From a virus (lineage: Duplodnaviria > Caudoviricetes), in IMG/VR virus record IMGVR_UViG_3300014204_000015, positions 1-64,000 of that record: 64,000 bases of DNA, one strand, 5' to 3'. Both the position numbers and the translations under genes were made by a program. Shown one piece after another: positions 1-64,000 of this stretch; within the stretch, counting starts at the first letter, position 1, and every line of letters begins with the position of its first letter. The notes below the pieces were generated by a model. It had not been told where the DNA came from, ran no database searches, and saw nothing but the letters and a program-made list of their open reading frames with translations.

Positions 1-143
1 TAGTATTTCTCCATGCCCATCTGGTAGCCGACCGAAATCGTGCGGGCACTGGCAGAAGCAACAGGCAGATGATTGCGAGCAACAGGCGTTTCATGGCTTC
101 TCTCACTACAGAGTCTATTGACAACTATGTCCGATCCTCTGCA

Positions 144-1772
144 TCACGGTGCGGTTTTCGCCGTCACCATCCCGTCCTTGATTGTGATCGTGTTGCCAGC
201 ACCATCGGTAAACGTCGTGTCGATCGGGACGACGGCCTTGCCGGTGTTATCAGTCAGGCTGAGTCCCGTCATGTCATTCGCCAAGAATCGCGGCGTAGCA
301 GCACATGTGGCATTGATCGTGATGGTGTACAGCGTAGCGGGTGCCTGAAATGAGTTTCCGCTAAACAGCAGCGATCCATCAGTATTGTCCACGGTCAAAG
401 CGGACGTGCCGTGTAGCATATTTGACGCGACGAGCACCTCAGACAAATCCTCAAACGTGAAATTGGCGACTCGTAGGTTGTTGCCTGTCACCGACAATCG
501 CACGCCAGTTTTGGCATCCCCGTCAATCAGGAAAGTGTTGCCCCGAATGTCACAATCACTGATTGAAATGCGTGCTGTATTCGCCCCGGCTACAATTGAT
601 GCAGTATCATCAGTTTTGTCCCATTCACACGCATTAAAACACAGAGCATCGTTGATCATAACGACGGCGCCCGCCGCCATGGTAACATCGCAGCCAGTGA
701 CCAGCATTACGTTCGCCGTAACGTCATCCATCGTCATGTTGGAGGAACTCATCGCTATTTCTCCGGCCGTGCCGGTGACGGTGAATGTGTAGAGGCGGCA
801 TCCGGCAATCCCGAGCTTGTACGCCACCGTGCCAGCAATTTCCACGCCCGCGAAACACGAGCCGGTGAACATGGCATTTGTACCAGCTATACTGGGCGCG
901 AATTTGCAAGCATTTGTCTCGACCGTTGTGCCACTAATGTAGGGCAGTTGCCCCGATTCAATGTGGATTGCATACGTGCCGTGCCCGTCTTCGATTGAAC
1001 AGTTTGACACATAAAATCCATAATTCTTAACGACGCGCACTTGATCGTTGTAATTTTCTTCGATCTCGCAGCCCGACATCAATAAATCGTGCGTTTCCGA
1101 ACAGTAAAACCCATAGCCATGGTTAAAACACATCTGACAATCGGAAATGATTTTGTTTTCCGCCCCCTTGGCGGTCGCCGTGGAGATAAACGAAATGCCG
1201 TTGCCGCCGTTGCTGATCGCGTGTACGTTATTCACCTGGTTGTAGTTGCAGTCGGCCATCACTAGGCCGTCACCGCTACGAACCTCGGCAGACGTGTAAT
1301 TGCCCTGGATAAGGAGATCACGAATCTGACATCGGTTCAAACCGTATGTCTGCCCCACGCCGTTGAAATGTATCGCGTGGCCGGCATCGGTTTGGCGGTT
1401 GTTAAGGATCGTCGCTTGCCCCTCTCCTCGAAGCACGCAAGCATTCACGGTTGTGTTGCTAATAGGCGCGTCGAGGTTGTAGGTGCCCGCCAGCAGCAAG
1501 ATCGTTCCACCGGCCGAGGCGTAGGTGTTTTCCTCGGAGGTTTTGACGCTGGTCGCACCTCCGGTCGGCAGAGCAGCGATGGCGGCATTGATTTCCACTT
1601 CGTCAGCCGTCCCGTCACATTTGTAGTTGGCCAGATTTTTCAATGCTGCGGGCGTATCAGATGCCGAGACCGTGAGGGTAGCGTTTCGCTGCCCGACAGC
1701 ATAAATAATCTGAGCCGAGGCCACGGCAGACAACAGCAACCAAGCGGCGAAAATGATTAAAATTCGTTTCAT
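144..1772 (-). CDS. Secreted right-handed beta-helix protein (pectate lyase/tailspike-like)
   Basis: N-terminal signal peptide (MKRILIIFAAWLLLSAVASA); repeated beta-helix rungs (GNYT..GDGL, SNGGNGI, FNHGYGF, IEENY); G..TLLLAGTY and RGEG.AT motifs. Confidence 0.7.
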   Translation of the reverse strand: MKRILIIFAAWLLLSAVASAQIIYAVGQRNATLTVSASDTPAALKNLANYKCDGTADEVEINAAIAALPTGGATSVKTSEENTYASAGGTILLLAGTYNLDAPISNTTVNACVLRGEGQATILNNRQTDAGHAIHFNGVGQTYGLNRCQIRDLLIQGNYTSAEVRSGDGLVMADCNYNQVNNVHAISNGGNGISFISTATAKGAENKIISDCQMCFNHGYGFYCSETHDLLMSGCEIEENYNDQVRVVKNYGFYVSNCSIEDGHGTYAIHIESGQLPYISGTTVETNACKFAPSIAGTNAMFTGSCFAGVEIAGTVAYKLGIAGCRLYTFTVTGTAGEIAMSSSNMTMDDVTANVMLVTGCDVTMAAGAVVMINDALCFNACEWDKTDDTASIVAGANTARISISDCDIRGNTFLIDGDAKTGVRLSVTGNNLRVANFTFEDLSEVLVASNMLHGTSALTVDNTDGSLLFSGNSFQAPATLYTITINATCAATPRFLANDMTGLSLTDNTGKAVVPIDTTFTDGAGNTITIKDGMVTAKTAP

Positions 1773-1869
1773 TGTTTGTCTCCAAAATCACGCTTAGTTG
1801 CGCTGGACTCAGCCCAGCATGGTTCCATGAGGACTCAGCTGGTCCTCGCAAAATTCCAACCAATTATAA

Positions 1870-2160
1870 TCAATCACCTTCCTCGATCCGGTTCGCCCCG
1901 GTCGGGTCGCCCGGTGTCGGGTCTGCCTCGGCGTAATCCTTCTGGTGCCAGCTCTTATCCTCCGCCGTGAACTGGCAGGCGGCATCCTGGTACGTGCCCT
2001 GGTCGGCGGAGTACCACGCCTGGAGGCCCTGGAGGATGGTAGGGAAGTTGGGGTTGGCTACACCTGAGCCACCATAGACATTACTGCCGATGACAGTCTG
2101 AGCCGAAGCCGGGACGGCTAGCAGAAGCCAACAAGCTACTAGGGCGATTATGCGTCTCAT
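1870..2160 (-). CDS. Small secreted protein, possibly a truncated LamG-like/tail-fibre-type domain
   Basis: Signal peptide MRRIIALVACWLLLAVPASA; LQAWYSADQGTYQD motif, then an abrupt low-complexity end. Confidence 0.45.
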   Translation of the reverse strand: MRRIIALVACWLLLAVPASAQTVIGSNVYGGSGVANPNFPTILQGLQAWYSADQGTYQDAACQFTAEDKSWHQKDYAEADPTPGDPTGANRIEEGD

Positions 2161-2170
2161 GTAAATACTC

Positions 2171-2548
2171 CTAACCCTTCACGTGAATTCGTTTCCATTC
2201 GTTGAACTCATCATACGTCTGGAAAGCCACGCAAGGGCGTGACTCAATTAGCCTGGTCATTCCGCTCACGGTCTCAGTATTCAATCGTATGGTCTCGGTT
2301 ACCAAGCCGGTTAAACCCGCCAGCTTGCCGATGACCGCTACGTTTTGTTTTTCTAGGTAATCAATTCGCTTCCCCATCCGCTTCTCTCGCTGCCATCCCG
2401 TCCAAACGAAGAAACCGACCAATACAATAGCCAGCCCCAACCGTTCAATTAGAGCTATCCAATTGTTGGGTAGTCCTTCTTGGGCTATCAAATAAACCCC
2501 TGCGCCCGACACGGCTTGGATCAGATAGGATACGGGGTGGTTTAGCAT
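2171..2548 (-). CDS. Membrane protein, holin-like
   Basis: ATG at 2548 with AAGGGA upstream; hydrophobic segments followed by a charged coiled C-terminus. Confidence 0.45.
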   Translation of the reverse strand: MLNHPVSYLIQAVSGAGVYLIAQEGLPNNWIALIERLGLAIVLVGFFVWTGWQREKRMGKRIDYLEKQNVAVIGKLAGLTGLVTETIRLNTETVSGMTRLIESRPCVAFQTYDEFNEWKRIHVKG

Positions 2549-2561
2549 AGGTTGTATTCCC

Positions 2562-2984
2562 TTAGTCAGCGACAATGAGGCAGCCATACCAAACTCCCCC
2601 CTTAGATCGTGCCAGCCCGTCTCCAAATCGTTTATGAGGTTTACTGACCACTCCCCAATGGCCCTTGGACAGTCGCCAAGCGTCATAAAGGTTCTTCACA
2701 ACTTCCGCTTCGGGGGCGTCGGCTAGGTTCGCATCGGCTTGAGCCGATACCTCCACTGCTCGCATGTTCAATTGCTGCCGTATCTTCGCGTAGCGTTCAT
2801 CCCAATCAGGGTGACCGTCCCATCGGTAGCCTTTCGGCCCTTTCTTGGCTAGCAGCTTAGCACAATCTTCGGCCAGGCTGACTAACAACTCATCTTGAAT
2901 CCCTTCATAAAATCGCACCCCCGGATAGAGCCTCCCCCAGGCTACTAGGGGAGACTCGTCCGGTGGGGGCAGCACTTTACTCAT
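2562..2984 (-). CDS. Hypothetical protein
   Basis: 140-aa ORF, start overlaps the upstream stop. Confidence 0.6.
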   Translation of the reverse strand: MSKVLPPPDESPLVAWGRLYPGVRFYEGIQDELLVSLAEDCAKLLAKKGPKGYRWDGHPDWDERYAKIRQQLNMRAVEVSAQADANLADAPEAEVVKNLYDAWRLSKGHWGVVSKPHKRFGDGLARSKGGVWYGCLIVAD

Positions 2985-3721
2985 TCACCAAATCCTAAGT
3001 CAACGGCCGTCTGGAGGGCAATTGCCCCATAGTCGAAGTTGATCTCGGAGATACGCTTCTCGTGGAAGCCACTACCGTTGTAGTAGTCACTTCCGTAGGA
3101 ACCGCAGACCTTCACAATCTTGCCAGGCTTCAGACCCACTAGCAACTCGGAATGACCAGCCCAGCCAACAACTACGGGATGTGTCTTGAGGAGAGCAGAG
3201 CCTACCTCATCAATGTTCTCGCAGTCGAGACCCTCAAGGGGCTTATACATCTCCGCAGCAGCGTAGGCCTCTTCCGAGGGCTTCTTGTTCGGCCCCTGGG
3301 TACGGGACCAGACTTCCTCTGGACAGCAGCCTATCTTCTGGAGGAGAGTGAAATTCTCGTCAATCGAGGTTCCTACCCTCGGGCCTCCCCGCCAGTTCAC
3401 TGCGATACCATAGGCGAACCACGGATTGAACTTGGGCACAATCACATCGGCTCCATGGATCAATCGCAGCATCGTTTCGAGGGCCTTATGCCAGCTCTCC
3501 ATTGCGCAAGAGCCGTAGCCGTCCTGGTCGTAAAAGTCTCCGATACGATCACCGAAGTCTACGCAACCTCCCGGGAGCGTAGCTAAGATGGCATCCCATT
3601 CGGCTGAGGGAATAACCTCTAGCTTGTTCTTGGCCAGGGAACATACCGTACCGGCCTTGAACTTTCGCGGGAGGCAACCCGTAGCCCTCGGTTGTCTTGG
3701 AGACCAAATCTGATTACTCAT
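2981..3721 (-). CDS. Papain-like cysteine peptidase (C1 family)
   Basis: DQDGYGSC (Gln/Cys), G.CPE..W, HPVVVG...GHSELLVG (His); GSYG where NSWG is usual. Confidence 0.75.
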   Translation of the reverse strand: MSNQIWSPRQPRATGCLPRKFKAGTVCSLAKNKLEVIPSAEWDAILATLPGGCVDFGDRIGDFYDQDGYGSCAMESWHKALETMLRLIHGADVIVPKFNPWFAYGIAVNWRGGPRVGTSIDENFTLLQKIGCCPEEVWSRTQGPNKKPSEEAYAAAEMYKPLEGLDCENIDEVGSALLKTHPVVVGWAGHSELLVGLKPGKIVKVCGSYGSDYYNGSGFHEKRISEINFDYGAIALQTAVDLGFGE

Positions 3722-4533
3722 TTCAGGGCCTCCTGTACCTTGGCTAGGGCTTCAGCGGGAGTCGCAGGTAACTCAACGGCGGAAACGAAGTAGGGGGATG
3801 ACAACTTGTTGACTTGATCCGGTAGGACAGTTACCAGTAGGGCAGGCAGCTGTAGGCCTAGCTCCGTTACCTTGGCCTTGTACGGGGCTCCCCAGTTTCC
3901 CTGGGTCGGCGTATCCGGGTCTAGTAGCCGGTAGCGGTGGAGCGGTAATGTCCGCAAGTGGTTGTCCAGGGAGCGGATAACTACCGCCTGGAGGGGCGTT
4001 ATCTCCTGTGCCTCCGACAGTACCAATACTAGCCGTGTTCCCTTTGGTATTGGCCCTGGTTCCGGCTCGGGCTGCGGGTCGGGGAAAGGGTCGGGCTTGT
4101 CGCCCTCCACCACGACAATCGCTTCAACTAACTGGTTTTGGCCGAAGTTCCAATCCACTAGCACCCGGTACTCGCCCGGGTCGGCCACGCCGAAAGTGAG
4201 TTGGGGTCTCATCGTAGCTCCCTGCGGCGAGAAGACAATAGTGCCTTCTACATCCAGCGGGGTCATGGCATTTCCCGGCATAGCTACGTAGGCGAACATC
4301 CGGTCATCGCCTGTAAGCCATTTCAGCTGATCGACCAGAGGCTTGCTTAGATCAATCGCGGGGGTACCTACAAGACGGAAGGTAAGCACCTCTCCGCTCT
4401 CGGCCTTCTCGGGCCCTGTAATGCTAATCGGTTCGGCAGCAGCCGCCTGCTCGGGGCCAAAGCCTTCTACTTTGAGTTCTTGGGCATAAGCCGGGAGAGC
4501 CAGCAGCACCAAGACGATCCAGAAGTGTTTCAT
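3718..4533 (-). CDS. Secreted protein with Pro-rich linker and possible thioredoxin-like C-terminal domain
   Basis: AGGAGCGA RBS before ATG 4533; signal peptide MKHFWIVLVLLALPAYA; PDPFPDPQPEPEPGP linker. Confidence 0.6.
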   Translation of the reverse strand: MKHFWIVLVLLALPAYAQELKVEGFGPEQAAAAEPISITGPEKAESGEVLTFRLVGTPAIDLSKPLVDQLKWLTGDDRMFAYVAMPGNAMTPLDVEGTIVFSPQGATMRPQLTFGVADPGEYRVLVDWNFGQNQLVEAIVVVEGDKPDPFPDPQPEPEPGPIPKGTRLVLVLSEAQEITPLQAVVIRSLDNHLRTLPLHRYRLLDPDTPTQGNWGAPYKAKVTELGLQLPALLVTVLPDQVNKLSSPYFVSAVELPATPAEALAKVQEALK

Positions 4534-4580
4534 TGTTTCGCTCCTACCTGAGGTAGGGAATCGGGGTGAGCCGGTTCCGT

Positions 4581-4874
4581 TTAGCCCATGAACATCATAA
4601 TGATGGGCATGAGCTTCTCGAAGAAAGCAATGAGAGCAGCGAAGAACGCTGCCCAATCTCGCTTGTCTTCGGTCAAGCACAGCTCCATCTCATCGGGGTT
4701 CTGGGCCGCAATCTCGATGGCGATAGCCGTAGCAATCTCGTTGGGGGTCATATCCTTGTTGATGATTCCCCGCCGTCGAAGGCTACGGGCAATCTTGATG
4801 CCGTTCCAACGGTTCGCTCCGAGTCGCCTCAGATGCTTGTCACTGATCGGTCGAATGGCTTCTACGGTACTCAT
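4581..4874 (-). CDS. Hypothetical protein with hydrophobic C-terminus
   Basis: AGGAGCGT RBS; C-terminal WAAFFAALIAFFEKLMPIIMMF. Confidence 0.65.
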   Translation of the reverse strand: MSTVEAIRPISDKHLRRLGANRWNGIKIARSLRRRGIINKDMTPNEIATAIAIEIAAQNPDEMELCLTEDKRDWAAFFAALIAFFEKLMPIIMMFMG

Positions 4875-4875
4875 G

Positions 4876-5157
4876 TCACGCTCCTTTAGTTGTTGAAATG
4901 TTTACGCCAATGGGAATCTCGGTGTCTTTGACTTTGAGATTGATGTCTGCCCCGTTCTTCTCGATGGCCTGAGCCAATCGGTTGGCAATGACGAGAAGAT
5001 CATTGAGAGCCTCCCCAGCATCCTGGAGAAGATCAATAAGCACGTCAGCTTTAATAATCAGCTCCCGGGTTTCGTCCAGGGTCTTATCGCCCTTGGCCGC
5101 TAGCTGTCGAGCCCGGTACATCGTCTCCAACGCTTCTCGTCTCAATCGGCCCGGCAT
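4876..5157 (-). CDS. Hypothetical coiled-coil protein
   Basis: 93-aa ORF in tight operon packing. Confidence 0.55.
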   Translation of the reverse strand: MPGRLRREALETMYRARQLAAKGDKTLDETRELIIKADVLIDLLQDAGEALNDLLVIANRLAQAIEKNGADINLKVKDTEIPIGVNISTTKGA

Positions 5158-5636
5158 GTTTCCACTCCCTTAAATTTGGGACCCAAGAGCATCACTGCCC
5201 TGCGGATCAGGTTGGCCCGGGTCTCGGGAGCCCCGTTGGCTAAACAACCGTCATGAAGGTAGTTATGGCAGACTGGAGAATCCAACTGATACTTACCGTC
5301 AATATCGGGAGTACATAGCCAATCGTGGATAACAAACGCGGGCAAGCAATCGGGTTGATCAGGAGGGTACAGCCACCAGAACAAAAACGGGATACTACCG
5401 CCGTTGAAAATGAATCCAGCTTTAACCAAAATATGCCTGCGCATCCCACCCACATTGGGCCGAGTAACGTAGAGGATATCTTGGAGGAGTTCATACTGAG
5501 GAACCTTGACCCAGAAGAAAATCCAACCTAGAATACCTTGGAGGGGTTTCCCCTCTAAGTGACACAAATGCACCCGTTGGAACTTTAGAGGCTCCAGGGT
5601 CTTTGGGTCAGCAAAGTATCCGAAGGGATATTCCAT
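5142..5636 (-). CDS. DUF1353-like protein
   Basis: GFIFNGGSIP and AFVIHDWLC motifs. Confidence 0.7.
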   Translation of the reverse strand: MEYPFGYFADPKTLEPLKFQRVHLCHLEGKPLQGILGWIFFWVKVPQYELLQDILYVTRPNVGGMRRHILVKAGFIFNGGSIPFLFWWLYPPDQPDCLPAFVIHDWLCTPDIDGKYQLDSPVCHNYLHDGCLANGAPETRANLIRRAVMLLGPKFKGVETCRAD

Positions 5637-6007
5637 CAGGTCTCAATCGGCGGTAGTGTATCGCTGTAACGCTGAAGACCTACACTGCGGCGGAATCGAG
5701 TAGCCTTGATGCCAGCTACTTTCGAGAATGAGACAACCTTGTACAAATCCGTCACCGGAGAAGGTAGGCTACTCAAACTACCTAGCCACATCAAACTCCC
5801 AACCTCGATGTCCTGGTTAACAACGGCCTTAGAATCCAAACGAATCGTTTCGCCAGCTTCACTTAGGCCTTGGCTCTCGGCCTCTACCCAGCGTACACTG
5901 ATCTCAGCAGCCGCCTTGACTTTCGCCTTCCCCGTAGAGGTAGCGGTTGTCCCCAGCTCCCAGAGAACTGCTTTCTGAAGACGGCTAGCTGACTCGATGT
6001 AAACCAT
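5636..6007 (-). CDS. Head-closure/head-tail adaptor protein
   Basis: Position after connector; TGATG coupling; beta-rich Q.AVLW..G...G motif. Confidence 0.55.
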   Translation of the reverse strand: MVYIESASRLQKAVLWELGTTATSTGKAKVKAAAEISVRWVEAESQGLSEAGETIRLDSKAVVNQDIEVGSLMWLGSLSSLPSPVTDLYKVVSFSKVAGIKATRFRRSVGLQRYSDTLPPIET

Positions 6008-6417
6008 CAATCTCGATCCGTGTAGTTGGTTTGGTCGCTCGGAACCTTACCTAACCAAGTCATACCCGCCTTGACAGCCCCCTTACTGATCTTTCGGAGG
6101 TAGCCCGTCGTGTCGAGCATCATGGCGTCTTGGCCAGGCCGCGTACGCTCAAGCCCTTGACCAAACTGACCCGTGTATTTACCTGAGGCCCCTTCGGTGC
6201 TCTCGCTTTCCAGCCCATGATCACGAGTCTCATAGAAGTGCCTGGCAAGGCAATTCTCGATGTCGATGAGATCCAGAGCCGAAAGTTCAGCCGACGTATC
6301 CTTGGCCGCAACCTTATTGGTAAGGTTATTGGCTAGGGTGATGAACGGGTCCAGGCTGATAGTCGTATCGTAATCACGGATCAGCGGGGTAACGTCCCCA
6401 GAGACTACTCGGGCCAT
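6007..6417 (-). CDS. Head-tail connector (adaptor) protein
   Basis: Position after capsid genes; L.RHFY..R...SES..GAS..Y.G...GL..T..GQ.A..LD.TG.L pattern. Confidence 0.65.
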   Translation of the reverse strand: MARVVSGDVTPLIRDYDTTISLDPFITLANNLTNKVAAKDTSAELSALDLIDIENCLARHFYETRDHGLESESTEGASGKYTGQFGQGLERTRPGQDAMMLDTTGYLRKISKGAVKAGMTWLGKVPSDQTNYTDRD

Positions 6418-6423
6418 GGTAGG

Positions 6424-6786
6424 CTACTCCTCAATCTGAGATCGGATAGCCTTGAGAATATCGGCCTTCCGGCTTGCGTTGCTCAGGTCGATACCGTTCT
6501 GGCCAGCTAACTCACGCAGCTCAGCTACGGTCAGGCCCTCGAATACGTCGGTGGTAGGGGCATCCGCTTCGGTTTCCTGGAGGATACCCGGGGCTGATTC
6601 GGTGGTCATTGGGGCGTCGTCGGGAAGCCGTTCAAACATTCGGGATTGGGGGCGATTGTACCGCTTGACCAAGTCAATGGTACTCTCAACCACTTCACCC
6701 CGCTTGGTGGTGACAACCGTAATGTCGCGGCTGTCGGTGCCCCGGACGTAAGAATGGTACTTGCCTTGAAGAACTCGGAATTTCAT
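6424..6786 (-). CDS. Small protein with C-terminal Rho-N/HeH-like domain
   Basis: LTVAELRELAGQNGIDLSNASRKADILKAI; AGGAGCGA RBS. Confidence 0.65.
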   Translation of the reverse strand: MKFRVLQGKYHSYVRGTDSRDITVVTTKRGEVVESTIDLVKRYNRPQSRMFERLPDDAPMTTESAPGILQETEADAPTTDVFEGLTVAELRELAGQNGIDLSNASRKADILKAIRSQIEE

Positions 6787-6818
6787 AGAATCGCTCCTAA
6801 CCGCTATTTAGAAAGGGG

Positions 6819-6858
6819 GCCCTCCCCGTCCCCTAGCGGCAGAGAGGACAGGGAGGGC
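6819..6858 (-). terminator. Strong GC hairpin downstream of the major capsid gene (terminator or stabiliser)
   Basis: GCCCTCCCTGTCCTCT-CTGCCGCT-AGGGGACGGGGAGGGC on the minus strand; weak U tract. Confidence 0.45.
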
Positions 6859-6890
6859 GGCACTGGCGTGGATCGAACCCTAGGCCGGGG

Positions 6891-8090
6891 TTAGGTTACA
6901 CTCTCGTGGTTGATACCGGAGGCTCCGTTGTAGTCGGCTCGAATCTGCGGAGCCATGATGCACATCACCTTGAAGTTGAGTTGCATCCCGCCTCTCGACG
7001 GCCACTGGAGAATCCGAATGGGCATACCGATGACAGCCCGGGCACACTCGGGATTGCCGAGGGAAACCATCAACAGATCGAAGGTTCCGCCCGTATCCGT
7101 CGGGGTAAGGTAGTCGGCTCGGCGCACGTCCTGAATGCCCTCGATTGCCTTGAGGCGTTCGCGGAGGGTACGTGTGGGGGCCGTTGCACCGGTGGTGGCG
7201 AGAACGAAGTAATCGTCATCCAGCTTGGCGTCCCAGTCCGTTCCGTTGTAGATAACGTACGGGCCCATGAAGCCATCGGTGTACAGGGTACTTCGCATGG
7301 TGAGAATCTCACTCAACGTCGTATCCGGGTTGGAGCCCGTCGGTGCCGTGAGGTTGGTACCGTAGTTGCGGGCAGGGTGATTGGTATAACCATAGACCGT
7401 CGGGGCTCGGCCGTAGTTGGCTGTGGTCCCGTAGGTCAATCCCGTGGTCGTTCCAATCGTGGTCTTCTCGATTGTCTCGGCTACCCTTCGGCCGATGATG
7501 GAGGCCATCAACGTCGAGAGGGGCTGACCACTCTTGCGGCTGATAGCCAGCTTGCGCTCGGAGAAGTGGAAATTCCCATAGGTGATCGGGAGGGGCAACC
7601 CTTCCAACTGGTACAGGACCGAATCCGCTCGGCCGTCGGAGAGACCATCCATGTCCACCTGGGCTTCTCCCGGGTCGTTGATGGTCTCGTGTTCGAGAAT
7701 CTCGCTGCTCATACCATCGAGCGTATAGGTATTCGCGGCGGCAAGGTCAGACCAAACCCGCAGACGGGGGCGGGCAGCCTCAACCACGGCACGGTCGAAA
7801 CTGATCCATTCGTCCTTGCGGAGAATCGTGGCGTTCGTGAGGTAGAGGGTGGGGGCGTCGTAGCCCCGGAACCTCGCTTCATTGAGCGTCATCTTCTCAT
7901 AGGTCGTGACGTCTCGGCCTTTGGTGGCGTCGTAGTGGCGACCGACGTTCACGGTAACGCACTTGTTACCTTCGCGGTCAACGTAGGGCTGGTACAAACC
8001 GGAGTTGTACCCACTCTCGGCAAACTCGTTGGCGACATCCCCGAGAGGTTTGCCATCGAGAATGACATCTTGCTTCACAGCAGGTTCCAT
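6891..8090 (-). CDS. Major capsid protein (HK97 fold, linocin/encapsulin-like family)
   Basis: 399 aa; LRKDEW..FD.AVVEAAR.RL, LPLPIT..NF....R.L..SR, YGYTNHP.R, PQIRAD.NG.SGI motifs; synteny. Confidence 0.85.
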   Translation of the reverse strand: MEPAVKQDVILDGKPLGDVANEFAESGYNSGLYQPYVDREGNKCVTVNVGRHYDATKGRDVTTYEKMTLNEARFRGYDAPTLYLTNATILRKDEWISFDRAVVEAARPRLRVWSDLAAANTYTLDGMSSEILEHETINDPGEAQVDMDGLSDGRADSVLYQLEGLPLPITYGNFHFSERKLAISRKSGQPLSTLMASIIGRRVAETIEKTTIGTTTGLTYGTTANYGRAPTVYGYTNHPARNYGTNLTAPTGSNPDTTLSEILTMRSTLYTDGFMGPYVIYNGTDWDAKLDDDYFVLATTGATAPTRTLRERLKAIEGIQDVRRADYLTPTDTGGTFDLLMVSLGNPECARAVIGMPIRILQWPSRGGMQLNFKVMCIMAPQIRADYNGASGINHESVT

Positions 8091-8153
8091 ATTGTTTCTC
8101 CTTCAGAAGTGAGTAGGCCTAAGCCTGAATGTTCGTTGGTGGGGGTGAAGGCC

Positions 8154-8633
8154 TTAGCACTTCATAACGTGGCACATGGTACCCGCAGCCACCACATCGG
8201 TGAGGGCTTCACAGGCCATGAACGGTTCCTGTTCGGGGCTTCCCGTCGTGTCGATGAGGAGGCCATCACCGTCGTTAACGATGGCGAGGTCCCCTACCGC
8301 AACCGAATCGGTCGTGGCTGTACCCGCAGCAGCCCAGAGCAAGTTCAATTCGTCTGCCGGGAGCGGGCAATACAAGAACCCGTGGTCACCGTTGGCGTAG
8401 GCCGTGGCGTAGGTGTAGCCTTCGCCCTTCTCCAGGAGCACGAAGAGAGGCCCTTGGGTGTTGTCACCGTCGGCATCCCGGTTGAACGCTTCAAAGGTGA
8501 AGTGGCCATTCCCGTCGATGGCGGTGTCAGCTTTGATCTGCATGATTGTGCCAGGAAGGGGAGTACCAGAGATGGTACCTTCGAGGAACCGCCCTTTGGG
8601 TTCCCCGGTGATCAGGACTCGCGAGCCTTTCAT
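8154..8633 (-). CDS. Capsid decoration/cement protein
   Basis: 159 aa between protease and MCP; EG.ISGTPLPGT.MQ motif. Confidence 0.6.
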   Translation of the reverse strand: MKGSRVLITGEPKGRFLEGTISGTPLPGTIMQIKADTAIDGNGHFTFEAFNRDADGDNTQGPLFVLLEKGEGYTYATAYANGDHGFLYCPLPADELNLLWAAAGTATTDSVAVGDLAIVNDGDGLLIDTTGSPEQEPFMACEALTDVVAAGTMCHVMKC

Positions 8634-8695
8634 GGGCTTTTCTCCTTAAATGGATCGTACTAGTTGAGTGTTCGAGGGGTAGCCGGAAAGGCTAA

Positions 8696-10618
8696 CTACT
8701 TGGCGAATGCCGAGTTGGCAACGAAGTCGATGTCGGTCGGAACGAACATATCCTCACGATTCACCTTCTTCGCGTTGGTAACTTCGGGGCCGTAGAAATT
8801 CTGGGCCGGGGCTTTCGCTGGGGGAGCAATCGACCGCAACTGCTCGATGGCAAGGCCCTCATAGACCTTGGCCTGCGCGGCCTTGGCTTCGCCGGCATTC
8901 TGGGTGAGACGTTCGATAAGGTCGGCTTTCTCCTTGGCCATCATCTCACGGCCATAGTTGAGAATTGCCTTGTCCTCATCACTGAGTTCCGGCTTGACCG
9001 GAGCGGTGGCGTTGGTTGTCACGGGCTTCTCCTTCTTCTCCCACACCCGCTTCTCGCGGTTGTAGGCTAGGTCATCACGGCCGTCGTTGAATCCCTTTTC
9101 AGCGGCAGCCAACAGTTCTTCGTTCTCAACGGCCTTCTCCGCTGCCTGTAGGGTCTTTTGGAGAGCGATGTCGGAAAGGCCTTCCAGCTCTTCACGGTCG
9201 TTCTCCGTCCAGCAGCAGCTGTTCTCAATCAAGCCGTCGATGATCTCCTTACGTTCGTTGTCGGTCATATCTGACCTTCCATTGTTAAAGGTTTGGCCAG
9301 ACTGGCCTAGTTGATTCTTGGTTTTTCCGAAACTGATAGCGTGGATAGACGCCATTGGACTAAGAACTTTCTCCCCAATGCCCATATCTCCAGCTGTAAC
9401 GTCCAGGATAGCCGCTTTCCGCTTAGTACCTTTTACAGTACCAAACCCCTTAACGGTACCCGTCATGGTCTTTCCTTGAGCCTGGTCACCCTTCCCCTTC
9501 TGATCCGTGAAAACGGCAAACACAGAATCTCCCACCTTTGCCCGCTTCACTACCGCTTCCACTTGATCGGCTTTTAGCCCTTTACCGGAAGTGGATTGAA
9601 TTGAAACCATTCCTCCCACGGTGGTTCCTACAGATACCCCTTCACCTAGTTCCTCGTCGATACTTGACTTAGGTCCTTTGGTTTTCCCCGATTCTCCCCC
9701 GCCACCGAAGTCGCCACCCTTGTCGGGGCCCATTGCGCCGCCAGCTCCACCCCCACCTCCTCCCCAACGGCCGTTTGCGTCCCGGGGCTGGGAGGGGCTG
9801 TAGTTCTCGGAGCCTTCTTCATCCTCTTCGTCGTCAGCGTCGTAGGGGTCCAGCAGCTGGTTCTTGGCTCCTTTAGTTGCAGTGAACTCGGCCTTGCGGG
9901 CTTCGGCTTCGGCGGAACCAACTGCGGCTCCCTTGATGCCTGGTTTCTTCTTCTTCTTGGACTTGGGCTTTCCGGTCTTGGGGTCTACCTCATCATCTTT
10001 GCCAAACTTGCCGGCATCATCCCGCTCATATTCGTCGTCGGTTTCATAGGCCACGGCTTTGTTCTCCTCATTGAATACTCCACAGCCGTCTCGGAGGGAG
10101 CAAGCCCCTACTTGATCGGGGAGCACCGCTAGATGGTCAGGGCGATAGTTTCGGGCGATGGCACGGTAAGGAATCTGCTTTCCCTCGGGGCCCTCGAATA
10201 CGGCATTCTCGGGGGCTCTCTGGTTCGTGGTTCCTAGTCCCGTGCTGAGTTCAATCTGTTCACCCTTTTCTAAGCGGCTGTAGACTCGGGGGTCAACTTC
10301 GCGGGTACGGGCCTCATCAAACCAGAGTTCAGCCCGTAGACGGTCGGAGTAGGTCGTATTCAGAACAACGCCAACCCCTTGACTATTGAGAGTCTCAATG
10401 TCTCGGCCCTTCCCCTTCTTGGGATGGTATACGAGAATCGGCATGTTGTTCCAGTCGTAAGGATTGGCCTTCAGCTCTTCTGGAGGGTAGAGGAGGGGGC
10501 CGTTGGAACCGTTCAACACCCCCGGAACGATGAGAGTAGCTGAAGCAACTAGGTGGGGGCGTCCATAGAGGGAGTCTCTGCGGACTCCACCGGACAGATT
10601 GGCTACAAGTCGTTCCAT
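8696..10618 (-). CDS. DUF2213-type prohead protease/scaffold fusion with a low-complexity insertion
   Basis: ELSTGL, ARNYRPDHLAVLPDQVGACS..DGCG motifs; helical C-terminal scaffold-like region. Confidence 0.8.
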   Translation of the reverse strand: MERLVANLSGGVRRDSLYGRPHLVASATLIVPGVLNGSNGPLLYPPEELKANPYDWNNMPILVYHPKKGKGRDIETLNSQGVGVVLNTTYSDRLRAELWFDEARTREVDPRVYSRLEKGEQIELSTGLGTTNQRAPENAVFEGPEGKQIPYRAIARNYRPDHLAVLPDQVGACSLRDGCGVFNEENKAVAYETDDEYERDDAGKFGKDDEVDPKTGKPKSKKKKKPGIKGAAVGSAEAEARKAEFTATKGAKNQLLDPYDADDEEDEEGSENYSPSQPRDANGRWGGGGGGAGGAMGPDKGGDFGGGGESGKTKGPKSSIDEELGEGVSVGTTVGGMVSIQSTSGKGLKADQVEAVVKRAKVGDSVFAVFTDQKGKGDQAQGKTMTGTVKGFGTVKGTKRKAAILDVTAGDMGIGEKVLSPMASIHAISFGKTKNQLGQSGQTFNNGRSDMTDNERKEIIDGLIENSCCWTENDREELEGLSDIALQKTLQAAEKAVENEELLAAAEKGFNDGRDDLAYNREKRVWEKKEKPVTTNATAPVKPELSDEDKAILNYGREMMAKEKADLIERLTQNAGEAKAAQAKVYEGLAIEQLRSIAPPAKAPAQNFYGPEVTNAKKVNREDMFVPTDIDFVANSAFAK

Positions 10619-10721
10619 AGAAAATCCCTCAAGGGGTCAGAGGCTAGCTACGTAAAATCTAGCCTAGCACAACCCCAGGAGGGATATAGTTTACAAAAGT
10701 CGAAGTGGTTAAACTTCCCGG

Positions 10722-10970
10722 TTAGTCCCCCGAATCCAGCAGTCTCACGTGCCGGTAGGCTACCCGCCGATTGACTAGGGTACAGACGATGTCGTGGCCG
10801 TTGGGACGTAACCTATCGCGGAGGTCCACTAGATTTTTGTTCAGTCGCCGTATCAGAAGGTCCTTTCCCGCGTAGGGGTCTTCCAAAGTGGTTAACAATT
10901 CTGACCTTAAATGGTTCTTGCCGTCGGCCAAAAGGTCCAGCACCACAGTTTGCCAGGGTGTAAATCGCAT
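10722..10970 (-). CDS. Small winged-helix DNA-binding protein
   Basis: FTPWQTVVLDLLADG..HLRSEL...LNKNLVDLRDRL pattern; AGGAGCGA RBS. Confidence 0.5.
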   Translation of the reverse strand: MRFTPWQTVVLDLLADGKNHLRSELLTTLEDPYAGKDLLIRRLNKNLVDLRDRLRPNGHDIVCTLVNRRVAYRHVRLLDSGD

Positions 10971-11311
10971 TATATCTTTCGCTCCTTTTCGATGAAGTAT
11001 TCAAACTCCCTTTGGTTACGCCTTTCCTTTAAGTACTCCTCCCAATTAGCGATAGCCAACGGAGGGTCCCAACCCGGTAGATGACTCTCCTCAATCGACG
11101 TTACGTAAGCCACCATCTTACCGTTTTGGTAGTAGGCTCGGCCTTGTGGGAGGTTACTTAGCTGGTCGTAACGTACCCGATGAGCATGCTGTTGTCCCTC
11201 GGGAAATAGCTCAATCCAGAAGAGTTTACCGTCCAGCTCCTCTACGTGAGCTACGACTGTCGCTGGTAAGTCTGGAGTTTCTACGGTCACATAGGGCTTT
11301 AGCTCTATCAT
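10970..11311 (-). CDS. Hypothetical protein directly downstream of the MuF polyvalent gene
   Basis: 113 aa; start overlaps the MuF stop. Confidence 0.6.
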   Translation of the reverse strand: MIELKPYVTVETPDLPATVVAHVEELDGKLFWIELFPEGQQHAHRVRYDQLSNLPQGRAYYQNGKMVAYVTSIEESHLPGWDPPLAIANWEEYLKERRNQREFEYFIEKERKI

Positions 11312-14300
11312 GATTTCGGATTCCCTACAATTACGATATCCTCAACTGGTCGGCCGTCGTTGAGATGGGTTATCTTGTTCTTGTGAAACGCCTTAATAAC
11401 TCTCTGTCGTTGATCCTCAGTCTGGGCTTTGATAAAGTCCAAGTCATCGAGCAGGGAGATACAATTCTTCAAGTCAGTTTCGTTATCGCCGTGCTTAGCG
11501 TTGGCCTTGAAGCCTTCTGGGTCTGACTTACGTTCATGTAGGGCCGAGATTCGCCCATAACGGTCCCCAGGGTACGATACAGCGTCTTGGCGGGCTAACG
11601 TCCCAATCTTGAAGTTCAACTCTCCAGATACCTCAGTACGCTTATTGATTCTCGTGAAGCAGTAAGAGGCTCCCCCAGATTCCATATCTGGACCAGGACT
11701 CATACCCTCTCGGCCTATTTTTACCCCTTTGCGTATGCGCTGGGTGGTACAGGTAAACTCTCCACCAGACTGTAGCATTGCATCTAGAACCTCATCCACG
11801 GGCCCGTAGGTACTATGGGAGAGGACGTAGCCCTTCATCTTCTTCTCCATTTCCTTCGGTGGTAGGTCCCAGCGATACCAGTAGCGGTGACCATCCCCGT
11901 AACCCGTCATCGTCACGCCTTTGGGGTTGTAAACGTCGGGCTTTAGGCTACGCACGTCGATGTTGTAGTTGGTTTTAACCCAATCCTTAATTTGCTCCAC
12001 CTTCTCGGCTGTTGGTAGCTCTGAGGCAAATACCTCCTTGTAGCTAAGTAGCTCGTGATCTTTGCGGAGATAGACAGAGCGATGCAAATACATTAGCTCT
12101 TCATAGGCTTCGTCAGGCGTGGTGTCTACCCCCATCGTTTCTAAGTGGTTGTAGGCTCTCTGGAGTTGCTCGGTCGTAGCTTCTCCCTTGATGACCATAT
12201 CCAACTTCCCTTGAATCGCTAGGGCGTCTTGCTCAACAAACGTACTAGAGCGGGGAATGAAGGAGACAGCTAGATCATCGTCAAAGTCTACTGTGACCAT
12301 TTCACCCCGCGTGAGGGTCTGGTATTCTCCCTTGCTAATCGCTCGGCCATTCTCGAATCGACAAACGCGCATGTTCTCCTTCTCTGTCCGGTATGCTAGG
12401 TTCGCCTTGCGGGCCTTCGGGGCTTTAGGTACGTATTGAGCAATCATTGGGGCAGTGGTTCCGGCTTCCTTGGCTTTTAGAATCTTGTCGATAGATTCCA
12501 AGTAGTATTTTTGCTGAGCCAAGGCAGCGGTCACTACCTCATCAGGTGGTAGCTTCTCAAGCGTAGCGATACCCGCTTGGAGATTCTCCTGAGTCTGAGT
12601 TAGCTTGGCGAGGGTTGAGGCGTTGTAGGCCTTGTCGCTTGCGTGGTAAGATACCGTCTTCGCTCCCGCCTGAATCGAGTCAAAGTAGGGGTCACTTACA
12701 GCCGTCGGTGATTTGACGACTACGCCTTGATTACGTAACCAACCTTGAACCGTCTGGCTGCCCTTCTCAGTTAGCTTGAGCTGTACCCGCGTGACTGGAG
12801 TACCCTCTTCATCCATCTCCTGCCAAATCATAATGTTGTTATCCTCAATCAGGTCCTTATCACCCTGGAGGGTAACGCCATTGATTCGGCTATTAACTAC
12901 CCGCTTGGCAGTGTCTTCGGTGATGCCTGGTTCGGCTAGTCGGGCTTTGATGCGCTTATCCAAACCGCCTACGGTTGTGGGCTTCGTTTTGAGTTGGGAT
13001 TCTAGGTACTTGATACGGCCTTGGACTAGGGTTCTGAGGTCGTCATCCTCAATCGCGTTCAAGATGTTAGCCCGGTTCGCTACGATCTGCCTGATTTGCT
13101 TATCGATCCGCTCCCCGCTTAGGCCTTTGAATATCTCGGCCGTATTGGGATTGATCGAAGCATCCCGTAGGCTCTTTAGCTCTTCAACCGTAGTGTTCCA
13201 GTTGCGCTTCAGAGTACCTTGAGCCCGATAGAGTAGGGCCCCGCCGTTATCAATACGGTAGGCCTTACCCCCAACCACCATGATATTATCCATATTCAAG
13301 CCGGCAACGTCCCAGTTCCCCAATAGGGCGTCGGTCACGAAACCGTCTTGGATCTGGGTATACATGGCCTTGACTTCGGCTTCGGTAGCCTTCTTAGACC
13401 ATTCGGCTAGGGTCTTACCCTCCAGGAACTCGGACACCTTGAGTGGACCGCCTTCGTTCTCAATGATCCCAGAGTTGGGGACGTTAATGCCCTGCTTTCT
13501 GTAGAGCTGATCGGCTAGGGCTTCGGAGCGTAGGTGATCGGGCTTGATTCCTACTTCGGTGGACTTGACAACCCAGAGTTTCCCGTCGGGGTCCTCCATC
13601 AGAACCGGATGCGTTGAGCCGGGCAAGTCTCGCACCTTTGTTAACGTCGCAACATCCGGTAGGCCTCCTGGAGAAGAGGTAGGGGGAAGGGCCGTAGCAA
13701 TCTCAGGACTGCCTAGCTTCGCTTTCTTGGCAATGCTGGCTGCCTTACCTCCCTTACCCCCCACCTTCTTGTAACCCGCTGCAATTGCTTCGTCAAACTT
13801 AGGGTTGCGGAATCCCTGCTTCAGGTTCTCCAGTTCCTTAAAGGCTGCTTCTACAATCTTGAGATCACGGGCCTTACCAATCTTGCTCGTGGACTGACTA
13901 ATGAGTTCTATCGCCTCTTCCTTCGTAGCCCACCGTAAGGCGTGTGTTTCCTCATCCATGAGGTTTAGGTCCTGACCCGTACTTCGCATCACGTACATAC
14001 CAAGGTCGGAGGTTTCACCCTCGAAGGTTCCATCCAATGCGCTGATGATCTGACCCTTGTGCCCTGTCTCTTCGGCTACCTCCTTGAGGGCGGTCTTCAT
14101 TGCTGACATGCCCTTCTCGGGGGTACCCTTCGGGAAGGTCCAAGCGTAGCCTCCAAAATGGTTGGTCGGCTCTCGGAGGAGTATCCGCCCGTAGTTGTCG
14201 AAGATCACGCCGCCATAGCTCATGTCTGCGGAGGTCCAGCCGATAGTCTCCATATCCATCTGGGCTACGGCTATGTGGCTCTTCTTCAGCCCGTCGAGGG

Positions 14301-15936
14301 TATTGCCGAGGGCCTGGGCTTCGGCTTCCGAGATCAAAACCGGGGGTTTAGGTAAGACCGGGGGCGGGAGAGGGGCCGGAATAGGCTGCGTAGGCAACGG
14401 AGGTGCCGAAATAGGTGGGGGTACGGGCTCGGGAGGCTTAGGACTCACGGGAGGGGGCCCGGGCTTTAGCGGGCCCGTTTCGGCCTTCTTTAGCCCCTTG
14501 CTTCCCGCTTCCCCGACGTTCGCGGGTAGGAAGGCGCAGCGGCAATTCGGATGTCGCGGTATCTGGCCGTGGGCCTCCTTAATTGAGAATATCTTACCGT
14601 CCAAGTCTCGGCACTTGGGGCACACCCGTAGGTCGCCCGCCGTAGACCATTCGACCATTACTCCAACCTGGTCAACCCCTAGCTTTTCGAGGGCGTCCAA
14701 TTGCCCCTCTGCGTGTGCACGTACACACTCTGTGCGAGCTATCAGCAAGGAGCGGTTCTTGCCTAGGCCTTCGACCGTCTTGTTGAGCTCTCGGGCAATC
14801 TCGAAAGGGTTCTGACCTTGGGCTAGGCCGTCGGTGAGTACCCGATTCATCTGCGTCGCCATTGCCTCGGTGACGCCCTTGAGCTCAGTGAAGACTCGGC
14901 CCGCCATGAGCTTGACCTTGTCCACGCTCTCGGGCTGACCAAATGCTCGCTGTAGGAACTCCTCCTTGGAGCCCTGGTAGAAGTCCAGCTTCTTGTTCGC
15001 CCCCGCGAGAGCCCTACGCTGCTTGTAAACGTCGTCGAAGGCTCGGCCTGCTCCCTTGTCGTAGGCGTCGGCTACGTACTTTTCCCAATAGGGGTCCTTC
15101 TCGGAGGCTATCAGCTCCCCCATCTTGCCCTTGAGCCAAGTCATGAAGACCGCTATCTGCTCGGGCTTCGTAGTGAACTGGAACTTGGCGTTTAGAGGGT
15201 GTTGTGTATGTGTTATAATTGGATCATTCGGATCAAATGTACCTCGATTACCAGTTGCTGATTTGAGCTGCGTTCCCTTCAGAACAACGTACTCGGTTGC
15301 TCCAGACTTTGGCATGCGGTAAATAACGCCATCGTACCCAAGAGATTCCAACTTATCAGTTATGTCCCAAGAACTCTCATCACCCCTAAGGCCTAGAGCA
15401 CTAACTATGGCTTGTCGCTTCGGTATCGCGTCATCATTATCTAGGATGAGTGGTTTTTGAATACTAGCGTAGACAGGATAGACTCGGCTGGCTGTTCCGC
15501 CGTGCATAGCGTACCAGTCAGCGGTACTAGGCTTATCAGTGAGATATACCCCAACGCCAAAAAACCCACTATCTGTAGATGCCCCAGTCCTACCCGGCTC
15601 AAACGCGTCAAATTCGGATGCTGCTGTACCGTGGTATATGACCTTGGGATTACCTTCCTCATCTATAACCTTAGAGTCACCGAACCACTGTGCAAACTCG
15701 GGCGAGTATGCGGGAGCCCCACCACCTGAACCCCACCTACCGCGAGCATCCCTAGGTTGAGAAGGGTTGTAGTTGTTAACCCCTAGAGCATCCTCATAGC
15801 CGATGACCGCCGTGATCTCGGCCTTGAGTAGATTGATCCTCTTGGTAGCCTGAGCCTCGAATGCCCTACGGATCATCTTGGTGCGGCTAGGATCGGGGTT
15901 TGGGGCGGTATTGAGAATGGGGAGCGTTCTAATCAT
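11308..15936 (-). CDS. MuF (SPP1 gp7-like) minor head protein fused to ART-PolyVal-like, NUDIX, PI3K/PI4K-like kinase and a C-terminal putative ADP-ribosyltransferase domain
   Basis: MuF: IARTE..RAH.EG, WSTAGD.RVCPKC, HPNCRCAF; ART: YHGT..GVYLTD..GYDG..EYVV; NUDIX box G.....M.......KE.AEETG; kinase VVKS..SE.LA..LGNWD...DNIM..IDNG. Confidence 0.85.
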   Translation of the reverse strand: MIRTLPILNTAPNPDPSRTKMIRRAFEAQATKRINLLKAEITAVIGYEDALGVNNYNPSQPRDARGRWGSGGGAPAYSPEFAQWFGDSKVIDEEGNPKVIYHGTAASEFDAFEPGRTGASTDSGFFGVGVYLTDKPSTADWYAMHGGTASRVYPVYASIQKPLILDNDDAIPKRQAIVSALGLRGDESSWDITDKLESLGYDGVIYRMPKSGATEYVVLKGTQLKSATGNRGTFDPNDPIITHTQHPLNAKFQFTTKPEQIAVFMTWLKGKMGELIASEKDPYWEKYVADAYDKGAGRAFDDVYKQRRALAGANKKLDFYQGSKEEFLQRAFGQPESVDKVKLMAGRVFTELKGVTEAMATQMNRVLTDGLAQGQNPFEIARELNKTVEGLGKNRSLLIARTECVRAHAEGQLDALEKLGVDQVGVMVEWSTAGDLRVCPKCRDLDGKIFSIKEAHGQIPRHPNCRCAFLPANVGEAGSKGLKKAETGPLKPGPPPVSPKPPEPVPPPISAPPLPTQPIPAPLPPPVLPKPPVLISEAEAQALGNTLDGLKKSHIAVAQMDMETIGWTSADMSYGGVIFDNYGRILLREPTNHFGGYAWTFPKGTPEKGMSAMKTALKEVAEETGHKGQIISALDGTFEGETSDLGMYVMRSTGQDLNLMDEETHALRWATKEEAIELISQSTSKIGKARDLKIVEAAFKELENLKQGFRNPKFDEAIAAGYKKVGGKGGKAASIAKKAKLGSPEIATALPPTSSPGGLPDVATLTKVRDLPGSTHPVLMEDPDGKLWVVKSTEVGIKPDHLRSEALADQLYRKQGINVPNSGIIENEGGPLKVSEFLEGKTLAEWSKKATEAEVKAMYTQIQDGFVTDALLGNWDVAGLNMDNIMVVGGKAYRIDNGGALLYRAQGTLKRNWNTTVEELKSLRDASINPNTAEIFKGLSGERIDKQIRQIVANRANILNAIEDDDLRTLVQGRIKYLESQLKTKPTTVGGLDKRIKARLAEPGITEDTAKRVVNSRINGVTLQGDKDLIEDNNIMIWQEMDEEGTPVTRVQLKLTEKGSQTVQGWLRNQGVVVKSPTAVSDPYFDSIQAGAKTVSYHASDKAYNASTLAKLTQTQENLQAGIATLEKLPPDEVVTAALAQQKYYLESIDKILKAKEAGTTAPMIAQYVPKAPKARKANLAYRTEKENMRVCRFENGRAISKGEYQTLTRGEMVTVDFDDDLAVSFIPRSSTFVEQDALAIQGKLDMVIKGEATTEQLQRAYNHLETMGVDTTPDEAYEELMYLHRSVYLRKDHELLSYKEVFASELPTAEKVEQIKDWVKTNYNIDVRSLKPDVYNPKGVTMTGYGDGHRYWYRWDLPPKEMEKKMKGYVLSHSTYGPVDEVLDAMLQSGGEFTCTTQRIRKGVKIGREGMSPGPDMESGGASYCFTRINKRTEVSGELNFKIGTLARQDAVSYPGDRYGRISALHERKSDPEGFKANAKHGDNETDLKNCISLLDDLDFIKAQTEDQRQRVIKAFHKNKITHLNDGRPVEDIVIVGNPKS

Positions 15937-16250
15937 TCTACATCCTCTCGGGAATCTTCGTAGGCTGGCAGCTTGGCAATGTTAGCCCGTCGAATAGCTG
16001 CCGCACGCTCTTTGATTTCTTCGGGCGTAGGGTCTGGTTCTACAAGAGCCCTACTGGTAGCATTGGTTTTGGTATCGACTCCTTGCCGCCGTAGGAATCT
16101 TCCTACCTCTGCTGCGTCGAGTTGAAATCGTTTGGCAATCTCGCCGATGAGAAAGCCTTGTTCGTACTGGTCCATTATCGTCCGCCGTAGCGAGTCAGGC
16201 CAGGTAGTTAAATCATGTGGTCTGACTCGCTCAATAACCAATTGATCCAC
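15933..16250 (-). CDS. HTH-containing hypothetical protein
   Basis: YEQGFLIGEIAKRFQLDAAEVGRFLRRQG. Confidence 0.55.
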   Translation of the reverse strand: MDQLVIERVRPHDLTTWPDSLRRTIMDQYEQGFLIGEIAKRFQLDAAEVGRFLRRQGVDTKTNATSRALVEPDPTPEEIKERAAAIRRANIAKLPAYEDSREDVE

Positions 16251-16251
16251 G

Positions 16252-18006
16252 TCACTCCTCCTTTGGTGGGAATGGGGGCTTCTTACCGGCTGGGGGTTGA
16301 ACTAGCTTCTCGCCTTCCTTCATCTTAATCGGCATCGGAGGAGGTTCTTCCAGGGCCTTCTCTTCACCTTCAATCTTCGTTTCCAACCGGGCTTCCAAGA
16401 GGCCCTCTTCATCCAGGACCTTCTTGATGGAAGTAGCTTCATCCTGGGTAAACCCTAGGATCATCGTGAGGTAGTTCATAATGGGAATCACCTGAATGCC
16501 GTCTCCAGCAATGTAGGCTACGATAGCCTGCGTCAACTGAAGGGCTACGGCAGCCTGTTGAACCTTATCCAAGCCGTCGGCAGTAGGCCACGATACCCCG
16601 TAACCCTTCGGCTTCTTTGCCTTCGGGCCCGTAGGCTTCTCGGGGATAGGTTGGGGCTTTGCTCCCTCCATTCCCGCTTCCACGGGCGAACCTTCCTGGA
16701 GGGAAGTACCGCCGCCTTGAGGCACTGGCAAAAACCCTAATGATATCATGCGATTGAATGTGGGGATGATTAGCCTTGGGGTGACTCGGCCGTTCCTACG
16801 TCCTTCGATGACCTTGGTCCATTCCCCAGAGTCTTGGGCCGAAGACAATTCACCCCGCTCTGAGCCCATGAAGATACGCTTAGGACAGTCGAGAGCAATA
16901 CAAATTGCCTCGATCTGCGTATTGATATGTGCTGTCGGATCGGCTACGGCCGGGGCTAGGCTCTTGGCCGCCATCCCAGAGGTAACCAAGAACCTTTGGA
17001 GGCCATTCATGTAGTATTCGATCTGAGTCTTCATCGAAGAAGAGTCAATCTCGACGTCACCACCTAGCTGAGGATGTGTCTCGAAGGATAGGCCGGGTAA
17101 GGCTCCCTGCCAGAACATCTCAGCACTACCGCCGTAGGTCTTATCCAAGTCCAATAGCCGGTTAAGTACTGGACGCATTCTTGGAATGTGGAAGATTTCG
17201 GAGCTGGTGAGATCATCTGTAATGTGAATCACTCTGGACCAATGAACCCTTATGCTTTCACTGCGTGGCCGAATGGTTGTATCCGCCGATATCTGAAGCC
17301 TACTCGTATCATCGAAGTCCAGGTTGTAGTAGGTCGGCATCCCATATCTTGGGCTAGTGATGTCGTCGTCAAATTCCAAGATTTGGGCTAGGCTCTCGGG
17401 GAAGGTCCTGAGGTAGATGAGTTCCCGGAGGGTCTCAGCGTTCTGAACCGTGTCTTTCTTGTTTCTGAATTCCAGGGGCTTGGATAGGTCCTTACCTTCA
17501 TCCCCCCCTACCCCGAAGAGAGTCACCCCGTAGTGGCCAATCCCACTAACAATATCGGAACGGGCTAGAATCTCCCAGAGAGGGTTACCCTGATCTCCCT
17601 CATACCAGTTATCACCCCGTAGCTTGTCCCCCAATTCACGCACTGCTGCCTCAAAGGGAGTCTCAACGTCGGGGTTCTCATCCTCAAAGACGCTCGGCTG
17701 CTCTCTCCAGCAATGGCGGGGGAGTAGCTCCACGACCTTCTTGGCTATTGGATTCCGGTTGTACTGGTCTTCGTACAGATCCAGGGTAATCCGCTCGGTG
17801 GTAGGATAGCCACATTCGTCGTTCAAGTCTCTGCGCGGGTCTGCTTGATCGTCTCGGGCCCCTAGCCGACTGTAGCGGGTAGTGTAGTTCTCGACGTTAG
17901 CCCCTAGTGTAGGGCCTCTGCGGCGTGGTTGGTTGATAATCCTCTCGACTCGGTTGAGGAGGCGATTGAACTGGTTCATGGTAAAGATATCCGGTGCACT
18001 ACTCAT
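16252..18006 (-). CDS. Portal protein (DUF1073 type)
   Basis: RNPIAKKVV..P..CW, SPRYGMP..Y, VHWSRVIH, P.MRPVLN.L.DL.K..GGSAE.FW, IP.RI..G.ERGEL.S motifs; synteny. Confidence 0.85.
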   Translation of the reverse strand: MSSAPDIFTMNQFNRLLNRVERIINQPRRRGPTLGANVENYTTRYSRLGARDDQADPRRDLNDECGYPTTERITLDLYEDQYNRNPIAKKVVELLPRHCWREQPSVFEDENPDVETPFEAAVRELGDKLRGDNWYEGDQGNPLWEILARSDIVSGIGHYGVTLFGVGGDEGKDLSKPLEFRNKKDTVQNAETLRELIYLRTFPESLAQILEFDDDITSPRYGMPTYYNLDFDDTSRLQISADTTIRPRSESIRVHWSRVIHITDDLTSSEIFHIPRMRPVLNRLLDLDKTYGGSAEMFWQGALPGLSFETHPQLGGDVEIDSSSMKTQIEYYMNGLQRFLVTSGMAAKSLAPAVADPTAHINTQIEAICIALDCPKRIFMGSERGELSSAQDSGEWTKVIEGRRNGRVTPRLIIPTFNRMISLGFLPVPQGGGTSLQEGSPVEAGMEGAKPQPIPEKPTGPKAKKPKGYGVSWPTADGLDKVQQAAVALQLTQAIVAYIAGDGIQVIPIMNYLTMILGFTQDEATSIKKVLDEEGLLEARLETKIEGEEKALEEPPPMPIKMKEGEKLVQPPAGKKPPFPPKEE

Positions 18007-18649
18007 GATCTAACTCCTTCATTATTCGGGATTGGGCTATCTCATAATATTCTCGGCTACGCTCCATCCCCACAAACCGCCTACCTAATCGCACTGCCGC
18101 AATCCCCGTCGAACCGCTTCCCATGTAGGGGTCGCAAACTAAATCCCCTGGTTTAGTATACTGGTTAATCAATATCTCCATTAGAGCCACTGGCTTCTGT
18201 GTGGGGTGTACCCGCCGTTCTCTTTGTTCTGACTCTTTAAGGCACCCCATCCACCTATGGGGTATCAATCGAGCAGCACCACCTACGTTAGTCCATATCA
18301 ATTCGCAGTCGGATTGATCGTTGAATCCCCACTCTCGCTTGCTTGTTAGTCCATTCAGTTTATCCCAGACTACCCAACCCCCAGAGACAGGTAGCCTAGG
18401 GGCAAAATAATTAGCTCCAAACAAGACCACTACGGGGTAGCCTAACAAGTGAGTAGGGTCAAACGGCTCTTGGTCTCCGATGATCAGAGGGTAATTATTA
18501 CCTAGAGCCCCATTCCAATGAGGGCCTCTACCACTAGCCCTATAACTGGTATTGACTTTGATACCGTAAGGTGGGTCGCTGATGATAGCCTTGATTCCCT
18601 TGATATGGGGTAATACCAGCTTACAATCACCACGGTAGAGTTTATACAT
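17999..18649 (-). CDS. DNA methyltransferase (N4-C/N6-A, beta class)
   Basis: DPPYG, HPTQKP..LM, DPYMGSGSTG. Confidence 0.9.
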   Translation of the reverse strand: MYKLYRGDCKLVLPHIKGIKAIISDPPYGIKVNTSYRASGRGPHWNGALGNNYPLIIGDQEPFDPTHLLGYPVVVLFGANYFAPRLPVSGGWVVWDKLNGLTSKREWGFNDQSDCELIWTNVGGAARLIPHRWMGCLKESEQRERRVHPTQKPVALMEILINQYTKPGDLVCDPYMGSGSTGIAAVRLGRRFVGMERSREYYEIAQSRIMKELDHE

Positions 18650-19145
18650 TGGACAGACTCGCTAGTTTTCGATCACACTCCAAGACCCTTGCTTGGAGGC
18701 CTTCCAGTCGTCGCCGCATACCTCGCAGATTCAGTTCCGCCGATTCCATTCTTAGCTTGTTATCCGTGTCCCTGTATCGCACCTTCTCGAAGAGGGGCAA
18801 AGACCTTTGAAGACCCCATTCCTCCAATGCTTGTATATGGACCTTTAGGCCTTCGGCTTCCTTCCAGTCCCGTAGCCTACGCTCTGTCCAATACTGGATC
18901 TTGAGCTGCGTGAGTTTCTTCTCATCCTCGGGGGGCGGTATCTCGGGGCCTTGATAGCTCGTTGTTGCATATCGCCAGCCGTCGGGGAAGAGCACGCGGG
19001 TATAGGCGGGGAACTTCGCGTCAACGTCCTCTAGTTCCACTGGAATCGGTTCTCCGTGGACCTTACAGAAGTTGTCGTAGTAGGCCTTCCAATCCAATAC
19101 TGCTCGGTTGAGTTCAACCTCTACCAATTCACTACCGGGTATCAT
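18642..19145 (-). CDS. Hypothetical protein
   Basis: 167 aa, coupled to neighbours. Confidence 0.6.
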   Translation of the reverse strand: MIPGSELVEVELNRAVLDWKAYYDNFCKVHGEPIPVELEDVDAKFPAYTRVLFPDGWRYATTSYQGPEIPPPEDEKKLTQLKIQYWTERRLRDWKEAEGLKVHIQALEEWGLQRSLPLFEKVRYRDTDNKLRMESAELNLRGMRRRLEGLQARVLECDRKLASLSNV

Positions 19146-19357
19146 GGTAATCGTCTCAACTTTCGCTTCACTTTATGGTTACGACATTCGCCAACCCTTA
19201 CCCCCAAACAATCTACAAAGCGCAGCCCGTAGCGAGTTTGCTCAACCCACTCTTGCACGATAGGTGTAGCTACCGACTGCCCACGGGGGTGATGAGTGGC
19301 TCGGCTAGCCGCTACTCGCTGACGCCATTTACGTCGGTTCTTCTTTCGACAATACAC
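19142..19357 (-). CDS. Small basic hypothetical protein
   Basis: 71 aa filling the gap between coupled genes. Confidence 0.4.
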   Translation of the reverse strand: MYCRKKNRRKWRQRVAASRATHHPRGQSVATPIVQEWVEQTRYGLRFVDCLGVRVGECRNHKVKRKLRRLP

Positions 19358-19358
19358 T

Positions 19359-20936
19359 CTAGGCCGCTCCTGCTCTAGGCCTTCGGGCCTTCTTCACCAA
19401 ACCGTAGTAACAAAGCACCGCTGAGTCCAGCTCGTCGGGGCTATGGCCTATCATGTCCACCATCGTCTTGACTGTGCTGCTCTCGGAGGTTGGGGGTTTA
19501 TGCTTTGGAGGTAACCACAATCGCCCTTCCTTGTCGTACAATTTAGGTATGACTCGCATCTGATCCATGAGGTCAACCATCTCTTCGGGGATACCGAAGC
19601 CTGCTTCATTCCTCGCAGGGTCTAGGACGTTCGACAAGAGGCCGTACATCTCAGCACGCCTATTGAAATAAGTATACCTCTCTTCGTCTTCCAGCTTCCG
19701 AGTTTCCAACGTAGTCAACCCCCGCTTCTTCTCAGGGGTCACAGTTTCCCCAAAGCCCACAGTCCTTACAGCGTAGCCCTCTCGCCGCATAATGTCTGCG
19801 TGTTCCTTACCTCCTCCCCCTCGGTCAAATAGTACGTTCACAGGGTCCACCTTGTATTCCTGGAGAAGAGCAATCGTGTCTCCGACGATCACCGACGTAT
19901 CCGCCGTGCGCTTTACGATCTGCTTGATGAAGCCTAGGGAATCCCCTACTGTCCAAACCGTATTGTCGCCCCCTTCGGCCGGGTCTACACCAATCGCTCG
20001 TCCAGCTCGATGGCCATACAATAGTCGCAAAGCCTTCGCCCGCTCGTTAGCCCGGGTTAGCCGCTCTAGAGGATATAGCTTGATCTCGTCACCTTCATAG
20101 AAATCAGCGTCATGGCTTACGCACTTCTGGATCGGGTCCCAGAGGACTAGTTCCTTCTTGTACTGCTTGTAGCTCTTGACCCCAGGAATGATGATCTCAT
20201 CCGTAGCCTTAGAGCCCTTCGCCTCTTGGATCATCCCTAAGCGTACGTTGGGGCTATCCTTGGCTCGTATCCGAATCACCCGCCGATAGTAGCCTGAGCC
20301 GTCCTCTCTTGGTAAGTTTCCTCCAGGAATCTTGTTGGCGATATCTCCCTTAACTGCTTTGTAGAAGAAGTTGGTACAAGGCCAGGTATTCCCAATAATC
20401 AGAATCCGGTTAGCCCAAGTACGTCCCATAGTGTAAAATGCATTGTTGACGCTACTCGCTTCATCGACTACAAAGAGGGTCCTAGGCACACCATCGCCAG
20501 TATTAGCAATATGGTGGCCCTGCATTGCTGCAATAGTCTGATCGTTCGCTACCAACCCCGTTATATAGCTCAAGGGGCATTTAGCCCCCTCTACGATCTT
20601 GGTGATATTATGATGGTTTAGGACTAGAGGCCCCCCGTGCTTCCAATCCAGGTTGTATTTACACCTACGAATGCAATCCCCGATCTCACCCCAGAGTACC
20701 CGTAGATGGTCATCCTTAGCAGAGGTGGTTACAATCCTACAAGGATGGCGAGTCAAGAAGAACCAAACCACTGCGTAGCCGGCAATGAAATCCTTACCAA
20801 GCATATTGCCGGCTGGAACCACCGTTTCGTCGTCGTCTCGGAGGGAGTAGAGTATGTCTTTCTGAGGCCCGTAGAAGAGGGTATCAGGCCAGCCCCATTC
20901 GGCTAGAGCGATTGGGTCAATCCCCGTGAAGTTCAT
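19359..20936 (-). CDS. terL: Terminase large subunit
   Basis: Walker A-like AGNMLGKD, Walker B LFVVDEAS, nuclease IGVDPAEGGD and SPDELDS. Confidence 0.85.
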   Translation of the reverse strand: MNFTGIDPIALAEWGWPDTLFYGPQKDILYSLRDDDETVVPAGNMLGKDFIAGYAVVWFFLTRHPCRIVTTSAKDDHLRVLWGEIGDCIRRCKYNLDWKHGGPLVLNHHNITKIVEGAKCPLSYITGLVANDQTIAAMQGHHIANTGDGVPRTLFVVDEASSVNNAFYTMGRTWANRILIIGNTWPCTNFFYKAVKGDIANKIPGGNLPREDGSGYYRRVIRIRAKDSPNVRLGMIQEAKGSKATDEIIIPGVKSYKQYKKELVLWDPIQKCVSHDADFYEGDEIKLYPLERLTRANERAKALRLLYGHRAGRAIGVDPAEGGDNTVWTVGDSLGFIKQIVKRTADTSVIVGDTIALLQEYKVDPVNVLFDRGGGGKEHADIMRREGYAVRTVGFGETVTPEKKRGLTTLETRKLEDEERYTYFNRRAEMYGLLSNVLDPARNEAGFGIPEEMVDLMDQMRVIPKLYDKEGRLWLPPKHKPPTSESSTVKTMVDMIGHSPDELDSAVLCYYGLVKKARRPRAGAA

Positions 20937-21579
20937 TACTCACCTTATATATCTCACGTAGAAATGATAGACCCTGTTCCTTCAGCTGCCTGGTCCGCTC
21001 CCGCGTTAGGCCTAGTTCCTTACCAGCACTAACCAGCGTGTCTTCTTTGAGGAAGTAGGTCGTGATGACTACCCGGAGCCTATAGGGTAATTGAGCTACG
21101 TGTTCTCGCAGCTGCTCGATTTCATCTGGGTCGTATGGGGATTCGTAAACCGGGGCTTCTTGATCGTCCCAATCGCTTAGGGGTTGGGTAAGGTAGAACA
21201 CCCCCTTCATCTTAGGAATTTGAGGGACACGAATCAGGTCGCTGTAGTACATCGCTCGAAGGATATGGCCCTTGATATAGAACGTGATGTAGGTAGTCCA
21301 ATTTCCCTTTGAGGCCCGATACTTCTTCGAGCGAATCCCGTCGCAGATACCCTCGATGCCTGCTAGGATTAGCTCGTGGATTAGATTGACATCCCTACCC
21401 CGACGGGCCCTAGCAGCTAACCTCGCAGCGTGATGAACGGCCATACCGGCTACGGACCAATAGAGTCGTTCATAGGCCTCTTGATCCCCCTTCGTAGCAC
21501 GCTTGTAGATAGCCGTCACTTCCTTTTGAGGAATCGGCTTGTAGTGCTTCTTGATGTCCTGGAGGAGAGTGTCGATCAT
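20917..21579 (-). CDS. Sigma-70-family RNA polymerase sigma factor
   Basis: Region 2 (ELI..G..G...G...Y..SKG.W.TY..FYI) and region 4 HTH (TL...G.ELGLTRERTRQL...GL..LR). Confidence 0.8.
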   Translation of the reverse strand: MIDTLLQDIKKHYKPIPQKEVTAIYKRATKGDQEAYERLYWSVAGMAVHHAARLAARARRGRDVNLIHELILAGIEGICDGIRSKKYRASKGNWTTYITFYIKGHILRAMYYSDLIRVPQIPKMKGVFYLTQPLSDWDDQEAPVYESPYDPDEIEQLREHVAQLPYRLRVVITTYFLKEDTLVSAGKELGLTRERTRQLKEQGLSFLREIYKVSNELHGD

Positions 21580-22160
21580 TGGCCTTGTTCCTTTAGTAGC
21601 CGCTGTTCGATTGGGTCTACGTCGATAATCTTGGAGTGATCGCGGTAGAGGGCGTCGAAGTCGATAGTGAGCTTGGTCTCATTCTTCTGCGCCTCAAAGA
21701 GGCCCTTATGCCTCATCGCCAAGTCCAGGGCCGCTGCTAGAGGCATCAGCCTAACCTCTGTCTCCAGTATCTCCACGACGGTACCATCATCCTCAGTATA
21801 CCGCCGCGATATTTTCTGCTTAAATCCATCAATTGCCGCTGCTTCTCTTGGATCCAAATTCAGTAGATGCTGAGGATCAATAACCCCGTCCTCAGTGAGC
21901 AACTTCAAAGCATCCCTGGTTACGCAAGCCCATAGTCTCCAGATAATCTCGTGTCGCTGAATCTCAAACTGTTCGCGGTCTTTCTTCTGGAAAAACTCAA
22001 TAGCAAGTTTCACGTTTGGACTGGCTAATAACTTGCTAGCCGCCACTGCTGAAGTGCGTTTGGAATAACCAGCTTTAACAGCAGACTCAGCACCCTTACC
22101 ACTGAGTAAATATTCCAATACAAAACGGCTTTGGCGATCAGTCAATTGTAGATCATTCAT
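21576..22160 (-). CDS. terS: Terminase small subunit
   Basis: LT.RQ.RFV.EYL......AVKAGYS..T....AS.LL..P.V. Confidence 0.85.
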   Translation of the reverse strand: MNDLQLTDRQSRFVLEYLLSGKGAESAVKAGYSKRTSAVAASKLLASPNVKLAIEFFQKKDREQFEIQRHEIIWRLWACVTRDALKLLTEDGVIDPQHLLNLDPREAAAIDGFKQKISRRYTEDDGTVVEILETEVRLMPLAAALDLAMRHKGLFEAQKNETKLTIDFDALYRDHSKIIDVDPIEQRLLKEQGQ

Positions 22161-22229
22161 TAACCAACATTACCTCCTTCCCACTATATACTAGTCAAGT
22201 GAAACTTTCCCAAATCAGGTCGCAAGCGG

Positions 22230-22499
22230 TCAACAGGTAGCGGTAGAGGTTCTACTACCCACAGGGATTCCACATGACCTCAAATCCCTCAAAGAATCGG
22301 GGTGTATGTAAATCCTCCCGAAGACAATGAAGATAGCGGGCTGATCGGTGGTTACGCTTCTACCAAACCCTAATTGCTTGGCCCACACCTCATCGCTCTC
22401 TTCGTACTCCACGAATCGATCTGGGGGGAACTCCCACCGTGTAGCATATCGCGGTAGGTTGGGATCAGTAAACACTGGGATAGATAATAAGCTCATCAT
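22230..22499 (-). CDS. Hypothetical protein
   Basis: AGGAGCGA RBS before ATG 22499. Confidence 0.55.
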   Translation of the reverse strand: MMSLLSIPVFTDPNLPRYATRWEFPPDRFVEYEESDEVWAKQLGFGRSVTTDQPAIFIVFGRIYIHPDSLRDLRSCGIPVGSRTSTATC

Positions 22500-22506
22500 T
22501 TCGCTC

Positions 22507-22770
22507 CTAAGGTACAAGCACCAGAATCATAGCTCTCCTGCGACTCATTCCTGCGCGTCGCAGAAACCGATAGTCGTTGAGAAGTATTATAGCCACCCGG
22601 CGCATTAACAACGTCTCGGCACTACTACTACTCCCAACCCAAGACGTTACTACCAAGTAACTATAAACCGCAAGGAAGGGGAAGACACTACTATACCAAA
22701 TACCTAGGCAATCGCTCCTAACAAACTGTAGGTAAGCATCCAGTAGGTCATTCCCCTTCCTAACGATCAT
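22507..22770 (-). CDS. Hypothetical protein, possibly membrane
   Basis: GGAGGAG RBS before ATG 22770. Confidence 0.4.
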   Translation of the reverse strand: MIVRKGNDLLDAYLQFVRSDCLGIWYSSVFPFLAVYSYLVVTSWVGSSSSAETLLMRRVAIILLNDYRFLRRAGMSRRRAMILVLVP

Positions 22771-22772
22771 GG

Positions 22773-23105
22773 CTACAACTCCTCCGCGAAAAGAGTCAAG
22801 AATAGCTTCTTGAATCGAGCGGTAGTGTGTTCGCAACAACTCTGGAGGTCCATGATACGTTTCATCTCACGCCGTACCAGCTCCTTGGAGGCGTACCAGC
22901 CATCATCGGTCTCAATCAGATCCATCTTCACAGGGGCGATTTCATAATCAAAATGAGCCCAATTCCACTGAGGGATGGGGCATAATTCCCAGACGTTAGT
23001 ACAGCCCTTCTCCCGGCATCGAATCTTCTTGCCGTCCAAGAAGGCCTGCATCACTACAATCTTCTCCGAGGTCCTGAGATTGCTACGGCCCTTCTCTGAC
23101 ATCAT
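22773..23105 (-). CDS. Hypothetical protein
   Basis: AGGAGCGA RBS; W.....PQWNW..FDY.I motif. Confidence 0.6.
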   Translation of the reverse strand: MMSEKGRSNLRTSEKIVVMQAFLDGKKIRCREKGCTNVWELCPIPQWNWAHFDYEIAPVKMDLIETDDGWYASKELVRREMKRIMDLQSCCEHTTARFKKLFLTLFAEEL

Positions 23106-23113
23106 TTCGCTCC

Positions 23114-23446
23114 TTAGGGTAATTCAGGTAATTCCCGTATCATCGGGGCCAAAGTAGCCTCACTCGAAGGGTACTCATGACCGTTGAGACAAATGTCGAC
23201 ACCATTCCTATTCCGACTGACTCCTATTTCGCCGCACTTAGGGCAAAAGCCATAAGGGTTTCGCATCATACCCTTAGGCTCTGTCTTCTTCCGCTCAGCT
23301 GCTACCTCTTGGGTCATCTTCGCTAATTCTACGCTCAGCAGCGTGGTCTCAACCCGCGTTCGATCCGTGAGGGCTACCAGGTATTCTCTCGCCGCTCGGA
23401 GAGTCTCCCGAACCGTAACCCGTGTATCGCTATCCAGTTCCATCAA
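23114..23446 (-). CDS. Hypothetical protein with C-terminal zinc ribbon
   Basis: CPKCG...C.NGH.Y; AGGAG RBS. Confidence 0.6.
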   Translation of the reverse strand: MMELDSDTRVTVRETLRAAREYLVALTDRTRVETTLLSVELAKMTQEVAAERKKTEPKGMMRNPYGFCPKCGEIGVSRNRNGVDICLNGHEYPSSEATLAPMIRELPELP

Positions 23447-23508
23447 TTTCTCCTTCTCCTATTTGCCTAATACGGGAATAGATTATACTTAGTCTCGGGA
23501 AAATATTA

Positions 23509-23540
23509 TTACTTAATTACTATATATAGTAATTAAGTAA
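23509..23540. repeat. Perfect 32-bp AT-rich palindrome
   Basis: TTACTTAATTACTATATATAGTAATTAAGTAA equals its own reverse complement. Confidence 0.95.
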
Positions 23541-23653
23541 AGGCCAATATGGAAAAATCAACTTCCAAAGGCCTTAACAAACTCTCGGAAGGCTCGGTTA
23601 GCCCTTTCCCTCTCTCCCAGAACGGAATGTACTTGATTTCCTGATTGGTAAGT

Positions 23654-25045
23654 CTAGCCATTGCTTCGCTCCTTGACTACGCTATTGTAAAGAACCTGTA
23701 AACGCTCGGTCAATCTCCAACGCTCCCCGCCTACCACTCCCTTCACGACGAGTTTGAAGGGTTCTACGACTCCGATTCGCTTGAGGAATAGAAGTAGCTT
23801 TCGGCACTCGGCCATTCCTAGCGATATCTCCCCCGATATTGTTTTGCTCTGTACTCCTGCCTCCCCACGAGCATCAATAGAGCGCACTATGTCTAAGGTT
23901 CTCCCTCGGGCCGTATCCAGAGCCACTCGACGTACCCGATTCAAAACCTCCTCATCCACTTCGCTCTTATTGAATACAAACGCTAAGCACTTGGCTAACC
24001 TTACGTGCTGACTAACCAGTCGGGCCCCGAATTCCCTCTCAGCGTTCTCCTCCTGATGCTCCGACGGTCTTGCCCTTAGGTAAGCCACGAGTAGGCCCAT
24101 CTGAACTATCGCCCGTTTGGCTGAGGTAGGTGTGTCAATCGCTTCGAGTCCCTTGGCAGCGTTCTGCCGTAGGTGATCAATATACCCTCCAGTAAGGCTC
24201 ATGGCCTTCGCCAACTCGGGCTCATATTGAGTCTCGGCTTTCCCGTTCGCCTCTATGGCTAGGTTCCGCTCGGCTCGGTTGACTACCCGCCAAAGAATCT
24301 CCTCCTCCAAGTCGTAATCGATCTGTTCCATGATCACGCAATCTAGGAACCGTTCGCCTAGCTCCGACGAATCGATTGACCGGAGGGAAGAAGTCCCCGC
24401 GAGAATCCAGGTCATGCGCACGCCTTCATAGTCCCGGCTTATGGCGTTACGGTAGTGGGTCCGCGAAACCGAATCGTAGAGGTCGCGGGCCTCACTTAGT
24501 ATTTGGCCCAGATTGGGAGATTGAAGAAGCGTATCACCGTCTTTGGTCACTAGGGTCTTTCCCCGTAGCTGGCTAATCAAAGACACATCCCCGTCGTCTC
24601 CCCCACCTTCCATCTTGAAACCGCTATGGAATCCCCGAATCGTACTCTTGGCTAGTACATATTCGGTATTCACCGAAAGGGCTTCACACAATGTCGATTT
24701 TCCACACGCTGCTGGGCCAATTACCTTAATCCAGAGTTGGTCGCCAATCGCCTTCGTAGAGGCTACCGCCGCCAACATCGTAGCAAGAGCGTGGTCTAGA
24801 CCTTCTGTCCATCGTAGGGCTTTCCTCCAGGAGTTAATTAGCTCACGGTAGCTACAGCAGGGAGTAAGAGCTAGGCCGGGCCGAGAGGGACGGCTAGCAG
24901 GCGTTTTTACCCACTCCTCAGGCACGGGCTCTAGAAGGTCCAGCAGCTTCTTTAGCGCAAATAAACGCTGGGCTACGGTGCGTAGGTTTGATTCGGGAAG
25001 GGTATCGCTAGGAGCAATAGGCACGGTGACCTCCGGGAGCATCAA
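23654..25045 (-). CDS. P-loop helicase/ATPase associated with the primase
   Basis: Walker A GPAACGKST; C-terminal winged-helix-like region; primase two genes upstream. Confidence 0.7.
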   Translation of the reverse strand: MMLPEVTVPIAPSDTLPESNLRTVAQRLFALKKLLDLLEPVPEEWVKTPASRPSRPGLALTPCCSYRELINSWRKALRWTEGLDHALATMLAAVASTKAIGDQLWIKVIGPAACGKSTLCEALSVNTEYVLAKSTIRGFHSGFKMEGGGDDGDVSLISQLRGKTLVTKDGDTLLQSPNLGQILSEARDLYDSVSRTHYRNAISRDYEGVRMTWILAGTSSLRSIDSSELGERFLDCVIMEQIDYDLEEEILWRVVNRAERNLAIEANGKAETQYEPELAKAMSLTGGYIDHLRQNAAKGLEAIDTPTSAKRAIVQMGLLVAYLRARPSEHQEENAEREFGARLVSQHVRLAKCLAFVFNKSEVDEEVLNRVRRVALDTARGRTLDIVRSIDARGEAGVQSKTISGEISLGMAECRKLLLFLKRIGVVEPFKLVVKGVVGGERWRLTERLQVLYNSVVKERSNG

Positions 25046-25076
25046 GTAATCGTAGTGGAATCCCTAATTATAGGGG

Positions 25077-25589
25077 TCAAAACGGGGGTAGTGCCGACGC
25101 TCGAAGCCGTCCGTCACAAAAATCAAGCCAAAGGTCATGAGTCCCTTGCCGGATTATCTTGGAGGCAAATTGTATATCCCGTTTGCTCCAAGTACGGGCC
25201 GCTGGATGAGGCATATAAATTGTTCGGTATTCCAAATTCAGATTCCTTATCTGGTCATAGGTGCTTTGGGCTATTCGACCGCAAACGAGTAGCAATTCAA
25301 ACGGATACAACAGCAGTAGGTTCTCGCGGGTCCAATCGGTTTCGGGCTTGCCTTTATCTCGGGCAGACTTAACCAATTGAGGACAAGTATTCGTTACGAG
25401 TAAGTCAGAATGCCCTATGAGTTTGTAGAGCATCTTACCGCTCTTGTTCTCGGGGTTAATACGGAAGCATCGAGGGGCTTCAGCAAGGTAGTTAGGGTTG
25501 GCCATTGAGGTCTTCATTCGCCAATCCCACATCACATCGAGTAGTGCAACAACCTTAGTCACTGGAATTCCGGCCTTACGTATTACCAT
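25077..25589 (-). CDS. Divergent uracil-DNA glycosylase-like protein
   Basis: N.SG..L..L, VTN.CP, LLVCG..AQ, MPHPAAR motifs. Confidence 0.6.
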   Translation of the reverse strand: MVIRKAGIPVTKVVALLDVMWDWRMKTSMANPNYLAEAPRCFRINPENKSGKMLYKLIGHSDLLVTNTCPQLVKSARDKGKPETDWTRENLLLLYPFELLLVCGRIAQSTYDQIRNLNLEYRTIYMPHPAARTWSKRDIQFASKIIRQGTHDLWLDFCDGRLRASALPPF

Positions 25590-26470
25590 TGGCTTAGAAC
25601 ATCCCGTACATCGAAGCCTGACTTGAGTTTCGGATCGTAGTAGCTTTCGCCCCCACTACCCCAATGAAGGTAGTTAATGACTGCCGGAGGCTTAGAGTAG
25701 CTCGTAAGCAATCCCACTACCCGCCGTAGCCCCAAGAGGGCTCCTGGAGGAATGAGAGCCCCGGTGGTTTTGTTCAGGGCCGGAAGGTCGTTGTCGAACA
25801 TTAAGTTGACTGTCTTCCCCGAGAAGAGGCTACACCACTGCTCGCGGAAAGAAGTACATCCCGGGATAGCAATCACGTTAGCCTCTGATAACATGTTACG
25901 GTTACTAGCCGTCTCCCGAGGCATACCGTTCTCGTCCCAACGCCCTCGCTTCATCGTCTCCCATAAGGCCATACCATCCCAGGGACCCTCGCAAAGGTAG
26001 ACGGTCGGCTTATCCGGGTCGTAGAGGCTCATCCCGAAGATACCATGAGGCAATCCGGTAGTGCCGAGGGGCCGCTTCTTCCCGCCCGCTCGAACATAGC
26101 GGTAGAGCTGGCGCACCTTCCCCGCCGTATTGTAGCCGGGAATCATCCAGCAATTACGGTAGGGAGAGTAACAACACCCCCACTCCATGATCGTATCGGG
26201 CATAAGCCCTCTATCAACCGCTAGAGAGTTGTAGTCAGAAGTACGGGAATCAAGAGACTCCCATAACTTCTCGATGAATACCTCTGCGTTACCTCCTCCC
26301 TTCTCGTTTCCGACGGCGCAAGAAAGACAACGGAACATGCCTTTCTTCTCGTTGACCGAGAACTTTGAACCGCCGCAGAATAGACATAATCCAACATGCT
26401 CTTCGCCGGATTGGGAATCGAAAGTAACACCTTGGCATAGGTAAGGGTCCAGTAGGGATTTCTCAGCCAT
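25583..26470 (-). CDS. DNA primase (zinc finger + TOPRIM)
   Basis: CLFCG...FRCLSC; VYLCEGPWDGMA; LMFDND. Confidence 0.8.
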   Translation of the reverse strand: MAEKSLLDPYLCQGVTFDSQSGEEHVGLCLFCGGSKFSVNEKKGMFRCLSCAVGNEKGGGNAEVFIEKLWESLDSRTSDYNSLAVDRGLMPDTIMEWGCCYSPYRNCWMIPGYNTAGKVRQLYRYVRAGGKKRPLGTTGLPHGIFGMSLYDPDKPTVYLCEGPWDGMALWETMKRGRWDENGMPRETASNRNMLSEANVIAIPGCTSFREQWCSLFSGKTVNLMFDNDLPALNKTTGALIPPGALLGLRRVVGLLTSYSKPPAVINYLHWGSGGESYYDPKLKSGFDVRDVLSQW

Positions 26471-26478
26471 TACGCCTC

Positions 26479-26970
26479 CTAGAGGGTATCACTAGTGGGT
26501 GGTGTTCGAGGTTCAGCCTTCAGTGAATTGTCAGTTGTCAAGGTTTCTGACTCAAGCACGGCACGCTCGGCTGCGCGGTCACGGTTCTCCTCCGCAGCCA
26601 ACGTGTCGGTGTACCGATCAGGGTATCGCTGCCGTAGCTTGGCGATGTTAGCAGCCATGACCTCGCCCATATCAAAACCGAGAGCGTTACACATCTCAGC
26701 CGTGTACCAAAGGAGGTCACCTAGTTCCTCCTTCACATTGACAAGGTCCAGAGGCTTCCCGTAGTATATCCACCGCTCGATGGCTGCCGAGATTTCTCCC
26801 GCCTCCCCGGAGATTCCCATAGCCGCGTGGTTGGCTCGAATCGGGATGAGTTTGTTTTGGACCAACTCATCGTGACAATCGTAAGGCCGAAAGGCCATCA
26901 TCCGATCACGAGCAGCCCATTGATCACACTCGGTACGTGACGCCAGTTGTTGATACTCTCTTGGATCCAT
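26479..26970 (-). CDS. MazG-like nucleotide pyrophosphohydrolase
   Basis: HAAMGISGEAGE, KEELGDLLWY, NIAKLRQRYP. Confidence 0.85.
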   Translation of the reverse strand: MDPREYQQLASRTECDQWAARDRMMAFRPYDCHDELVQNKLIPIRANHAAMGISGEAGEISAAIERWIYYGKPLDLVNVKEELGDLLWYTAEMCNALGFDMGEVMAANIAKLRQRYPDRYTDTLAAEENRDRAAERAVLESETLTTDNSLKAEPRTPPTSDTL

Positions 26971-26981
26971 TAGTAGCTCCT

Positions 26982-27407
26982 TTAGTCAATATGCTTCCAG
27001 GTTTTTCGTCGAACAATTGCACTAATAAGAGTTTGGTTTACGCCATACTCGTCAGCGAGTCGTTGTTGAGAATACTTTCTGGGCTTATATTTCCTCCTAA
27101 TGGTCTTGATGTCTTCGCTGGTTAGTTTAGCCATTGGCTGACTTTCGCCCTTGAGTGAACGGCCTTTAGCAACCATGTCGTCCATATTATCCTGGAGAGT
27201 ACCCAAGAACCCCTCTGGTATGGGTCCGAAGTGTATCTCCCAACTAATACGGTGGGCCAAATACTCTCCACTGCTTACGGATAGCATACCATAGTCACAG
27301 GCCCCGTGATTAGAATCAAACAACCAGCACCCATCGACCTGTTTCTTAACTTTAGCCCAAAATCTTATGTCTCTGGATTTTGGAGGTCTTCCCCGGCTAG
27401 TACCCAT
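26982..27407 (-). pseudogene. HNH homing endonuclease gene with the catalytic core deleted in frame
   Basis: RFWAKV..CW..AHRISWE.HFGPIPEG joins directly to FLGT..DNM; the H.CDNP.CVNPDHL segment present in 37750-38226 is absent. Confidence 0.75.
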
Positions 27408-27966
27408 ACCTAACCTCCCAGAAAACAGTGTTATGACCGGGGACAGTTCCCCAACAAGTCGAAAACGCAGAGAACTCAACGACATGGCCAGGATACTCCT
27501 CCAGGAGATACTCTAGCCATTGATAGCTTAGGTCATTCATCGACCGTTGAACTAATAGTTTAGCCGCTAGGCCCCGGAGGCTTATAGGCCGCTTCCGTAA
27601 GGCCTTTCGCATCGGCATACTCCAGCAGTTCCGGGCTCCATAGAACTCCCAGCCCCAAACACCCTCCATGACTTCACCTTGGAGTACATTAAGGTGGTGG
27701 GGGGCCATTGCGCTGATGTAGACCTTCTCCCCGAGGGACTGCGCGGCGTACCACTTGACGGGTACCTTCTTATGACAAACGTCGTACCACGTAGGCCCTC
27801 CTGCCCGACGGTTACGGATATGGTAGCGTTGATCCAGGCCCATACGTAACCAGGGCCTATCCTCTAGCCACTCATCGAGGGTATTCCAAGTAGGAGAGTG
27901 ATTACCGAATTCAGAGGCTTTGTACCGCAACACGAAGTCTCGCTTTGATAGTACCGGCTCATGCAT
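27397..27966 (-). CDS. Hypothetical protein coupled to the thymidylate synthase homolog
   Basis: GGGAGG RBS; ATG overlaps the TS stop. Confidence 0.65.
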   Translation of the reverse strand: MHEPVLSKRDFVLRYKASEFGNHSPTWNTLDEWLEDRPWLRMGLDQRYHIRNRRAGGPTWYDVCHKKVPVKWYAAQSLGEKVYISAMAPHHLNVLQGEVMEGVWGWEFYGARNCWSMPMRKALRKRPISLRGLAAKLLVQRSMNDLSYQWLEYLLEEYPGHVVEFSAFSTCWGTVPGHNTVFWEVRYGY

Positions 27967-29074
27967 TCTTGACCTCCCACTTAGCTTGACGACGGGTAAT
28001 CCATTGACGGCAAGCCATTCGCCAATCACTCGCGTGAATGGACTCTACCCACTTGAGAGCCTCTTGATAGCTCCGCTCCTTGTGAGCTCGAAAAGCCAAG
28101 GCCATCGGAAGGGCTACGTTGGGAAAGAACGGATTGCTCCAAACAGTAGGGAGTAAGTCGTTCAAACCGTTCCCGTAGCCTAGATGAACAAACATATTGC
28201 ATTCGACGTCAAAGCGGTCAGGGTCAAGCACCATCGGGTAGGGGTAAACATTGTCGCGGTACTCTCGATTGTAAGTAGCTTCTAGCCACTTCGCTGGTGT
28301 CCACCGTTCCGTGTAAACGTGAAGGTTGTTCGTGAATTGGTAGTATCTCCCGACGGATACCCCAATTCGGGCTGCGAGATACTCCTGGAGAACGGAGAAG
28401 TGAACGACGTTTGCCCCAAGCATCCCCCAGATCATGTCATTGGATCGGTTACACACCGTCATGTCGAGAAACTTGGTGTAGACGGCCGTGCCTTGTTCTG
28501 AGAATCCGTCGGGCTCTATGGTGAGGGCCTCTCTAATGGCGAAGTAGGCCTGTGTATTACATGGCACATCCTTCCCGCCGTTGACGGCTTTGTAGGGGTC
28601 GCTCCAATTGGATCCATTAGTAAGCAGGCCAGGGTGAGGAGGTTCTACAGTAGCATCCCACATCTGGAGCACTACCCGTCGGCTAGTTGGGGTTTTCTTG
28701 AGTTCCTCTACGATAGCATCGAGTTGATCGTAGCCGAACCACTTGCGCCAACGGTAGCCGTAGGCTCCGTGGAACACTTCTTGGTCGTCGCTGAACTCCG
28801 TCATCTTGGAGTTATACCAAGCCAGAGGGGTCACATCTCGACGGCCTGCGAGCATCCAGAGGGCTTCGTACAGGTGGAAGAACGGGTTGCAGTCCCGGGC
28901 TTCATTGAACAAAACCCGCTCACACGGATTCCGGTAGGTGACCAAAACCGGCTCGGTGATCTGAATCACATCCCCGTATCGGCTTGGTGTTTTCCGGGTA
29001 GGGAGGAGGCCGTTGTGAAGGTCTTTAACAAGGCCATAGAATGCGTCATTCACGTTCCGATAAGAGGCTTCCAT
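27959..29074 (-). CDS. Thymidylate synthase homolog, probable dUMP hydroxymethylase
   Basis: NPFFH.YEALWMLAG, FSDD...FHGAYG.RWR..F..DQL, DVPCN, NRSNDMIWG..GAN..HF (Asn specifying dU substrate). Confidence 0.8.
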   Translation of the reverse strand: MEASYRNVNDAFYGLVKDLHNGLLPTRKTPSRYGDVIQITEPVLVTYRNPCERVLFNEARDCNPFFHLYEALWMLAGRRDVTPLAWYNSKMTEFSDDQEVFHGAYGYRWRKWFGYDQLDAIVEELKKTPTSRRVVLQMWDATVEPPHPGLLTNGSNWSDPYKAVNGGKDVPCNTQAYFAIREALTIEPDGFSEQGTAVYTKFLDMTVCNRSNDMIWGMLGANVVHFSVLQEYLAARIGVSVGRYYQFTNNLHVYTERWTPAKWLEATYNREYRDNVYPYPMVLDPDRFDVECNMFVHLGYGNGLNDLLPTVWSNPFFPNVALPMALAFRAHKERSYQEALKWVESIHASDWRMACRQWITRRQAKWEVKNA

Positions 29075-29123
29075 TGAGATTCTCCGAAAATAGTTGCCGA
29101 CGTAAAGTGTTGCCGTATACCCT

Positions 29124-29129
29124 ATTATA
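29124..29129 (-). promoter_or_regulatory. -10 box (TATAAT) upstream of the TS operon
   Basis: TATAATAG on the minus strand; the same 8-mer precedes genes at 42800, 45269 and 46799. Confidence 0.5.
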
Positions 29130-29170
29130 AATACCCCGGAAAATTCTTGAAAATTTTCCCAATCTCCCTC

Positions 29171-29199
29171 TTGACTTTAGCCGATACCTGGTATAGATT
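29171..29199 (+). promoter_or_regulatory. Sigma70-like promoter for the histone-like gene
   Basis: TTGACT-17 bp-TAGATT. Confidence 0.6.
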
Positions 29200-29252
29200 A
29201 GTCGTAGCGGTTGGGGAGGCCCCGACCGAAGAAACCTTTTAGGAGCGAAACG

Positions 29253-29726
29253 ATGAAAGCTGTTGAGACCACCGACGTAGCCGAAACCGAAGTTGCCGCC
29301 CCCAAGGCCCCCAAGGCCAAGAAGGCTTCCGCCCAAAAGGCCATGGCCGACGCTGCGAAGGCCGCGAAGGCGAAGGCAGCGAAGAAGGCCCCGGTCAAGA
29401 AGGCTCCCGCTGCGAAGGCCGAGAAGGTTCCCGCCGCGAAGAAAGACGGGTTGCGCAAGCCGCAACTCCGCATCCTCCAGGCTCTCGCCTCTACCAAAGC
29501 CGTCGGCATGACCCGGGGCGAGATTGCCGCGAAGGCCCCGGTTGACGTAGCCGGTTGCACCGAGTGGATCGGCTCCAGCGATGCGGCGAAGAGGGCCGCG
29601 AACGACGCCAAGCACTTCCCGTCCCTGATCACGCTCGGTTTCGTCAAGTTGGGTACTCCTGCCGAGGGCGGGGCCGACTACTACTCCATCACCGCTGCCG
29701 GCCGCAAAGAGGCCGCGAAGGGCTAA
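29253..29726 (+). CDS. Histone H1-like Lys/Ala-rich protein with C-terminal winged-helix-like domain
   Basis: AGGAGCGA RBS; APKAPKAKKASAQKA/AKKAPVKKAPAAK repeats; LRKPQLRILQALA...MTRGEIA. Confidence 0.7.
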   Translation: MKAVETTDVAETEVAAPKAPKAKKASAQKAMADAAKAAKAKAAKKAPVKKAPAAKAEKVPAAKKDGLRKPQLRILQALASTKAVGMTRGEIAAKAPVDVAGCTEWIGSSDAAKRAANDAKHFPSLITLGFVKLGTPAEGGADYYSITAAGRKEAAKG

Positions 29727-29760
29727 CCCGCCGCCGTCAATCCCGTCTCCCTAGAGCCGC

Positions 29761-30318
29761 TCAATGCGGCTCTTTTCGTTGGTAGATGGCCGTAGAGGCC
29801 GCGTGGTGCTCTCGGGCCCACCCAGCTAGCCGGTAGCCCTCTACGTCGAACTCATCCCAATAGGCATTCAAATCGGGTTCTTCTAGGCCGTAGCTCCGAT
29901 AATTCAAGTGTAGCTTCGAGCAAGCTACGTCGGTGAAGATCAACCACTGGCATTTGACAATCGCTAGGGCCTCTTCCAATTCCTTCCGCTTGAGGGTAGT
30001 CAGTGTGTTGAAATCGGCTACCAATAGGTCAACCCGGTAGCCCCGCTTACTCCCATCGAACATCCCACAATACACATTCGTCAGCGAGTCCCGGAAGGCC
30101 GTGTTGTACGTCGATGGATCGGCTTCGTAGCCCGTGATCGCAACCTTGGGGTATCTCCTCCGTAGCTCTTTGGCCCATCCACCTAGGCCGTAGCGGATGT
30201 CTAGAACCGTCTTGGGAGTCTTCGGCAGTAACTCCAAGCAGCCAGCGAAGGCCTTAACATTCTTCGCTAGGTCTTTGCTTCGGATGAGTATGGCGGGGGT
30301 GCTTGAATTCATGGTCAT
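29761..30318 (-). CDS. SAM-dependent methyltransferase-like protein
   Basis: VLDIRYGLGGW glycine loop, ITGYEAD, DLLVADFN. Confidence 0.6.
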   Translation of the reverse strand: MTMNSSTPAILIRSKDLAKNVKAFAGCLELLPKTPKTVLDIRYGLGGWAKELRRRYPKVAITGYEADPSTYNTAFRDSLTNVYCGMFDGSKRGYRVDLLVADFNTLTTLKRKELEEALAIVKCQWLIFTDVACSKLHLNYRSYGLEEPDLNAYWDEFDVEGYRLAGWAREHHAASTAIYQRKEPH

Positions 30319-30322
30319 GAGT

Positions 30323-31153
30323 TTACCCTATGTTCCAGAAGAGGGTTGCGCCTTTCCATTCTCGACGGCTACGTAGCCACCATTGAAAGGCTTTGAGGTC
30401 GTAATATTCGTTGCAAGGCCAAGGGGGTTTCTCGGCTCCCTTGGCTTTGTCTTTGTAGCTATACTTCTCGTCAACTACGGCTACAAATAAGCCACTTATC
30501 CCCGTCTTATCTCGCAGGTACCTTAACACCTGATCATGAGAGCGGGAGTAACCTAGGTGGATGATAAACGTAGGCCGTACTATCCAAGGGTACTTAGCCA
30601 AAAAACCAGCGATAACTCCCGCCGCAATCGTGCCACTACTGGCCGGGATAATCACTTGATCGAACCGTCGGCTAGCCGGTACTTCCTTGGCTGTCTCAAC
30701 TACCGACTCCTCCAGCTTGAGGGCGTTAGGCATCATGTAGCCACCCAACTCCTCCATACGCTTCTTAGCGGCGTGGTAAAGAATACAGGACCGCCCAGCC
30801 GGAAGTCCTGCCAGCTCGGCCCCTAGGCTCTGAGCCTTTAGTTGAGGTTCCCTCATGGCCCAATCGTGCTTGTAGACCGGGTAAAAGTCGATGCACTTCT
30901 TCCCGAGAATCTGGCAGGCTCGGGCTACGGCCCACCCGGCTTGGCTATGGTACGTGTCGAGGGCCCCGATAATCCTTTCGGGCCGAGACTTGACCCGGGC
31001 GTACACTCCCCGGGTCTTACTGAACGGAGGGCCGGGGAACGGGCAGGCTAAGTCTTCTCGCTTCACCCAAAGACCGTACTCCTCCCGGTAATCCTCCACG
31101 GGGGTACCTTCCCGGAGCATGCCTTCGGCTACGATCCGCCCTAATTTGCTCAC
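30323..31153 (-). CDS. PLP-dependent enzyme (fold type II), putative glycinyl-thymidine decarboxylase
   Basis: LWVKREDL..P.PGP.FSK.RG, SQAG.AVA, VIIPASSGT; hypermodification context. Confidence 0.75.
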   Translation of the reverse strand: MSKLGRIVAEGMLREGTPVEDYREEYGLWVKREDLACPFPGPPFSKTRGVYARVKSRPERIIGALDTYHSQAGWAVARACQILGKKCIDFYPVYKHDWAMREPQLKAQSLGAELAGLPAGRSCILYHAAKKRMEELGGYMMPNALKLEESVVETAKEVPASRRFDQVIIPASSGTIAAGVIAGFLAKYPWIVRPTFIIHLGYSRSHDQVLRYLRDKTGISGLFVAVVDEKYSYKDKAKGAEKPPWPCNEYYDLKAFQWWLRSRREWKGATLFWNIG

Positions 31154-31972
31154 CTACACACCTCCCTTCACGTTCTGAAGCCCCCGAAGCACCGCCCTAG
31201 TAACCGGGCAGCCTTCGTAGCGGCGCAATCCTAGGCCTATCTCGTGCGTATCCTTGCCGAGAGGGTAGTGCCCCCCTAGGTGAGACTTCCACTTGCAGAA
31301 TATCGTCTCCGTCTCTTGGACATTCAGAGGCCGGTCATAGAGCGGGGGAGCCCGCCGCTTACCCATCGCCCGAAGAACGAATTGGTGGGCTAACGTCATA
31401 CGGTTTAGGGGTGACTCGATGAAGGGTATGAGCCGATATTGTTCGCAAGTAGCCATAGCCCCTTTCTTGGAGCTATCGAACATATGTACCAGCTCATCTT
31501 CGGTGAACTCGACGAAGGCTATCCCTAGCCGGTCAATCATATCGGGCACTTTCCACTTGACCCATTCCCCGAAGCCGTAGAGGTTCTTCACTCTAGCCAT
31601 CATAACCGCAGCCGTCGGCTTACCATCCAAGAGGTAATCCATCAACTGAGTAGGCTCGGGAAAGGTAGCCCGCAACCGTCGAATCGACTCGATGGCTAGG
31701 GCCCCTCGGAAGTGCCGACGTTCTGTCCCTCGGGGGTAGTCAGTACCGCCTAGGGCTATGGTAGTCATCGTGGACCAGAACTTCTTCGGGCCCTTACCCA
31801 CTATCCAACAAGCTAGTCCTGCGTGGTAGTAGCACCAATAGGCTATCAGCCAACGGATAAGGGTAGGCCGGTCCATACCCGAATGAAGCAGGGCTACGTA
31901 CAACGGGTCAAGGTCTTCAGAGTCAAGTAGCTTCCGCCCAAACTCGACAATACCCATCGGTTCAAATACCAC
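31154..31972 (-). CDS. Amino acid:DNA transferase (aGPT-Pplase2 type, HhH glycosylase fold)
   Basis: DLDP.Y..L, RWL.AYW..YH.G, PRG.ERRHFRG, GFGEW..WK..DM, ET..CKWKSH motifs. Confidence 0.8.
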   Translation of the reverse strand: MVFEPMGIVEFGRKLLDSEDLDPLYVALLHSGMDRPTLIRWLIAYWCYYHAGLACWIVGKGPKKFWSTMTTIALGGTDYPRGTERRHFRGALAIESIRRLRATFPEPTQLMDYLLDGKPTAAVMMARVKNLYGFGEWVKWKVPDMIDRLGIAFVEFTEDELVHMFDSSKKGAMATCEQYRLIPFIESPLNRMTLAHQFVLRAMGKRRAPPLYDRPLNVQETETIFCKWKSHLGGHYPLGKDTHEIGLGLRRYEGCPVTRAVLRGLQNVKGGV

Positions 31973-34286
31973 GGAACATCTCCTTGCGGAAGTCGGCCAT
32001 GGTGAGGGCTCGGGCCTCTCCCGCGAGAGTATCCCCGCAGCGTGGCTGCCCGCCGTTCTCTGACGCGCAATAGAGGCATCCTGACGGTGGGCAAGAGGAT
32101 AGGGGCCTGAACCGTTTACCGGAGCGTATGTACACCGGGACGGCGTGCCCGTGGCATTGAGCGGAGGTCGTAACCTCCCGGCCGATACTCACACCGGTTT
32201 TGTCGATGATCTCCCCGGCTTCGTTTCGCTCATAACGGTACTCATAACAGACCGAGTAGGTCAAGCCTAGCCGCTTGGCTTCGGCTGCGTAGAGGTCGTG
32301 AGCCTGTAGCCGGTACTCCTCCACGATGGTTCGTTGTCCACCAATGTTTTCCTGGAAGAGAGAAGCGAAGGCCAAGCCACGATCACCGAACCGCTTGATC
32401 ATTCTCTCGACCATCGCGGGGGCCCAAGAGTAACCGGCCTCAACAAACTTCACGATGACGTGGTCGGCTCCAGCCTTCCGTAGCCGTCGGAACAACTCGA
32501 TGATCTGCTCGTTGCTGGTTACCCCTGCGACAACCGGATTGACTTGGATTGAGACGTAGATGCCATGCTTCTTGAGCCGTCGAATATCTGCGAAGTGACC
32601 TTCCAAGTCCATCGCCCCGGGGGATAGCTTCTGCCAATCCTCCTGCGACGGTGTGTTGATAGACTTCTGCGCGTAGCTATGGGGGTTCTTCTTCAAGAGG
32701 TCGATAGCCCAAGCAGGGTATTTCAACCGGCTGAGGAAGAAGATAGGCAACCCAACCTCAACGCACGCCTCCGCAGCCGACTGGCTATTGTGATAAATCT
32801 CCTCCAGGGGCAAGAATGGGTCCGTGAATGATGAGAAGTAGACCGCCGCCCCTCGCTGGACCGTAGCCAACATCCCTCGCACCTGCTCCCCGTAATTCAT
32901 CGGGACGGTAATGAGGCCAGTCCCACGGTACCCGCGAAACCCCGAGTTCACGTAGCAATTGTGGACTAAGATACCTTGATGGTAGAAATTACCCGTTTCC
33001 GTTTCGATGTCGTAGACCCGAACTTTGCCTTGAACTCGGGTGATTTTCTCGACATAAGGATACCTAATCTTTCTAGGGTCTTTTGATCGAATACGATTAT
33101 TCGATAGCCTAAACTCCTGGCCAGTCGAATTTTCTCGCGGTCTGCTTCGGAAAAATACCCCTTGACTTCTACGTAAGCCCCGTGGGGTTGTAGTTTGAAA
33201 TCTGGTAAGTAGGCCGAACCATTCGGCAACGAAATAGCCAAGGGCTCGTAATCCCAATCGTACCCAGCTTTCTCGAAGTATTGGGCTGTCAATACTTCCC
33301 AAGTTGACCTCATGCGAAATGTTCGGCCCTTGCGGTCGGTGAAAGCTTGACGCTTGGATAGTCGAAACCCCGATATCCCGTTGCGGACAGCTTCGGCTCT
33401 TGCCAATCGAAAAGCCGGCGATTTCGGACCCTTGGCCCGCTGAGACATACTGTCTCGATGGGCTAGGGCGTGAGCACTCATCCTGGCCCGCGTCACCGCC
33501 GATTTGGGTTTGCCTTTGAGAACTGAAGATTTTCCCCGACATAATTTGCCGTTCGCAGACCGTACTTTCAGCAAGCAAGAGTCGCACACTAGCCGATTCT
33601 GAGGGATTGTGTTTTGGCAATCTCGACATTGAGGCATCTTCTAACTCCTCGCCATATTGTAAACTTTCAGCCGAAACCCAGCCCCGGCTTCTTGAATATA
33701 CTGGGTGATCTCCCGTCATTTGTAACTCTCGGCCGTCGGATAAGGTAATGACTACTAGTCCTTCAGGTTTCCAGTGACTACTAGTACCTAATACCCTAAC
33801 CGCTCTTCTATCTTCAATGGTACGTCCGTAGACCCAATCACCTACCTGAAATTGATCAATAGGCTTTGGTCCACTAGGGGTATCTACCATCCCCCCTTTT
33901 GGCAAAGAAAAGGCGCAGCCAACCATACACCAGCCACCGTAAGGCTCAGTCAATATCGCTTCGGTGAAACAGGGACGGGGCCGTGTACCCTTCGGCTCGT
34001 GGAGGCCTTTGTACCAACCCTGAAGTGGCTTGGCCTTCTCGATGCGCGTATGCGGGTAGGGCTCCAGGTAGGCCTTGACAACCTTGCGGTTCTCCTCCTT
34101 GGCGTTACGGGTCATCCCAATCTTGAGGCTACGCACCTTCACCTTCCGGCCAAACACCTCATCGTACTCTAGCCGAATTGGGCCGAGATTCTCGCGGGGC
34201 TCGGGCCGCATGAAGAAATTATAGTTGGTAGCCGCTGTGTTGTCGTCGTCTCCGACGGTCTGAATCGTAATCCAACTCTGAGACAT
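31962..34286 (-). CDS. Radical SAM enzyme (putative glycinyl-T isomerase) interrupted by an intein
   Basis: After splicing CMVGCAF+CY gives CxxxCxxC; YFSSFTDPF; AGGAGG RBS before ATG 34286. Confidence 0.8.
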   Translation of the reverse strand: MSQSWITIQTVGDDDNTAATNYNFFMRPEPRENLGPIRLEYDEVFGRKVKVRSLKIGMTRNAKEENRKVVKAYLEPYPHTRIEKAKPLQGWYKGLHEPKGTRPRPCFTEAILTEPYGGWCMVGCAFSLPKGGMVDTPSGPKPIDQFQVGDWVYGRTIEDRRAVRVLGTSSHWKPEGLVVITLSDGRELQMTGDHPVYSRSRGWVSAESLQYGEELEDASMSRLPKHNPSESASVRLLLAESTVCERQIMSGKIFSSQRQTQIGGDAGQDECSRPSPSRQYVSAGQGSEIAGFSIGKSRSCPQRDIGVSTIQASSFHRPQGPNISHEVNLGSIDSPILRESWVRLGLRALGYFVAEWFGLLTRFQTTTPRGLRRSQGVFFRSRPRENSTGQEFRLSNNRIRSKDPRKIRYPYVEKITRVQGKVRVYDIETETGNFYHQGILVHNCYVNSGFRGYRGTGLITVPMNYGEQVRGMLATVQRGAAVYFSSFTDPFLPLEEIYHNSQSAAEACVEVGLPIFFLSRLKYPAWAIDLLKKNPHSYAQKSINTPSQEDWQKLSPGAMDLEGHFADIRRLKKHGIYVSIQVNPVVAGVTSNEQIIELFRRLRKAGADHVIVKFVEAGYSWAPAMVERMIKRFGDRGLAFASLFQENIGGQRTIVEEYRLQAHDLYAAEAKRLGLTYSVCYEYRYERNEAGEIIDKTGVSIGREVTTSAQCHGHAVPVYIRSGKRFRPLSSCPPSGCLYCASENGGQPRCGDTLAGEARALTMADFRKEMFRGI
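32958..33908 (-). mobile_element. Intein (317 aa, Ser1...His-Asn, +1 Cys) in the radical SAM gene
   Basis: SLPKG..VDTPSG.KPI....VGD.V (block A), T.DHP (block B), VYDIETETGNFY..GILVHN|C (blocks F/G). Confidence 0.9.
32966..33637 (-). CDS. PD-(D/E)XK endonuclease nested out of frame inside the intein
   Basis: Own AGGAG RBS and ATG; CxxC..CxxC, NUMOD-like KGKPKS..TR..MS, RS.WE...YEP...YLPDF...VEVKG. Confidence 0.85.
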   Translation of the reverse strand: MPQCRDCQNTIPQNRLVCDSCLLKVRSANGKLCRGKSSVLKGKPKSAVTRARMSAHALAHRDSMSQRAKGPKSPAFRLARAEAVRNGISGFRLSKRQAFTDRKGRTFRMRSTWEVLTAQYFEKAGYDWDYEPLAISLPNGSAYLPDFKLQPHGAYVEVKGYFSEADREKIRLARSLGYRIIVFDQKTLERLGILMSRKSPEFKAKFGSTTSKRKRVISTIKVS

Positions 34287-34294
34287 AGCACCTC

Positions 34295-34831
34295 CTACGC
34301 GTGCAGCTGTAGTAACTTGAGAATAGTCCCGGGAGCCTGACGGGCACTTACCCGTCGGCAATCGACTCCCAGAGCTAACAATTTTACCCGCGAACGCTCG
34401 ATGACCGCTACCCGGTTCCGAGTATTCGCTTCATTGAGGGGCTTTTCGTTGCCGGCTTCCTCCCGACGTTTCTTGATCTGAGCAATACACTGCTCGACGG
34501 GCGTAGTCAAGTACAGTACGTGAACGTCGTCCAACTGGGAGGTCCACTTCACATCTTCGGAGAGCAGTAGCCCTTCGCAGAGGATATGAGAGCATTGAGG
34601 CAATACCATTTGGATTACCTCAAAGACCTGACGAGCACTACCGATGTTATCACATCCTCCACAGGTAGCCTCATAGTGACCTAGAACAGTTGTCATCCCG
34701 TAGTGATACCATAATGGATTCTTCCTACCTCGGGTGAAAACCTCTAGGGTACGTTCTCCCAGGGCCCTCATCACCTCCCGCATCACCCAGGTCTTACCTG
34801 AGCCGCTGGTTCCGCGTACTTGGACAATCAT
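34295..34831 (-). CDS. P-loop kinase of the hypermodification cluster (nucleotide kinase or DNA-kinase partner)
   Basis: VRGTSGSGKT, ILCEG, C...IKKRR; GGAGG RBS before ATG 34831. Confidence 0.75.
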   Translation of the reverse strand: MIVQVRGTSGSGKTWVMREVMRALGERTLEVFTRGRKNPLWYHYGMTTVLGHYEATCGGCDNIGSARQVFEVIQMVLPQCSHILCEGLLLSEDVKWTSQLDDVHVLYLTTPVEQCIAQIKKRREEAGNEKPLNEANTRNRVAVIERSRVKLLALGVDCRRVSARQAPGTILKLLQLHA

Positions 34832-34848
34832 AGGTTCCTCCAATGAAA

Positions 34849-35087
34849 GGTGGAGAGTCGGCATACTCGTTCTCGGTTACAACATGACGGTCGCCAGCTC
34901 TCCGCCATCATTTCTAGTAAAGGTGGAGGACGGCATACCCCTAATCGGTTACATTTGGGCATTCGCCGGTCCTCCACTATTGTATTAAGCTATCCATTCC
35001 CGGGGTCGGTTACAAGGAAAGAATCAGATAGCTATTGATTTGGGCCTAGTAAATTCATACTCGGTTACATGCGGGTTCTCACTAGGC
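34849..35087 (-). ncRNA. Dual-spacer stem-loop guide array, four units (TIGR-like), downstream of the tas-like gene
   Basis: TGTAACCGA at plus-strand 34873, 34945, 35006, 35061; each flanked by two 9-nt variable segments and closed by a unit-specific inverted repeat. Confidence 0.85.
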
Positions 35088-36020
35088 TTTGTACGGTTGG
35101 AATGGAGTATTAGTCCATTCGAGCCAGAGGTTCTTGAGGATTAACTTGGTAGCGAGCAACATCCCATGCTTGTGGGCGTGGCCGCATTTCTCCCCGATAC
35201 CTCCGCACGTTAGGCATTTCTTCTTGGCATGGTTCTTACCCTTACATTTGTCGCAGGGCTTCCACTCCCACTCTGGGTGAGTCTGCCGGGCTCGAATCTT
35301 CGCTTCAAGCCAACGGCTACGGTAGATGCCAGAACCGTTCTGCTTGATAAGGTTCTCCCCGATGATGTAGGACACGCTACGTCGGCGGGGAGGATAACCA
35401 AAGTTGGTCCAATCTTCGGCCGTTAGCTTCTGGAGGCCCTTCTTGTTACCTGCTCGGCTTTTCCAAGAGGCCCCCATCAGGGTTTCCTCCCCCTTCGTAA
35501 ATGGAGCACACCCTAGCCGTTTCCAAACCTTCGCGGGATTGGGGTAGTTATTCAAGTCACCCGTCTCCCCAATAATGACGGCTAGGGACATCAGGCCGAA
35601 TCCGGCTTGATTGGGCTCAGCTACCCAAGAGGCCACCGGAAGAGTCTTGACCAGGGCTAGCATTTCCTTCTCAAAGATATCCTGTTGGGTATCGTAGCCA
35701 TCGACGGCTATGTTAGTCGTGAGGATGATGCTTCGTAGAGGATGCTGTTCCCCGTCAATAACCCCCTTAATTATTCCGGTGGCCTCCTTGAACAGCTTGA
35801 GGCGGTCTGCCTCCTTGAGCCCGCTACTATAGCCGAGAGTCCCAGCCACGGTAGCTTGGAGCCGATTGGCTATCATGATTCGGCTCTTGATGACCCACGC
35901 CCTCTGCCGTTGGAGGGCTTGTAGTTCCGCCGACACCTCAGCTACGTTACATTCGCTCCTTCGGTTACAATATGGAACTCGTTTAGCTGAGGATGTCGGC
36001 TTCTGTTTCTTCTTAGCCAT
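35082..36020 (-). CDS. IS110/Nop-domain protein lacking the RuvC domain (TasA-like RNA-guided DNA-binding protein)
   Basis: GFGLMSLAVIIGETGDLNNY.NPAKVWKRLG.AP, GY..RRRS...IGE.LIK, HAH...L..K.IL..LW..W; no N-terminal DEDD; flanked by guide-like arrays. Confidence 0.75.
   Translation of the reverse strand: MAKKKQKPTSSAKRVPYCNRRSECNVAEVSAELQALQRQRAWVIKSRIMIANRLQATVAGTLGYSSGLKEADRLKLFKEATGIIKGVIDGEQHPLRSIILTTNIAVDGYDTQQDIFEKEMLALVKTLPVASWVAEPNQAGFGLMSLAVIIGETGDLNNYPNPAKVWKRLGCAPFTKGEETLMGASWKSRAGNKKGLQKLTAEDWTNFGYPPRRRSVSYIIGENLIKQNGSGIYRSRWLEAKIRARQTHPEWEWKPCDKCKGKNHAKKKCLTCGGIGEKCGHAHKHGMLLATKLILKNLWLEWTNTPFQPYKA
35938..35990 (-). ncRNA. Single dual-spacer stem-loop unit inside the 5' end of the tas-like ORF
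   Basis: TCAGCTA..CGA-GTTCCATAT-TGTAACCGA-AGGAGCGAA-TG..TAGCTGA. Confidence 0.7.
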
Positions 36021-36041
36021 TTGACTCTCCTAGTTAGAAAA

Positions 36042-36252
36042 TACTAGCAGTACCTCGATCGGTTACAAAGACCTTATCGCTAGTAGTTGTTTTGGGCTAC
36101 CCAACGTTCTATTCGGTTACACGCAGTTTATCAGGTAGCAGTAGTTTGATGCGCCACGGGCATCCTCGGTTGCAAGACGATATTCGGCGCATGATGTTTT
36201 GAAAGCCTACCCAATGCCCATGATCGGTTACACCTCTTCGCTCAGGTAGGCT
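36042..36252 (-). ncRNA. Dual-spacer stem-loop guide array, four units (TIGR-like), upstream of the tas-like gene
   Basis: Loop repeat at plus-strand 36059, 36113, 36166 (TGCAACCGA variant), 36224; stems TACTAGC, GCTACC, ATGCGCC, AGCCTACC. Confidence 0.85.
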
Positions 36253-36261
36253 AATGGATTG

Positions 36262-45304: not shown

Positions 45305-45850
45305 CTAGCTAAGGTCCTGAACGAGATCCTCTAGGATCACGATTGACCGACGGATAGCTAGAGGCCGTTGGGCCTCATCGAGCCGTAGGAGGAAAGCCGG
45401 GTGGAGGAGACTGTAATATTGCTTGCCCTTGTAGACCTTTTGGAGGGCCGGGGGCACCCACTTCTCCGCGAGAGTACCGACGCACACGATGGCTCGGGGC
45501 CGGCATAGCTTACAGAATTCCCGTAGCCGCTCTTGACAAGCCTTGATGGCTTCCTTCGGGGGCTCGTGATTCCCCGTGTTTTTCGCCAACCGGGGAAAGC
45601 AGCAGACGAGATTCGTGAAGGCGCAATCCAGTTGCCCGTCGATACCCTTATTGACGATGAAGTCCAATAGCTTCCCGGCTGGGCCTACGAAGGGCTTCCC
45701 CAACACATCTTCGCTTTGGCCCGGGGCTTCTCCGATGAATAACACATCGCAAGGGATTGTACCCCGGGCGAATACTTGGCGGGTGCGTTGGGTAAATAAA
45801 TCACACCCCTCGCACTTCGACCACTTCAACTTGAAGTCTTTGTATCCCAC
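45305..45850 (-). CDS. Uracil-DNA glycosylase family 4
   Basis: C..C.L, FIGEAPG..ED..G.PFVGPAG.LL, N.V.C.P, HPAF.LR. Confidence 0.85.
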   Translation of the reverse strand: MGYKDFKLKWSKCEGCDLFTQRTRQVFARGTIPCDVLFIGEAPGQSEDVLGKPFVGPAGKLLDFIVNKGIDGQLDCAFTNLVCCFPRLAKNTGNHEPPKEAIKACQERLREFCKLCRPRAIVCVGTLAEKWVPPALQKVYKGKQYYSLLHPAFLLRLDEAQRPLAIRRSIVILEDLVQDLS

Positions 45851-45851
45851 A

Positions 45852-46070
45852 TTACTCTCCTAGATTGAGGTTGATTTCTCCCCGCTCGGCTAACCGAGAG
45901 AATCCAATGAACTCGAAGTCAGTGAGTATAAGTCCCGAGAAACCGTTGGGAGAACCTGCTATCAGTATCTTAGCGCATAGTTCGGCCACTAGCCATACGC
46001 TAAACTCTTTGAGCTGCTCATCGTCTAGAGTATTGACGATGCCATAGAGGTCAACCGTCAGAGGGTCCAC
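45852..46070 (-). CDS. Small hypothetical protein
   Basis: 72 aa in operon. Confidence 0.45.
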   Translation of the reverse strand: MDPLTVDLYGIVNTLDDEQLKEFSVWLVAELCAKILIAGSPNGFSGLILTDFEFIGFSRLAERGEINLNLGE

Positions 46071-46558
46071 TTAGCATACCCACGGCAGTAATGGGCGATT
46101 AGGAGGGCGTCTGAGACGGCTAGGGTGATTCTACTCTGAGGGTAGAGTTGTTGAGCTTTCGCCTTGAGCCGGTTCTTCCATTGTGTCTTCCCCTCACTAC
46201 TCTTCTTAGAGGGAATAGCCAAAGCCTTTATCCACTTCTGAGGGGTAGTAGGAACAAACGGGATACTCGCTGCGGTTAGGGCCATGATGAGTCCCCCGAA
46301 GCCGTAGCCAAACTTGAAGCTACTTGCTACCCCTTGATCCGGCATTGAAGCAACTTTCTCCACCACCGCTCTAGTTCCTGGAGGAAGAGAGCAGAACCAA
46401 AGCCAGATATCCCGCTCGGTGGCGGGCATTTTGTCTAGTCGTTCTACCTGTCCAATGTTATTGAGCAAGGCCAAGCCACCGGATAGGCCGGGGTCGATAC
46501 CTAAGTAATGGCCTGGATTTGACCAACATGCTCCGTCACTGGCGATGGGTCTAGGCAT
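46058..46558 (-). CDS. RuvC-like Holliday junction resolvase
   Basis: LGIDPG.SGG.A, VVEKV, F.FG...G, DALLIA. Confidence 0.85.
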   Translation of the reverse strand: MPRPIASDGACWSNPGHYLGIDPGLSGGLALLNNIGQVERLDKMPATERDIWLWFCSLPPGTRAVVEKVASMPDQGVASSFKFGYGFGGLIMALTAASIPFVPTTPQKWIKALAIPSKKSSEGKTQWKNRLKAKAQQLYPQSRITLAVSDALLIAHYCRGYAKWTL

Positions 46559-46799
46559 TCGATTTCTTCTTGGGCTTTACCCGAAAGAGGATGATGTTGT
46601 CTCGGATACTGACGCTGGCCCTTAGGCCGTGTCGATGCGCTGCGTTGCGAATCTGGATAGCCATTGAGGGTATCTGGCACAAGAAGTCCCGGCCCTTCTC
46701 TAACGCCACGGGAGAAGTCGCTGGGCTTCGGGCCGCTTTGATCCATTCCTTCCATGGATAAGCCATGGGGTACTTTTTGAGGTGTTCGCCTCTTGACAT
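46551..46799 (-). CDS. Small hypothetical protein
   Basis: YPW.EW..LEKGRDF motif; AGGAAGG RBS. Confidence 0.55.
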   Translation of the reverse strand: MSRGEHLKKYPMAYPWKEWIKAARSPATSPVALEKGRDFLCQIPSMAIQIRNAAHRHGLRASVSIRDNIILFRVKPKKKSNA

Positions 46800-47196
46800 G
46801 ATTCCTTCCTTCTAGTTCTGAAGTCTAGGTGCGTAGGACGGCACCGACGTAAAGGCCTATTATATCGCCCCCGAAAACCACCCCGCTCGGGCTTGAGTCC
46901 CGTGCGCTCCGGCTCCCTACCTCGATTCTCCCCCTCGCAAAATCTATAAAACGAAAAATAGATTATAGTAGAGTGGGGGAGTATTTTTATATATTATATA
47001 TTTATATAGAGTATATAAGAGCAACATTTAACATTTCCAACCCGTAGCGGATTGATAAGCCATAATCCCCCCTTTCGGTTATTTAGAGAATTATTCTAGA
47101 AAACCCTTTACGGAGCCGAAGCCGTCTATATAAAGGGGGTATCTCGGAGGTAACGGAACCTCTTGGAAGGATTACCAATTGTAAGGAGTCTGGGAA
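46800..47196. promoter_or_regulatory. AT-rich divergent control region at the strand switch
   Basis: Non-coding; TATA-rich tract around 46990-47030; genes diverge from here. Confidence 0.6.
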
Positions 47197-48651
47197 ATGG
47201 TAAATGCTGTAGAAGAGCGGGAAGTGGTTTATGTCAAGGTAGCGAGCTACGTATGTGATGGGACAGAACTGCCGGCTCTAGGAATCGAGAAGGCCAAGGA
47301 GGCTCTCGGTTGGAAAGAAGAGGGTAAGGAGGGAAGCAACGTCAAGTACGGAAAGAATGACGTACTCCTTACCTATAAGGATGCTTCGGGTAAGGTCGTG
47401 AAGGTCAAGTGTGAGCACAACCGGAATAACCGGAGACTCTCCATGGGTAACGTCTCCACTCTGAAACAGGAGATACTCCGGGGCCGTTACGAGTTGAACG
47501 GTGAGCCTATCATCATCGGCCGTTATGGTACTCTCCTCGATGGGCAACATACGCTTACCGCTCTGATCCTCGCTCATTACGAGTGGGAGAAAGACCCAGG
47601 GCTTTATCCTCACTGGAAGATGGCCCCCTCAATCAAGAAGGTCATCATCTACGGAATCTCGGAAGAGGACAAGGTCATCAACACGATAGATACCGGGAGG
47701 CCGAGAACCCTATCCGACGTCATCTATCGTTCTCCCTACTTCTCCGGGCTCTCGCTACAAGCCAAGAATACTTGTAGCGGTATCGCCGCAAACGCGATCA
47801 AATTACTATGGACGCGCACGGGGGAGAATCTCGACGGTTTCTGCGCCGTCCGTACCCATGCTGAGTCGATTGACTTCTTGGATCGTCATCCCCGTATCCT
47901 CGAATGCGTCAGCCTCATCTACGAGTCAGCCGAGAATCTCGGCAACCCTCTTCCAGGACTCGGAGTGTGTGCGGGGCTTTTGTACCTGATGGGGGCCGCA
48001 AAGACGAATCCCCGTGAGTACCTGAACGAAGAACACCTAGTTGAAACGAATGTCAACTGGGAGTTATGGGACCAGGCTCAAGACTTCTGGGTTCTCCTAG
48101 CCGACAAGTCTAACCCTAAGTTCAAGCCTATCCGTCGGGTGCTCGCTCAGACAATCGAGGATGGCGATAGTAGCCCCGACGCGAAGATAGCCATCATCGT
48201 GAAGGCATGGGAACTCTATCGACTAGGGAAGGCAGTCACCGAAGCCGGATTGAATCTCACCTACATAGAGGAGAAGAACGGTAGCATCCGGCTCAATGAG
48301 ACTCCGGTAATCGGCGGTATCGATATTGGTCGGTTGGACCTCATCGATGAAGAGGAACTCACCAAGACCCCACCGAAGCAAGAAGAGACTCAAAAGGCCA
48401 TCCGTGAGAAGAAGGCCACGGCCGGGGAACTTCCCCCGTCCAAGCAACCCAAGAAAGAAAGGGAGAAGGGCCCCAAGAACCAGTTGGTCGGGAAGGCCCG
48501 TTGGGTCAAGAGCCCCGAGGGGAACTGGAGGGGCAAGGTTCTCGACACCGACGGCACCCTAGCTAGTGTCCGTATCCTCCAGGGATTCCAGGGGGCGGGC
48601 AATACCGTTCAGGTACCCGTCTCGGAGCTGCTAGAGGCCCAACCCGTCTAG
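47197..48651 (+). CDS. ParB/Srx-like N-terminal domain protein
   Basis: NR.L....V......I..G....NGEPI, LLDGQH.L.A, IDTG.PRT. Confidence 0.65.
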   Translation: MVNAVEEREVVYVKVASYVCDGTELPALGIEKAKEALGWKEEGKEGSNVKYGKNDVLLTYKDASGKVVKVKCEHNRNNRRLSMGNVSTLKQEILRGRYELNGEPIIIGRYGTLLDGQHTLTALILAHYEWEKDPGLYPHWKMAPSIKKVIIYGISEEDKVINTIDTGRPRTLSDVIYRSPYFSGLSLQAKNTCSGIAANAIKLLWTRTGENLDGFCAVRTHAESIDFLDRHPRILECVSLIYESAENLGNPLPGLGVCAGLLYLMGAAKTNPREYLNEEHLVETNVNWELWDQAQDFWVLLADKSNPKFKPIRRVLAQTIEDGDSSPDAKIAIIVKAWELYRLGKAVTEAGLNLTYIEEKNGSIRLNETPVIGGIDIGRLDLIDEEELTKTPPKQEETQKAIREKKATAGELPPSKQPKKEREKGPKNQLVGKARWVKSPEGNWRGKVLDTDGTLASVRILQGFQGAGNTVQVPVSELLEAQPV

Positions 48652-48688
48652 TTACCGTTTCCTACCGTTTCTCGCCGTTTCTCACCTA

Positions 48689-48713
48689 GGCCCCGAAACC
48701 CGGGGCCTTCTTT
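48689..48713 (+). terminator. Rho-independent terminator
   Basis: GGCCCCG-AAACC-CGGGGCC then TTCTTT. Confidence 0.7.
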
Positions 48714-48850
48714 ATGCGCCGATACCCCCCCCCGAAAGAATTCCTAATATTTCCCGAGAAATATTCGGCAGGACCTATTTACTCGGCCGATTATAAGGCT
48801 ATTATATAGTCATCGGGGGAAAGAACCCCGAACCCGAAACCTAGGAGAGT

Positions 48851-49093
48851 ATGATGATAACCATTCGCTACGAAGTTTGGAGCAAACGAGACAACCGCCC
48901 CCGTACGATGGAGCGGGAATTCAAAGACGAGAAGGCCATGCAACGGTGGGTCGCCAATGCCGGTTGGACTTCTTCCGGTGAGGAAGAATGTGACCACGAC
49001 TGGATTGACGAGAGTCACGCGGGGCCGGATTCCGGGAACATTGATATGACTTGCCGCAAGTGCGGTAAGGTCTGCTACGCGAACCTTTACTAG
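48851..49093 (+). CDS. Small early protein with C-terminal Cys cluster
   Basis: AGGAGAG RBS; C.H.W....C.KCG..C. Confidence 0.6.
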   Translation: MMITIRYEVWSKRDNRPRTMEREFKDEKAMQRWVANAGWTSSGEEECDHDWIDESHAGPDSGNIDMTCRKCGKVCYANLY

Positions 49094-49105
49094 GAGATAC
49101 GAACC

Positions 49106-49291
49106 ATGGCAAATATGATGTACGAACCCTTCGGTGAAGACCTTTACTTGGCCCACTACCCCGACGGTTCCGGCCGTTGCCGGATCGAACAAGTTCAAGC
49201 CGACGGGACGATTAAGGTGTCCAAAGACTACGCCTCTTGGGATGAGGCTTTCGAGGACAAGTGTGCGGACGAAATGCATTGGATCAACTAG
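49106..49291 (+). CDS. Small acidic early protein
   Basis: AGGAG RBS; 61 aa. Confidence 0.6.
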   Translation: MANMMYEPFGEDLYLAHYPDGSGRCRIEQVQADGTIKVSKDYASWDEAFEDKCADEMHWIN

Positions 49292-49342
49292 GAGCGATAC
49301 GATGAGACGCAAGGTTGGAAACGGCCACGAGGAGACGAACCG

Positions 49343-49651
49343 ATGATCACCTACCCCCATTCCACCGTCCGCGACGTGCTCGGCTGGAGACTGTCAGACC
49401 TGTCTCGATCCGAGCATTACTATCTCGTCGGGCATCACTGGTACTCATTCCGCTCGCTCTGCGAGGCAATCGCAGGAGGGTTGCCCCTGGATACCGCGAT
49501 CGACGATGCGACAGACGAGCCGACCCCGTGCTTCGTCTACGACCGACCAGCCTTCGACGGTGGGCCGTTCGTCGCCGATGGCTCAACACCCGGAGCCGCC
49601 TACGTCCAGTCCTGGTGGCCCGTCAGGCGGTGGGCCGAGGCCGCCTTGTGA
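49343..49651 (+). CDS. Hypothetical protein
   Basis: AGGAG RBS; 102 aa. Confidence 0.5.
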   Translation: MITYPHSTVRDVLGWRLSDLSRSEHYYLVGHHWYSFRSLCEAIAGGLPLDTAIDDATDEPTPCFVYDRPAFDGGPFVADGSTPGAAYVQSWWPVRRWAEAAL

Positions 49652-49795
49652 TCGACTCGCGATAGCATTGTGCTTATTGCGGTTGGGGAGGGGACGGGAT
49701 TTCGGTGTGCGGGGTTTGCCGGGAGGCCGGCATCGATGGTCCAGCTATTCGCGGTACAGGTCGAGTCGTTTGTCGTATCCATAAGGAGAAGTGAC

Positions 49796-51181
49796 GTGGC
49801 GAATATTAAAATCGGGCCGGAATTCTTCAAGAAGGCGAAGAACGATTATTCCGATTGGATTTGGGCGTTGGTCCGCGAGTTCATGCAGAATTGTATGGAC
49901 TGCGGCTCCAAGAATATCACCGTCGAAGTCTCCAACGAGAACGGGAACACTCGACTGGTCGTTACCAACGATGGTCGGGCGATGAGCAAAACTGAGTTGG
50001 TCGACAAACTCCTTTCTCTCGGTTCCTCCGGTAAGGAGTTCCACGGGACGGTCGGGGGCTTCGGGAAGGCCAAGGAGATTCTCTATTTGTGCCACGAAGA
50101 ATACCTCATCTTCTCCGGCAACTGCGGAATTGTAGGGTGCGGGGCCGAGTATACCATTTCCCCCACCGACTACTTCCACGGCACCCGTTCTTCGATTCTC
50201 CTCAAGGGGGATAAATACGCCAGGTTGCTCAACGAATTTGCGGCGTTCGCTCGGCTCTGCTATTGGAAAGGTACTCTTCGGGTCAACGGCAACCATATCC
50301 CGACGGATACGAAGAAAGGAACCAAGAAGAGAGAATTCGATTGGGGAACCGTTTACACTACCAAGCAGATTCAGGGGAACCGCTTGGTTGTACGCATTCA
50401 AGGTATCCCGATGTTCACACAATACCTCTCGGGCATCGACAAGGCCGTTATCATTGAGCTGCCGTCGAGCAAGTCGCTGACCTCCAACCGGGACGGGTTG
50501 ACCACTAAGGTTCTCCCGCAATTCCAGACGTTCATCTCAGATTTGACCGTCAACAAACTCTCGGCCCTCAAGAAGACACCTAGCACGACCTACGTAAAGA
50601 GCGGAGGCAAGGGCCGGTTGTGCTACGAAGGGGAATCGCAGCCTACTACGTTTGCCGCAAAGGCTATTCTAGAGTTTGGCGCAGCCGCTCACGTAGCCCT
50701 AGGAGAATCCAAACCCGCCTCTACGGCGGTCGAATCAATTGGAGAAGAGGATGAGATTCAATTTCTCATCAAGAACGAATCGGGCAAGACCGTTCCGAAT
50801 TGGCTCTTGGAAGAGGGCTTCTCGGAATACGCCTCCCAGTTGGTTTACCTCTGGTCGTTCTACCTACTCCAACTCCATCGGCTCTTCAAGGACAATAAGC
50901 CCTTCTCCGTTGGGTTCCTCTTGGACATAACCGGGACGGAGGCCCAATTTGAGATGGGAAACTACGGCCGAGTGTTTTACATTAACCCTATCTCAATGGA
51001 GGGGGGTCACTTCCGCCGACGGTGGAAGTTTGACAACGCTGGAGTCAACGCCCTCCTAGCCGACGCAGTTCACGAGTTCACTCACGCTCGGGGCTGCTTC
51101 AGCCACGACGAAGTTTACACTAGCAAGTTGACCGATAACATGGGAAAGGTACTAGCGAACATCGAGATGTTTCAAATCTAG
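49796..51181 (+). CDS. GHKL (HSP90/MORC-like) ATPase with C-terminal HExxH motif
   Basis: RE.MQNC.D, VTNDGRAM, GGFG.AK, GT; HEFTH near the C-terminus; AAGGAG RBS before GTG 49796. Confidence 0.75.
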   Translation: MANIKIGPEFFKKAKNDYSDWIWALVREFMQNCMDCGSKNITVEVSNENGNTRLVVTNDGRAMSKTELVDKLLSLGSSGKEFHGTVGGFGKAKEILYLCHEEYLIFSGNCGIVGCGAEYTISPTDYFHGTRSSILLKGDKYARLLNEFAAFARLCYWKGTLRVNGNHIPTDTKKGTKKREFDWGTVYTTKQIQGNRLVVRIQGIPMFTQYLSGIDKAVIIELPSSKSLTSNRDGLTTKVLPQFQTFISDLTVNKLSALKKTPSTTYVKSGGKGRLCYEGESQPTTFAAKAILEFGAAAHVALGESKPASTAVESIGEEDEIQFLIKNESGKTVPNWLLEEGFSEYASQLVYLWSFYLLQLHRLFKDNKPFSVGFLLDITGTEAQFEMGNYGRVFYINPISMEGGHFRRRWKFDNAGVNALLADAVHEFTHARGCFSHDEVYTSKLTDNMGKVLANIEMFQI

Positions 51182-51274
51182 TCTCCCGAGGAACTAACCC
51201 CCGCTCACGCGCAAAGCCGTCCCGCGAACGGCACGGGGGTCTGGTAATTCAACTCACCTCTAAGGAGCGTTAGG

Positions 51275-51526
51275 ATGGAATGCCCTAAATGTGGTAAAGA
51301 CTGGTGTTGGGATTGGTGCGAGGATGTCTTGCGGGACGTAGACGGCAAACCGGCTCGGGAGGAGTTCAGGCCATCGGATGACCCGAACACCGGATTTTTC
51401 GACTACTTCTGCCCTTGCGGGTTGTTGCTTTTCTCTACCCCCGAGGATGAGATGGACTTTTTGAATGAGCCTCCCGAATGGGAGAATGCCGATTGGGAGG
51501 AACACGCCTATGAGGAGGACCGCTAA
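51275..51526 (+). CDS. Small acidic Cys-containing protein
   Basis: CPKCG..C.CG; AGGAGCG RBS. Confidence 0.55.
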   Translation: MECPKCGKDWCWDWCEDVLRDVDGKPAREEFRPSDDPNTGFFDYFCPCGLLLFSTPEDEMDFLNEPPEWENADWEEHAYEEDR

Positions 51527-51729
51527 TGACGCCTAGAGAAGCCGCCGACGTAATCGGCTGCACGGCAAACCAAGTAAGGGTCCTCTGCCGTAAGGGGTTG
51601 ATAGACTCCGTACGGATAGAGGCCTACGGTCGAGAGTATTACGTGGTAGACAAGCAGTCGGTTTATACCTACGCCAAACGGCCCCAGAAGCGGGGCTACC
51701 CGCGAGGGAAGAAAAGGAGCACATTGTGA
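51526..51729 (+). CDS. Excisionase-like HTH DNA-binding protein
   Basis: MTPREAADVIGCTANQVRVLCRKGLI. Confidence 0.75.
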   Translation: MTPREAADVIGCTANQVRVLCRKGLIDSVRIEAYGREYYVVDKQSVYTYAKRPQKRGYPRGKKRSTL

Positions 51730-54326
51730 AACGCGAAGAAATTGAAGTTGGAGGCCTCTACCTAGTTGAGCCTCACAAAGGAGATCGGGTGTTGGTTAAC
51801 GTCGTTGAGGTAAACGAGTCTCCGCTACGCTACCTAACCCGGGAGCCCGGGGGGAAGTGCCGGGAGTTCACCTTCACTAACGGACGTAGCTTCATCTGCC
51901 GGGCAAAGTTCACCGTCCAGTCCTCGGTCGAAGCCACGAAGCCCTCCTGGAAGGATAGCCTCAAGAAGCCTAAGGACAATTCACCTCACGTGATCGTAGA
52001 GGCTCGGGCCGGGACGGGCAAGACCACGACCCTAGTTGAGGGGCTGAAGATCATGCGGGGTGAAACGTCGAAGTTATCGCCCTCTCCCCAGCAAGCCGCA
52101 GTGTGGAAGGCCATCGCTCAGTCGGCGGGAGTCTCCCGCGTAGGCTTCTGCGCCTTCAACAAGTCGATTGCGGCGGAACTCAAGAGCCGAGTACCTGCCG
52201 GCTGCGATGCTATGACGATGCACGGGATGGGATTCAAGGCCATTAACGGTACCTTCTCGGGAGTCGTCGTGGATGAATACCGGGTCAGGATGATCTTGGC
52301 CGACATTCTTGGGATGGACCTTCAGAAATTGAAGTTTCAACGGTTTGACCTTCTCATGGCCGTCGAGAAGCTAGTTGGACTCTGCAAGATGAATCTTGTA
52401 GATGCCGGGGGCTACTGGAAGGCCGGAATGGGAGCCGAGTTGGAGGAGGCCCTAGACAATCTCACTAGCTACTACGAAATTGAGCTCAACGGTAACCGTC
52501 ACCAAGTGTACGAAGCCGTTCCGGCCGTCCTGGAGAAATGCAAGCAGGTCAATTTGGACCGGAAGATTGACTACGACGATATGATTTGGCTGCCCGTGGT
52601 CTTAGACCTATCCATGCATGCTTACGATCTGCTCCTAGTCGATGAGGCCCAAGACCTGAACCGTTGTCAACAAGCCCTCGCCCGTAAGGCCGGCAACCGC
52701 TTGATCCTTTGCGGTGATCCGTGCCAACCCCCAGGTACAATGGTTACTCTCGCGGGGGCTCCCGGAAACCGATGGCATAAAGCGGTTCCAGGTAATAGTA
52801 TCCCGATTGAAGAAGTAAAGAAAGGAGATACCCTAGTTGGTTACTGCCCCAAAGACGGGTCTAACTATTCCAATCGCATCGTTGAGGGAGTGAGTGTAAC
52901 CCAGTTTGACGGAGAACTTATAACCGTCGAGACTGAGGACGGGGTTAAGTCCAGCTACACTCCTCAACACCATTGCTACGCTAGCTTCGGCTCTCTTCGG
53001 GATTGTTACTGTGTTTACCTGATGAAGCGAGGTCTACAATTCCGGGTTGGCTCTTGCCAACTCAACTACCGTTCTTCAGGAAATGGCTTGGTCCATCGCC
53101 TTAGAACCGAGGGCGGGGATGCCGCTTGGTTATTGGAAACCCATCCTTCCAAGCGAGAAGCTCGCCTTCGTGAAATGGAAGTATCGCACCGATACAACTT
53201 ACCTCAAGTTGTCTTCTCTAATGGTAATGAGGGGTATATCCTAGATGATGAGGGTGTAGTGCGTTTTTGGGAGTTTGTCGGTAATAACGCCTCAGCGGGT
53301 TTGAAGGTCATTGACGCCTTCAAGTTAGAATGGAATCGTCCTATAGCCGTTCCTGGAGGTCAATGGCAACAATCGTTTAAGCGACCCTCTATCTTCGCTG
53401 CCGCAAACCTCCGCGATGGTATGGAACTACGTACCGAGGATGGACGTTGGGTTAGGATTCGGGTGGAAAGAACTCCATACAAAGGCCCAGTGTACTCATT
53501 ATCGGTTTCACACGACAAACTCTATATGGCTGATGGGATTGTTACTCACAATTGCCAGGCCATCTACGGATTCGCGGGGGCTGATGCCGAGAGCATACCA
53601 CGCCTAGAGCGTGAACTAGGGGCTACCTCCCGGGAATGCATCCACCTCCCGCTTACGGTCACCCGCCGTTGCGGCAAGGCTATCGTAGCCGAAGCCCAAC
53701 AGTACGTCCCTGACTTTGAGGCCCACGAATCTAACGGGCCAGGTCGTATCCTCCAGGAGAGGCTCGGGACATACCGGAGGCAAGTTGAGGACGGTGACAT
53801 GATCCTCTGCCGTTGTAACGCCCCGCTTGTCTCTGAGTGTTTCAAGTTTCTCCGGGACGGGCGGAAAGCTACCATCCAGGGACGGGATATCGGCCAGGGC
53901 CTTATCTCAACCGTAAAGAAGTTGAAGGCCTCCTCGATTCCCGACCTATTGACCAAACTCTCCGCTTGGGAAGAGCATCAGGTCAAACTAGAGAACGCGA
54001 AGAAGAACCCAAGCGATTCTCGCATCCAGGGAATCCAAGACCGGGTGGATTGTATTACCTGCTTTGCGGAGGAGTCCCAGACGGTCGATGCCCTGATTGA
54101 GAAAATCGAGAAGATATTCACGGATCAGAAAACCCAAGGCGTCAAACTCTCTTCGGTTCACCGGGCTAAAGGCCTGGAGGCCGTTAGGGTGTTTCTTCTG
54201 CTCCTCAAAGACGCCCCAATGCCTCACCCGATGGCCAAGACGGCGTGGGCTCGGGAGCAAGAAAGAAATCTCGTCTACGTCGCCATCACCCGCGCAATTG
54301 AAGAACTCGTGTATGTCCAAGACTGA
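51726..54326 (+). CDS. SF1 (UvrD/Rep-like) helicase with intein
   Basis: ARAGTGKTT, AFNK, VDEAQD, GDP.QAIYGFAGA, T.RC, S.VH.AKGLE, NL.YVA.TRA. Confidence 0.9.
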   Translation: MKREEIEVGGLYLVEPHKGDRVLVNVVEVNESPLRYLTREPGGKCREFTFTNGRSFICRAKFTVQSSVEATKPSWKDSLKKPKDNSPHVIVEARAGTGKTTTLVEGLKIMRGETSKLSPSPQQAAVWKAIAQSAGVSRVGFCAFNKSIAAELKSRVPAGCDAMTMHGMGFKAINGTFSGVVVDEYRVRMILADILGMDLQKLKFQRFDLLMAVEKLVGLCKMNLVDAGGYWKAGMGAELEEALDNLTSYYEIELNGNRHQVYEAVPAVLEKCKQVNLDRKIDYDDMIWLPVVLDLSMHAYDLLLVDEAQDLNRCQQALARKAGNRLILCGDPCQPPGTMVTLAGAPGNRWHKAVPGNSIPIEEVKKGDTLVGYCPKDGSNYSNRIVEGVSVTQFDGELITVETEDGVKSSYTPQHHCYASFGSLRDCYCVYLMKRGLQFRVGSCQLNYRSSGNGLVHRLRTEGGDAAWLLETHPSKREARLREMEVSHRYNLPQVVFSNGNEGYILDDEGVVRFWEFVGNNASAGLKVIDAFKLEWNRPIAVPGGQWQQSFKRPSIFAAANLRDGMELRTEDGRWVRIRVERTPYKGPVYSLSVSHDKLYMADGIVTHNCQAIYGFAGADAESIPRLERELGATSRECIHLPLTVTRRCGKAIVAEAQQYVPDFEAHESNGPGRILQERLGTYRRQVEDGDMILCRCNAPLVSECFKFLRDGRKATIQGRDIGQGLISTVKKLKASSIPDLLTKLSAWEEHQVKLENAKKNPSDSRIQGIQDRVDCITCFAEESQTVDALIEKIEKIFTDQKTQGVKLSSVHRAKGLEAVRVFLLLLKDAPMPHPMAKTAWAREQERNLVYVAITRAIEELVYVQD
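52722..53552 (+). mobile_element. Intein (277 aa, Cys1...His-Asn, +1 Cys) with a GIY-YIG-like central domain
   Basis: GDP|CQPPGT.V, YTPQH (block B), VYSLSV...Y.ADGIVTHN|C; central CVYLM...FRVG..EA...E. Confidence 0.85.
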
Positions 54327-54337
54327 AGGAGAGTACC

Positions 54338-55108
54338 ATGAGAAAAGCGTTTACGTTAGTAGAAATGATGATGGTGGTAGTGATCATCGCCATCCTTATG
54401 GGATTGACCTTAGCGGGAGTTATGAGTGCCCGCACTACGGTTCGCAATGGAATCGTAGTTACCCAAATGAGCCAATTAGAAATGGCTCTAGAAAACTATA
54501 GACGGGAGGTGGGAGAGTATCCCCCGGACTTCACAGACGCTAGAGCTGTAGTCAGGCATATTCGGAAGCGGTGGCCTAGAGCCGTTTTCGATCAAGCGAC
54601 ATTTGATGTGGTTAAACCTAACCCCGCCGACCCATCTACGGCTTTGGCGTTTTGGTTCAATGGACCTAAGGGGGAAGGATTCTGTAGTGACCCCGCTAAC
54701 CCTTTCAAGGACTTGAAACCCAAAGACAAAAAGTACCTTGAACCCGGGCTGATATCTCCTCAAGGTACTTTGGCTATCTATACCAAGAACCCTATAGTGT
54801 ATTTTCGTTCTCCCTACGAAGATCATTATTGGGGTTTGGCCGCTCCCTATTGGCATTCCCTAACTGAATTTAGGGAGCCTCAAAAGTACCAACTCATTCA
54901 CCCGGGATTGGATGATGTCTACTATGACGGCCCTCTAGATTCCTCAGGTAAGCCCCTGAGGCGAATAGCCGCTCTAGGCCTAGGGGACGATAGCCCAGAC
55001 CAATTTCGCAGGAATGAGTCAATTGGGTGTTGGTTCTCCGATGCCGACTATGACAACATTACTAACTTCAGCCACGCCACCCTAGAAATTGAAGCTCGCA
55101 AAAACTAA
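54338..55108 (+). CDS. Prepilin-type N-terminal cleavage/methylation domain protein (pilin/pseudopilin-like)
   Basis: MRKAFTLVEMMMVVVIIAILMGL; LE.AL..Y....GEYPP; YQLI.PG.D..Y, DNITNF. Confidence 0.85.
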   Translation: MRKAFTLVEMMMVVVIIAILMGLTLAGVMSARTTVRNGIVVTQMSQLEMALENYRREVGEYPPDFTDARAVVRHIRKRWPRAVFDQATFDVVKPNPADPSTALAFWFNGPKGEGFCSDPANPFKDLKPKDKKYLEPGLISPQGTLAIYTKNPIVYFRSPYEDHYWGLAAPYWHSLTEFREPQKYQLIHPGLDDVYYDGPLDSSGKPLRRIAALGLGDDSPDQFRRNESIGCWFSDADYDNITNFSHATLEIEARKN

Positions 55109-55331
55109 AGGAGTAGCCGTGGGAGTCTATCAAGCCCTAGTTGACCACGCCTTTGACCCGGATACCGGAGAGGGCCCGATGGGGGCTCTCTCCATAGCCG
55201 AGAGGTGGCGGGATGTCTTGGAGGATATCCGGGAGGTCTGCGATGAAAAGGAGAAAATCAGCTGCGGCCGTCTTCTCCGCCATGTTAACCAAGCGATTAC
55301 GTCCATCACCGTTCAAAGGAGAAACCCGTGA
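55089..55331 (+). CDS. Small hypothetical protein
   Basis: 80 aa; GTGA coupling to the next gene. Confidence 0.5.
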   Translation: MKLAKTKGVAVGVYQALVDHAFDPDTGEGPMGALSIAERWRDVLEDIREVCDEKEKISCGRLLRHVNQAITSITVQRRNP

Positions 55332-55597
55332 AGACTGAAACGGCAGTTGATCGGCTCGGGAAGATCAAAGCCCAAATAGCTGATCTGGAAGACCAAGAGG
55401 ATAGGCTGCGAGCCATCCTTATCAACTCGGGAGTCGATACCGTCGAAGGTAAGTTGTTCAGGGCTACGGTATCCTACTCTCAGTACAACCGGGTGGATTA
55501 CCCGGGACTCATCGAAGCCCTCGCCCCGCCGAAACGGATCGTTGCGAAGTTCACCAAGGAAGATCACCGCGTCACGGTCAGGGTGGTCTCCCGCTAG
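55328..55597 (+). CDS. Small coiled-coil phage protein
   Basis: VDRLGKIKAQIADLE..E..L; AAGGAG RBS. Confidence 0.65.
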   Translation: MKTETAVDRLGKIKAQIADLEDQEDRLRAILINSGVDTVEGKLFRATVSYSQYNRVDYPGLIEALAPPKRIVAKFTKEDHRVTVRVVSR

Positions 55598-55605
55598 GAG
55601 AAGTC

Positions 55606-55767
55606 ATGAAGTGGTCTAGAGTGTTTGACGTAGGTACAGGAATCTGCTTAGGTCTTGGGTTCCTGTACCTGAGGGATAATTCAATTCAAGCCCTCGGTTA
55701 TCTATTGGGTGCTGTAACATTTTCTGTCTACAGCCTCAAATTCTACCTCGTGCGACTCAACAAGTAA
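55606..55767 (+). CDS. 53-aa membrane protein (not in the ORF track)
   Basis: AGGAG RBS; two hydrophobic segments MKWSRVFDVGTGICLGLGFLY..ALGYLLGAVTFSVYSL. Confidence 0.55.
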   Translation: MKWSRVFDVGTGICLGLGFLYLRDNSIQALGYLLGAVTFSVYSLKFYLVRLNK

Positions 55768-55790
55768 CCGTTTACCCTAGGAGCGAACAA

Positions 55791-56033
55791 GTGAATTACG
55801 AGCAGTACTTGGATCAGGTCGTGGATCAGATTTTCACGAAGGCCTCCGTCATGTGGACCTGGGTTGAACTCGCGCAGATGGCGGGAGTTTCCTACGGAAC
55901 CGTCTACCGCTTGGGAATGCGTGAGACTCGCTTCCCGCAACTGCGGACGGTGTTCCTCTTGGCTCAGGCCGTCAACATGGACCTTCCGGCAATCAAGCGT
56001 GCCTTGAAGAAGCTGGAGGTGCGGAGTGCCTAA
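55791..56033 (+). CDS. XRE-family HTH protein
   Basis: WVELAQMAGVSYGTVYRLG...R.PQLRTV..LA.AV. Confidence 0.75.
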   Translation: MNYEQYLDQVVDQIFTKASVMWTWVELAQMAGVSYGTVYRLGMRETRFPQLRTVFLLAQAVNMDLPAIKRALKKLEVRSA

Positions 56034-56304
56034 GAAACTACCACGAGCCCGCAAGAGCAAACCAATCACCAAGATTGGTCGCCTCAAGGCCTACGACGAT
56101 GCCCACCCCAATGCGTCGGCCGCAGAAGCTACGAGGGCCTTGGGCTTCACGAAGCAACAGGTATGGGCAATGCGAAACCAACTCAAGCGGAAGGCGAAGC
56201 CTAAGGAGAGAGGATTTAGCCGGGTGAACCTCATCCAGATGATCCTTTCCGTCGGAATCGGCCGTGTTCAAGAAACCCTCGATTTCATGACAGGAGAACG
56301 CTAG
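56026..56304 (+). CDS. Small basic HTH-like protein
   Basis: AEATRALGFTKQQVW; GGAGG RBS. Confidence 0.55.
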   Translation: MPKKLPRARKSKPITKIGRLKAYDDAHPNASAAEATRALGFTKQQVWAMRNQLKRKAKPKERGFSRVNLIQMILSVGIGRVQETLDFMTGER

Positions 56305-56507
56305 TGAAAATCAAACCCGCCGTCTTCTTACGGCAGTCACCCAACATGAAGTACAATACTCTGAATCCTCAACCGGAGGAACCTGAGTACATTTACCATG
56401 TGATGAAGGTGAAAGACTCCCTCTTCATCCACGTAGGGGAAAGACTCTACCCCCACGCCGTCGAGGATTTGATTCAGCAAGGTTGGACCGTTACGATCAC
56501 TGAGTAA
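56304..56507 (+). CDS. Small hypothetical protein
   Basis: 67 aa, coupled. Confidence 0.5.
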   Translation: MKIKPAVFLRQSPNMKYNTLNPQPEEPEYIYHVMKVKDSLFIHVGERLYPHAVEDLIQQGWTVTITE

Positions 56508-56586
56508 GGAAACCAGTCATGGAACGATGGATCATTGAGGGGCTGAAGGTCATGGCCTACTTCTGCGCAGGGGCCGCCTTTAGTGC

Positions 56587-56802
56587 GTGGCTGTACGGAT
56601 GAAGGTAGAATGCCCCAACTGCTTGAGGATGTCGGAGGATAAGGGCCGGGCTGCTACGTGTAGCCATTGTGGTTCTTCCCCGCTCCCTAGCTACGATTAC
56701 CCCAAGGCCAGTGCCTTCTACCCGGGTCCCAAGACGGTTCCGGTATTGACCCAGCTAGCCGAGAAGTTAGCAGCCCGTCGGGGTATCCCCCCGAAGAAGT
56801 AG
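56587..56802 (+). CDS. Small zinc-ribbon protein
   Basis: CPNC...CSHCG. Confidence 0.45.
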   Translation: MAVRMKVECPNCLRMSEDKGRAATCSHCGSSPLPSYDYPKASAFYPGPKTVPVLTQLAEKLAARRGIPPKK

Positions 56803-56813
56803 ACCCACAAGAG

Positions 56814-56852
56814 GCTCCCGCCGCTCCCTCACTGGACGGCGGGGGCTTTTTT
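56814..56852 (+). terminator. Rho-independent terminator ending the plus-strand module
   Basis: GCTCCCGCCG / CGGCGGGGGC stem followed by TTTTTT. Confidence 0.75.
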
Positions 56853-57011
56853 CGTGCGCCGACGGGGCCGTGACCGGATACTCGCGGGAGGCCCCCCGAG
56901 GCAATTCTAGGTGTATCCGGGGTGTGTCTCCGTCGATATTCGCTAAACCTAGACCCTCCCGGGGCCGGATGGGAGCGAATCACCCGACTCCCGGGGGGGC
57001 TAGGACTAACA

Positions 57012-57773
57012 CTAAACGAAGAGCCAGGGCCCTCCCGAAGCCGTCCATGAGGCTCGGCTACGGTTGGCCTGGGCGTAGACAATCTTGCGCCGGATTAGCT
57101 CCTGGGAGGGAGCCACCAGGGCCGGATCGCAATGGGGGTGGGCTTGGTGATGCCCGAGAATCCGAGAGGAGTAGATGGGGGTAAGTCCTAGGCCATTCAT
57201 TAGGCAAAGCCCAAACCAACGGTCTTCACCCGACGGGGCCTCAAATTCCTCATCATTACCTCCCACAGCATACAAGTCTCGACGGTACAGGGCCCCAAGA
57301 AAGAAGAGGGGCCGTTGGCGAGAGGGGCTAGTGTAAATTTTGAGCTGGTCTCCGTAGCCTCCGCTCTTGGGGTCACTGTACACGCATCCGTCTTTGGTAT
57401 TGATTACCGTAGCGATCACGAAGGCCCCGGGAGTAATCGCATTCACCAGAGCGGTTATGCAATTGGGAGAACGGTGGACAACGTCGTCGCTCTGGGCGAT
57501 AATGATTTCACCCTTGGCCATTCGGTAGGCTACGTTCCTCGCCTTCGCGGGGTTGCGGTACCCGGGGGCTCGGTCAATACGATGGTACTGAACCTTGGGA
57601 AAATCCTCGCAAACCTTCGTGGTTTCATCCGTTGGTGAGCCATCGTCCACCACGATTAGCTCCCAAGTGAACTCTGGGTCTTGACTCACGATACTGTCGA
57701 GGGTCTTGCGGAGAGCTAGGGGCTTATCGTAGGTAGCTATACAGATCGATACTTTGGTGGCTAGAGCGGTCAT
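57012..57773 (-). CDS. Glycosyltransferase family 2
   Basis: VSICIATY, LIVVDDGS, ARNVA...AKGEII...DDV, VGGNDE.F...GED. Confidence 0.9.
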   Translation of the reverse strand: MTALATKVSICIATYDKPLALRKTLDSIVSQDPEFTWELIVVDDGSPTDETTKVCEDFPKVQYHRIDRAPGYRNPAKARNVAYRMAKGEIIIAQSDDVVHRSPNCITALVNAITPGAFVIATVINTKDGCVYSDPKSGGYGDQLKIYTSPSRQRPLFFLGALYRRDLYAVGGNDEEFEAPSGEDRWFGLCLMNGLGLTPIYSSRILGHHQAHPHCDPALVAPSQELIRRKIVYAQANRSRASWTASGGPWLFV

Positions 57774-58828
57774 AGGAAGTTCACGTGTTCGGGGTAACGG
57801 TTGATGAGGTAAGCAATTGTCCGGTTCTTCGCGTTGAACATACAGTGGGTACAGCTACGCGCATCGAAGTCCTTCAGGTTCCGCAAGTTGCTGGGGGCTG
57901 TCCATAGCTGTTCCAGGGTTTGATCCTGGAGAGAACCGAGAAGCCCCTGAGGATTGTAGGCCGTTACGCAGCAGCGGTAGACGTTCAAGTCAGCCCCCAC
58001 GTACGTACACAACTGCGAGAAGTAGCAATCGGAATAGTCGGGGGCTCCCTGGGTTAGATCGTCTACCCTATCACTGAATAGATCAAACACCTCAAACTCG
58101 GGAGTCCGTAGCTCACGGGCCGTTCTACAGAGGTCAGTGGCTGGCTTCCGTATCCCGTCGAAGTAGGCCGCTCCCTGAGGCTGGAAGACGGCACTGATAC
58201 GGATATTGTCTGCCCCGGATTCTTGAGCCTGCATAGCTGCTAGGAGAATCTCGGGATAGTTTTCCTTACTGACTACGAAGCCAACGCCTACCAACGGATT
58301 AGGGCCAATACGTCCACCAACTAGCCTTCGGATGTTTTCGTGTACCCGATAGAATACGTTGCTCTTGCTACGTCGGGTATTGGCGTAGGTTCCGGGAGTA
58401 CCCGCGTCAATCGAGAACCGTACCCACGTAGCATGATGGAGAGCCTCTAGCTTTTCGTCGGTGAGAGAGGCACCGTTGGTAACTACCCCGTATTGGATAC
58501 CCGCGTATTGAATGGCGTGGCAAAGTCTAACGAAGTTGGGGTGAAAGGTCGGCTCTCCTCCTCCGGTGATTTCGATAGCCTTCACGCCTAGGGCTTTACA
58601 ACTATCCACAATCTCCAAGAGTTTGGTTAATGGGATTTCACTACGGTCGCTGAAGGTCTTATTAGATGAGTAGCCCTCCATACGGTAGGCGCAGAAGTGA
58701 CAACTCTGATTACACTTGTTCGTTGGAATCAACTGAACGTGAATCGGGCCCAATAGCTTCCCGCTCCGAAGGGCAAGGGTGTGCTCTTGGTGATGGGCTA
58801 CTTTGAGAGGGCTATAGCAGTCTCGCAT
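57770..58828 (-). CDS. Radical SAM/SPASM protein
   Basis: CNQSCHFC, ITGGGEP, VTNG; SPASM C....G..YRCC...C..C. Confidence 0.9.
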   Translation of the reverse strand: MRDCYSPLKVAHHQEHTLALRSGKLLGPIHVQLIPTNKCNQSCHFCAYRMEGYSSNKTFSDRSEIPLTKLLEIVDSCKALGVKAIEITGGGEPTFHPNFVRLCHAIQYAGIQYGVVTNGASLTDEKLEALHHATWVRFSIDAGTPGTYANTRRSKSNVFYRVHENIRRLVGGRIGPNPLVGVGFVVSKENYPEILLAAMQAQESGADNIRISAVFQPQGAAYFDGIRKPATDLCRTARELRTPEFEVFDLFSDRVDDLTQGAPDYSDCYFSQLCTYVGADLNVYRCCVTAYNPQGLLGSLQDQTLEQLWTAPSNLRNLKDFDARSCTHCMFNAKNRTIAYLINRYPEHVNFL

Positions 58829-58837
58829 GGTTCGCTC

Positions 58838-61747
58838 CTAAACGAGTTTCCCGATAGCTCGGGTGATAGTGGAAAGGTGCTTGTACCAGTTATCTTCGGT
58901 CAGTTTGAAATTCCAGGGCTTGGCTACGTCGGAACCTCCAAACCAATGGATGCCGTAGGACTCATTGGGAATTGGCTTGTGTTCCTCGAAGATAGAGTGA
59001 ATGAATCGCCAATCGTAGGGGTAAACTGTTGGGGTAGGTAAATCCAGGATCTTGTACTGAGGGTATTTTGATTGAAGCACCTGGACGGTTCTCTGAGCCC
59101 CTTTGGGCTTACACCGTAGGGCTAGGGTATTTGCTAGGGCATAGACTAGTTCTGACCCATACTGCTGGTAGACTGTATGGACTGGGCGTTGCTTCCCGAT
59201 ATCCGTGAAGAGGGAGCAACCCGAAGAGGCGAATAACCCGATGGCAATAAAGCCGTTCTCGTTACAGAACACTGCATCTTGTTCCTGGAGAGTAAGCCGC
59301 AGGGGCTCTAACGGCCGAGTCCAGAGGATATCCATATCAGCGTAGAACCCGGGGAGCCGTCCCAAGATCTCCCACTGGAATAGGTCGCTCTGTTGGGCTG
59401 GGGCTAGGTTACTCCCAGAAGCGTATTCGATTGGGTAAATCCCTAGGTTAGGTAAATGGTCCCAGTAGTCGGGGCCTTGGTACTCCCGGTCATCCACTTC
59501 CCCGGAAGTCCACGTGCGTGGGCCTATGGAATTCGTAGGATAATGAACCTCGATGACCCAATCAGGGTTTAGCCGACGGAACGAATATAGGGTCAGATAG
59601 CGGAGGAAGGACAAACGCCCCTGCCAGAAGAACCGCATGACTCGGGGGATTCGATCCGTAGTAGGCTCGGGCGTAGGCTTAGGCAGAGCCGGGAGCCTTG
59701 GGCATATCTTCTCTTGGGGAACGACTCCACCCCCAACCCGTCTACGGGCCTCCCGGATGCTTCTCATTTGCTCCTTTCCTTCAGGAGTAACTCCCGCCCA
59801 ATTTCCGATACGCAGATACCCCTCTGAGCCTAGGTGAAGAACCTCAAAGGGTAGCCGCTTGCGGTAGTGCTTATCGAATTTGAATTGGAAGTCGCTGTCG
59901 CATCCTCCCGCGTGAGTCCACTCAATTCCGTACCAAGGTCTTTCGCCCATAGCCAGCCCGTGGAATAGTTGGAAGTACCCGTCAAACTCGTGAGGCTGGG
60001 TCGGGGAAGGTAGGGAACTCCAATCGATTCCGTCTGGTCGAAAGGCTTTCCAATCGGCTAACGTCCTGCGGATGGGTACGTGTAAACTGCGTGGGTCGGG
60101 ATTCTGAAGGTTGAGAGTATTCGGCATAACGATGTCGGCATCCCAAATACAGATCCAGCCATCTCTACCTAACTCGTCCAGAGACTCTTCTATGGCCATA
60201 CCCTTATTGAAGTAGGCCCCGTAGCGAGTGAAGGCATCCGTGATGTATAGGTCTACCCCTTCCGCTCGGGCTAACTCTTGCGTCTGGGTATCATCGGGAG
60301 AGGTTACTACCAGGGTGCGGTCGAAGTGTCGCTTGTTACGCGGGAGCGTAATGGCTAGCTTGTCCGAATAGTTGACACATACAACTAGGGATTTCACTGA
60401 TAACCGATTAGCCACAGGCAGATTAGCAATAGGCCAAAGGCCTAGGCTCTTGTCCGTGTAGGTGGGGTAACTTTCTGTACAGCCTTCGTTGACTAGCTCC
60501 AGGGGCTCTTTGAAACAATATGGTGATTCCTGAAGATTGAGCGGAGCCCAAGAGCCCGTCGAGATGATACGGTTCTTGTGGTTTGGGAAGGTGGTAGTTA
60601 GGAAGTACTGTGAGCCGCTACGGTAGATGTTCTCCAATAGCCGGTTCTGATCGGCTCGGGAGAGATGAACCAGGCAATCTCGGGCGATTATCAAATCAGC
60701 CTTAGGCAATCGGTCGGCTACAGCGTTGAGATGGAGGAACCGTAGGTGAGGGTACTTCTCACGGTTCTTATCAATCAACTCGGCTACGGTATCCACTCCC
60801 GTATAACGTCCTTGGAAGCCAACTAGGGGGAACCAGTTACAGTCTCCACAGCCAATATCTAAGATTGACTTGATGTTGTACTTCTCGATTAGGGCTTTGA
60901 TACCTTCGCGGATTTTAGCCGTAGCCTCTTGGGAAGAACCCACCCCGCTAATTGACTCACTACCGCCCCAATGGTTTTTATGGTATATCTCGGTGAATAC
61001 CTCCTCCACATTGCCCTCAATCCAAGGACCGCTCGTGGATTGCCAGGGGATTTCTCTCGCGGTTGCCCGCTTGAGTTTGATTTCGTAGAGAGCCTTGGCC
61101 ATCGAGTCTGTCTTGGGGGTGTTGTAGTTCTTGTGCCACTGGTGATGGCCTACGATTTGGGTAGTGTAAATGGGTTGGAGGCCTAATCCGTTCATCAAGC
61201 AGTCGGAGAACCAAGCATCTTCGTAGCCCGTCCCCACCGCGAAGTCTTCATCGTTCCCACCCACTTGATATAGGTCTTTCCGGTAAACCGCCCCCAAGAA
61301 GAAGTAGGGGAGTTTCCTGGTAGGCCCCGTAAACTCGCTATGAGCTTGCCCGTTAGGCTCTCGGTTGAGTACCTGGGCGATAATGAAATGGCCTGGAGCA
61401 TCCGAGAGAAGTTTGGAGGCTTCTAGCTCTTGGACAAATAGCTCTAGGGAGTTTGGGGTGACGTGGATAACTTCGTCACTCTGACATATGATGATCTCGC
61501 CTTTGGCTTCCCGGTAGGCTACGTTGCGAGCTGTGCAGGGATTACGGAAGGTCGGGGGCCGGTCAATACGGATACATCGCACCGACGGGTACTTGATACA
61601 GACTCGGGAAACTACCCCCGCCTTACTCCCATCGTCTACTACGATGACTTCGTAATCGAAAGGAGGCTTCTGGGATACGATACTGTCGAGGGTATTTACC
61701 AAGAGTAGCGGTTTGTTAAAGGCAGCAATGCAAACACTAACTTTCAT
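58838..61747 (-). CDS. Multidomain glycosyltransferase: GT2 + class I methyltransferase + GT-A + DxD (GT32-like)
   Basis: VVDDGS; WGGSESISG.GS..ILDIGCGD; WDADIV; FFWQG..SF..L.P.W...GFYADMD. Confidence 0.85.
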   Translation of the reverse strand: MKVSVCIAAFNKPLLLVNTLDSIVSQKPPFDYEVIVVDDGSKAGVVSRVCIKYPSVRCIRIDRPPTFRNPCTARNVAYREAKGEIIICQSDEVIHVTPNSLELFVQELEASKLLSDAPGHFIIAQVLNREPNGQAHSEFTGPTRKLPYFFLGAVYRKDLYQVGGNDEDFAVGTGYEDAWFSDCLMNGLGLQPIYTTQIVGHHQWHKNYNTPKTDSMAKALYEIKLKRATAREIPWQSTSGPWIEGNVEEVFTEIYHKNHWGGSESISGVGSSQEATAKIREGIKALIEKYNIKSILDIGCGDCNWFPLVGFQGRYTGVDTVAELIDKNREKYPHLRFLHLNAVADRLPKADLIIARDCLVHLSRADQNRLLENIYRSGSQYFLTTTFPNHKNRIISTGSWAPLNLQESPYCFKEPLELVNEGCTESYPTYTDKSLGLWPIANLPVANRLSVKSLVVCVNYSDKLAITLPRNKRHFDRTLVVTSPDDTQTQELARAEGVDLYITDAFTRYGAYFNKGMAIEESLDELGRDGWICIWDADIVMPNTLNLQNPDPRSLHVPIRRTLADWKAFRPDGIDWSSLPSPTQPHEFDGYFQLFHGLAMGERPWYGIEWTHAGGCDSDFQFKFDKHYRKRLPFEVLHLGSEGYLRIGNWAGVTPEGKEQMRSIREARRRVGGGVVPQEKICPRLPALPKPTPEPTTDRIPRVMRFFWQGRLSFLRYLTLYSFRRLNPDWVIEVHYPTNSIGPRTWTSGEVDDREYQGPDYWDHLPNLGIYPIEYASGSNLAPAQQSDLFQWEILGRLPGFYADMDILWTRPLEPLRLTLQEQDAVFCNENGFIAIGLFASSGCSLFTDIGKQRPVHTVYQQYGSELVYALANTLALRCKPKGAQRTVQVLQSKYPQYKILDLPTPTVYPYDWRFIHSIFEEHKPIPNESYGIHWFGGSDVAKPWNFKLTEDNWYKHLSTITRAIGKLV

Positions 61748-62450
61748 TGATTCGCTCCTGAAAGTAAGTTAACAACTGATGGACTAGAAGAGGGCTATCC
61801 TTCCAGCGGTCGGGAGGGATAGTCATAGCCTTCGGGTGATGATAGACGAAATAGGAATGGTTCAAACCAAAGCAAACGGTGTCAGTTCCCCGGTAAAGAT
61901 TCCACTTGGCTAGTGTGAAGAACTCCTCCACATTAGAATCGATGTCGATGGGTAGGAAGAGGCTTCGGGAAATTTCGAGGGCTCGGGAGTCGTTGGATAC
62001 GTCATGGGTCAAAACCGATTCCCCGAGGGAACACCAGTCTACGGATTTGGGATTGGTACGAAGTACATGGTTGATCCGGCTCAGCCAGCGTAGGGCTAGG
62101 GGATAGCCCTTCTCCATGTAGATGTAGCCGTTCAGTACCCTACGTGGGAGCCGCGTCCAGGTCATGTAGACTACGGGCCCCCGTGGTTCGGGAGGCTTTT
62201 GGAAGGCTAGGGTGTCTGCGTCCCACCACCATCCGCCGTGGGTAGCTAGCAAAGCCGCTCTTAAACAATCGGCTCTTAGGGCCGGTTGAGGTAGCCTACT
62301 CCAGCCGTCGTGGAGAACCCCTGGAGGAAGGTAGGTGTCGAGGTTCTCGGGCGTGACTAGTTGAAAGTCGTCACCTAAGGCCTTGGCCATCGACCGTAAG
62401 CAAAGATCAATGTAGGGGAGTTTCGGGCCTTCCCAATAGGAGAATATCAT
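61737..62450 (-). CDS. DxD glycosyltransferase (GT32/capsular polysaccharide synthesis-like)
   Basis: IFSYWEG, RAD.LR...L..HGGWWWDAD. Confidence 0.8.
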   Translation of the reverse strand: MIFSYWEGPKLPYIDLCLRSMAKALGDDFQLVTPENLDTYLPPGVLHDGWSRLPQPALRADCLRAALLATHGGWWWDADTLAFQKPPEPRGPVVYMTWTRLPRRVLNGYIYMEKGYPLALRWLSRINHVLRTNPKSVDWCSLGESVLTHDVSNDSRALEISRSLFLPIDIDSNVEEFFTLAKWNLYRGTDTVCFGLNHSYFVYHHPKAMTIPPDRWKDSPLLVHQLLTYFQERINES

Positions 62451-62452
62451 GG

Positions 62453-62977
62453 CTAGGGCTTTCTTACGAACCAGCTATCACCGCCAGGTTCTTGAATCAA
62501 GGTCAGGGTCAGGTTCTCTCGGTTACATAGGGATGTGACTGAAGACACTATCTCGGGATAGTAGCGTTGGGAGTAATCGTGCCCTGCCAAGATTCCGCCC
62601 GGGGCTAGAAGAGGATACCAAAAAGCAATATCCTCGCCACTCTTCCAATGGTCTCCATCGATATAGACAAACTCAGGTTGACGGCCATTCTCCCGGATAA
62701 TCTTAGCAGCATGCTCAGCCGTCTTTAGAAGTCTTACCCGCCCGTCTACCGCAAATGGGGATAGGTTACTAATGGCAAAGGCAATATCTGTAGACCTATC
62801 CCAAGTCATTTCGTCGTAGGGCTCATAGGGGTCTACACAAATCAACTGGTAGCCTTTCCAGCGGGTTAGGAATTGGCGAGCGTATACCGCTTGATCTGTT
62901 CCAATTTCTACGGCAAAGCCGGTTAAGCCTAGCTCATTGCAAAGATCAGCCAGTTGGATTCGAGAGGTTAGAATCAT
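62453..62977 (-). CDS. Class I SAM-dependent methyltransferase
   Basis: VEIGT..A, CVDPY, FVYIDGDH, L.PGGILAGHDY. Confidence 0.85.
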   Translation of the reverse strand: MILTSRIQLADLCNELGLTGFAVEIGTDQAVYARQFLTRWKGYQLICVDPYEPYDEMTWDRSTDIAFAISNLSPFAVDGRVRLLKTAEHAAKIIRENGRQPEFVYIDGDHWKSGEDIAFWYPLLAPGGILAGHDYSQRYYPEIVSSVTSLCNRENLTLTLIQEPGGDSWFVRKP

Positions 62978-63786
62978 CGCATATACCTCCAAGGGTCAGT
63001 GGATTTGGGCAGCCCTTCGTACGTAACGTAATGACCGTCTTTCACCCGGGGGCTTTCCTGGAGGATAGCCAGATTGCTCGGGGTGATGTCGTCAGTGTTC
63101 TCCTTGTCGATGCGACCTAGGAGGTTGAGCGGTACTCCACAACGGTAGCACCAGCGTTGAATTTGATCCTCGAAGGCCGAGATGGGGGCCTGCCAACACT
63201 CAGGGGTTACGGGTAGGCCTCCGGGGCCGTCGAAGAGCATGTCCATCGCCCCCGCTACCTCGCAGAAGAAGAAACCCTTGGGGGTAATCGTACCGCTCCA
63301 AGTCTTCTGAAGCCAGCAGTTGTCAATTAGCTTGCGCTGTTCTTTGGGGTCTTTGATTACATCTTGGATGGCTACTAGGATTGGCGAATGGCGGACGATA
63401 CCGTCGTGAGTGTTGTTATTGACGTAGCCGAAAACTTCGCGGATGATGTCCGCATGAGTCGTATGCTGCCAGTGTAATCCCGTCCAGAGTCCTCGGTGCT
63501 TTCGGTCGGGGATAATACTGGCGAACATAGCACAGATTTGAGGGAACTCGGGGTGTAGTAGAGGTTCTCCGCCGATGATGCCTATGACCTTGTTAGCTAC
63601 CTTGTGGATCGGCGGAGGGCTCCCCGACGGGAAGGTGCTAAGGGCGTCGGCCGCACGGGCAAAGTCTGTGAGGTCCATGAAGAACGGTTCCCGATGACCT
63701 ACGAATCGGGTACAGTTAGAGCATGCACGGGTACACGCGTTGGTAACATCAATTTGGATACACCACTGAAGCCTAGGGTCTATCAT
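62974..63786 (-). CDS. Radical SAM protein
   Basis: IDVTNACTRACSNC, IIGGEPLLHP; CW.Q..WS..ITP.G..FCEVA. Confidence 0.85.
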   Translation of the reverse strand: MIDPRLQWCIQIDVTNACTRACSNCTRFVGHREPFFMDLTDFARAADALSTFPSGSPPPIHKVANKVIGIIGGEPLLHPEFPQICAMFASIIPDRKHRGLWTGLHWQHTTHADIIREVFGYVNNNTHDGIVRHSPILVAIQDVIKDPKEQRKLIDNCWLQKTWSGTITPKGFFFCEVAGAMDMLFDGPGGLPVTPECWQAPISAFEDQIQRWCYRCGVPLNLLGRIDKENTDDITPSNLAILQESPRVKDGHYVTYEGLPKSTDPWRYMR

Positions 63787-64000
63787 TTAGGAACTCCATG
63801 GCGTTGAACTCTTCTCCAGGAAAGCTATCGATGGGCTTGAAGTATTTGTTTCCCAAAGAGCTGGGTACACACTGGTGTTGTAAGAGGCTAGGGTTGTGGA
63901 TGTACTCTCGCCAACCGGCTTGCTTCATGGCTTCTACAATACCGCCGTCGATACACTTCCAATTCTTGTCCTTCTGAGCGAAGGTCGGCTTGGCTACGGT
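63773..64000 (-). CDS. C-terminal fragment of a probable glycosyltransferase (runs off the window)
   Basis: Open frame from 64000: ..IDGGIVEAMKQAGWREYIHNPSLLQH...SSLG. Confidence 0.5.
   Translation of the reverse strand, partial: TVAKPTFAQKDKNWKCIDGGIVEAMKQAGWREYIHNPSLLQHQCVPSSLGNKYFKPIDSFPGEEFNAMEFLNDRP

Follow-up and report, generated by a model that had tools for sequence, protein, structure and literature searches.

Inteins with an out-of-frame nuclease have already been published, first in 1998 (Gorbalenya, 1998, as cited) and more recently in preprints (Gosselin, 2025; Phillips, 2026). In the cyanobacterial dnaX intein, which is located in a bacterial replication gene, the nuclease is a LAGLIDADG enzyme whose ORF overlaps the host frame in an alternative phase (Gorbalenya, 1998, as cited; Phillips, DeSimone, & Gogarten, 2026, bioRxiv 10.64898/2026.09.14.751524), and a secondary invasion of a mini-intein was proposed as its origin (bioRxiv 10.64898/2026.09.14.751524). 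A structureless in-frame middle is also found in the published phage inteins with a separate overlapping nuclease ORF, for which an origin from a free-standing nuclease gene was proposed. In the "fractured genes" (Dassa et al., 2009, PMC2677866), a free-standing-type nuclease with a restriction-endonuclease fold occupies the endonuclease insertion point of an intein, but there split inteins flank a Vsr-like gene, the host is divided into two genes, and splicing proceeds in trans. The HNH insertion in the methylase of phage ShiLan likewise combines an out-of-frame nuclease ORF with an open host frame, but it has no splicing domain, and the insert stays in the protein as a loop (Arsenault et al., 2025, PMC11855218).

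The locus described here lies on the minus strand of a 64,000-nucleotide stretch of DNA (the window) from a 73-kb uncultured phage. It is probably a non-canonical mobile intein with an overprinted homing nuclease, and we infer its splicing, internal translation initiation, and cleavage target. Like the dnaX intein, it has HINT halves around an in-frame middle that is disordered, a nuclease ORF with its own Shine-Dalgarno (SD) sequence on the same strand but in another frame, a low-omega nuclease frame next to a relaxed host frame, and coexisting mini-intein and empty alleles. Instead of a LAGLIDADG enzyme, the present intein has a nuclease with a zinc ribbon and a T7-endonuclease-I-type PD-(D/E)XK domain in a phage radical-SAM gene, and whereas the dnaX study was unable to name a source for its nuclease, free-standing siblings are found here beside empty alleles. 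The published phage inteins carry other nuclease families and interrupt genes for DNA polymerase, minor capsid protein, terminase, and thymidylate synthase; unlike in these, the ORF tail here crosses splicing blocks F/G, and in two relatives the nuclease ORF passes the intein end. The host frame is unbroken in 9/9 sequences, in contrast to the fractured genes, and the intein therefore presumably stays cis-splicing, while its clear HINT halves distinguish it from the ShiLan insertion.

The original prediction assumed that such a layout was unprecedented, which the published out-of-frame nucleases contradict. The new elements are the family to which the nuclease belongs, the gene that is interrupted, and the combination of allele states. 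Published lists of intein-associated nucleases comprise LAGLIDADG, HNH, GIY-YIG, VSR-like, and endonuclease-VII-like enzymes, and a T7-endonuclease-I-type PD-(D/E)XK protein acting as an intein-associated homing enzyme was not found in the literature searched.

The host gene (31962..34286, minus strand) encodes a radical-SAM enzyme homologous to gp53 of phage M6 and is interrupted by the intein. In the reading-frame list, its ORF spans 31962..34361 (minus strand) with no stop across the intein; this longest frame reaches a TTG at 34361, and the true start is likely the ATG at 34286, which has an AGGAGG upstream. The protein matched phrog_9252 at 1.3e-176 and was about 60% identical to the radical-SAM enzymes of M6-like Pseudomonas phages. 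The M6 protein itself is a radical-SAM N-alpha-glycinyl-thymine isomerase with the motif CTVGCAFC (PMC8989533). The neighbors of the host gene encode a P-loop kinase, ADDT, and a PLP enzyme, and the gene itself belongs to a DNA-hypermodification cluster.

The insertion point falls within the iron-sulfur motif CxxxCxxC. The N-extein (33909..34286, minus strand) ends with C-M-V-G-C-A-F and contributes the first and second cysteines of this [4Fe-4S] motif, and the C-extein (31962..32957 including the stop codon, minus strand), which has up to 75% identity to intein-less homologues of about 460 aa, starts with Cys+1, the third cysteine. Because the intein divides the essential, cluster-binding cysteine triad of a well-conserved enzyme, it would be expected to splice. 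In silico excision of the intein restored C-x3-C-x2-C, and the junction CxxxCxF/C matched the M6 gp53 motif and the empty alleles L005, whose protein junction is identical, L007, and L008.

The intein (32958..33908, minus strand) comprises 317 codons, and its frame is open throughout, as originally predicted. It starts with Ser1 (TCT, 33908..33906), contains T65-x-x-H68 in block B and D300 in block F, and ends with block G, H316-N317, ahead of Cys+1; T65, H68, D300, H316, and N317 were invariant columns in an alignment of nine inteins (A2). The nucleophiles of the window intein are Ser1 and Cys+1, and the first residue is Cys1 in the site-b relatives introduced below. In the AlphaFold2 model of the intein frame, order was confined to residues 1-96 and 281-317. 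The N-terminal HINT splicing half (residues 1-96; 33621..33908, minus strand; pLDDT 86-95) aligns with the mini-intein L011, and the C-terminal half containing blocks F and G (residues 281-317; 32958..33068, minus strand; pLDDT 86-94) shares its DNA with the nuclease ORF, whose tail is unstructured there. The linker between them (residues 97-280; 33069..33620, minus strand), which is the body of the +1 nuclease gene, was predicted to be disordered and without secondary structure at a pLDDT of about 30, in agreement with the earlier remark that the middle of the intein looks like nonsense. For the ordered part, Foldseek retrieved HINT folds (BIL domain, 3e-6; gp41-1 intein, E 5e-6), and the single sequence scored 35.5 bits (E 1.1e-8) with the Pfam Intein_splicing profile, just missing the curated cut-off of 35.8. 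Judged by its sequence and predicted fold, the insert is a class-1-type HINT intein.

The second reading frame contains a nuclease ORF of 223 aa (32966..33637, minus strand), which is shifted by +1 relative to the intein frame and is probably a free-standing-type homing-endonuclease gene. Its PD-(D/E)XK domain, its own SD-N7-ATG start, and a stop 8 nt before the intein end had all been predicted and were all present. The SD-like GAGGAG (33645..33650, minus strand) is located 7 nt before the ATG and, when read in the intein frame, encodes the conserved Glu-Glu of an E-E-L-E-D motif, while the nuclease stop codon falls within blocks F/G. The N-terminal arm (residues 1-96; 33350..33637, minus strand) consists of a four-Cys zinc ribbon (DZR_2, E 0.012) and helices (H19-33, H47-68, and H74-85 in the model) and is probably the DNA-recognition part. 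A NUMOD3 match was obtained for 21/48 family members, but not for the window protein itself; the zinc-ribbon, NUMOD3, and HTH arms of the family are typical of site-specific homing enzymes.

The catalytic domain (residues 97-190; 33068..33349, minus strand; pLDDT 95-98) is of the T7-endonuclease-I-type PD-(D/E)XK class. Its residues E114, D146, E157, and K159 were invariant columns in the family alignment (A1) and align with the T7 endonuclease I motifs R-S-x-x-E, P-D-F, and E-x-K-G. The A1 family profile matched T7 endonuclease I (PDB 1m0d) at E 2.6e-12, and the nuclease matched phrog_945 at 8.6e-14. Against Pfam Phage_endo_I (PF05367), the window protein scored 24.5 bits, which is under the curated cut-off of 29.1, and a match at E < 0.01 was found in 26 of the 48 nuclease relatives. 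The AlphaFold2 model of the nuclease had a mean pLDDT of 88.6, and the VIA-align comparison of this model returned TnsA (Z 8.0), I-Bth0305I (Z 6.6), Bax1 (6.2), and Vsr (6.0), all of which are PD-(D/E)XK proteins. Foldseek matches for the same model were weak, with nothing at E ≤ 1e-3 (best 3.5e-3); the fold was assigned from the profile search together with VIA-align. The number of nuclease homologues was 3134 at E ≤ 1e-3, and the own-genome search revealed no second copy. T7 endonuclease I has a length of about 149 aa. The present nuclease agrees with that enzyme (gp3; PF05367; PDB 1m0d, 1fzr, 2pfj) in its catalytic core and its E/D/E/K residues, whereas the T7 protein has no N-terminal zinc-ribbon/helical arm and is not nested in another gene.

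The +1 layout with an open host frame was found in the window and in eight further independent metagenomic assemblies, with the intein at site a in L002, L004, L006, L012, L013, and L014, and at site b, seven codons apart from site a, in L009 and L010. All nine long inteins carry the nuclease in the +1 frame within a single uninterrupted host frame. An SD-like GGAG was present 5-9 nt 5' of the nuclease start codon in each of the nine, and the start was TTG or GTG instead of ATG in four of them. The original prediction was open to two objections, a frameshift error and stop codons in the intein frame of homologues. The first, a sequencing or assembly artefact that joins or separates the two frames, is hardly credible, since the nine assemblies came from different samples and agree in phase, and no such error is needed or plausible with an intein frame that is open without any correction. 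Moreover, a contig from the source run spanned the whole stretch at a depth of 14 and showed 0 differences, and contigs of two other studies were identical over 33205-33453, 33564-34288, and 33230-33517. As to the second objection, the intein frame was stop-free in every homologue.

The ORF could also be read as the pseudogene remnant of an in-frame endonuclease that decayed and was shifted by two compensating indels. Such an origin finds some footing in P0058, a more distant relative in which an intein splicing domain (Intein_splicing, 296-427) and a relative of the nuclease family (Phage_endo_I, 476-549) lie on one polypeptide; closely related in-frame fused forms were not found at E ≤ 1e-5 when proteins of 392-2000 aa were searched through a word index, which is weak evidence. 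We regard this explanation as very improbable, given the invariant catalytic residues, the conserved SD and start, the lack of stops, and the purifying selection in the nuclease frame across nine sequences. In addition, a stop codon is located in the nuclease frame two codons 5' of the start ATG in four of the nine sequences, and the ORF is therefore not a read-on of the N-terminal half.

Selection differed between the frames. The nuclease-frame identity was 49.5% over 28 pairs, with a variability of 0.63 at codon position 3 compared with 0.44 and 0.37 at the other positions, while the overlap DNA read in the intein frame was 24.8% identical (19-32% between relatives). The splicing halves had the opposite phase: codon position 3 of the intein frame was the most variable in the N-terminal half, and in the C-terminal tail the highest or joint-highest variation fell on nuclease codon position 2, corresponding to intein position 3. 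In the window overlap, 13 stops occurred in the third frame and 0 in the intein frame. Synonymous shuffling of the window nuclease ORF introduced a mean of 10.5 intein-frame stops and left the frame open in 0/20000 shuffles; when each of the nine sequences was shuffled, the probability of an open intein frame was 0 to 4e-4, with 6-13 stops expected and 0 present. Summed over the rows for the nine sequences, a T-ending codon stood ahead of a codon starting with AA, AG, or GA in 0/579 cases, compared with 343/1608 elsewhere. These substitution and codon patterns indicate purifying selection on the nuclease frame, whereas the overlapped intein frame is merely kept stop-free.

The marked stop avoidance in the host frame also argues for an insert that is translated through, as opposed to an intron. 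A search of the Rfam intron families in 32700-34200 gave no match at E ≤ 1, the sole row being a chance RNase MRP match of 12.7 bits. The rough estimate of (61/64)^223 that accompanied the original prediction was arithmetically sound but was applied to the wrong frame: the nuclease ORF is real because it has homologues, and it is the open intein frame that needs explaining. The proposal of a dual-coded selfish element, with the nuclease as a separate overlapping gene, gained support from the nine assemblies, the frame-specific selection, and the invariant catalytic residues.

The related phages presented several allele states. Empty alleles made up 113 of the 120 best host homologues listed, and a scan of viral contigs with the whole host protein returned one locus only, the empty allele L005. 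The intein-less alleles L007 and L008 have free-standing nuclease homologues (45-49% identity) about 1 kb upstream, and L011, with Cys1 at the same site, was the only mini-intein found. In the extein tree (69 rows), the 11 intein-bearing alleles corresponded to 9 gains or losses, with a shuffled mean of 10.4, and the exteins of L014 and of the empty allele P0250 were nearly identical. Repeated loss fits this scatter as well as repeated gain. In the nuclease tree, the free-standing homologues of L007 and L008 nested beside the intein-borne copy of L002, and the L002 extein was sister to the L007 extein in the extein tree. The free-standing clade was placed inside the site-a clade at a support of only 94/89, with long branches and no outgroup root, and the nuclease tree does not settle the direction of the move between free-standing and intein-nested positions. 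That the nuclease moved between these two positions within one phage clade at all is offered as a tentative reading. It is likewise possible, but rather doubtful, that this phage group preserves every stage of nuclease gain or loss by an intein, comprising empty alleles alone or accompanied by a free-standing sibling nuclease, the mini-intein, and overprinted inteins at two sites.

The nesting of the free-standing copies by the L002 nuclease, the sister relationship of the corresponding exteins, and the location of these copies upstream of intein-less alleles also bear on a different explanation, in which the nuclease is a selfish homing gene of the free-standing type and the intein is its harmless landing pad. 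The nuclease would then cut a different site close by, for example in an adjacent gene, and spread by co-conversion, and the two parts would form no single functional unit. Short contigs of run X8, which is labelled RNA-Seq and was rated as probably DNA, point in the same direction, with identity to the window confined to 33361-33643 and extein pieces that are about 10% different. This explanation is nevertheless unlikely. Conservation of the nuclease is about as high as that of the splicing halves, and the same +1 phase with a homologous intein at two sites suggests joint travel. Furthermore, no Ser1 intein without a nuclease was found, the sole mini-intein found being of the Cys1 type.

A point against the homing reading is that T7 endonuclease I, as characterised, resolves junctions in a structure-specific manner and is not a site-specific enzyme. 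The catalytic domain of the present nuclease belongs to this resolvase family, its relatives are annotated as Holliday junction resolvases in phage records, and the host gene lies within the hypermodification cluster, all of which would suit a nuclease that was co-opted for a phage function, such as junction resolution or the degradation of unmodified DNA, and was kept for that and not for homing. We consider such a co-option improbable: any nuclease in the phages with empty alleles, which predominate among the best host homologues listed, lies elsewhere, the intein-borne nuclease is scattered on the extein tree in the manner of a mobile element, and its family carries arms of the homing type. 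The scattered distribution and the DNA-binding arm lend indirect support to a role as a homing endonuclease.

In the preferred reading as a mobile intein, a class-1-type HINT domain (Ser1, Cys+1) would have inserted into the iron-sulfur motif of a radical-SAM thymidine-hypermodification enzyme, and about 550 nt at the usual endonuclease insertion point would be read in two frames. In the host frame, ribosomes would traverse the 184-residue disordered linker to produce the full precursor, and splicing would join CxxxCxF to C. In the +1 frame, initiation at the internal SD and ATG would yield a separate 223-aa PD-(D/E)XK protein with a zinc-ribbon/helical arm. This nuclease would most likely cleave intein-less alleles of the host gene in co-infecting related phages, and repair off the occupied allele would copy the intein and the nuclease together.

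For L002 and L006, the full enzyme was missing from the gene calls, which gave the nuclease plus a C-terminal fragment. Genes of this type are split or mis-called by gene callers, and such inteins are therefore undercounted. The finding refines existing knowledge and extends the range of genes invaded by inteins to one for a DNA-hypermodification enzyme. The allele series of empty alleles, free-standing neighbors, a mini-intein, and overprinted inteins at two sites makes the model in which the splicing domain came first and the nuclease was captured later directly testable. A collaborative-homing route has been proposed for mobile group I introns, and should the site coding for CxxxCxxC already be cut by the free-standing nuclease, the present system would be its intein counterpart. 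If this is true, the stable end state would be overprinting and not a split intein or an in-frame fusion, and any free-standing nuclease could mobilise an intein with no need for its domain to be fused.

The intein lies on the minus strand (33908..32958), stays open for all 317 codons as originally predicted, and has Ser as its first residue and His-Asn as its last, followed by Cys. It is inserted between Phe and the last Cys of the iron-sulfur motif of a radical-SAM (rSAM) protein, and in the related viral contig L005 the allele is uninterrupted (461 aa) and its junction is identical. The hallmark residues Ser1, T65-x-x-H68, D300, and H316-N317 were invariant across an alignment of nine related inteins. 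In the AlphaFold2 model, residues 1-96 and 281-317 had pLDDT values of 86-95, and this ordered part matched solved inteins and HINT domains (e.g., the gp41-1 intein, E 5e-6). Residues 97-280 had a pLDDT of ~30 and no secondary structure, which bears out the prediction that the middle of this frame looks like nonsense.

The predicted 223-aa ORF (33637..32966, minus strand) was also found, running in the +1 frame relative to the intein with its own Shine-Dalgarno sequence (GAGGAG-N7 before the start), overlapping splicing blocks F and G, and with a stop codon ending 8 nt ahead of the intein end. Several sequence- and model-based measures indicate that this ORF encodes a real protein, because it matched phrog_945 "endonuclease" (8.6e-14), had 3134 homologs (E<=1e-3) in a set of 1.84 billion cluster representatives, and gave a structure model with a mean pLDDT of 88.6. 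In addition, its family profile matched T7 endonuclease I (1m0d, E 2.6e-12) with aligned catalytic motifs, residues E114, D146, E157, and K159 were invariant among 48 relatives, and its structural neighbours, among them TnsA (Z 8.0) and I-Bth0305I, a homing enzyme (Z 6.6), were PD-(D/E)XK nucleases. Residues 1-96, at the N-terminus, consist of a four-Cys ribbon and helices. NUMOD3, a DNA-binding module found in homing nucleases, was matched by 21 of the 48 relatives, with the window's own protein below that threshold. The C-terminal tail (residues ~191-223), which overlaps blocks F and G, looks like a run-on without function: its pLDDT was lower (68-72), among relatives the ORF ended anywhere between 113 nt ahead of the intein end and 46 nt past it, and variation in the overlap was highest, or tied highest, at the third position of the intein frame.

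The original prediction had called for a comparison of selection in both frames across homologs, and 28 pairs from eight sequences were compared, with a three-sequence version run as well. Over the nuclease core, identity was 49.5% in the nuclease frame, with position variabilities of 0.63 (third), 0.44 (first), and 0.37 (second), versus 24.8% for the same DNA in the intein frame, to which third-position variability does not apply. In the intein frame, the N-terminal splicing half had 48% identity and a third-position variability of 0.72, and the C-terminal half 59% and 0.62. In every selected frame the third position varied most, which means that selection changes phase between the splicing halves and the nuclease core. 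When synonymous codons were permuted within each nuclease ORF (protein and codon usage kept, 20,000 trials), the intein frame acquired a mean of 6-13 stops and was open in 0 to 4e-4 of the trials. Stops in this frame among homologs, which would have spoken against the original prediction, numbered zero in each of the nine sequences. The avoidance of stops is visible in the codons themselves: T-ending nuclease codons were absent before codons starting with AA, AG, or GA (0/579), versus 343/1608 (21%) at other positions, summed over the nine-sequence rows. The phase switch and the zero stops against permuted codons therefore indicate selection on the encoded protein in the nuclease frame, and selection in the overlapping intein frame only for staying open.

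The same design was present in eight further assemblies from other samples. Six of these (L002, L004, L006, L012, L013, and L014) share the insertion site of the window intein, site a, while L009:2855-3943 and L010:1560-2639 carry a homologous intein, likewise with the +1 nuclease, at site b, seven codons upstream and ahead of the first Cys of CxxxCxxC. The site-b inteins have Cys1 in place of Ser1, and their nuclease ORFs stop 80-113 nt ahead of the intein end. All nine sequences have the nuclease in the +1 frame, a host frame free of stops, and an SD-like GGAG 5-9 nt upstream of the nuclease start codon (ATG in five, TTG in three, GTG in one). An assembly artefact was rejected as an explanation, given these eight assemblies and a source-run contig that spans the region with 0 differences at depth 14. 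Contigs of two other studies were identical to the window over parts of the intein. Public gene calls break the intein-bearing rSAM gene at L002:3343-5667 and L006:2367-4730 into the nuclease ORF and a 343-356-aa C-terminal fragment, leaving the N-terminal part uncalled; therefore, protein-based surveys will undercount such alleles.

The source record is 73,385 bp long with direct terminal repeats. As mechanically called, the rSAM ORF (31962..34361, minus strand) begins at 34361 with TTG. The ATG at 34286, 8 nt past the stop codon of the upstream kinase gene, is likely the true start, judging from homologs and from its AGGAGG-N5-ATG arrangement. The protein matched phrog_9252 "DNA repair photolyase" (1.3e-176), and its C-extein is ~60% identical to the rSAM protein of M6-like Pseudomonas phages. 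In phage M6, the corresponding protein gp53 acts as N-alpha-glycinyl-thymine isomerase in the 5-(2-aminoethyl)uridine pathway and has the iron-sulfur motif CTVGCAFC (PMC8989533). The neighbouring genes in the window, encoding a P-loop kinase, an amino-acid:DNA transferase (ADDT), and a PLP enzyme, fit an M6-type 5-(2-aminoethyl)uridine cluster. Within 34849-36880, the 312-aa ORF 35082..36020 matched no Pfam family at E<=1e-3. In L009, the hypermodification cluster that contains the rSAM gene with the site-b intein also has, ~2 kb upstream of this gene, a gene with a GIY-YIG domain (L009:1-571), which may encode another homing-type nuclease.

Empty alleles of ~460 aa made up 113 of the 120 best host homologs. 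At site a, L011 (protein P0235; L011:1260-1649) has a 130-aa mini-intein with Cys1 that aligns with both splicing halves and contains no alternative ORF; its extein has as sister the L012 extein, in which the intein is of the full Ser1 type and carries the nuclease, and the mini-intein may either represent a lineage of its own or have arisen by loss of the nuclease. L007 and L008 have an empty rSAM gene, and ~1 kb upstream of it, directly behind the PLP-enzyme gene, each has an ordinary free-standing homolog of the nuclease (L007:424-1092, 49% identity; L008:456-1118, 45%). In the nuclease tree these copies fall beside the intein-borne L002 copy, with the site-b copies sister to the remainder, and in the extein tree L002 and L007 are sisters, in a clade that also includes L008 and L006. 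By these groupings, the nuclease has moved, in one direction or the other, between free-standing and intein-nested positions within one phage clade. Intein-bearing alleles were scattered on the extein tree (11 rows, 9 changes versus a shuffled mean of 10.4), its starred branches force at least 7 changes, and the L014 extein is nearly identical to that of one empty allele. Such scatter is compatible with horizontal spread, with repeated loss, or with the two together.

In a soil metagenome (run X3, record 12), a 517-nt contig matches the C-extein (32921-32957), ending at 32957; its sequence past this point, once reverse-complemented, reads as the N-extein end (G-G-W-C-A-V-G-C-S-F), which makes the contig an intein-less allele. 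The same run contains contigs identical to the intein (33230-33517); therefore, one sample contains both alleles, which may belong to different phages. In a wastewater run (X8), two contigs of 151 nt match the 5' half of the nuclease ORF (33361-33643) without differences, extein pieces differ by ~10%, and a loose end past 33650 looks like the N-half of a diverged intein. Given the shortness of the contigs, this is a weak hint of mosaic recombination near the nuclease gene.

The out-of-frame layout itself has already been published, among others by Gosselin (2025). For the cyanobacterial dnaX intein, an out-of-frame LAGLIDADG nuclease was first proposed by Gorbalenya (1998), as cited, and the case was analysed by Phillips et al. 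(2026; bioRxiv 10.64898/2026.09.14.751524). The ShiLan HNH insertion (PMC11855218) is a related, non-intein case. In the fractured genes of Dassa (2009; PMC2677866), the nuclease lies between split intein halves, a defining split that is absent from the window. The homologous protein P0058 carries an intein splicing domain and Phage_endo_I on one chain. The new elements are the host gene, the use of two insertion sites, the presence of free-standing siblings next to empty alleles, and the occurrence of this nuclease family in an overprinted arrangement.

Taken as a whole, the observation behind the original prediction was confirmed and its interpretation, a dual-frame element, is supported. 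We infer that a ribosome in the host frame would most likely translate through the disordered linker, whereupon the HINT halves would come together and the Cys triad would be restored by splicing, and that other ribosomes would initiate at the internal SD and ATG to yield the nuclease. This nuclease would most likely cut empty alleles in co-infecting relatives, and repair after the cut would copy the whole insert into the empty allele.
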